In this document: piece after piece, positions 1 to 26,010 of the stretch
Layout of the letters: every line of letters starts with the position of its first letter
Numbering within the stretch: the stretch's first letter is position 1
Source: Candidatus Hodarchaeota archaeon
GTDB taxonomy: Archaea; Asgardarchaeota; Heimdallarchaeia; Hodarchaeales; Hodarchaeaceae
Length of the DNA stretch: 26,010 nt
NCBI GenBank assembly: GCA_016839785.1
Contig: JAEOTQ010000052.1
Location: 1 to 26,010 of the forward strand
Direction of reading: 5' to 3'
Notes under the pieces: model-generated
Told to the model about the DNA's origin: nothing
The model's input: only the letters and a program-made list of their open reading frames with translations
The model's database searches: none
Made by a program: the position numbers and the translations under genes

Positions 1-467
1 ATATTTGAAAAAATCCTAGTATTAGCTCCATCAATAAATTTCTTCAATAATCGAAAAATGTGCCGTCGACCCTTAATAATCTGAATCTGGTGAATTATTT
101 CCTCTTCGTCCTCTTCCACCTCCAAGCTATTTGAAATTAGAGTTAATTTGTCTTGAACTCGTGTTGCTGCGTTCTCAATCGGTTCAGAGATTCTTTGCTT
201 CAGTATCAATGACAGTTTTTCAGGTTCGTACAGAAGACTGTATACATTCGCTGATCCAGTAATTTCATCTACTTTGACGACTTCCAATGCGATTAATGCA
301 TCAAGTACTTGATAAATTTTATTTCGGGGCACATGAGAAATAGAAACTAATTTTGAAGCGGGTACTGAACGTCCTGATTTGATTAAAGCAATTAATACTC
401 TAGCTTCATACTCCTTTAAACCCAAATGAACTAGATCTGATATTAAGGATTGATCCATACCTGTCAT
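1..467 (-). CDS. TrmB-family transcriptional regulator (N-terminal part; runs off the window)
   Basis: Not in the ORF track. Manual translation from ATG 467 (alternative ATG 458) gives MTGMDQSLISDLVHLGLKEYEARVLIALIKSGRSVPASKLVSISHVPRNKIYQVLDAL..., matching the TrmB wHTH pattern LGL.EYEA.V...L / VPR.KIY.VL..L. GGAGG lies upstream. Confidence 0.9.
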   Translation of the reverse strand, partial: MTGMDQSLISDLVHLGLKEYEARVLIALIKSGRSVPASKLVSISHVPRNKIYQVLDALIALEVVKVDEITGSANVYSLLYEPEKLSLILKQRISEPIENAATRVQDKLTLISNSLEVEEDEEEIIHQIQIIKGRRHIFRLLKKFIDGANTRIFSN

Positions 468-502
468 GAGTACTATTTCCTCCAAAAGGATTTAATATTT
501 TT

Positions 503-565
503 GTAGTCACTGCAAGTGGTAATGAGATGACAAGTTTTATAAATGTTCCCACCTATAGTAACAAC
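503..565. promoter_or_regulatory. Divergent promoter region: TATA box TTTTATAAA (535-543) flanked by two imperfect palindromes, candidate TrmB operators
   Basis: GTAGTCACTGCAAGTGGTAAT (503-523) and GTTCCCACCTATAGTAACAAC (545-565) lie between the divergent trmB and ABC genes. Confidence 0.45.
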
Positions 566-707
566 TGAATTTGAAAGAATGCTCAAGCGATCCTTTTAAG
601 GATCGAATCTAATAGTGAGCGATATATGCTCATTTAGGAACACAAAAACTTTGAAATTTCATGAAAAGCTATAACCTCCAGCCAATCACATTTAACAGGT
701 GTAATTA

Positions 708-1448
708 TTGAAATATGACGTAGAATTACGAAATGTAACTAAAAAATTCGGTATGTTAACTGCTGTAGATAATTTAGACCTATCTATTAAGCAAGGAGAA
801 ATCTTCTGTTTAGTTGGACCAAATGCTGCTGGTAAAACGACAACAATAAAGTTAATTCTTGGAATACTAAATGCAGAGAAAGGGGATGCAAGCATTCGGG
901 TCAAGGGATTCAGTATCCCGAAAGAAAAAAATAAGCTTAGGCGTATCATGGGTTATTTACCTCAGAGAAAAGCACTTTATGATATGCTTACTGCACGAGA
1001 AAATATCGAATTCTTTGCAAAGGCGAAGGGACTCTCAAATAGTGAAGCGAAGCGCAACACAAATTCAATGATAAAAAGTTTATCTCTAATGGAACATGAG
1101 AATATACTAGCTGTCCATCTATCGGGTGGGACTCAGCAACGAGCAGCTTTAGGTTCTGCAATGGTTAATAACCCTCAAATAGCTTTTTTAGATGAACCTA
1201 CTGTCGGTTTAGATCCTGTTCTTAGAAGAGAGTTCTGGGAATATTTTAAAGAAATCGCCAGATCACAAAATACAACTATTCTTGTTACTACACATTATTT
1301 AAACGAAGCAGAATGGGCTGATCGGGTGGGTGTTATGAGAGATGGAAAAATCATTGCCATAGAGGCACCACAAAAGCTTATGGAACAGACAAATCAGCGA
1401 AATATGGAAAATATGTTTTTTGAATTGATAAAGGGGGAAACACAATGA
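708..1448 (+). CDS. ABC-2 type (multidrug-like) exporter ATP-binding subunit
   Basis: Walker A GPNAAGKTT, Q-loop YLPQ, signature LSGG, Walker B FLDEPT and H-loop TTHY. TTG start preceded by AGGTG. Confidence 0.95.
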   Translation: MKYDVELRNVTKKFGMLTAVDNLDLSIKQGEIFCLVGPNAAGKTTTIKLILGILNAEKGDASIRVKGFSIPKEKNKLRRIMGYLPQRKALYDMLTARENIEFFAKAKGLSNSEAKRNTNSMIKSLSLMEHENILAVHLSGGTQQRAALGSAMVNNPQIAFLDEPTVGLDPVLRREFWEYFKEIARSQNTTILVTTHYLNEAEWADRVGVMRDGKIIAIEAPQKLMEQTNQRNMENMFFELIKGETQ

Positions 1449-2593
1449 GATTAACATTACTAATTATGAGAAGACTTTTCCGAACCTTATCACGAGATCA
1501 TAGAACTATCGGTCTAGTTGTAGTAGGTCCACCGCTTTTCATGGTGATGTTCGGAATCGCTTTTGGTGGAGAGATTGAACATGTACCCATTGCCATAATC
1601 AATAATGATAGTGATGCTGAAGTGGTCATTACATATGGTATGTTCACGGTTTTTAATGAAACTGTTTCATCATTAGGGGATTCAATTACTAACACACTTG
1701 ATCTAAATGATCCTAGAGTTGATGTCACTCCTCTTACAGATTATGAATCAGCTAAGAAAGATGTTGATCGAAAAATATATACTTGTGTTTTACTAATTCC
1801 TGTGAATTTCACATATAATCTAGTAAGCCCCCAAGGGTCAAATATATCTTTAGAGATTTATTTTGATAATTCTAACCCTCAGGTAGGGGGAGTAGTAATT
1901 CAAGCAATCCAAGAGTCTTTCCAACAAGCTACTGGAGAATTTCGAGCAAATCTTGGGTTTGATATCACTTACGCTTATGGAGAGGATATTTCAACTTTAG
2001 ATTTCTTTACACCAGGTATGATTGTCTATGGCGTCTTTTTTTTCTCTTTTATGCTCGTAATAATGACATTAATAGAAGAAAGAAGATCAGGAACATTATC
2101 ATTACTTCTTCAATGCCCATATGATAAAATTGAAATAATTTTAGGGTATCTAGCTGCATTTTCAATCGTCAGCACAATCCAAACTACATTGATAATTCTT
2201 ATAGCTGGAATTGTTTTCCAAGTATCCCTGGGAGCTACAATTGCAAACTACATTTCTCTCTATATAGCAGCGATAATTGTTGGGTGGACTGGTTTAGTAC
2301 TAGCTATTTTTCTCTCAGCATTTGCTAGATCCGAATTTCAGGCGGTACAATTCATACCTATAACGATAATTCCAATCTTACTACTATCTGGAATTGTAAT
2401 TCCACTTAGCCAAATTCCAGAAATTATCAGGTGGGTTAGTTATTTGTTTCCGACGACATATTCTGTTGAATTATTGAGACAAATCGCGATAGAAGGGTAT
2501 GTCCTAGAGCCTTTCAATTTTGGACTATTATTTCAAATTGGCTTTGTTATGATGCTTGTGATTGCTAGCAGGTTAACTCTAAAGGAAAATTAA
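1445..2593 (+). CDS. ABC-2 type exporter permease
   Basis: N-terminal TM helix, extracellular domain, then 5-6 TM helices, with an EERRSGTL motif. ATGA overlap with the ATPase gene. Confidence 0.92.
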   Translation: MRLTLLIMRRLFRTLSRDHRTIGLVVVGPPLFMVMFGIAFGGEIEHVPIAIINNDSDAEVVITYGMFTVFNETVSSLGDSITNTLDLNDPRVDVTPLTDYESAKKDVDRKIYTCVLLIPVNFTYNLVSPQGSNISLEIYFDNSNPQVGGVVIQAIQESFQQATGEFRANLGFDITYAYGEDISTLDFFTPGMIVYGVFFFSFMLVIMTLIEERRSGTLSLLLQCPYDKIEIILGYLAAFSIVSTIQTTLIILIAGIVFQVSLGATIANYISLYIAAIIVGWTGLVLAIFLSAFARSEFQAVQFIPITIIPILLLSGIVIPLSQIPEIIRWVSYLFPTTYSVELLRQIAIEGYVLEPFNFGLLFQIGFVMMLVIASRLTLKEN

Positions 2594-2634
2594 GTGATAG
2601 ATGAGGATGTTGTAGGTACTTTTGCTACTTCCGC

Positions 2635-3324
2635 TTACATCTTAGAAAGAACTTTAATAAGATCCTTTCCAACAGCAGGAATTATAGATATTGGTTCATA
2701 ACCAACATCTGCGATAGGAAAATTATCTCCAAAAACACCTGTTCGAACAAGGATAACTTGCATTTTCGCATTTCTTGCTGCAAGTAAATCCACTAAGGTA
2801 TCCCCTATAAATACCGCATCCGCTTTATTTATGTTTAACAGAGAACATGCATAGTACAAAGGAATAGGTGATGGTTTGGAGAATCCAATGCTCTTTGATT
2901 CAATCAAAACGTCAAAAATATCTAAATGCGAACCGAACCGCTTATTCAACAATCGGGGAGAACCATTAGATACAATCCCGAGAAGGTACCCTTGTAATTT
3001 GAGTTGTATCAGTGTCTCAATTACTCCTGGAAAGATATGGGGAGAACTATCCCATTTTAGAAATTTCCAAAAGGCACGCATTAAACCATTACCCAATCTT
3101 AACCATGTAAGGTTAAAATCTGTTTTTAGCGTAATGAATAATTCAGGTTTAAACCAGGAATGCTTCTTACCTGAGTTATAGATTACACCTAATCTATGAA
3201 GGTAATAACGAATGATCTTCGAATTTGGATTGGAAATAAATTCTTGGGCTATAAATTGAGGAAAAACGCGGAGAGTATTCACTAAAGTGCCATCTAAATC
3301 AAAAAGGAGAGCTTTTGGTTTCAT
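2635..3324 (-). CDS. HAD-superfamily hydrolase (phosphoglycolate phosphatase-like)
   Basis: Motif I LLFDLDGTL, motif II VSNG, motif III KPSP and motif IV IGDTLVD. Start moved to ATG 3324 (MKPKALLFD) because the upstream ATG lies inside the IS end. Confidence 0.9.
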   Translation of the reverse strand: MKPKALLFDLDGTLVNTLRVFPQFIAQEFISNPNSKIIRYYLHRLGVIYNSGKKHSWFKPELFITLKTDFNLTWLRLGNGLMRAFWKFLKWDSSPHIFPGVIETLIQLKLQGYLLGIVSNGSPRLLNKRFGSHLDIFDVLIESKSIGFSKPSPIPLYYACSLLNINKADAVFIGDTLVDLLAARNAKMQVILVRTGVFGDNFPIADVGYEPISIIPAVGKDLIKVLSKM

Positions 3325-3331
3325 GACTACA

Positions 3332-3450
3332 TTTGTCAGACAACTCTTTATAAAGAATTCTGGACAGGATGAGTCATACATCCGCTATCCGGCAGGGTAG
3401 CAATACTAGAGTGTATACTATCCATTGGGACTACTTGGGGACCAGTGTGA
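3332..3450 (-). ncRNA. Putative TnpB omegaRNA (reRNA) scaffold / element right end; limits approximate
   Basis: Structured stretch overlapping the tnpB 3' end: hairpin GGATG-TATGACT-CATCC and long hairpin TGTCCAGAATTCTTTATAAAGAGTTGTCTGACA. This position is where TnpB guide scaffolds are encoded. Confidence 0.5.
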
Positions 3451-3897
3451 AACCGCTGAAGAATATTACAGGCGACATTGTAGTCGGCATTCAGGTGAAC
3501 TCCACACTTCTGACAGCAAAAAGAACCACGCGATGAACGATTTTTCTTCGCTAGATATCCACATTTACTACATTGCTGGGAGGTATACGCTTCGTTAACT
3601 CGGATTACGGTCATCCCAACCAGTTTAGCCTTATATTCGAGTATTTGCACAAGTTTAAGAAAGGGAAGCTGGACAAACGATTGATTGGTACGTTTTCCGA
3701 GGTTGCAATGGTGCTTCCACCCCGTATTATACCCAAGAACGAGGGTGTCAATATTCTGCGTTAAACAATAATTGATAATTCGACGGGAGGTTTGATGAAA
3801 GAAATCTTGGAGACGGTTTATCCTAACCCGATGAAGTCGCAGGATACGGCGAGTCAGGAGTTGATGATTGCAAGGGAGCGTGTTTTTTGGTGCGCAT
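3348..3897 (-). pseudogene. tnpB: TnpB RNA-guided endonuclease, C-terminal half only
   Basis: The frame of ORF 3348..3650 is open up to TAG at 3900-3902: ...RRILRLHRVRINRLQDFFHQTSRRIINYC...LVLGYNTGWKHHCNLGKRTNQSFVQLPF..LEYKAKLVG...NEAYTSQQCSKCG...CQKCGVHLNADYNVACNI. This covers the RuvC-II region, Zn finger and RuvC-III. RuvC-I and the N-terminal half are missing, and ATG 3897 is out of frame. Confidence 0.88.
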
Positions 3898-4110
3898 TCC
3901 TACCCTTTTTGAAAATTTTCGCTCTTATAAGTTTGTACCCGAGAGAGAGCGGTGAAAATGACGAATGTAACGAAACTGAGTCTTTATATCTAAGACGAAA
4001 ATTCAATTATTTGATGTCGGACAAATTCAACCATACATTCTCCTCGCTGTAAAGAAGCGTCTAGAAGTATTCTTTAGAGTTTGTCATCATTGGGATAAAT
4101 TGTTCCTTAG

Positions 4111-5031
4111 GTGATTAAAGTATCTGTACTCGGTTTAAAAAATTCTTTGATTTTATCACCTCTTGCAGAAATTACTATCCCCCCTTTTCGTAGGATTTGT
4201 GCTGAGTTTGGGGCAGTAACAATTAGTGAAATGACATACGCAAAGGGAATAATTTACAACAATCCAAACTCTTTAAGAAGGATAGCTCGTGCAGAAACTG
4301 AAGAAAAATACGGAATTCAACTCTTAACCAATAATCCAGAAGACTTAGTAAATACGATAGAGCTCATTGAATCAGAAAAACTCTCTGATTTTATTGAACT
4401 GAATTTAGGATGTCCTAAACCGAAAATTACTAATGCAAGGCTCGGTGCAGCTCTTTTAAGAATACAAGATCATATGTTACTGAAGGAATTGTTGGAAATT
4501 GGGAGTTTTAGCTCAAAATTGCCTTTTACAGTGAAGATCCGAGCAGGTTTTGATACTGTTACATTCCCTGATGTCCTAAAATTGGCCGAGAAAACTAATG
4601 TTTCATTTGTCACTCTCCACTCTCGTTTAGCTACAGATACTTACCAAACTCCTGCAAGATCGGAATATTGGAAACAGGCTGTAGAAATTACTAGTATCCC
4701 TATTATCGCAAATGGTGATGTTCAATCTTTTGATCATGCTTGTCAGATTATTGAACAATTTGGGGTTGATGGTGTGGCAATTGGAAGATCAGCAAGAGGA
4801 AATCCCCAAATTTTCCAAAAACAGGCTAAATTGTCTTCACGAGAGGTATATGATAGATTAATTCAATACATGAAAAATACAGTGTACTTTAATCTCTTTA
4901 ATTTACGAGTACAATCTGCTGATTTTATGAAAAATTTTCGTTATGCAGCTAATGCGCGTAAAACAATTCTTTCAATGAATAATCCTAACGAAATAATTGA
5001 ATATACTCGAGAAATGTTAGGAAAAAGATGA
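4111..5031 (+). CDS. dus: tRNA-dihydrouridine synthase family protein
   Basis: Motifs LSPLA, SEM, NLGCP (catalytic Cys), GAALL, VKIR, LHSR, IANGDV and IGR. Confidence 0.93.
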   Translation: MIKVSVLGLKNSLILSPLAEITIPPFRRICAEFGAVTISEMTYAKGIIYNNPNSLRRIARAETEEKYGIQLLTNNPEDLVNTIELIESEKLSDFIELNLGCPKPKITNARLGAALLRIQDHMLLKELLEIGSFSSKLPFTVKIRAGFDTVTFPDVLKLAEKTNVSFVTLHSRLATDTYQTPARSEYWKQAVEITSIPIIANGDVQSFDHACQIIEQFGVDGVAIGRSARGNPQIFQKQAKLSSREVYDRLIQYMKNTVYFNLFNLRVQSADFMKNFRYAANARKTILSMNNPNEIIEYTREMLGKR

Positions 5032-5147
5032 GGGGTAAGTAATAAAAAACATATAATTCAAAGTAGAATTGAATTTATCTTTCATCGAGCTCTTATTAGA
5101 CATCCAACAAAAAAATCTTCTATTGATCTAAATAGGAATCGACTGCG

Positions 5148-6326
5148 ATGCCCATAAATCTCAATCATGAAGCACAGGTGGAATGGGATAAATATTTAGA
5201 GGCCTCTTCTATAGAAGAGCAAATTGTGCATTTAGAACGCTTTGTGGGCGTAGTTGTGAAACATAAAGGGGTTGAAAACCATCTTAGGATGGCTAAACAA
5301 AAATTAAAACGATTAAAAGCCACCCAAGATAAAATACGTCAAGCTAAGAAAGGTTCGGGAGAAAGATGGTTAGTTCCCAAAGGTGAGGACGCTCAAATTG
5401 CTATTATTGGTACAGTTAATTCAGGAAAATCCTCCATATTGAATTCCTTAGCTGGTTCAGATTCTGCCGCTAAGGTTGGTGCTTATCCTTTCACAACTGT
5501 GAAACCTGAAGTTGGATCAACAACCGCGAGGGGCGCTCGTTTACAACTTGTAGAACTCCCTGCAGTGGTTGAGGGGAGTGTACGTGGAGAAATGTCTGGA
5601 AAATTAGTCCTTGCGGGAATTCGTAATTCGGACTGTGTGATATTAACGGTTGATTTGTCGCAAAATCCCGTTGAACAGGTAGAGCTTATTTTCAAAGAAC
5701 TCTCTATAGGTAAAATTCGATTGAACACCGAAAAACCCCCCGTGACGATTGAAAAGGTGGGGTCAGGAAATATACAGATCTTTAATTCCCATCATTATGA
5801 GGGAAAGGGAAATGATGAAATCCTTGAAATAATGAGAACAAAAGGATATATGAATGTAATTGTAAGGTTTCATGGACCTACAACAGTAGATCAATTTTTC
5901 GATTCTCTGGATCATACTATCAGTTATCTACCAGCAATTATTTTTGGTACAAAGGGAGATTTAAAAGGATCAAGGGCTAATTATTCAATATTACTGGAAT
6001 ATTTAGCAGAGAATAGTCTACCAATTGAAATCATACCTGTTTCTAGCTCTAATGACGAAGGGTTTGATGATATTGAGGAGGAAATTTTTAGAAAACTGAG
6101 AAAAATAAGAGTATACACCCGTAATAATGTCGGTGATATTGCTGAGCGGCCAATAATTCTGGACAAAGGAAGCACGATAGAAAATGCTATAGAAGTCCTA
6201 TCTAAGAAAATGCTAGCATATTTTCGATTTGCTCGTGTGTGGGGAAAATCTGCAAAATTTGATGGAGAAAAAGTGGGATTAGATCGAATTTTGGAAGATG
6301 GAGATGTGATTCAAGTATTTGCTTGA
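5148..6326 (+). CDS. DRG/Rbg-like OBG-family GTPase with C-terminal TGS domain
   Basis: HKG.E..L...K.KL N-terminal motif, G1 GTVNSGKS, G2 YPFTT, G4 TKGD and TGS motif FRFARVWGKSAKFDGEKVG...LEDGDVI. G3 is atypical (ELPA). Confidence 0.92.
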   Translation: MPINLNHEAQVEWDKYLEASSIEEQIVHLERFVGVVVKHKGVENHLRMAKQKLKRLKATQDKIRQAKKGSGERWLVPKGEDAQIAIIGTVNSGKSSILNSLAGSDSAAKVGAYPFTTVKPEVGSTTARGARLQLVELPAVVEGSVRGEMSGKLVLAGIRNSDCVILTVDLSQNPVEQVELIFKELSIGKIRLNTEKPPVTIEKVGSGNIQIFNSHHYEGKGNDEILEIMRTKGYMNVIVRFHGPTTVDQFFDSLDHTISYLPAIIFGTKGDLKGSRANYSILLEYLAENSLPIEIIPVSSSNDEGFDDIEEEIFRKLRKIRVYTRNNVGDIAERPIILDKGSTIENAIEVLSKKMLAYFRFARVWGKSAKFDGEKVGLDRILEDGDVIQVFA

Positions 6327-6534
6327 ACATTCTTTACGGTGTATAATTACTTTATAGTTTTCTGGTATAATAATATTAAATAATTAATTGCGAATATTAC
6401 GCAAATAGAGAAAATATCTCACAAGAGCGAAAAATTACCCCAACTTTTTTTTCTCACGAAAATTAGGGACGAAATGTTGGATATACTCGGAACTATGAAA
6501 ATATTTGAAATAGAGCTGTCTTTCAGGGATTTTA

Positions 6535-9285
6535 ATGGTAGATAATTGGCATTCTGTTGATACTCGTACACTAATGACTGACTTAGGAGTGAATGACGAT
6601 TTAGGTCTGTCGTCCGAAGAAGCTAACCATCGTATAGAAAAATATGGTTTAAATGAGTTAAAGAAAAGTGAGAGTAAATCACCAATTACCCTATTCTTTG
6701 AACAATTCGTTGATCCACTTGTTATCATTCTTCTCGTTGCACTTCTAATTTCAATAGTAATCGGGATTTTTTCCACTAATGAACATGAAAAGATAGAATA
6801 TTTTATTGATTCTGCAGCAATTTCCATAATAGTATTATTCAATGCTTTCTTTGGTTTTATCCAGGAATATAGGGCTGAAAAGTCAATTGAAGCACTTAAA
6901 TCTATGGCGGCTCCTTATACAACAGTTGTTCGAGATGGAAAAAAAGATCGTATTGAAGCAAATCAATTAGTACCTGGAGATGTTGTTTTTCTTGAGGAAG
7001 GGGACAAAGTGCCTGCTGATGGAAGATTACTCCAATCTCTTGCTCTACGTATTGATGAGAGCATGTTAACTGGAGAATCTTTTCCAGTTGCAAAAAATGC
7101 GAATACAACAGTACCCATGGATGCCCCTGTTGCAGAAGTGTACAATTCAGTTTTCAGTGGAACAAATGTATCACGCGGACGAGGGCAGATTATTATAACT
7201 CAAACTGGTATGAAAACCGAATTTGGGAAAATTGCACAGGGCTTAATGGAGGAATCTAGAGAAGAAACTCCGCTACAACAGCGATTATCAACTTTAGGGA
7301 AATATATTGGTATTGGAAGTCTTACTATATGTGCTATCATTTTTGTTATTGGAATTATGCTTGGTAGACAAGCTCTAGAGATGTTTATTGTCTCTGTTGG
7401 TCTTGCAGTTGCTGCTGTACCTGAAGGACTACCTGCAGTAGTTACACTATCATTAGCTCTGGGCGTACAAAAGATGAGCAAAAAAAATGCGATTATTCGT
7501 CGTTTACCATCGGTAGAAACACTCGGATCCATAACTGTTATTTGTTCCGACAAAACAGGGACATTAACTATGAATAAAATGACTGTTCGCAAAATATTGA
7601 CTGTAGATGATGAATTTGATGTTGCAGAAAAGCTAGAATTGAATAATGCACTGAATGATATCTTATTAATTGGTAAAGAATGTAACAATGCCCAAATTTC
7701 TGAGGTTCAAACAGGGATTGATGTTGGAGATCCTACTGAATTAGCCCTATTGAGAGTAGCTAGACGTTTGAATCTTCCAGAACCATCTCTGGAACGAGTA
7801 TATGAAATTCCATTTGATTCAGATTCAAAAAGAATGACTGTAGTTGTGAAAGATGATGCTAATAAGTATTCTGTGTTGATGAAAGGCGCACCTGATGTAC
7901 TCATCAATATTTGCACTCATTACTTAACGAACGGAGAAGTAAAAGAACTAGATGAGAAGAAACGTGCGATTTTAGAGGAACAGGAACAAAACATTGCCAC
8001 CTTAGGATATCGAATGCTAGGTATGGCATCAAAACAAATTGAAAGGGAAAAAGCCGAATTACATGTATTTTCAGAGGATAACGAAGAATTAGAATCAGGA
8101 ATGACATATATTGGAACGGTTGCAATCATGGATCCTCCACGTGAAGGTACAAAAGAAGCAATTGCCACTTGTAGAGATGCTGGAATTCGGCCTATTATGA
8201 TTACTGGGGATCACCTAAAAACTGCAGTTGCAGTTGCCTCTGAAATAGGATTAATAGAAAAACCTGAGGCAGCTATCGCATTAGAGGGGCGTCAACTATC
8301 GAAAATGTCGGATCAAGAGCTATCTGAAAGAGTGAAGGATACAAATGTATTTGCACGAGTTTCTCCTGAACATAAGCTAAGATTAGTTACAGCTTTAAAA
8401 GAGAACAATCAGATAGTTGCTATGACAGGTGACGGTGTGAATGACGCACCTGCATTAAAAAGAGCTGATATTGGAGTTGCGATGGGAATTTCTGGTACCG
8501 ATGTATCTAAAGAAGCTTCAGATATGGTGTTGGCTGATGATGATTTTTCAACCATTGTTGGTGCGATTCTAGAAGGAAGAACAATTTATGATAACATGCG
8601 TAAGTTTGTTCTTTACTTACTCTCATGTAATGCAGGAGAGATAATGGTGATGTTATTAGGAATGATTCTCACCTCTTTACTTTTCCAAGAACCAATCTTA
8701 CCTCTTCTAGCTATACAAATTCTATGGGTAAACCTAGTAACAGATGGATTGCCCGCATTAGCATTGGGTTTAGATCCTCCTGATGCTGATGTGATGGTAA
8801 GAAAACCTCGTGATCCAGATGAGCAAATCTTGACAAGAAAGTCTATTTATTTCATTGTTTATTCAGGATTAATGATTGGGATTGGTACTTTGCTGCTATT
8901 CTTTGTGTATTTGTTACCTGAAATTATGAATGGTGTAGCTCCCACCCCAGAGGACATTATTTTTCCTAGAACGGTCAGTTTCACAATGCTTATAGTGTTT
9001 CAAATGGTAATGGCCCTCAATATCCGAAAGGAAGATCATTCTTTATTAGGAAAGGAATTCATTAGGAATCCCCATCTACTATTAGCCATTGCTAGCTCTG
9101 TGTTCCTACATTTAATGATTCTCTACTTACCTATACTTCAAGGAATATTTGATACTACAGCTTTAGGGTTGATTGATTGGTTTGTAATCATTTTTGTTGG
9201 CAGTATTCTTGTTCTTATTGACGAAATTCGTACAATTCTTGCAAAGAAGGTTCCTCGATTGCACCACTTAGCTGGGTACTGGTAA
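6535..9285 (+). CDS. P-type ATPase, type IIA (Ca2+-transporting, SERCA/PMR1/LMCA1-like)
   Basis: TGES, PEGL, DKTGT phosphorylation site, KGAP, DPPR, TGDGVNDAPAL, M5 SCNAGE and M6 WVNLVTDGLPA. Confidence 0.95.
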   Translation: MVDNWHSVDTRTLMTDLGVNDDLGLSSEEANHRIEKYGLNELKKSESKSPITLFFEQFVDPLVIILLVALLISIVIGIFSTNEHEKIEYFIDSAAISIIVLFNAFFGFIQEYRAEKSIEALKSMAAPYTTVVRDGKKDRIEANQLVPGDVVFLEEGDKVPADGRLLQSLALRIDESMLTGESFPVAKNANTTVPMDAPVAEVYNSVFSGTNVSRGRGQIIITQTGMKTEFGKIAQGLMEESREETPLQQRLSTLGKYIGIGSLTICAIIFVIGIMLGRQALEMFIVSVGLAVAAVPEGLPAVVTLSLALGVQKMSKKNAIIRRLPSVETLGSITVICSDKTGTLTMNKMTVRKILTVDDEFDVAEKLELNNALNDILLIGKECNNAQISEVQTGIDVGDPTELALLRVARRLNLPEPSLERVYEIPFDSDSKRMTVVVKDDANKYSVLMKGAPDVLINICTHYLTNGEVKELDEKKRAILEEQEQNIATLGYRMLGMASKQIEREKAELHVFSEDNEELESGMTYIGTVAIMDPPREGTKEAIATCRDAGIRPIMITGDHLKTAVAVASEIGLIEKPEAAIALEGRQLSKMSDQELSERVKDTNVFARVSPEHKLRLVTALKENNQIVAMTGDGVNDAPALKRADIGVAMGISGTDVSKEASDMVLADDDFSTIVGAILEGRTIYDNMRKFVLYLLSCNAGEIMVMLLGMILTSLLFQEPILPLLAIQILWVNLVTDGLPALALGLDPPDADVMVRKPRDPDEQILTRKSIYFIVYSGLMIGIGTLLLFFVYLLPEIMNGVAPTPEDIIFPRTVSFTMLIVFQMVMALNIRKEDHSLLGKEFIRNPHLLLAIASSVFLHLMILYLPILQGIFDTTALGLIDWFVIIFVGSILVLIDEIRTILAKKVPRLHHLAGYW

Positions 9286-9400
9286 CTTTCTGATGCAATA
9301 TATCTAAACAAGTAATATCCAAAGCAAAGAATTTTAATCATCAAAATTGGCTCATAGTGATATAGTTTATTCGGAAATTCTCCTTGCAATGGTGGAATAG

Positions 9401-10897
9401 ATGGTTTCGATTAGAAGGATTCGCGTAAATCGATTTCTTAATGCAACTATATTTTTCTTATTGACACTTCTGCAGATGATCATTGTTTCATGGATTTCTA
9501 TTAGTCAAGTTCCAGAAGAAGGATCAGAATTTACATTTGCAAAGATTCTTGGATTTTATATCTCGATTAATCCGTTTTCAGAACTAGCTTTTACAGCTGT
9601 TTTAGTAATCCTAACAGGAGGATTGCAAATTTTGTTATTAGCATTCTTAGTAAACGTTGTTTTTTCAAACAAAAATATGATACAAATTTATCCACTACCT
9701 AAGCGAGGAATAGCTCATTTACCAGAAGAGGAACAATTAGTAAATAAAACTATAAATATTGTATCAAAAGTAGCAACCCGTGCAAAAATCAAGGTGAAAA
9801 AAATCTTTGTTTATCGAAAAAGCGTACCAAATGCTTTCAGTCTAGATTTAATACCTATTCCATTTTTACGAAGACCATATATAGTACTAAATACAAATGT
9901 ACTTGAAATACTCAATGATAATGAAATAGAAGCAGTAGTAGCACATGAACTAGCACACGTCAAACATGGGGATAGTTTATTTCGTTTAATCTTATCAATA
10001 CCCCGTTTATTTCTCAATCTTGCTTATTTATTCATCTATCTTCAAGTTCTAACAGGAATTCAAAACGCTCTGTTTGAAAACTTTAGACCGATAGATGCAA
10101 TAGAGAGAACGCTCTTTTTAGGGTTGATATATTTAATCATCGCAATCCTAACTAAATTCACTGTAAGGTTCTTGTATTCTGCGAATCGACAGGCTGAATT
10201 TTTATCTGATTATTTCGCTGCTCAGCTAGTAGGATCTGGTATCTTAATAAACTCGTTGATCCACCTGGGACAACGAAGTGAAACAATGCAAATTTTGTCT
10301 CACGAAATTGAATGGCTAAATGGATTAGCAGGAGAAAAAAAACCATCAGCTGACTTTATGCGTAATATAAATCATCGATTTCCTAGAACACAATTGAATG
10401 AGGACGTTGCACGAGAACTAGCACCTAGAATTTTTCTTGAGGAGAAGTTTTATCAGTTAATGACCGCCTACGGATTGAAAATAGATAAAGATTATCAGGA
10501 TAAGCTAATCATGCAGGCAGTACCTTCATTGTTGGAGAAAAGATCGAAATTTTTCGAAACAATGCATGATAATGAAGAAGTTCTCACTCCTACAAAGTTG
10601 AAAGAGAAGACAATTGATTGGCGAATTTTCGATTCTGATGAGAGTTATTACTTGGATGCAGAAGAACTTGATAATTTCATAATTACATTGCTTTCCCATC
10701 CTCAGAAAATGGTCTTTGAAAATGAAATCTTACAGACTTCAGAAAAGGACAGTGATCATCCAAATTTTAGAACGAGAATACTTCAAATATATAAAATCTT
10801 TCATCCACAAAACTACAGCAAGATTCTGGATCAAATCATGACTCAGAAGGACTCTACTGTTCATTCTGAAAGTGAAAAACCCACAAATACGGATTAG
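9401..10897 (+). CDS. M48/HtpX-family membrane zinc metalloprotease with a long insertion containing an EF-hand-like motif
   Basis: N-terminal TM helices, PNAF, AVVAHELAH (HExxH), third-ligand motif QAEFLSD and distal DHPNFRTRI. Confidence 0.88.
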   Translation: MVSIRRIRVNRFLNATIFFLLTLLQMIIVSWISISQVPEEGSEFTFAKILGFYISINPFSELAFTAVLVILTGGLQILLLAFLVNVVFSNKNMIQIYPLPKRGIAHLPEEEQLVNKTINIVSKVATRAKIKVKKIFVYRKSVPNAFSLDLIPIPFLRRPYIVLNTNVLEILNDNEIEAVVAHELAHVKHGDSLFRLILSIPRLFLNLAYLFIYLQVLTGIQNALFENFRPIDAIERTLFLGLIYLIIAILTKFTVRFLYSANRQAEFLSDYFAAQLVGSGILINSLIHLGQRSETMQILSHEIEWLNGLAGEKKPSADFMRNINHRFPRTQLNEDVARELAPRIFLEEKFYQLMTAYGLKIDKDYQDKLIMQAVPSLLEKRSKFFETMHDNEEVLTPTKLKEKTIDWRIFDSDESYYLDAEELDNFIITLLSHPQKMVFENEILQTSEKDSDHPNFRTRILQIYKIFHPQNYSKILDQIMTQKDSTVHSESEKPTNTD

Positions 10898-11934
10898 AAG
10901 TATAAAACTTTTTCTAACATGTTAAGGATTAATCGTTCATTTTCTGGTAAAAGAAATAGTTTCACGTTATTCATTCTGCGTAAATGCCCAAGAAGTGGTT
11001 TTGTTAGTTGCAAAGTTTGACGTCTAGGCGTAACAATGATTCTTACATCTTCAAATTTCCTCAAAACAGGTAAGAAATCTCTGCCTGAGGTTGCCAATAA
11101 ATCAGATATCAATACTAGGGTTTTTTTCTTAGTGATGATTGTAGAGAGTTCTTTTTGGGCTTTCATTAAAGCTGAATGAATATCAGTTTTTCCACCAGAG
11201 CTTAATTTAATCAATTTTTTCACAATTTGGCTGCTAGAAATCCTTTTATCCTTCATACTTTTAATTACAATAGGTTGTGTGTCAAAACCGACAATCCCCA
11301 TATCTTTTTTTTCTAAAGCTAAGCTAAAAATTATAGCAGAAATTATAATAAACTTCAAATGTTGAATAACGGAATGACTCTTATCAATGAGGAGAATAAC
11401 AGCTGACTTTCTTTCTTTTCGTTCTTCACAGACAACGTGTGAATAGTTAAAGGTGGCATCTCCCGAAGCTAAGAACTTAAATATAGTTTTTTCAATATTC
11501 CACCTTCTACCTGGCATATATGGTATTCTAAGAGGATATTTCGATCGATCAATACTATGAAAAAATGATTCAGAATGCCTTATCATTCTTGGGATTAGTA
11601 TTTTCATTAATTTTTTTTCAATAGATGGTTCTAGGTGATCTTTTATTTGAAAAATTAAACTAGATGACTCTAAAACAAGGTTAGAATCAAATTTATCCAT
11701 TTGCAAGACATCAGCTACTACATGAGGATATGATTCGGCTAATATCTCTACTGCGTATAAATTTCGTGATTTGAGGGCTTGTTCAGTAAATTCAATCGTT
11801 TTTGATGTATCTAATTTCTGTTGAAGTCGATACTCAAGGATGGTTTCAATTAGATTAACGTGTTGAGCTGAAGTTGATAATTTAATCGAATGGTTTGATA
11901 TTGCGGGACCTTTATCCCGCTTTATACGTTTTTT
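10894..11934 (-). CDS. vWA (CoxE-like) domain region; probably translated as the -1 frameshift extension of the upstream MoxR ATPase
   Basis: MIDAS motif LLIDKSHS, GGKTDI and LISD. The frame is open from 11943 to the stop at 10894, but the first TTG/ATG is only at 11706/11700. Confidence 0.85.
   Translation of the reverse strand, partial: KKRIKRDKGPAISNHSIKLSTSAQHVNLIETILEYRLQQKLDTSKTIEFTEQALKSRNLYAVEILAESYPHVVADVLQMDKFDSNLVLESSSLIFQIKDHLEPSIEKKLMKILIPRMIRHSESFFHSIDRSKYPLRIPYMPGRRWNIEKTIFKFLASGDATFNYSHVVCEERKERKSAVILLIDKSHSVIQHLKFIIISAIIFSLALEKKDMGIVGFDTQPIVIKSMKDKRISSSQIVKKLIKLSSGGKTDIHSALMKAQKELSTIITKKKTLVLISDLLATSGRDFLPVLRKFEDVRIIVTPRRQTLQLTKPLLGHLRRMNNVKLFLLPENERLILNMLEKVLYF
11903..11934 (-). 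other. Putative -1 programmed ribosomal frameshift signal (slippery heptamer plus stimulatory hairpin)
   Basis: A_AAA_AAC (11934..11928) in the correct phase of the MoxR frame, spacer GTATAAA, then hairpin GCGGGAT-AAAG-GTCCCGC (11920..11903). Confidence 0.75.
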
Positions 11935-12782
11935 GGTCTCTTGTCAAAAAAGATTTCAGTTGCAATCTCATCCAAACACTCCTCTATTGATCGTGAGATA
12001 TCAGGCTGTAATTTAACTTTACCGGAATACACTGCATTGATCGCTTGTGAAATTTGTTTTTCTTTGCTTTCTTCATCCATTAATAACTGTGTCAGTTGAA
12101 TTGCAGCGCGAATACTTGCACCTCGTTCAAAATTAGCTTCAGTTCGAGTCTTTTCCGTGAATATTACACATTTCTGTATTAACCCTTTATCAGTGCATCC
12201 TGTCCTTAATTTAACTATCTTTTCAGCGATTTTCCCAGTTTTATGAGTCAAATGAACTCTAATGCATCTATCGAAGAATGCTTCGGGAAGTGGATTTGTT
12301 CCAATATATTCTGCAGGATTCAGGGTGAAAATTGTGTAAAATCCGTCTGTGGCTTTTATAGACTTATATTGTGGAATTTCAATAGATCTTTCACTGTAAT
12401 CCATTGCAGAAAGTGCACCATTGATCGATTCACTTGGCGCGCGGTTTACTTCATTGAAAAAGAATAGTCCTCCGTTTAACATTGCTAATGTTAAAGGTCC
12501 TGGTATAAAGGATTTTTCCCCAAATCCTGATTCGATTACTAGTGCTGGATCAAACCACCCTCGAAGTTGTGTAATTGTTAAATTTTCATCCCCGTCCGCT
12601 CTGTAGAAGGGTCTCTTCAGAGACAAAGCAATTGTCTTGGCTAACTCCGTTTTTCCTGTTCCTGATTCTCCTTCAATAATTATACTGATATTTTGCTCAA
12701 TGGCTTTCAAAATAAGGATGATTTGGTCATCTAAATCGATAAGATTCTTCTTACACTCACCAAGGATTTTCTGAACTTGCAT
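11922..12782 (-). CDS. MoxR-family AAA+ ATPase (CoxD/CbbQ/NorQ-like)
   Basis: Walker A GESGTGKT, FIPGPLTLAM, Walker B variant FFNEVNR, TLNP, LPEAFFDR (Arg finger) and SIR sensor. GGTGA RBS. Confidence 0.92.
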   Translation of the reverse strand: MQVQKILGECKKNLIDLDDQIILILKAIEQNISIIIEGESGTGKTELAKTIALSLKRPFYRADGDENLTITQLRGWFDPALVIESGFGEKSFIPGPLTLAMLNGGLFFFNEVNRAPSESINGALSAMDYSERSIEIPQYKSIKATDGFYTIFTLNPAEYIGTNPLPEAFFDRCIRVHLTHKTGKIAEKIVKLRTGCTDKGLIQKCVIFTEKTRTEANFERGASIRAAIQLTQLLMDEESKEKQISQAINAVYSGKVKLQPDISRSIEECLDEIATEIFFDKRPKNV

Positions 12783-12825
12783 TTAGTCACCTTGTGGTTT
12801 TACATGGTTGCTATTCGATAAATTG

Positions 12826-14799
12826 TTACTCAATATCAAGGAAGCTGCGTTTTAAGGTGACAAGTTCTTTATCTGTGTTATAGTCAATCCAACCCTCAGA
12901 CTCTAACTCCTTCATTAAACGTTCTGCGAAAACAAGTTGAATTGCCACCGTTTTTGCCAATTCCTTTACCGAGGCTTTTTGAATATCTTGAAGAACAAAA
13001 AGGATAGCATATTTTGGATTTTTGGAGAGATTTATTTTTAGAACTTCAACTGCTTGCTTATACTGCTCGGATTCTTCCTTTAATTTCGTCAGCTGACGAG
13101 TAAGCACATCATTCTCCCCGTTACTTTTTGTAATCTCATTCTGAAAGGTATTCAGTTTTTTTTCCAATCTTTGATTTTCATTGCTTGATTCTTTTAGCTG
13201 GATTCCTAGACTCTTTATTTCTACTTCATATGTCTCTTTTTGTCTTTCAAAGTTAGCACTTTTCGTTCTAGACCCATCAATCTCTTCCCTTAGACTTTCA
13301 TGCTTACTCCTAAAAGATTCTAATTCTTTTAATGCCTCAGTGGCTTCAAGGTTTTTGGTTTTAAGTTGAGTTTCATGCTCGAGGATAGATGATTTTTGTT
13401 TTTCATATTCGATCTTTAACGTTCCCAGATTCTCCCGGGCTTCATTCAGAGCTTTCTCTATGACATCAATTCGTTCATTTTTGGCCTGGATTTCCACTTG
13501 TAAATCTTCCGTTGAAGTCATGAGAGCTCTATTTTCTGTTCTTACTTTTTCCTTGGCTTCTTTTGCCTCATTGAGTCGTGATTGAAATTTCTCGATTAAT
13601 GTATTCTTTTCGTCCATTTCCTGTTGAGTATGTGTCAAGCTACCTTCTACTTGTTCCCTAGAAGACTCGCTCGAATCAAGTTTTTGCTTAAAATCAACTT
13701 TTTCCTTTTCTAAATTTTCAATCTTATTTTCTAATTGATTAATTCTGTGATTTAGGTCTTCTATTTCTTTAACCTTTTGATCAACAAGATTTTGAGAGTT
13801 TGATAGTTCTTTACGGACAGTTAATGCTTCTTCACTAGTTTCTCCTGAATCAATTACGAGGTCTTCATTTTCCTTTTCCAAAATTTGGTTTTTCTCTTCT
13901 AATTCGGCTATAGATTTCTTTACTTCTCTGATTTGAGAATTTAAAGCCTTATTTTCGTCTAATAGGTTGTCTGCTTGCTTTGATGAAGATTCTTTTACCT
14001 TATCAACTTCTTTTTGGAAAACAGTCTTTAAATTCGTAATTTCATTGTTTAATTCATTGTTCTGTTCTTTTAAGGTAATATTTTCTTCCGCATGACTGGT
14101 TAACACCTGAACTTCTGATTTTAAATTCTCTACTTCAATATCCCTATTACCAATTACAGTTTGTAGTTCTTCGATCTCTAATCTTGTAGTCATCAGAGTA
14201 TTTCCGATAACTTCATATTCTGCCTCAATTTTGTCCTTTTCTAATTTTGCTTGTTTCATTTCTCTCTGAGCTTCATCAAATAGCTCTTGAAGTCGATTTA
14301 TTTCTTCTAATTGTTCTTGATATTTTTCGGATGATGTTAAGGACTTTGATTTCAACTGAGATATTTCTGTTTCTTTTTCTCCTAATAATGTCTCCAAATT
14401 ACTGATCTTTTTCTCAAATGATGAAGCATCTGGTGCTTGTTGCTTAAGTGTTTCAATTTCATCCCGTAATTGCTGGAGCTCACGTTTGGAAATAAGGGTT
14501 GAATCTGACTCTGGTTGAATAAGATCAATATTATCTATATCTTTGAGTCCTCTTTTAGAAAATTCTGTATGTGCATCCTTATTAAAGGCAATCATTTTCT
14601 CTTTTAGACTCTCAATAATTTCTTCAACATCTTGCAATGTATAGTAAGATTTAGGTCTTGATTGAAGCCTCTGTACGCTACTCTTCATTTCAGATGAAAT
14701 TTCGTGTTCCAATTTTTGAGCTTGTTGGGCTATACTTCTTATAAAAGCAAGTTTGGGATTGTTACTGGCCAAAGTTCTGAACCCTCTATTTTTTGACAA
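12826..14799 (-). CDS. Long coiled-coil protein with a C-terminal winged helix-like domain
   Basis: About 550 aa of E/K/Q/L-rich heptad sequence followed by PKYAILFVLQD..KASVKELAKTVAI....AERLMKELESEGWIDY. No ATPase motifs. Confidence 0.8.
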   Translation of the reverse strand: MSKNRGFRTLASNNPKLAFIRSIAQQAQKLEHEISSEMKSSVQRLQSRPKSYYTLQDVEEIIESLKEKMIAFNKDAHTEFSKRGLKDIDNIDLIQPESDSTLISKRELQQLRDEIETLKQQAPDASSFEKKISNLETLLGEKETEISQLKSKSLTSSEKYQEQLEEINRLQELFDEAQREMKQAKLEKDKIEAEYEVIGNTLMTTRLEIEELQTVIGNRDIEVENLKSEVQVLTSHAEENITLKEQNNELNNEITNLKTVFQKEVDKVKESSSKQADNLLDENKALNSQIREVKKSIAELEEKNQILEKENEDLVIDSGETSEEALTVRKELSNSQNLVDQKVKEIEDLNHRINQLENKIENLEKEKVDFKQKLDSSESSREQVEGSLTHTQQEMDEKNTLIEKFQSRLNEAKEAKEKVRTENRALMTSTEDLQVEIQAKNERIDVIEKALNEARENLGTLKIEYEKQKSSILEHETQLKTKNLEATEALKELESFRSKHESLREEIDGSRTKSANFERQKETYEVEIKSLGIQLKESSNENQRLEKKLNTFQNEITKSNGENDVLTRQLTKLKEESEQYKQAVEVLKINLSKNPKYAILFVLQDIQKASVKELAKTVAIQLVFAERLMKELESEGWIDYNTDKELVTLKRSFLDIE

Positions 14800-14919
14800 A
14801 ATATGATTAATTAAAGTAATATAAAATTATTCCACAATAGTATTCACGGTTAATCTCTAGATAGATGATTTCACTTTTTAAAATAACGGTTTAATATCTA
14901 TCGAATTTTAGAGTAAATA

Positions 14920-15495
14920 TTACTTAGGTGTACCTTCCTCAGGAATCATATTTTCCTTTAACTGATTTAATTCTTTTTCAAAATCAGCAAAACGTCCTTG
15001 GTAGAGGTTTAAAAATGCCAAATCAAGATGAGAAGTTCCTGTTTGGGGATCATATCCAATAGTTGACAATAATTTGAAATTCTTCTGCTGGATAGATTTC
15101 AGAAAATTAGGTAATTCTTCCAGGTTTTTTCTTACGGCATCAAGAACTTTTAACGCGCTTTTTTCATTTGTCGTGAGATTTTGTGTAAATGATTCAACTT
15201 GGGGAAGAATAATTATTCGTAAGCGACTTCGGATTTCATCCTTGCTTAAGGTGGAATCAATCGCTAGTTTTTTCACCCAATCCACAATCGTCTCAAAATT
15301 GCGTAAACCATTTTTCTGTAATTTTATCCAGTTTAATAGGGTTTCTAAAACATCTTCAATAGTACCCAACTGTTTGAACAACTCATCAGGTTGCTCTAAT
15401 GTGGTATCGATTTGTGTTTTAAGTAGTGATAGCGAGTCAAATATTTCTTCAAAATAATCTTGATAGGATCTTGAATCATCATCTAGGTTTTCCAT
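14920..15495 (-). CDS. Hypothetical alpha-helical protein
   Basis: Fills the gap with typical composition. ATG 15495 (MENLDD) has GATGTGA upstream and is preferred over 15579. Confidence 0.7.
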   Translation of the reverse strand: MENLDDDSRSYQDYFEEIFDSLSLLKTQIDTTLEQPDELFKQLGTIEDVLETLLNWIKLQKNGLRNFETIVDWVKKLAIDSTLSKDEIRSRLRIIILPQVESFTQNLTTNEKSALKVLDAVRKNLEELPNFLKSIQQKNFKLLSTIGYDPQTGTSHLDLAFLNLYQGRFADFEKELNQLKENMIPEEGTPK

Positions 15496-15648
15496 GATAG
15501 TTTCACATCTTAACAGCGAATAAAAGAGAATAAATCCTAACTGAAGCCGATTTCTACAATATTCTAGGACATTGGCCATTTAAAGCTATTCATACTTAGA
15601 ATACCTAGAGCGATCAAATTAAAGAAAAAAATTATCAGAATTTAATTA

Positions 15649-18030
15649 TTATATTAATTTTTCCTGGATTAATGGCACTTGTCCAATAGAAATACACCCA
15701 TCTCCACAAGGGATTTGTTTGTGATATATAGGAGTGTATTTTTTACCTGCACTAACAATATTTCGATAAAATTCAGAAAATATCGCTTGATTGTAACATA
15801 CACCTCCAGACATTCCAATTTTTTCTATTCCATGTCTCTCTGCCATTAGAATTGAGACATCTGCTATCGTCTTTGCTAAACTCCTCTCTGCTGCATGAGC
15901 TAGTAAATATTTGTTTTTTCCCTCAAGCATCCCGTACCACACGGTTTGAAGAAGCTCTTTAGTCTGAATTTCGATAGAACCTACGCTATTCTTCTTATAT
16001 GGTATCTCTAAAGTAAGTTCTGAGTTGCTAATTTTATTTTTTGAAAAAGATTCAAGTTTAATTGCCGGTTCGCCCTCATATGTACGAAATTTGGTCACAC
16101 CAAGCATGACACTAAGAATATCAAGGACACGGCCACAGCTTGAGGTCAAGTTGTGACTGGAAATATTGTGATTTTTTAATTGTTTACTCAAAGAATTGAG
16201 AAGAAGTGAATAATTTTCAGAGTCTGTGATCCATTTTAGCCATGGAAGGGATTCAATGCTTTCAGTAACCTCCTCAGATGACATGAATGAAAGAAGATTG
16301 GCTAAAAATGCTCGATGAGGTTGTTTTATTGCTAAGTCCCCCCCTGGAATTGATAGAACTTCTAAGTGTGCTACTCTTTCAAAATTTGAGTAATTTCCCA
16401 TCAATATTTCTCCACCCCATATTGTTCCATCTTCTCCATAACCCGTTCCATCTAAAGCGGCACATATGATAGTCTCTTCGGGGTGTACTCCCGCATCAAT
16501 GGCTAACGCACTAAGATGGGCAAAATGATGTTGAAATTGAAAAAAAGGTACACCAGCTTTTTCCGACCATTCCTTACCAAGAGTAGTAGAAGAAAATTGC
16601 GGATGTAAATCGCCGCCTATTCCTTGAATTTTCTCAATCCCTAGTAAAGAACGCATATGCTTCATACTAAGTTTAAGAAATTCGATATTTTCTAACGTAC
16701 TGAGGTGTCCAATATGCTGGGTCGGAAAAACTCTTTTTCCTATGCCAATAGCACCAACTGTATGCATTTCTGCTCCTAATGCCATCACTACTGGAGCATT
16801 ATGCTTCCAAGGTAAAGATATTGGTTCAGGGACATAGCCCCGGCTCCTTCGAATTATTAATGGATATTCCTGGTTATCAAGTAAATGAAGACGGAGAACA
16901 CTATCATCAATACGTTGGTAAATAGTTCTATCATGGAGTAGAAAATAATCTGCAACTGTTGACAGATTTTTTTGAATTTGTGAATTTCTAATGAGTATTG
17001 GCATGTTGGAGGGATTACCAGAAGTCATTACTAATGCGGGATCATTTATACTATGAAATAGTGTAACATGAATTCCTGCATACGGAAATAATACCCCAAT
17101 ATTGTGTAAATTTGGAGAAATATATTCAGAAAGGGAATATTGGTCATTTTTGTCTAAGAGTAAGATTGGTCTAATATAGGAATTAAGATAATTTGCCTCA
17201 AGTAATGAGCAATGGGCAAATTGCTGGGTAGTACGTTGATTTTTTGAAATCACAGCAAATGGTTTTTCTCCTCTTGCGCCTTTCCAATCCCGTATTTTGA
17301 GAATTGGGTCATCAAGCATCGTTCTACACGCAATATGAGTACCTCCAATTCCTTTAATTGCGATTATATTTCCTTCATTAAGTAGTTTGGACGGGATATT
17401 CACATTTCTTCTAAAATCTTCAGGAGAAAGTATTATATTCCCTTTATTGTCAAGTAAACGATATTGAGGCCCACATTCCCAACAACAGGTGGTTTGAGCA
17501 TGAAATCGTCTATCAGTTGGATTAGTATACTCTCCTAAACACGTTGAACATAATGGAAAGTCCTCCATGACTGTCCTAGGACGATCATATGGTAAGGATG
17601 ATATTACTGAGTATCTTGGGCCACAGTCGACACAGGATGTGAATGGATAATTTAATCTACGTTGATCGAATCCCATTTCATTGATACATTTCTCACATAT
17701 CGGTAAATCTGGAGGAATATAAGACCCTTCATTCCCTCTTGTCAAAGTACTTTCAGCAATTTGAAACTTAGTGAGATAAGCATTATCAATTGAAGCAATG
17801 TCAAAATTTGTATCAAATTTCTCGTATCGCGCGAGAGGTGGTTTCAAGTGTTGTAATTCATCGATAAATGTTAGAATTTGACCTTTTGATCCTTTAATTT
17901 GGATTTCCACCCCTGCATCCCCTCTATTGAGAACAAAACCAACTAATTTGTGCCTGATAGCAAGGTTATAAACAAATGGTCGGAATCCGATACCTTGAAC
18001 CACACCATTTATCATGATTTGACAGTACAC
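15649..18030 (-). CDS. hypF: [NiFe]-hydrogenase maturation carbamoyltransferase HypF
   Basis: Acylphosphatase motif GVVQGIGFRPFVY, two CxxC-x18-CxxC Zn fingers, KGIGG, RRSRGYVP, QHHFAH, DGTGYG and GDGCISIGQ. Confidence 0.97.
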   Translation of the reverse strand: MYCQIMINGVVQGIGFRPFVYNLAIRHKLVGFVLNRGDAGVEIQIKGSKGQILTFIDELQHLKPPLARYEKFDTNFDIASIDNAYLTKFQIAESTLTRGNEGSYIPPDLPICEKCINEMGFDQRRLNYPFTSCVDCGPRYSVISSLPYDRPRTVMEDFPLCSTCLGEYTNPTDRRFHAQTTCCWECGPQYRLLDNKGNIILSPEDFRRNVNIPSKLLNEGNIIAIKGIGGTHIACRTMLDDPILKIRDWKGARGEKPFAVISKNQRTTQQFAHCSLLEANYLNSYIRPILLLDKNDQYSLSEYISPNLHNIGVLFPYAGIHVTLFHSINDPALVMTSGNPSNMPILIRNSQIQKNLSTVADYFLLHDRTIYQRIDDSVLRLHLLDNQEYPLIIRRSRGYVPEPISLPWKHNAPVVMALGAEMHTVGAIGIGKRVFPTQHIGHLSTLENIEFLKLSMKHMRSLLGIEKIQGIGGDLHPQFSSTTLGKEWSEKAGVPFFQFQHHFAHLSALAIDAGVHPEETIICAALDGTGYGEDGTIWGGEILMGNYSNFERVAHLEVLSIPGGDLAIKQPHRAFLANLLSFMSSEEVTESIESLPWLKWITDSENYSLLLNSLSKQLKNHNISSHNLTSSCGRVLDILSVMLGVTKFRTYEGEPAIKLESFSKNKISNSELTLEIPYKKNSVGSIEIQTKELLQTVWYGMLEGKNKYLLAHAAERSLAKTIADVSILMAERHGIEKIGMSGGVCYNQAIFSEFYRNIVSAGKKYTPIYHKQIPCGDGCISIGQVPLIQEKLI

Positions 18031-18181
18031 GGGTTTACCTCAATAGTTAAATCGAATCATCGGGTATCGGGAGAAGTAACAATAAATTCTAACCGACTTT
18101 CTTTGAAAAACTGGCCATAATATTTTTTACTCCTTCTTTTTTCATATGTCTTATCCAATAATTGGGTTGGTTCCTCTTACA

Positions 18182-18439
18182 ATGTGTTTAGCTATACCTG
18201 CACAGGTTCAAGAATTCTTAGAAGATAGTATGATTATTGCCGACTTCGGTCGTGGAGTGAAAAGAGAGGTAAGCATAGCCTTATTAGGGGAGGAACTAAA
18301 GGTTGGAGATTGGATACTCATTCATACAGGTTACGCTGTATCAATAATGTCCCAAGAAGAAGCAATGGAATCTTTAGCGCTTTGGGAAGAACTTTGGAAG
18401 TCGGAGGAAGAAGCGAAAAAATCTTTCGGAGAATCTTAA
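18182..18439 (+). CDS. hypC: Hydrogenase maturation chaperone HypC/HupF
   Basis: MCLAIPA N-terminus (start must be ATG 18182 to expose Cys2) and VGDWILIHTGYA. Confidence 0.95.
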   Translation: MCLAIPAQVQEFLEDSMIIADFGRGVKREVSIALLGEELKVGDWILIHTGYAVSIMSQEEAMESLALWEELWKSEEEAKKSFGES

Positions 18440-19479
18440 CAAACACGAGGAATAGGCTCCCCAATAGGTTTATCCAAGATTCTATGCCCACCAATGGTCG
18501 TTTTTAGGAAGACTTGCCCTTTTCGGGAATCTTTAACCTGTCCAATCGCAACTGCTTGTTCCCCAAGATGATTAGATCTTAATAGATTCAGGACTTTGTC
18601 AGCATCGTCTGGATGGACTGCAATTATTGCTTTTCCCTCACAGGAAACATGCAAAGGGTCAATTCCGAATATTTCAGCTACGATTTTCACATCGTCTGAG
18701 AACGGAAGGGCAGTCTCATCAAGCCAAATGGAAACATTTGATTTGGTTGCCCACTCGGTTAAAACGCCTGTTAGTCCTCCACGAGTAGGATCTTTCATAG
18801 CGTGTACTCGATAGGCTAAAATGGGCTGAATTAAGGATTGTAATGCTGCTACATCTGATTTTAATTCGGTTTCTAGTTCCATTCCCTCTCTAGTAACAAG
18901 CATTGCAAATCCATGATCTCCTAGTGAACCTGTTGTAATAATAACATCTCCTGGAACAAGTGAACTATCAGTTATTCTCTGACCCGATGGTATTTCGCCA
19001 AGACCAGTTGTATTTATTATTAATCCAGTTTCATCCATCGATCCTATTGGCATGACCTTGGTATCGCCAGCAACAATACCAATCTTGTATTCTTCGGTAA
19101 TAGCAACAATGGTATCGATAATTTTAGCTAGATCGGCAAACTTTAGTCCCTCTCTTATTACAAGCGCAAGTGTCATTGCAATAGGATGGGCACCCATCAT
19201 AAGAAGATCATTTATCGTTCCAGCTGCTGCCAAAGTACCAATATTCCCTCCACGGAAAAATAACGGAGAAACCGTAAAGGAATCTGTAGTGAGAACAATA
19301 TCAATAGACCGATCTGGGAGAGGGATTATTGCTCCATCGTCGAATGATTCTACTCCTACTCCTTCTTCTGTAATTTTTTTAGTTTTTATTCGACTAGTTA
19401 TAAATTCAAGGAGAATATCCATTTTCTTTCCTCCTTGTCCCATGTCCAGCTCCACTATTTTGTAATCAATAGTATCCAA
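18436..19479 (-). CDS. hypE: Hydrogenase maturation carbamoyl dehydratase HypE
   Basis: TTDSFTVSPLFFRGG.IG.LA..GT.ND, GDTKV, MKDPTRGG and C-terminal PRVC. Confidence 0.97.
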   Translation of the reverse strand: MDTIDYKIVELDMGQGGKKMDILLEFITSRIKTKKITEEGVGVESFDDGAIIPLPDRSIDIVLTTDSFTVSPLFFRGGNIGTLAAAGTINDLLMMGAHPIAMTLALVIREGLKFADLAKIIDTIVAITEEYKIGIVAGDTKVMPIGSMDETGLIINTTGLGEIPSGQRITDSSLVPGDVIITTGSLGDHGFAMLVTREGMELETELKSDVAALQSLIQPILAYRVHAMKDPTRGGLTGVLTEWATKSNVSIWLDETALPFSDDVKIVAEIFGIDPLHVSCEGKAIIAVHPDDADKVLNLLRSNHLGEQAVAIGQVKDSRKGQVFLKTTIGGHRILDKPIGEPIPRVC

Positions 19480-19638
19480 TATTAATTACCATCCTTTTAA
19501 GTATCATTATTGACGCGAAACAATCTGGTATCTATCTACTAAACTAAATATCGATAAAATACCTTTAAGAATTTATATGTGCTTCCTTGCAATCATTATT
19601 TCAAGAAGATGGTTTAAGGTATACTGAGGTGAATATCA

Positions 19639-21210
19639 ATGACTCTTGGACAACCTGATACAGTTATTTATAATGGGAATATAGTGACCTTCGACGATAA
19701 AAATACTACCGCACAGATGATTGCAATAACGGATGGAAAATTCAGTTATGTGGGAGACCACGATGAAGAATTAATTAAGAAGTCCAATAGGTCTATTAAT
19801 CTTGAAGGAAAAACTATACTTCCAGGCTTCATTGACCTTCATACACACCTTTGGACTGAAGCCAACATAATAGATGTTGATCTAGGCGGAATTAAAACAC
19901 GTGAAGATACCTTAAAGAAAGTAGAAAAAACTGTCATATCTAAAAAACCTCATGAGTGGGTTTTTCTCTCGGGTTGGGATGAATCTTTCTGGACCGATAA
20001 AAAAGAATTTCCTACATTGATAGAGTTAGATAGAATAAGCAAAATAAATCCTATATACATGAAAAGAGAAGATGGACACCTTGTTGTTGTGAATTCACTG
20101 GCATTGGAGCAGTTATCAATTCCAACAGAGCATAAAGGGGTAATGAAAGATAAAGATGGACTACCAACGGGGGTTTTGAAAGATGTTTGGCTTGATCTAA
20201 CCCCCTATTATCAGAAACTTATTCCAAGAAGTATTAAAGCATCCTGTGAAATTGCTGCATCTGTTGGAATAACAGCTGTTGTTGATAATCTTACTATCAT
20301 GCCAGAAGGTCAGAAAAACATCTTGAAGGAATATTTTGAGTTAGATTTAAAGAACGAACTGCCAATACGTATTTTTTTAAACCCAACTCGTGATTTGATG
20401 AAAAAATATGTTGAAGAAGGTGTAAAGCGAAACCAAGGAACTGATAAGTTGCGTTATTCTGGATATAAAGGTTTTTTTGATGGTGCAATTGGATCTCATA
20501 CAGCTATGCTATCTTTCGAGTATGTAGATGTAGGTAATAGGGGGGATAAATTTCTAGATGAAGCAGAGCTAGTGTCGCAGATTAAATTTGCAGAAGAAAA
20601 TGAGTGTACCATTTGCATTCACGCAATTGGCGATCAAGCTATAGAAAAATTGCTAGATTGCTTTGAAGAAGGAGTGAGAAGAGCTGGTAATGCCGTTACT
20701 ATGAATAAACATAGAATTGAACATGCTGAAATGATAAATGATATTCAAATTGGAAGGACGAAGAAACTTGGAATCATTCTTTCAATGCAACCCAACTTTT
20801 TGAAATGGCAATATCCTGGAGAATTATACGAACAGCGTCTTGGAAAAGACAAAATATCCTCATTAAATCGGTTTAACAGAATTTTACAATTAGGAGCTCA
20901 TTTGTCCTTTGGTTCAGATAATATGCCTCTCTCTCCATTATATGGAATACGTCAGTCAGTTATTTTTCCTTCAAAAGATACACAAATATCAGTAAAAGAG
21001 GCAATTAGAGCATACACTATAAATAATGCAGTTTCTCTATCCGTAGAACACGAATTAGGCAACATTGTTGAGGGAAAATTTGCTGATTTTGTTATCTTGG
21101 ATAAGTCACCATTTGCTCTAGACTCTACAAGAATAGAGGAAATAAACGTGGTAAAGACTTATGTTCAAGGACTGTGTGTATACAATGGAGAATTGAATTC
21201 AACAAATTAA
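19639..21210 (+). CDS. Amidohydrolase 3 family (YtcJ-like) metal-dependent hydrolase
   Basis: PGFIDLHTH, K.FFDGAIGS.TA, IHAIGD, RIEHAE, GSD and GKFADFVIL. Confidence 0.92.
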   Translation: MTLGQPDTVIYNGNIVTFDDKNTTAQMIAITDGKFSYVGDHDEELIKKSNRSINLEGKTILPGFIDLHTHLWTEANIIDVDLGGIKTREDTLKKVEKTVISKKPHEWVFLSGWDESFWTDKKEFPTLIELDRISKINPIYMKREDGHLVVVNSLALEQLSIPTEHKGVMKDKDGLPTGVLKDVWLDLTPYYQKLIPRSIKASCEIAASVGITAVVDNLTIMPEGQKNILKEYFELDLKNELPIRIFLNPTRDLMKKYVEEGVKRNQGTDKLRYSGYKGFFDGAIGSHTAMLSFEYVDVGNRGDKFLDEAELVSQIKFAEENECTICIHAIGDQAIEKLLDCFEEGVRRAGNAVTMNKHRIEHAEMINDIQIGRTKKLGIILSMQPNFLKWQYPGELYEQRLGKDKISSLNRFNRILQLGAHLSFGSDNMPLSPLYGIRQSVIFPSKDTQISVKEAIRAYTINNAVSLSVEHELGNIVEGKFADFVILDKSPFALDSTRIEEINVVKTYVQGLCVYNGELNSTN

Positions 21211-21258
21211 CTTCCTTGAAATAGCGTTTTACATCTAATTAAACGTGAGGATCAGAAA

Positions 21259-22254
21259 ATGCAGCACCAACCACGTGTCTTATTAACGCATAATATACCA
21301 AAGAAAGGAATTGACCTATTAAAGGAACATTTCGAAGTCTATATCCTAGAACCAGATAATTCTATAGACGTTCAATTGAACAAGTTGTTGCCCTCATTTG
21401 ATTATCTTATTCCTCTTTTATCAGTGAGGATAAGTGGTGACCTTCTGAGAAAGTGCCCGAAATTAAAGGGTATTGCTAATTATGCAGTGGGCTATAATAA
21501 TATCGATATTGATGCCGCAATTGAATGCGATATCCCAGTTTCAAACACACCAGATGTTCTAACTAATGCCACAGCAGATCTAACATGGGGATTAATTCTT
21601 GCCAGTATGCGTAGGATTGTTGAAGGGGATCAAGAATGTCGTCAAACAAGCTTTTCAGGATGGGCCCCTGAGTATATGCTGGGGTATGAAATAACTGGAA
21701 AGACCCTAGGAATTATAGGGATGGGAAGAATTGGTGCTGCGGTTGCAAAGAGGGCTACAGGCTTTGATATGAAAATTTGCTATTATTCTCGTTCACCCTC
21801 CAAATATAATTCAGAATTACTGAATATGGAACAAATAATCGATTTTAAAAATTTCTTGAAGTCTTGTGATATCATTAGTCTGCACGTACCATATACAGAA
21901 GAAACGCATCATCTCATAGGTGAAAATGAGTTTGATCTGATGAAGAAAGATTCATTTTTAATCAATACATCCCGTGGAAAAGTTGTTGACGAAGTAGCTT
22001 TAATCAACGCACTGAAAGAAGGTAAAATTGCTGGGGCGGGTCTAGATGTCTATTATAATGAACCAATAATACCAAAGGAATTACGTGATCTGAATAATAC
22101 TGTCTTAACTCCCCATATTGGTTCTGCGACAAAATTTGCCCGTGAATTGATGGCGAAAATGGTCGCTGAGAACATAATAGCTATCGAAAATGGATTTCCA
22201 CCTCCCAATATAATACCTGAAATGAAAAAAGAAAGTGTGAAAGGAAATCACTGA
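21259..22254 (+). CDS. gyaR: D-2-hydroxyacid dehydrogenase (glyoxylate reductase / D-glycerate dehydrogenase-like)
   Basis: AVGYNNID, NTPDVLT.ATAD, GIIGMGRIG, INTSRG, AGLDVY..EP and TPHIGSAT. The gene symbol is tentative. Confidence 0.88.
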   Translation: MQHQPRVLLTHNIPKKGIDLLKEHFEVYILEPDNSIDVQLNKLLPSFDYLIPLLSVRISGDLLRKCPKLKGIANYAVGYNNIDIDAAIECDIPVSNTPDVLTNATADLTWGLILASMRRIVEGDQECRQTSFSGWAPEYMLGYEITGKTLGIIGMGRIGAAVAKRATGFDMKICYYSRSPSKYNSELLNMEQIIDFKNFLKSCDIISLHVPYTEETHHLIGENEFDLMKKDSFLINTSRGKVVDEVALINALKEGKIAGAGLDVYYNEPIIPKELRDLNNTVLTPHIGSATKFARELMAKMVAENIIAIENGFPPPNIIPEMKKESVKGNH

Positions 22255-23945
22255 ATTTTATTTAGATTTCCTTTACAATAGGGACAAACTCTGACTCCAG
22301 TTTTTCCAATGTCCTCATAACAATTTGCACACACCATACGTGAACATTGATCACATTGGTATGCAGAATCAGTTGAAGGATGTTGTTCATTGTCTAATTG
22401 ACAGAAAAACGTCTTTCTTTCATCTGGGAAAAACTTGTAAGAATCGGTTTTCTGTTCGACAGGTGTTCCACAATTCTTACAGAAACGACTATCCGCTTTT
22501 ATTGTATCGCCGCAATTCTTACACCATTTAGAGTTTGCAGGTGTTGTTGTTTTAGGGGTTCCATAATCACGTCCGTGAAGTTTCGCTCCACAATTTGTAC
22601 AAAATACATCACTAGGTCGATAAACCGCTTTACACCTGTGACATGCAGTTTTTGGAGGTGACGGCGTCATACTAGGCGTTGTAGTTTGTGTTGATGATGT
22701 ACCTGGGGATGAAGCTACTGCTGCCGCAGTTTTCTTAGAACTCCTTCTTTGAATTACAGCAACAATAAGAACTAAGACAACGATAACACCTATACCTGCT
22801 AACCATGGTGTAGCACCCTTCCAATGGTCTTCATAAGTTACATTCGTATTATAACTTACTTCAAAGGTAATATCCACAGATTCTGAAGGATTGACGAATG
22901 GATCCATGTAGATGAAGAAGTACCAAGTACCATCATTCGGGACAGTAAATGAATCTGATGGTACTAGATCGACATTTTCAATAACTAAATCAGCTACTGA
23001 GACATCGATATTGTCTACCGCTACATAATTAACTTGAAAATCGACACTGATTGGTTCTGTTGTCGGGTTATACCATACTAGATACCAATCTTGAGGGCGT
23101 GGAACCAAAAACGTGTTTGCATAGTCACCAGAGCCATTATAGGACTGTTCGGGGACTATTGTTTCCCAATTATTCCACCGATTAAGATCATTAGCATCAG
23201 TAATGAAAAATTCAATATTCCCAGCTGAAGTCACAGTGAAGTTGTAAGTTAATACAGACCCCTTTTTTAAAAAATACCCAAGGTATTCATAATCATGATC
23301 AGGCTCAATGATCATATCACTTTCGGAATAGCTCCCTGTCAGATCCTTATTCTGCGGGAAATTCTCAAATGGCTGATCCCAGATGATAAACGTCACCTCA
23401 CTTCGCAGCTCACCTAGCGCTTGCATGCTATAATCTATAGTCTGACCTTGTTTCATTGGTTCTCGTTCATACCAATACTCATTGTACCAAATAGTTTGCG
23501 TATCCTGGTATGTGACCGTTCCACTCGCATTACTACTCGCAAATGGATATGGAATAAAAGCCATACTAATCAATGGTAAAATTATGAGCAAGGCAATGAT
23601 ACCCAAAACAGCACCACCACCCCAATAAACTGGAGCATAGTACCATCTTCGGTAAGGATATCCCCACCACCAATTCCAATGCCACCATCGCCGATACCAC
23701 GGCCGATAATATCCACCCCAATATCGACGATGTCGTCTATGATGATAATTTCTTCCTGGTCGGGATCTTGGTGCCCGTGAAACAGTTCGACGAGAACCAG
23801 TACGGCCAAAAGGACGTCCTGAGCTTCTTACTGATCCTACTCTGAAACTACGGCTTCCACCTCGGAATCCACCTCCTCGAAAACCTCCACCACCCCGAAA
23901 GCCACCACCGCCACCTCTAATACCTCCACCACCACCACGAGGCAT
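22248..23945 (-). CDS. Two-TM membrane protein: N-terminal RGG/aromatic low-complexity region, extracytoplasmic beta domains, double zinc ribbon and C-terminal RING-like finger
   Basis: (F/I)RGGGG repeats, two hydrophobic helices, CxxC-x10-CxxCG twice, and a terminal Cys cluster ending CPYC. GGAGG RBS. Confidence 0.85.
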   Translation of the reverse strand: MPRGGGGGIRGGGGGFRGGGGFRGGGFRGGSRSFRVGSVRSSGRPFGRTGSRRTVSRAPRSRPGRNYHHRRHRRYWGGYYRPWYRRWWHWNWWWGYPYRRWYYAPVYWGGGAVLGIIALLIILPLISMAFIPYPFASSNASGTVTYQDTQTIWYNEYWYEREPMKQGQTIDYSMQALGELRSEVTFIIWDQPFENFPQNKDLTGSYSESDMIIEPDHDYEYLGYFLKKGSVLTYNFTVTSAGNIEFFITDANDLNRWNNWETIVPEQSYNGSGDYANTFLVPRPQDWYLVWYNPTTEPISVDFQVNYVAVDNIDVSVADLVIENVDLVPSDSFTVPNDGTWYFFIYMDPFVNPSESVDITFEVSYNTNVTYEDHWKGATPWLAGIGVIVVLVLIVAVIQRRSSKKTAAAVASSPGTSSTQTTTPSMTPSPPKTACHRCKAVYRPSDVFCTNCGAKLHGRDYGTPKTTTPANSKWCKNCGDTIKADSRFCKNCGTPVEQKTDSYKFFPDERKTFFCQLDNEQHPSTDSAYQCDQCSRMVCANCYEDIGKTGVRVCPYCKGNLNKIQ

Positions 23946-23948
23946 TCT

Positions 23949-24914
23949 TTATTCCTCCTTTGTTATGGTGGAAATTTCACGGAAGATATAGTCACGTGAC
24001 ACTGCTGCTAGTAGACAAATTACCGCAATAATTGAAAATAGTAATCCACCAAAATCTATTTGAGCACTAGAGACACGTAAAACGTCCATTAAGATGAACG
24101 AAACAAACAATAACCATTCTACTATGATGGCTAATAGACCGACCAAGGTTCCAATAGCCTGCCAGTTTCGATTAATCTTTATCATCTTGTAGTCCGCATA
24201 TGCCCATTGAAAAATTGCATAGATACTAATAAGACCAAGAACGATAAAAATAACACTGTAGATTGACAAACCAAGCCATAATAAACCAAATTGACCTTGT
24301 ATATCCGTATAACGTATCCAAAATTCAGCACCGCGAGTCTCGAAAAGGTAATAGGTCGCTGTGAACCCACCTTGGCTGGCAATTGGAGCTTTCAAGTAAC
24401 CAACAATTCCTATGAGTGGAGCAAATATTCCAAAGAATAGAAAAAGGACCGACATAAGAATAGTAAAACTATAGTTCGCAAATCGGGGATTGGCAACTGC
24501 AATTAGACCTTTCTGATCTTCATATTTTTCAGGTAAAAATCCCCAGCAATCAGTTATAGTAGCAACACCGATTACTTCATCATTCTCCACAACAGGCACG
24601 ACAGATACATCTAAATCTCGCATGCGAGTAAAAGCATCGGAGACGGTAGTATCTTTCGTTACGGGCTCAATTGTGTACATGAGTTCCGTGACTTTTGACT
24701 CAGAGGACAAACCTTCTGCAACCATATTAGTTACAATATCAAAATCAGCAATGACACCTTGGTACAAATTATTGTCATCTAGAACAACTAAATCGGGAAT
24801 GCCATTTTCTTTCATTTTTTTTGCCGCTTCTTGGACTGAAGCATTAGCTGAAATTGTATCGTACTCATCATCAATCGTTAAATCTCGAACGAAGAATTCT
24901 TTCTCTTTTGACAA
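23949..24914 (-). CDS. CBS-pair protein fused to a four-helix membrane domain
   Basis: Two CBS repeats (ASVQEAAKKM...LVVLD...GVIADFDI; TVSDAFTRM....VPVVE...IGVATITD) followed by 4 TM helices. GGAGGT RBS and TTG start. Confidence 0.85.
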   Translation of the reverse strand: MSKEKEFFVRDLTIDDEYDTISANASVQEAAKKMKENGIPDLVVLDDNNLYQGVIADFDIVTNMVAEGLSSESKVTELMYTIEPVTKDTTVSDAFTRMRDLDVSVVPVVENDEVIGVATITDCWGFLPEKYEDQKGLIAVANPRFANYSFTILMSVLFLFFGIFAPLIGIVGYLKAPIASQGGFTATYYLFETRGAEFWIRYTDIQGQFGLLWLGLSIYSVIFIVLGLISIYAIFQWAYADYKMIKINRNWQAIGTLVGLLAIIVEWLLFVSFILMDVLRVSSAQIDFGGLLFSIIAVICLLAAVSRDYIFREISTITKEE

Positions 24915-25242
24915 CGTGAAAATAAACCTCCAACGGTTAGTAATGTTTCATTTCCAAATTCAATGAAAGCTAGGATATAAAGTTTTCAGTCATGGAATAC
25001 GGAAAGGATAGAACAGCGATTTTCTCTAGTCAGAATAAAGAGCAATACAAGTTTTACTAGTGTGGGAATAGTTCCTAGAGATAATCTATCAGGATGGTGT
25101 TTTCTTGTTATTTAGAAGAGATGAAAAACTTTGCCTGAAACGGTTTAGAAAGACAAAAATAAGATCGAAAAAATAAAAATTTATCTGTTTAATTACCTTC
25201 AGAAAGGAAATTGGGCTTTATTGACACAAAAATGTGATATTA

Positions 25243-25905
25243 ATGCTGTTTAAAAGAGACAAAAAGCTGTGGAAACGAGGAGAAGAGCTATTTGATCAAC
25301 TAGCAAAGGAACTTCAGGTAGCATCGGCAAAGCTAGCTAAAGCAGTAATAACATGGTGTAATTATGAACAAGATCCTGAAGCACGTCAAAAAATCGTTAA
25401 ATTACAAGATGAAATCATTGAAGCTGAAAGACGTTGTGACGATATTAAAGAAGAGTTAATTGATAGCATCTTCTCTAAAGGAGCTTACCTCCCCCAAGCT
25501 ACTGAAGATCGTCACCGACTTGTACGCTACATGGACACCATCGTTAATCGAACAGAAGTCGTCATTAGACGATTGTGTTCGAAAAAAGACTTTCCGTCAC
25601 GTATTCCCCATGAAATGCCTATTTTAGCTGAAAAAGTACAACGTTGCACCGATTATCTTCAAGATGCACTCAAATACTTGGACAAAGATTATGATAAAGC
25701 CCGAAACTTCGCAAGCAAGGTTGATGCAATGCGCGAAGAGGCACGAGATTTAGATTTCCATATTTTCGGACGTATTCATTCACCTGACTATCCTCCAAAA
25801 GACGCAGCGTATTTATATACAATTTCAGTCAGTTTGGTTAAAGTGAGCGAAGCAGCAGAGCAAACAAGTGATTATATTCAGACCATGACCGTCAAGTATG
25901 GGTAA
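25243..25905 (+). CDS. DUF47 / PhoU-like phosphate transport regulator
   Basis: Helical repeat pattern E..CD.IK.E.....F...YLP...EDR..L....D.I, and adjacency to a PiT transporter. Start is ATG 25243 or GTG 25234. Confidence 0.85.
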   Translation: MLFKRDKKLWKRGEELFDQLAKELQVASAKLAKAVITWCNYEQDPEARQKIVKLQDEIIEAERRCDDIKEELIDSIFSKGAYLPQATEDRHRLVRYMDTIVNRTEVVIRRLCSKKDFPSRIPHEMPILAEKVQRCTDYLQDALKYLDKDYDKARNFASKVDAMREEARDLDFHIFGRIHSPDYPPKDAAYLYTISVSLVKVSEAAEQTSDYIQTMTVKYG

Positions 25906-25928
25906 ATATCTATAGTTGAGGCCTCCCC

Positions 25929-26010
25929 ATGTCTGATTTACTGATTCTCCTATTCGCATTGGTAATGGCTTTTGCAGTTGCATTTGCTGCAGGTAGTAAT
26001 GATGAGATGA
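25929..26010 (+). CDS. PiT-family inorganic phosphate transporter (N-terminal fragment; runs off the window)
   Basis: MSDLLILLFALVMAFAVAFAAGSNDEM is a TM helix followed by the G(A/S)ND PiT signature. GAGG RBS; follows DUF47. Confidence 0.75.
   Translation, partial: MSDLLILLFALVMAFAVAFAAGSNDEM

What the first reader, a model, noticed from the sequence alone, without database searches (positions are those of the whole stretch)
10894..12782. Candidate -1 programmed ribosomal frameshift producing both a MoxR AAA+ ATPase and a MoxR-vWA fusion from one gene
Seen in sequence: on the minus strand the MoxR gene ends CCA AAA AAC GTA TAA, so the heptamer A_AAA_AAC (11934..11928) sits in perfect X_XXY_YYZ phase just before the stop. 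Seven nt later lies the GC-rich hairpin GCGGGAT-AAAG-GTCCCGC (11920..11903; 6 Watson-Crick pairs plus one G-U), which stands out in this AT-rich DNA. The -1 frame (AAA CGT ATA AAG CGG GAT..., KRIKRDKGPAISNHSIKLSTSAQHVNLIETILEYRLQQ...) is the vWA frame. It opens at 11943, just before the slip site, and runs 79 codons with no stop and no ATG/GTG/TTG before TTG 11706. Established knowledge: heptamer + 5-9 nt spacer + hairpin is the canonical -1 PRF layout; MoxR ATPases act with vWA adaptors; frameshifted chlD chelatase genes yield an AAA+ subunit and an AAA+-vWA subunit from one gene. Inference: this locus makes a 286-aa ATPase and, at lower frequency, a ~629-aa ATPase-linker-vWA protein, fixing the ring-to-adaptor stoichiometry. 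I do not know of this being described for a MoxR/CoxDE-type pair in Asgard archaea.
Basis: partly seen in the sequence, partly recalled or inferred. Interest (0 to 1): 0.93.

Follow-up and report, generated by a model that had tools for sequence, protein, structure and literature searches.

The report
Conserved -1 frameshift joining MoxR and vWA
In this Asgard (Hodarchaeales) archaeon a vWA-domain reading frame with no start codon of its own appears to be made only by ribosomes slipping back one base at the end of the upstream AAA+ ATPase gene, and the same signal is kept in dozens of related species.

Summary
On the minus strand the AAA+ (MoxR-type) ORF 12782..11922 ends CCA AAA AAC GTA TAA. 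An in-phase A_AAA_AAC heptamer (11934..11928) is followed by a 7-nt spacer and a stable hairpin (11920..11903). The -1 frame is open from 11943 and has no ATG/GTG/TTG for 79 codons.

Comparative data support a programmed -1 recoding site:
- All 20 orthologous loci in the genus and all 27 in a second family of the class keep the -1 relation and an in-phase A-rich heptamer. The overlap of the two open frames is as short as 13 nt.
- The start-less region evolves as coding sequence.
- 17 of 20 genus loci keep the hairpin using rare CGG and CCC codons. The second family has a different hairpin with compensatory changes in 7 of 7 pairs.
- A third family (named Kariarchaeaceae by one source) carries an in-frame fusion.
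- Contigs from three other DNA samples confirm A6.

No paper describing this was found. Ribosomal versus transcriptional slippage is unresolved, and there are no expression data. The closest precedent is the chlD chelatase frameshift. A paralogous MoxR-vWA pair in the same genomes carries a similar cassette with a U-rich heptamer.

The parts
11922..12782 (-). Zero-frame ORF: MoxR-class AAA+ ATPase, 286 aa (stop TAA at 11924..11922). This is the short product.
   Evidence: Pfam AAA_5 1e-15 and AAA_3 1.6e-11. Nearest solved structures are the Midasin AAA ring at 2.7e-24, bacterial MoxR 2r44 at 1.4e-7 and NorQ at 2.8e-6.
12648..12671 (-). Walker A (P-loop) codons of the AAA+ ORF, residues 38-45
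   Evidence: Read from the translation. Coordinates are my arithmetic.
11928..11934 (-). Slippery heptamer A_AAA_AAC in X_XXY_YYZ phase of the zero frame
   Evidence: An in-phase A-rich heptamer is present in 20 of 20 genus loci and as an invariant A7 in 27 of 27 loci of family f3.
11921..11927 (-). 7-nt spacer; it contains the zero-frame stop TAA
   Evidence: The same offset from A-run end to stem is seen in the hairpin-bearing genus loci.
11903..11920 (-). Downstream stimulatory hairpin: 7 pairs including one G-U, 4-nt loop
   Evidence: Fold -12.7 kcal/mol, z -3.22. Unique in the genome. 92.4% of cells paired across 17 loci, against 44-52% when the partner is slid. CGG 17 of 17 and CCC 17 of 17 in the arms, while other invariant Arg and Pro columns use several synonymous codons.
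10894..11943 (-). -1 frame ORF, 349 codons plus stop. It would form the C-terminal part of the roughly 629-aa trans-frame product (length is my arithmetic).
   Evidence: Matched over residues 2-4 to 348 in 19 other genus genomes.
11707..11927 (-). Start-less but conserved coding region of the -1 frame (linker plus helical N-terminal region of the vWA part)
   Evidence: Alignment. Differences by codon position are 64/32/191, against 312/145/824 in the rest of the gene, and aa identity is 80% against 78%.
11080..11514 (-). vWA domain (VWA_CoxE match, residues 144-288 of the -1 ORF)
   Evidence: Coordinates are my arithmetic.
11371..11385 (-). MIDAS motif D-x-S-x-S (residues 187-191). The further MIDAS residues T253 and D281 are also invariant.
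   Evidence: Invariant columns.
12826..14799 (-). Context: upstream same-strand gene, a 657-aa coiled-coil protein with a weak C-terminal MarR-like match; 43 nt before the AAA+ start
   Evidence: Found upstream in 18 of the 19 other genus loci by tblastn; the exception, L015, starts inside the AAA+ gene.
9401..10897 (+). Context: convergent M48-family metallopeptidase whose 3' end overlaps the end of the vWA ORF by 4 nt
   Evidence: Peptidase_M48 1.5e-17. Found in 18 of the 19 other genus loci; the exception, L018, ends at its contig end.

Best explanation
This is a programmed -1 ribosomal frameshift cassette. It makes two proteins from one mRNA.

Most ribosomes read the AAA+ ORF to its stop, one codon after the heptamer, and release a 286-aa MoxR-class ATPase. 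A fraction pause over A_AAA_AAC because the hairpin 7 nt downstream resists unwinding. The P- and A-site tRNAs re-pair one base back, and translation continues in the -1 frame. The result would be a protein of about 629 aa: the AAA+ module, a conserved helical linker, and a vWA domain with an intact MIDAS motif.

The vWA part has no start codon of its own, so in this genus it can only be made as the fusion.

Shown here: the anatomy, its conservation, coding constraint in the start-less region, nucleotide-level constraint on the hairpin, and a natural in-frame fusion in a relative.

Inferred: that slippage is ribosomal, that both products accumulate, and that they co-assemble into a ring with few vWA tails. 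The co-assembly idea rests on analogy with NorQ/NorD and Midasin, where one vWA finger sits in the pore of a six-module AAA+ ring.
For: (1) Window anatomy.

(2) Genus loci. In 20 of 20 the AAA+ and vWA frames stand in the -1 relation. Each has an in-phase A-rich heptamer: AAAAAAC in 6, AAAAAAT in 1 and AAAAAAA in 13. The two open frames overlap by only 13 nt in L002, L003 and L006, and that overlap holds just the A-run.

(3) Start codons. Downstream of the A-run, the first ATG/GTG/TTG in the -1 frame lies at 0 to 191 codons (median 39.5), at non-homologous positions. 18 of 20 loci have none between the frame opening and the A-run.

(4) The vWA match covers residues 2-4 to 348 in the relatives. 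The start-less region has third-position-dominated differences, 64/32/191, like the rest of the gene at 312/145/824.

(5) The hairpin is present in 17 of 20 loci with a constant offset. Its arms use CGG in 17 of 17 and CCC in 17 of 17. The 3 other invariant Arg columns use CGG in 0 of 51 cells, and the 7 other invariant Pro columns use 2-4 codons each. Genome-wide, CGG is 7.6% of Arg codons and CCC is 16.6% of Pro codons.

(6) Second family, f3. All 27 loci have an invariant A7 in the same phase, the -1 relation and an overlap of 22-31 nt for the 26 with an AAA+ match. In the 25 distinct cassette sequences aligned, the hairpin has a different sequence: 7 of 7 pairs carry double-sided changes, 86.9% of cells are paired against 38-59% when slid, and 0 of 500 shuffles reach the score. 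RNAalifold adds a lower helix that would give an 8-nt spacer.

(7) A third family has an in-frame fusion, a 643-codon ORF whose junction lies at an A6 lysine pair. Four such protein clusters of 633-635 aa were found, one named Kariarchaeaceae. Fused AAA+-vWA proteins of about 580-660 aa are frequent among more distant relatives. The named members of the ten clusters looked up are Asgard archaea.

(8) A6 is confirmed by contigs from three other DNA runs.

(9) Precedent: -1 frameshifting on A-runs in chelatase genes, including archaeal ones (passages of PMC3711429; passages of PMC5009743).
Against: - There is no RNA, ribosome-profiling or peptide evidence. The one contig from an RNA library (X7) ends 2 nt past the A-run and does not bridge it.
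- Within the genus the stem hardly covaries. 4 of 7 pairs never vary and only the closing pair changes on both sides. The case for structure there rests on synonymous-site invariance and folding energy.
- Three genus loci (L018, L019, L020) lack the hairpin.
- Five loci have A9-A13 runs, which also suit transcriptional slippage.
- In family f3 the upper stem starts 13 nt after the heptamer. The 8-nt spacing depends on an invariant 3-bp lower helix that shows no covariation.
- 14 of 27 f3 loci have an ATG 24-25 codons after the A-run that could start a separate vWA protein.
- The related genomes are kin, so the counts are not independent trials.
- According to the abstract and passages of the review PMC8211752 seen, only one archaeal -1 frameshift had been demonstrated experimentally. 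How Asgard ribosomes treat A_AAA_AAC is unknown.
Confidence: 0.72

Rival explanations
1. Programmed transcriptional slippage. RNA polymerase adds one A in the A-run in a fraction of transcripts. That puts the vWA frame in register with the AAA+ frame, so the same two proteins result without ribosomal slippage.
For: Adding one A has the same frame outcome as a -1 shift. Five genus loci have A9-A13. The three loci without the hairpin are exactly those with A10, A10 and A11. In the chelatase cassettes, efficiency rose with A-run length, and A-runs longer than 7 are named as slippage-prone (passages of PMC3711429).
Against: The window has only A6, and 15 of 20 genus loci have A6 or A7. All 27 f3 loci have exactly A7. 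The phase of the run is fixed in X_XXY_YYZ register, and a hairpin lies 7-8 nt downstream. Neither feature is needed for polymerase slippage. DNA contigs show no length variation.
Confidence: 0.13
2. Two separate genes. The vWA protein starts on its own, at a non-canonical codon, by reinitiation after termination at the AAA+ stop, or at the internal TTG 11706 or ATG 11700. The upstream open frame and hairpin would then serve another role, such as mRNA stability or translational coupling.
For: Public gene calls treat it as a separate vWA protein of 212-361 aa. 14 of 27 f3 loci have an ATG 24-25 codons after the A-run. In the paralogous pair, two loci (L024, L077) have an ATGA stop-start overlap.
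Against: The window's TTG and ATG are not conserved; other species have I, L, T, S or F at that column. In L006 the first start lies 191 codons downstream, inside the vWA domain. The 79 start-less codons are under coding constraint. Conservation in the -1 frame begins exactly at the lysine pair of the A-run and not before it. A relative has the in-frame fusion.
Confidence: 0.07
3. A broken fusion gene or an assembly error: a one-base deletion in an A7 run of what is really a single fused gene.
For: A relative has the fused form with the junction at an A-run. Homopolymers are error-prone.
Against: The split form, with the same phase, is present in 47 of 47 loci from independent assemblies of different species that share 26-83% aa identity with the window's vWA ORF. 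Contigs from three other samples show A6. Both frames are under purifying selection. The stop follows the heptamer within 0-5 codons in every locus where the AAA+ stop was located (46 of 47).
Confidence: 0.02

Closest known systems
Frameshifted chlD / 'magnesium chelatase' genes (Antonov et al. 2013, PMC3711429; Kuznetsov et al. 2022, PMC9227772)
   Same: A -1 shift on an A-rich heptamer at the end of an AAA+ ORF yields a short AAA+ subunit and a long AAA+-linker-vWA subunit from one gene. In-frame fused relatives exist. Archaeal members were predicted in Methanocaldococcus and Methanococcus (passages seen; abstract seen).
   Different: It is a different protein family. The BchD-ChlD model TIGR02031 scores 23.6 bits against a cut-off of 499.55 and 21.6 bits for the natural fusion. 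There is no chelatase context. The lineage is different (Heimdallarchaeia). Here the downstream hairpin is sequence-conserved or covarying, whereas the review passages say the chelatase structure is not strongly conserved.
Saccharolobus solfataricus fucA1 -1 frameshift
   Same: An archaeal cellular gene split into two ORFs and joined by a -1 shift on an A-rich heptamer, with a putative downstream stem-loop. Full-length relatives differ by one A (passages of PMC8211752).
   Different: The full-length homologues discussed for fucA1 differ by one A, and the split form was reported in two strains. The present case is split in 47 species of two families. Its zero-frame product is itself a complete AAA+ protein, so two functional products are expected.
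E. coli dnaX (tau/gamma)
   Same: A_AAA_AAG heptamer plus a downstream hairpin; two products sharing an AAA+ N-terminus, at a ratio said to fit complex stoichiometry (passages of PMC3711429).
   Different: In dnaX the shifted product is the short one, and an upstream Shine-Dalgarno-like stimulator acts. Here the shifted product is the long one, and no upstream stimulator was looked for.
MoxR-vWA chaperone pairs (NorQ/NorD; CoxD/CoxE) and Midasin/Rea1
   Same: An AAA_5-type ATPase works with a MIDAS-bearing vWA domain. In NorQD and Midasin one vWA finger enters the pore of a six-module ring (passages of PMC13036017). The AAA+ ORF's best solved relative is the Midasin AAA ring, at 2.7e-24.
   Different: In those systems the two parts are separate proteins (NorQ/NorD) or one giant chain with six AAA modules (Midasin). 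Here they are joined only by recoding. The vWA profile finds no solved structure at E <= 0.01. The client of this system is unknown.

Membership tests
Canonical -1 programmed ribosomal frameshift cassette | Slippery heptamer X_XXY_YYZ in the zero-frame phase, inside the overlap of the two open frames | tested here: met
   A_AAA_AAC at 11934..11928. In phase in 20 of 20 genus loci and 27 of 27 f3 loci. The frame overlap is as short as 13 nt.
Canonical -1 programmed ribosomal frameshift cassette | Downstream RNA structure 5-9 nt after the heptamer | tested here: met
   7-nt spacer; hairpin at -12.7 kcal/mol, z -3.22. Present in 17 of 20 genus loci. In f3 there is a covarying hairpin, but the spacer is 8 nt only if an invariant 3-bp lower helix forms and 13 nt otherwise.
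Canonical -1 programmed ribosomal frameshift cassette | Evolutionary support for the structure beyond protein coding | tested here: met
   Synonymous-codon control: CGG 17 of 17 and CCC 17 of 17 in the arms, against mixed codons at other invariant Arg and Pro columns. In f3, 7 of 7 pairs have double-sided changes. Within the genus itself covariation is nearly nil.
Canonical -1 programmed ribosomal frameshift cassette | A trans-frame protein product is made, and depends on heptamer and structure | not testable with these tools
   No proteomic or reporter data. The RNA-library contig does not bridge the site.
Programmed transcriptional slippage site | Long homopolymer; 'An, n > 7' is quoted as slippage-prone in PMC3711429 | tested here: not met
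   The window has A6. 15 of 20 genus loci have A6 or A7, and 27 of 27 f3 loci have A7. The feature is met only in L006, L015, L018, L019 and L020.
MoxR-class AAA+ ATPase | AAA_5 / AAA_3 domain above the curated cut-off; Walker A present | tested here: met
   AAA_5 58.4 bits (cut-off 22) and AAA_3 44.6 bits (cut-off 27). The P-loop is read.
vWA / MIDAS domain protein (CoxE-like) | vWA domain above cut-off and MIDAS residues D-x-S-x-S, T, D | tested here: met
   VWA_CoxE 32 bits (cut-off 26.4) and VWA_2 29.7 bits (cut-off 27). D187, S189, S191, T253 and D281 are invariant in 35 sequences.
ChlD/BchD chelatase D subunit | Match to the equivalog model TIGR02031 at its cut-off | tested here: not met
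   23.6 bits for the AAA+ ORF and 21.6 bits for the natural fusion, against a cut-off of 499.55. It works like chlD but is not a member.
Midasin/Rea1 | Six tandem AAA modules plus a C-terminal MIDAS domain in one chain | tested here: not met
   One AAA module per chain. The AAA similarity is strong (2.7e-24), but the vWA profile does not hit Midasin.

The most novel reading that the evidence does not exclude
The frameshift may be a dosing device. It would place roughly one MIDAS-bearing subunit into an otherwise tail-less AAA+ hexamer. That would be a translationally set version of the six-AAA-modules-to-one-MIDAS layout that eukaryotic Midasin/Rea1 fixes in a single chain, found in the archaeal class that includes Hodarchaeales.

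A paralogous MoxR-vWA pair in the same genomes carries its own cassette with a U-rich heptamer. Taken together, -1 frameshifting on heptamer-plus-stem-loop signals would be a regular expression device of Heimdallarchaeia, not a one-off. These would also be the first well-supported cellular -1 frameshift sites in Asgard archaea.
Probability: 0.2. Interest if true: 0.9.

Novelty: new member of a known kind. Interest (0 to 1): 0.8.

Why it matters
According to the 2021 review seen, one -1 frameshift had been demonstrated experimentally in Archaea. This locus offers a second, much better conserved cellular case, with 47 species, two families and a covarying stem-loop. It lies in the Asgard lineage, where translation is of special interest.

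It also changes annotation. Public records call the vWA ORF from arbitrary internal starts (212-361 aa) and miss the fusion.

It gives a testable model for how a MoxR ring and its vWA adaptor are kept at unequal amounts. The cassettes are short and well defined, with an A-rich heptamer here and a U-rich one in the paralogue. They could be used to test how Asgard or other archaeal ribosomes respond to frameshift signals.

Tried and rejected
- **Assembly error:** rejected (47 of 47 loci).
- **Repeat or mobile-element origin of the hairpin:** rejected. The motif occurs once in the genome.
- **Intrinsic terminator:** considered. By eye in the alignment, only 2 of 17 hairpins are followed by four or more T. 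Not pursued with the terminator scan.
- **ChlD membership:** rejected on model scores.
- **Close in-frame fusions of the window's own vWA protein:** none found among proteins of 612-2000 aa. The tool itself calls this weak evidence.
- **RNA evidence:** one metatranscriptome run holds a small share of the stretch. Its two contigs (11786-11936 and 11978-12128) do not bridge the A-run with enough letters, so nothing can be said about expression or slippage.
- **Solved structures:** a PDB profile search with the vWA alignment found nothing at E <= 0.01.
- **Third candidate pair:** a RecA-like ORF followed by an XPD-like ORF on contig C137, with A_AAA_AAG, was followed up. This XPD-like copy was found in only 1 of 24 other genomes (G005, at 47% identity). 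The other matches are a 31-34% paralogue, which G000 also carries on contig C19. Not conserved, so dropped.
- **Literature:** searches for a prior description found none. The supplementary tables of PMC3711429, which list its frameshift clusters, could not be seen and might include MoxR/vWA pairs from other taxa.

Full report
**1. The observation**

On the minus strand the ORF 12782..11922 encodes a 286-aa protein. It matches the MoxR-type AAA+ models AAA_5 (1e-15) and AAA_3 (1.6e-11). It ends CCA AAA AAC GTA TAA, so A_AAA_AAC (11934..11928) sits in X_XXY_YYZ phase.

Seven nucleotides later lies an 18-nt hairpin (11920..11903). ViennaRNA folds it at -12.7 kcal/mol, with z -3.22, and 0 of 200 shuffles fold as well.

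The -1 frame opens at 11943 and runs 349 codons to 10894. It has no ATG, GTG or TTG before TTG 11706. It carries a vWA domain: VWA_CoxE 1.1e-7 and VWA_2 1e-6, both above their cut-offs.

**2. The A6 run is not an assembly error**

Contigs of three other DNA runs, from three studies, bridge the A-run without any insertion or deletion. They are X2 (11758-12244, no differences), X3 (11820-12084, no differences) and X4 (11609-11972, three substitutions). These are assembled contigs, not raw reads. X1, which may be the source of this genome, was left out. An RNA-library run (X7) has a contig ending 2 nt past the A-run, which tells nothing about slippage.

**3. Relatives in the same genus**

A six-frame search of 41 genomes found the vWA ORF in 20 of 21 other genomes of the genus, plus the window's own. 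The 19 whole matches cover residues 2-4 through 348 in most of them, including the start-less 79 codons. In G015 the gene is split over two contigs and was not analysed.

Public records of the same loci are named Candidatus Hodarchaeota, Hodarchaeum mangrovi or Heimdallarchaeota MAGs.

Features of the 20 loci examined (the window plus 19):
- In 20 of 20 the AAA+ ORF and the vWA ORF are in the -1 relation.
- In 20 of 20 an A-run lies at the end of the AAA+ ORF, with an in-phase heptamer. Run lengths are A6 in 7, A7 in 8, A9 in 1, A10 in 2, A11 in 1 and A13 in 1.
- The zero-frame stop follows within 1-15 nt of the A-run.
- The two open frames overlap by 13-91 nt. In L002, L003 and L006 the 13-nt overlap is essentially just the A-run, which pins the site of the frame change.
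- Downstream of the A-run, the first start codon in the -1 frame lies 0-191 codons away (median 39.5), at positions that do not align with one another. Two loci have an ATG upstream of the A-run and the other 18 have none.
- At the window's TTG/ATG columns, other species have I, L, T, S or F.

**4. The start-less region is coding**

In the protein alignment, conservation starts exactly at the lysine pair encoded by the A-run and not before it. It includes a well conserved helical-looking block upstream of the window's TTG.

Among the four closest species (six pairs), differences by codon position in residues 16-79 are 64/32/191 at 80% aa identity. The rest of the gene shows 312/145/824 at 78%. 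The pattern of purifying selection is the same in both parts.

**5. The hairpin in the genus**

17 of 20 loci have the same GC-rich stem at the same offset. 92.4% of cells pair, against 44-52% when the 3' partner is slid.

Covariation is almost absent. 4 of 7 pairs never vary, and only the closing pair shows GC, AU and GU.

The arms overlap Arg, Asp, Pro and Ala codons of the -1 frame, so protein constraint was tested as the alternative. The arms use CGG in 17 of 17 and CCC in 17 of 17. In the same 17 genes, the three other invariant Arg columns use CGG in 0 of 51 cells, and the seven other invariant Pro columns each use 2-4 codons. Genome-wide, CGG is 7.6% of Arg codons and CCC is 16.6% of Pro codons, at 36.1% G+C. 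The two most divergent loci (L019, L020) have no such peptide or stem. The constraint is therefore on nucleotides.

The motif occurs once in the 4.04-Mb genome.

The three loci without the stem have A10, A10 and A11. In L018 the 5' arm appears to have been deleted. That reading is my comparison with L008 by eye.

**6. A second family**

A profile search of 83 genomes of the class, and then of 400 genomes of the phylum, found this orthologous group only in the home family f1 (20 of 21), family f3 (27 of 31) and family f6 (1 of 1).

All 27 f3 loci fetched (26-30% aa identity to the window) share these features:
- an invariant A7 in the same phase, with its first A as the last base of a zero-frame codon;
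- the -1 relation;
- a 22-31-nt overlap, measured in the 26 loci where the AAA+ ORF was matched;
- a stop 3-6 nt after the run.

They have a hairpin of different sequence. In 25 distinct sequences, 7 of 7 pairs have double-sided changes, with 17 such cells against 5.9 expected. 86.9% of cells pair, against 38-59% when slid, and 0 of 500 shuffles reach the covariation score. Two duplicate rows were dropped before this count.

RNAalifold adds an invariant 3-bp lower helix, which would make the spacer 8 nt. Without it the spacer to the upper stem is 13 nt.

A caveat applies to f3. 14 of 27 loci have an ATG 24-25 codons after the run, so a separately started vWA protein is possible there. A conserved peptide lies upstream of that ATG in the -1 frame translations.

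**7. Natural fusion**

The f6 locus (L071) is one 643-codon ORF containing both parts in frame. The junction lies at an A6 that encodes two lysines. Four protein clusters of 633-635 aa share this form, and one source names one of them Candidatus Kariarchaeaceae.

An exhaustive search with this fusion lists many proteins of about 580-660 aa matched over both halves at 25-33% identity. Of ten clusters looked up, the named members are from Hodarchaeales, Borrarchaeum, Promethearchaeota and Kariarchaeaceae. The fused architecture is thus the common state in Asgard archaea, and the split-by-one-base state is the special one.

**8. Mechanism**

The layout is the textbook -1 frameshift layout: heptamer in phase, 7-nt spacer, stable stem, prompt zero-frame stop, and a -1 ORF without a start. 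The review passages seen give the rule as X-XXY-YYZ with a structure 5-9 nt downstream.

I infer tandem slippage on A_AAA_AAC, giving a product of about 629 aa (my arithmetic) beside the 286-aa ATPase.

Transcriptional slippage gives the same proteins and cannot be excluded. It is more likely for the A10-A13 loci that lost the stem, and less likely for A6/A7 with fixed phase and a stem.

The function is inferred from the family. MoxR ATPases work with vWA partners. In NorQ/NorD and in Midasin, one vWA finger enters the pore of a six-module ring (passages of PMC13036017). A minority fusion subunit in a ring of short subunits would give such an asymmetric assembly. This step is not shown.

The MIDAS residues are invariant in 35 sequences.

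Synteny in the genus is kept. A coiled-coil protein lies upstream on the same strand and an M48 peptidase is convergent downstream, each in 18 of the 19 other loci. The client of the system is unknown.

**9. Comparison with what is known**

The closest precedent is the frameshifted chelatase gene. It uses a -1 shift on an A-run, yields an AAA+ product and an AAA+-vWA product, has fused relatives, and has predicted archaeal members. This locus is not a chelatase D subunit: it scores 23.6 bits against a cut-off of 499.55.

fucA1 of Saccharolobus is the one archaeal case described as demonstrated.

Seven full-text searches found no paper on a MoxR/vWA or Asgard frameshift. The supplementary cluster tables of PMC3711429 could not be read. 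Public annotations call the vWA ORF at 212-361 aa, as 'VWA domain-containing protein' or 'hypothetical protein'.

**10. Seen in passing**

The same genomes hold a paralogous MoxR-vWA pair at 25-28% identity, with its own cassette:
- In the home genus it has T_TTT_TTA directly before the stop, the -1 relation, and a 7-bp stem 5 nt after the stop. This holds in 9 of 9 genomes examined, including this genome's contig C122.
- T-rich heptamers and the -1 relation also occur in families f2, f3 and f5.
- In family f4, 7 of 7 loci have the +1 relation, and 6 of the 7 have an ATG shortly after the stop.

The AAA+ ORF's best solved relative is the eukaryotic Midasin AAA ring at 2.7e-24, against 1.4e-7 for a bacterial MoxR.

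**11. Verdict**

The event is best read as a programmed -1 ribosomal frameshift (0.72). Transcriptional slippage is the main rival (0.13). It is a new member of a known kind, of high interest to people who study recoding and Asgard biology.

Noticed in passing
G000 contig C122 about 3360-3480 (locus L097:990-1053); loci L074-L081, L024, L082-L086, L093-L095: A paralogous MoxR-vWA pair (25-28% identity to the window's vWA) has its own -1 cassette. In 9 of 9 genomes of the genus examined it has T_TTT_TTA directly before the stop, the -1 relation, and a 7-bp stem 5 nt after the stop. Families f2, f3 and f5 have T_TTT_TTA/C/T, and one locus has T_TTT_ATA. In family f4, 7 of 7 loci have the +1 relation, 6 of them with an ATG shortly after the stop. 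Two loci (L024, L077) also have an ATGA stop-start overlap, so coupling is a rival reading there.
   Followed up: partly
window 11922-12782 (-): The best solved-structure match of the AAA+ ORF is the AAA ring of eukaryotic Midasin/Rea1 (2.7e-24). This is far ahead of bacterial MoxR 2r44 (1.4e-7) and NorQ (2.8e-6). Giant proteins of 2000-6100 aa with 4-8 matched stretches are also among the top hits of the natural fusion. No tree was built.
   Followed up: partly
loci L018, L019, L020 (genus relatives): The three loci that lack the hairpin have the longest A-runs apart from L015 (A10, A10, A11). In L018 the 5' arm looks deleted while the 3' arm remains. This may reflect a switch from stem-stimulated to run-length-driven slippage.
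   Followed up: partly
G000 contig C137 about 20316-20415 (locus L096:917-1016): A P-loop (RecA-like) ORF of 272 codons overlaps by 100 nt a 644-codon XPD-like helicase ORF in the -1 frame. The overlap holds an in-phase A_AAA_AAG, and there is no start codon before the helicase Walker A. This copy was found in only 1 of 24 other genomes (G005), so it is not conserved; it may be a broken gene or part of a variable island.
   Followed up: partly
window 11921: Contigs of two other runs (X4 DNA, X7 RNA library) carry C instead of T on the plus strand. On the minus strand this is G instead of A, directly 5' of the stem. It changes Lys to Arg in the -1 frame and matches the G found at this position in 9 of the 17 aligned relatives.
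   Followed up: no
window 15649-18030 (-) and 18436-19479 (-): A HypF carbamoyltransferase (all five HypF domains) and an AIR-synthase-related (HypE-like) gene lie a few kb upstream on the same strand. Whether the MoxR-vWA system is linked to hydrogenase maturation was not tested.
   Followed up: no
public protein records of the vWA ORF (P0076, P0183-P0237): Gene callers start this ORF at different internal codons, giving 212-361 aa and 60-99% coverage of the open frame. No listed name mentions a frameshift, so the locus is mis-annotated throughout.
   Followed up: yes
window 12826-14799 (-): A 657-aa coiled-coil protein with weak SMC/Rad50-like coiled-coil matches and a weak C-terminal MarR-like match ends 43 nt upstream of the AAA+ start. 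It is found upstream in 18 of the 19 other genus loci and is possibly co-transcribed.
   Followed up: partly

What the first reader, a model, noticed from the sequence alone, without database searches (positions are those of the whole stretch)
22248..23945. Candidate eukaryote-like membrane-anchored RING E3 ligase (APD1-4-like luminal domain plus Not4-like RING)
Seen in sequence: architecture is TM - about 240 aa beta-rich domain - TM - S/T/P linker - two zinc ribbons - terminal C-x2-D-x12-C-x2-C-x4-C-x2-C-x11-C-x2-C (22403..22275). From recalled family knowledge, this spacing is very close to the C4C4 RING of Not4/CNOT4, with Asp as the second ligand. The segment DHDYEYLGYFLKKGSVLTYNFTV...WYLVWYN...VDFQVNY resembles the APD1-4 middle domain (formerly DUF4793) of plant two-TM RING ligases and GOLD-like sandwiches. 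Asgard archaea are known to encode ubiquitin systems. Inference: this could be an archaeal prototype of transmembrane RING ligases.
Basis: partly seen in the sequence, partly recalled or inferred. Interest (0 to 1): 0.7.

Follow-up and report, generated by a model that had tools for sequence, protein, structure and literature searches.

The report
Asgard membrane protein with RING-like tail
An Asgard archaeon encodes a two-pass membrane protein whose outer domain is related to that of plant APD ubiquitin ligases and whose inner tail looks like a RING finger, which suggests that this membrane-ligase design is older than eukaryotes, although ligase activity is untested.

Summary
The ORF (22248..23945, minus strand, 565 aa) and its architecture are exactly as described.

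**Outer domain.** A profile of the roughly 245-aa outer domain retrieves eukaryotic APD1-4_N/M proteins from 1.84 billion representatives. It aligns to them with hhalign probability 98.7. Its core folds as a GOLD-like sandwich, with p24 at Z 12.9.

**C-terminal tail.** The 50-aa tail has C4C4 RING spacing with Asp as ligand 2.
- Its model matches cross-brace RING, ZZ and U-box domains at Z 5-6.
- A profile that includes in-genome paralogues hits RING sequences in the PDB, best E 2.4e-4.
- No Pfam RING cut-off is reached.
- One paralogue lies next to a Ub-like/E1 gene cluster.

**Genome.** It holds Ub-like, E1 and E2 genes.

**Limits.**
- The tail occurs only in one Hodarchaeales-type clade; most Asgard relatives end after two zinc ribbons.
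- Eukaryotic APDs group closer to a different Asgard subfamily.
- E3 activity is untested.

**Neighbour.** A CBS-membrane gene lies directly upstream in 79 of 80 loci.

**Verdict.** This is a real, new archaeal variant of APD-type membrane proteins and a plausible RING-type ligase.

The parts
22248..23945 (-). Whole ORF, 565 aa plus stop
   Evidence: 227 homologues
23622..23945 (-). Cytoplasmic N-tail, residues 1-108: RGG/FRGG repeats, the SGRPFGRTG motif and an Arg/Trp/Tyr-rich tract (25 R, 27 G, 10 W, 10 Y)
   Evidence: Many invariant columns in alignments A1 and A2; residue counts. The cytoplasmic side is inferred from the two-TM topology together with the cytoplasmic zinc domains.
23553..23621 (-). 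Transmembrane segment 1, about residues 109-131
   Evidence: Hydrophobic stretch seen in the sequence; conserved in A1 and A2
22809..23546 (-). Extracytoplasmic all-beta domain, residues 134-379. It is homologous to eukaryotic APD1-4_N plus APD1-4_M and has a GOLD-like sandwich core at model residues about 64-180.
   Evidence: AF2 pLDDT 89.3; p24 GOLD at Z 12.9 and Foldseek E 2.9e-5; Pfam PF16040 at 21.8 bits for this copy and matches in 37 of 76 members; hmmsearch; hhalign probability 98.7; all 4 sequons of the protein lie here
22749..22808 (-). Transmembrane segment 2, about residues 380-399
   Evidence: Sequence and alignments
22653..22748 (-). Basic stop-transfer stretch followed by a Ser/Thr/Pro/Ala-rich linker, residues 400-431
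   Evidence: Sequence; variable in length and sequence across homologues
22458..22652 (-). Double zinc ribbon, residues 432-496: CxxC-x10-CxxC, twice
   Evidence: Pfam DZR at 38.8 bits for the whole protein and 46.7 bits for the tail alone, cut-off 27.3. The Cys residues are invariant in 35 of 35 sequences of A2.
22251..22433 (-). RING-like C4C4-type domain, residues 505-565. The ligand motif C-x2-D-x12-C-x2-C-x4-C-x2-C-x11-C-x2-C lies at 22275..22403.
   Evidence: Invariant in 27 of 27 long forms. The AF2 tail model has pLDDT about 70 in this part. VIA and Foldseek matches are to RING, ZZ and U-box domains. Pfam zf-UDP 24.5 bits and zf-RING_4 19.8 bits, both below cut-off. The A8 profile against PDB hits the MAT1 RING at E 2.4e-4 and RNF4 at 3.3e-4.
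23949..24914 (-). Upstream partner gene, 321 aa: CBS pair plus about four membrane helices. Its stop lies 3 nt before the start codon of the ORF.
   Evidence: Pfam CBS at 57.9 bits. Found directly upstream on the same strand in 79 of 80 loci; the remaining locus is a short contig with no room for it. The Atlas cluster is Asgard-only.

Best explanation
The gene encodes a two-pass membrane protein of an Asgard-wide family.

**Domain order**
- A cytoplasmic RGG and aromatic-rich N-tail.
- TM1.
- An extracytoplasmic beta-sandwich domain that is a true homologue of the N plus M domains of eukaryotic APD1-4 proteins, with a GOLD-like core.
- TM2.
- A flexible linker.
- A double zinc ribbon.
- In this Hodarchaeales-type clade only, a C-terminal two-zinc RING-type domain in which Asp518 replaces the second Cys ligand.

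**Proposed mechanism**
1. The outer domain binds an extracytoplasmic ligand, or the outer part of a membrane client.
2. On the cytoplasmic face the RING-like tail recruits one of the genome's charged E2 enzymes.
3. This promotes transfer of a ubiquitin-like protein to nearby lysines: of itself, of the co-encoded CBS-membrane partner, or of other membrane proteins.

**Shown here**
- The architecture.
- Homology of the outer domain.
- The RING-type fold and RING-type profile similarity of the tail.
- The presence of Ub-like, E1 and E2 genes in the genome.
- Linkage of a paralogous tail domain to a Ub-like/E1 gene cluster.

**Inferred**
- Zinc binding.
- E2 recruitment.
- Ligase activity.
- The substrates.
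- The topology.
For: **Outer domain**
- A profile of 76 outer domains scored 158 proteins at E <= 0.001 among 1.84 billion representatives.
- I scanned 90 of the 106 hits ranked below the close relatives. Of those 90, 28 carry Pfam APD1-4_N (best E 1.2e-48), 23 carry APD1-4_M, and 10 carry EMP24/GOLD.
- Named examples are Pellita (E 1.8e-8), Cochliopodium, Brassica APD and Chrysoparadoxa.
- hhalign of A3 against 23 such proteins: probability 98.7, E 3.4e-16, 198 columns.
- Fold: p24beta1 GOLD at Z 12.9, rmsd 1.6 A over 89 aa.

**Tail**
- The ligand positions are invariant in 27 of 27 long forms.
- In 20 tail-type domains, ligand 2 is D in 16, C in 3 and H in 1. All three are metal-binding residues.
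- The top VIA rows over model residues 82-138 are cross-brace domains: LTN1, RNF146, RNF213, RNF4 and Ring1B RINGs and Nbr1/p62 ZZ, at Z 5.5-4.6.
- The Foldseek top rows are RING1B, Bre1, RNF4 and Cbl.
- The A8 profile against PDB sequences gave 123 hits at E <= 1. Most of the 60 listed are RING proteins, led by MAT1 at 2.4e-4, RNF4 at 3.3e-4 and TRIM32 at 9.5e-4.
- Pfam zf-RING_4 matches 14 of 20 and zf-UDP 13 of 20 at E <= 0.01.
- L517, P555 and K558 are invariant, and position 546 is always I, M, L or V. These sit where, by my recall of RING-E2 structures, the E2 contacts and the linchpin residue lie.

**Genomic context**
- The genome has 3 UQ_con E2 matches above the Pfam cut-off, 4 ThiF/E1 matches and Ub-like genes, including a Ub-E1-E2-JAB operon.
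- A 586-aa paralogue with two tail-type domains lies beside a Ub-like(...KGG)/E1 pair, with an E2 and a JAB gene nearby.
- That E1 adjacency holds in 16 of 19 relatives' loci.
Against: - No Pfam RING family reaches its cut-off on this protein. The best scores are zf-UDP 24.5 against 27.1 and zf-RING_4 19.8 against 27.
- The tail model has only moderate confidence: mean pLDDT 65 overall, about 70 in the RING part.
- Foldseek found no tail match at E <= 0.001, and Z values of 5-6 are common for small domains (note).
- The best VIA row and one sequence hit are a ribosomal zinc protein, aS34.
- Several of the best sequence hits are RINGs that, by my recall, are not ligases: MAT1, TFIIH p44/SSL1 and cellulose synthase.
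- Ligand 2 is Asp, which is unusual.
- The gene itself is not next to any Ub, E1 or E2 gene. All such matches lie on other contigs.
- Most of the family lacks the tail: 63 of the 80 loci kept. The core function of the family therefore cannot depend on it.
- The genome also has more canonical RING-H2-type ORFs, six besides this gene.
Confidence: 0.5

Rival explanations
1. This is a receptor or scaffold without ligase activity. The RING-like tail would be a structural or protein-binding zinc module, used for oligomerisation or docking, as in the RINGs of MAT1, TFIIH p44 or cellulose synthase. The protein would work with the CBS-membrane partner as an outer-domain sensor or cargo-binding unit.
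For: - The short form without the tail is the rule in the family.
- The CBS-membrane gene is the one universally linked partner, found in 79 of 80 loci.
- The best sequence hits include RINGs that, by my recall, are not ligases: MAT1 at 2.4e-4, p44/SSL1 and cellulose synthase. Pfam zf-UDP is the best Pfam hit.
- There is no genomic linkage of this gene to Ub, E1 or E2 genes.
Against: - A paralogous tail domain is stably linked to a Ub-like/E1 cluster.
- The residues at the usual E2-contact and linchpin positions are conserved (the positions are from my recall).
- The plant relatives of the outer domain are RING E3s (review passages).
Confidence: 0.3
2. The tail is a ZZ-type or other cross-brace reader domain that binds a peptide end or a tail of a ubiquitin-like protein, rather than an E2.
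For: ZZ domains are among the top fold matches: Nbr1 at Z 5.5, BIG at 5.1, KCMF1 at 4.9, p62 at 4.6 and HERC2 at 4.5. p62 ZZ also appears in Foldseek.
Against: - The Pfam ZZ family is not among the 25 families listed, of 35 matched, for the 17 tails, nor among the 19 families matched by the 20 tail-type domains.
- RING families dominate both lists.
- The PDB sequence hits listed are mostly RINGs, with no ZZ entry among them.
Confidence: 0.08
3. The tail is an RNA- or ribosome-binding zinc module related to the archaeal ribosomal protein aS34. Together with the RGG N-tail it would tether RNA or ribosomes to the membrane.
For: - aS34 (9fhl_a) is the top VIA row: Z 6.1, 57 aa aligned, 25% identity.
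- aS34 is also the top hit of the A4 profile, at E 0.027.
- By recall, RGG tracts bind RNA in eukaryotes.
Against: - The aS34 hit is not significant.
- In the printed alignment aS34 has no CxxC at the third ligand pair.
- Once paralogues are added, RING proteins outrank aS34.
Confidence: 0.05

Closest known systems
Plant APD1-4 (ABERRANT POLLEN DEVELOPMENT) transmembrane RING E3 ligases; Pfam APD1-4_N (PF16040) and APD1-4_M (PF16041)
   Same: - Two membrane segments flank a homologous beta-rich domain: hhalign probability 98.7 and PF16040 hits.
- A zinc-binding RING-type domain lies at the cytoplasmic C-terminus.
[quoted passage not shown]
   Different: - This copy scores below the PF16040 cut-off (21.8 against 27 bits).
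- PF16041 is not detected on it by hmmscan.
- The tail is a C4C4 variant with Asp, not C3HC4. The C3HC4 type of the plant RING is from my recall and from the listing of APD under the FHC (RING-HC) family codes in PMC6118397.
- This protein also has an RGG N-tail and a double zinc ribbon.
- In the quick tree the window's family sits on its own long branch.
Asgard 'single zinc ribbon' APD N+M proteins (cluster of P0237, which includes a protein named from Heimdallarchaeota LC_2)
   Same: The design is the same: an Arg/Gly-rich N-tail, TM, APD-type outer domain, TM, then a zinc ribbon.
   Different: - These proteins pass both Pfam cut-offs: P0237 scores 30.4 on APD1-4_N and 27.0 on APD1-4_M.
- They are about 370 aa long and have one zinc ribbon and no RING-like tail.
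- They group with eukaryote-type sequences in the quick tree, whereas the window's family does not.
p24/TMED cargo receptors (GOLD domain, Pfam EMP24_GP25L)
   Same: - The core of the outer domain superposes on p24beta1, p24gamma2 and TMED1 GOLD domains at Z 12.9-11.9.
- 10 of the 90 distant profile hits scanned carry EMP24_GP25L.
   Different: - PF01105 does not match this protein.
- By recall, p24 proteins have one membrane segment, a coiled coil and a short coat-binding tail. Here there are two membrane segments and zinc domains.
C4C4 RINGs of CNOT4/Not4 (Pfam zf-RING_4) and of cellulose synthase (Pfam zf-UDP)
   Same: - Eight ligand positions with nearly the same spacing.
- These are the two Pfam RING families that match most tails: 17 of 17 and 16 of 17 at E <= 0.1, and 14 and 13 of 20 at E <= 0.01.
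   Different: - All scores are below the cut-offs.
- Ligand 2 is Asp.
- The second pair is C-x2-C, whereas by my recall Not4 has C-x-C.
PA-TM-RING ligases (RNF13 and GRAIL type)
   Same: The logic is the same: an outer or lumenal binding domain, a membrane anchor and a cytoplasmic RING. The RNF13 RING is among the fold matches at Z 4.4.
   Different: The outer domain has an unrelated fold (PA domain), the proteins have a single membrane segment, and the RING is of the RING-H2 type. All three points are from recall.

Membership tests
APD1-4 family (Pfam PF16040 + PF16041) | Match to APD1-4_N at or above the gathering score of 27 bits | tested here: not met
   This protein scores 19.8 bits as a whole and 21.8 bits for the outer domain alone. 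Relatives in the same family do pass: P0047 scores 28.4 and P0053 29.1, that is 2 of the 5 scanned. 37 of 76 outer domains match at E <= 0.01.
APD1-4 family (Pfam PF16040 + PF16041) | Match to APD1-4_M | tested here: inconclusive
   hmmscan gives no hit on this protein. However, the hhalign alignment to eukaryotic N+M proteins runs through the M region, covering query residues 14-228 at probability 98.7.
APD1-4 family (Pfam PF16040 + PF16041) | Profile-level homology to eukaryotic members | tested here: met
   hmmsearch E-values against the whole library range from 1.8e-8 to 2.6e-4 for named eukaryotic members. hhalign gives E 3.4e-16. Caveat: the eukaryotic set was picked from the hits of this same profile. 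Its APD identity rests on Pfam.
APD1-4 family (Pfam PF16040 + PF16041) | Domain flanked by two membrane segments, with a C-terminal RING | tested here: met
   Two hydrophobic segments are present. The tail is RING-like but of a different ligand type.
RING-type E3 ligases | Eight zinc ligands in cross-brace spacing | tested here: met
   Seven Cys plus Asp518, invariant in 27 of 27 long forms. In 20 related domains ligand 2 is D, C or H. Zinc binding itself was not measured.
RING-type E3 ligases | Cross-brace RING fold | tested here: inconclusive
   The predicted model has pLDDT of about 70 in this part. Its matches are RING, U-box and ZZ domains at Z 4.3-5.5 and rmsd 1.9-4 A over 45-57 aa. Foldseek's best E is 0.022. 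I could not read the coordinates, so I could not check which ligands pair with which.
RING-type E3 ligases | Match to a curated RING family at its cut-off | tested here: not met
   zf-UDP scores 24.5 against 27.1 and zf-RING_4 19.8 against 27. The profile against PDB sequences does give RING hits at E from 2.4e-4 to 1e-3.
RING-type E3 ligases | Binds an E2 and stimulates ubiquitin transfer | not testable with these tools
   This needs a biochemical assay.
GOLD / p24 (Pfam PF01105) | GOLD beta-sandwich fold | tested here: met
   5azw_B at Z 12.9, rmsd 1.6 A over 89 aa; 5gu5_A at Z 12.3; 7rrm_C at Z 11.9. Foldseek E 2.9e-5 and probability 1.00.
GOLD / p24 (Pfam PF01105) | Sequence match to EMP24_GP25L and the p24 architecture | tested here: not met
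   No PF01105 hit on this protein at E <= 10. The architecture also differs: two membrane segments plus zinc domains.
Double zinc ribbon (Pfam PF12773) | Match at or above 27.3 bits | tested here: met
   38.8 bits for the whole protein and 46.7 bits for the tail. 17 of 17 tails match.

The most novel reading that the evidence does not exclude
The scaffold 'Gly/Arg-rich tail, TM, APD/GOLD outer domain, TM, cytoplasmic output' may be an Asgard invention that eukaryotes inherited as a module for ubiquitin-dependent sorting of membrane cargo.

The output differs by lineage but would always feed the same pathway:
- RING-type tails in Hodarchaeales-type archaea, in a second Heimdall-type subfamily with RING-H2, and in plants.
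- P(S/T)AP and PPxY motifs in protist relatives. By recall these dock ESCRT-I and Nedd4-type ligases.

On this reading the window's protein would be a working membrane E3 of an archaeon, and the family a new eukaryotic signature protein that links the cell surface to the Ub/ESCRT machinery.
Probability: 0.2. Interest if true: 0.85.

Novelty: new variant of a known kind. Interest (0 to 1): 0.65.

Why it matters
Ubiquitin systems and soluble RING E3s of Asgard archaea are in print (preprint 10.1101/2023.07.25.550441, passages read). I found no paper that links the APD1-4 / DUF4792 / DUF4793 domains to archaea, or that describes a membrane-anchored RING-type protein in Asgard archaea (searches; passages read).

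**What it would add if true**
- A membrane-bound, surface-facing ligase design to the pre-eukaryotic toolkit.
- An archaeal, experimentally tractable relative for the plant APD1-4 ligases, which the review calls 'orphan E3s' because their substrates are unknown.

**What it makes testable**
- Whether Asp can serve as a RING zinc ligand in a family where C, D and H alternate at that position.
- What the strictly conserved CBS-membrane partner does.

Tried and rejected
- **Complex prediction.** I submitted the tail (A4, residues 75-138) with the best canonical E2 of the genome (alignment A6) and 2 Zn. The score was 0.00 in two runs and the verdict was 'no answer'. This is not used as evidence either way.
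- **hhalign, tail domains against RING-H2 segments.** A8 against six RING-H2-type segments of the same genome (A9) gave probability 47 over 26 columns, with the ligand pairs out of register. Uninformative.
- **phmmer, whole protein against PDB sequences.** Nothing below E 0.18.
- **A4 profile against PDB.** The best hit was aS34 at E 0.027.
- **NCBIfam.** Only chance-level hits, the best at 17.1 bits against a cut-off of 55.
- **Foldseek, tail model.** No match at E <= 0.001.
- **ESM Atlas, tail.** Best score 0.87, below the level at which a hit counts; leads only.
- **Earlier scan notes by place.** Nothing found.
- **Model coordinates.** They are not available in the script box, so I could not measure which ligands pair with which.
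- **Other ORFs.** I considered and rejected the idea that the overlapping plus-strand ORFs at 22325..22531 and 22398..22661 are genes. The minus-strand frame is the one conserved across 125 loci.
- **Tree caveats.** The quick tree is unrooted, has SH-aLRT support only and has eight long branches. Only 5 of its 21 'euk' rows come from named eukaryotes. I use it only for the monophyly of the window's family and of the long forms.


Full report
**1. Observation**

The minus-strand ORF at 22248..23945 is open for 565 aa. Its parts, in order:
- An N-tail of RGG/FRGG repeats and an Arg/Trp/Tyr-rich tract (residues 1-108: 25 R, 27 G, 10 W, 10 Y).
- A hydrophobic segment at about 109-131.
- A middle domain of about 245 aa.
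- A second hydrophobic segment at about 380-399.
- A Ser/Thr/Pro-rich linker.
- Two CxxC-x10-CxxC zinc ribbons. Pfam DZR scores 38.8 bits against a cut-off of 27.3.

In an alignment of 27 long-form homologues all these ligand positions are invariant, as are H522, L517, P555 and K558.

**2. A real, conserved Asgard family with two forms**

- A word-indexed search gave 227 proteins at E <= 0.001. Every named one carries an Asgard label: Hodarchaeales, Heimdallarchaeota, Lokiarchaeota, Hermodarchaeota or Promethearchaeota.
- A scan of one genome per species gave 125 confirmed loci, of which 80 were kept. All are Asgard-lineage MAGs or 'uncultured archaeon' records.
- Only 17 of those 80 loci match the query through residue 565. 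The others, about 480-500 aa, end right after the second zinc ribbon.
- Among 31 related genomes, the full-length long form was found in the window's genome and in 15 of 18 genomes of the same genus-level group. At E <= 1e-10 it was not found in the 12 genomes of other families of the class.
- In a quick maximum-likelihood tree of outer domains the whole family is one clade (SH-aLRT 99), and the long forms are one clade within or beside the short ones (98).
- The tail therefore looks like a single, lineage-specific addition.

**3. The outer domain**

*Fold.* AlphaFold2 with 76 sequences gives a confident all-beta model (pLDDT 89.3, pTM 0.77, 17 strands). Its core, model residues about 64-180, superposes best on GOLD domains of p24 cargo receptors:
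- 5azw_B at Z 12.9, rmsd 1.6 A over 89 aa.
- 5gu5_A at Z 12.3.
- 7rrm_C at Z 11.9.
- Foldseek E 2.9e-5, probability 1.00.

Other jelly-roll and sandwich folds follow at Z 8-12, so the fold alone is not specific.

*Sequence.*
- Pfam APD1-4_N hits the window's protein below its cut-off (19.8-21.8 bits against 27).
- It hits 37 of 76 outer domains at E <= 0.01.
- It passes the cut-off in 2 of the 5 full-length relatives scanned.

*Profile search.* A profile of the 76 outer domains, searched against 1.84 billion representative proteins, scored 158 proteins at E <= 0.001. I took 90 of the 106 hits ranked below the obvious family members. The 16 I dropped were fragments, full-length family-type matches or multi-repeat proteins. 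Of the 90:
- 28 carry APD1-4_N (best E 1.2e-48).
- 23 carry APD1-4_M.
- 10 carry EMP24/GOLD.

Look-ups name Pellita catalonica, Cochliopodium minus, Balamuthia mandrillaris, Chrysoparadoxa australica and a Brassica APD protein among them.

*Profile-profile comparison.* The Asgard alignment against 23 such proteins gives probability 98.7 and E 3.4e-16 over 198 columns, covering nearly the whole outer domain. The caveat is that this eukaryote-type set was drawn from the hits of the same profile, and only some of its members are named. Its APD identity rests on Pfam.

The WYLVWYN block begins the part that aligns with APD1-4_M.

**4. Relation to eukaryotes**

- A second Asgard subfamily has an Arg/Gly-rich N-tail, two membrane segments, one zinc ribbon and about 370 aa. 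One cluster of it includes a protein named from Heimdallarchaeota LC_2. It passes both Pfam APD cut-offs (P0237: 30.4 and 27.0 bits).
- In the quick tree this subfamily groups among the eukaryote-type sequences, while the window's family sits apart on a long branch. The tree is unrooted, has SH-aLRT support only, and only 5 of its 21 'euk' rows come from named eukaryotes.
- A third type (P0221, named Heimdallarchaeota) has a single GOLD-like domain between two membrane segments, followed by a zinc ribbon and a RING-H2-type finger (zf-RING_2 at 25.0 bits against 27.3).
- The protist relatives have no RING. 9 of the 23 carry P[ST]AP and 3 of the 23 carry PPxY in their last 90 residues.
- Plant APD1-4 are described as transmembrane RING E3s with no known substrates (review PMC13210498, passages read).

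Together these points argue that the outer-domain scaffold is shared between Asgard archaea and eukaryotes. The RING outputs were probably attached more than once.

**5. The tail**

*Fold.* AlphaFold2 with 17 sequences gives a moderate model (mean pLDDT 65, about 70 over the last 60 residues). It has short strands and a helix that starts at the third Cys pair.
- An all-against-representatives structural search places model residues 82-138 on cross-brace zinc domains. These include the RINGs of LTN1, RNF146, RNF213, RNF4, Slx1 and Ring1B, the ZZ domains of Nbr1, BIG, KCMF1 and p62, and U-boxes, at Z 5.5-4.3.
- The top row is the archaeal ribosomal zinc protein aS34 at Z 6.1.
- Foldseek's top rows are RING1B, Bre1, RNF4 and Cbl, but none is below E 0.02.

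*Pfam.* zf-RING_4 matches 17 of 17 tails and zf-UDP 16 of 17 at E <= 0.1, all below the cut-offs.

*Paralogues in the same genome.* The tail domain has paralogues in the same genome at E from 4e-12 to 1e-4:
- A 121-aa ORF with the same CQLD...HP...AYxC motif.
- A 365-aa ORF with two copies (CQID and CYLH).
- A 134-aa ORF with CCLC plus TPR repeats.
- A 274-aa ORF.
- A 586-aa ORF with two copies (CQID and CAVC).

Across 20 such domains, ligand 2 is D in 16, C in 3 and H in 1, all of them metal-binding residues. This supports Asp518 as a ligand.

*Profile including the paralogues.* A profile of these 20 domains hits PDB sequences at E 2.4e-4 (MAT1 RING), 3.3e-4 (RNF4), 5.7e-4 and 9.5e-4 (TRIM32). 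The listed hits are mostly RING proteins. Pfam tallies on the 20 are zf-RING_4 14, zf-UDP 13, Prok-RING_4 7, zf-RING_2 5 and Prok-RING_2 4.

I conclude that the tail belongs to the RING superfamily at the level of fold and profile. It has C4C4 spacing like Not4 and cellulose-synthase RINGs, but it is not a member of any curated RING family by that family's cut-off.

**6. Link to ubiquitin**

- The genome (4.04 Mb, 84.5% complete) has three UQ_con matches above the cut-off, four ThiF/E1 matches and Ub-like genes.
- One locus is a Ub-like, E1, E2 and JAB operon.
- The 586-aa paralogue with two tail-type domains lies immediately beside an E1 and a 109-aa Ub-like gene that ends in Gly-Gly. An E2 and a JAB gene sit on the other strand nearby.
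- This protein is found in 18 of 18 same-genus genomes. In 16 of 19 relatives' loci the E1 is adjacent; two of the three misses are cut by the end of the locus.
- This is contextual support that the domain type works with a ubiquitin-like conjugation system.
- The window's gene itself has no such neighbour.

**7. The conserved neighbour**

The gene just upstream (23949..24914, minus strand; its stop lies 3 nt before the ORF's start) encodes a CBS pair plus about four membrane helices. It lies directly upstream on the same strand in 79 of 80 loci, short forms included. The remaining locus is a short contig with no room for it. Its Atlas cluster is Asgard-only. This two-gene unit is the invariant core of the system. 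The partner is a candidate regulator or substrate, which is an inference.

**8. Mechanism and odds**

I commit to a membrane-anchored RING-type ligase, or ligase-like adaptor, as described under Best explanation, at about 0.5.
- Homology of the outer domain to APD N+M: about 0.9.
- RING-type fold of the tail: about 0.75.
- Actual E2-dependent ligase activity is the weakest step.

The main rival, at 0.3, is a non-catalytic RING-like docking module on a receptor or scaffold whose core function lies in the outer domain and the CBS partner. It is supported by the tail-less majority of the family and by the RINGs among the best hits that, by my recall, are not ligases. ZZ-like reader and aS34-like RNA or ribosome-binding readings are minor.

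**9. Novelty**

I found no paper linking APD1-4, DUF4792 or DUF4793 to archaea. The 16 papers that hold any of these terms are on plants or unrelated topics (listing seen).
- Asgard + 'GOLD domain': four papers, two listed. The one I read concerns another protein.
- Asgard + RING + ubiquitin + transmembrane + 'E3 ligase': seven papers, none on this family (listing only). The preprint on a soluble Helarchaeial RING E3 was read in passages.
- Hodarchaeales + RING + ubiquitin: nine papers. In the structural-modelling survey PMC12962969, 'GOLD', 'p24', 'TMED' and 'APD' each occur zero times in the main text.
- Asgard + 'membrane-anchored' + 'RING finger': two papers, neither on this (listing only).
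- Supplementary tables were closed and may list the family under a generic name. Precomputed Pfam hits to PF16040 on some relatives already sit in the protein collection.

I rate this as a new variant of a known kind. My alignments agree that the N-tail is among the best-conserved parts.

Noticed in passing
L109 (G000:C116:32000-44000), ORFs at 4050-5807(-), 6288-7538(-), 7559-7888(-), 7911-8702(-), 9020-9565(+), 9662-10240(+): This is a second ubiquitin-like gene cluster. It holds a 109-aa Ub-like protein ending in KGG, an E1, an E2, a JAB/MPN protein and a 586-aa protein. The 586-aa protein has two RING-like domains and a weak match to E3_UFM1_ligase (21.2 bits against a cut-off of 23.2, residues 67-171). 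Two Arf/Sar-like GTPase genes follow. A recent paper reports Ufm1 homologues in Asgard archaea (PMC12962969, passage read), so this could be a UFL1-like ligase candidate.
   Followed up: partly
window 23949..24914 (-): A CBS-pair plus four-helix membrane protein is encoded 3 nt upstream of the ORF. It is conserved in that position in 79 of 80 Asgard loci. Its membrane part matches no Pfam family.
   Followed up: partly
window 23622..23945 (-), residues 1-108: The N-tail has eukaryote-style RGG/FRGG repeats, an invariant SGRPFGRTG motif and an Arg/Trp/Tyr-rich tract. It is highly conserved across the family, and protist APD relatives have Gly/His-rich N-tails in the same position. The function is unknown. 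An earlier scan note, e1-5444182, saw this too.
   Followed up: partly
proteins of alignment A7 (P0183, P0214, P0247, P0266, P0229, P0228, P0224, P0268, P0206; P0253): Eukaryote-type APD N+M proteins without a RING end in Pro-rich tails. 9 of 23 carry P[ST]AP and 3 of 23 carry PPxY in the last 90 residues. By recall these motifs dock ESCRT-I and Nedd4-type ligases.
   Followed up: partly
P0221 and P0227 (protein ids): These Heimdall-type relatives have a Gly-rich N-tail, a single GOLD-like domain between two membrane segments, a zinc ribbon and a RING-H2-type finger (zf-RING_2 at 25.0 and 24.4 bits). This is a second, independent pairing of this scaffold with a RING.
   Followed up: partly
G000 contigs C111, C182, C3, C54, C163:56851-57249, C198 (loci L093-L098): Six ORFs carry RING-H2-type fingers with the pattern C-x2-C-x11-13-C-x2-C-x4-H-x2-[HE]-x11-C-x2-C, nearly the same spacing as the window's tail. 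One of them lies about 1.5 kb from the Ub-E1-E2-JAB operon on C163.
   Followed up: partly
window 22248..22254: The 3' end of the ORF overlaps by 7 nt the 3' end of the convergent D-2-hydroxyacid dehydrogenase gene (21259..22254, plus strand). That neighbour is syntenic only in the long-form clade, in 17 of 80 loci.
   Followed up: no
G005:C11:894-2360: One same-genus genome holds, besides the long form, a short-form copy (43% identity, query residues 1-498). This is either a paralogue or contamination of the bin.
   Followed up: no
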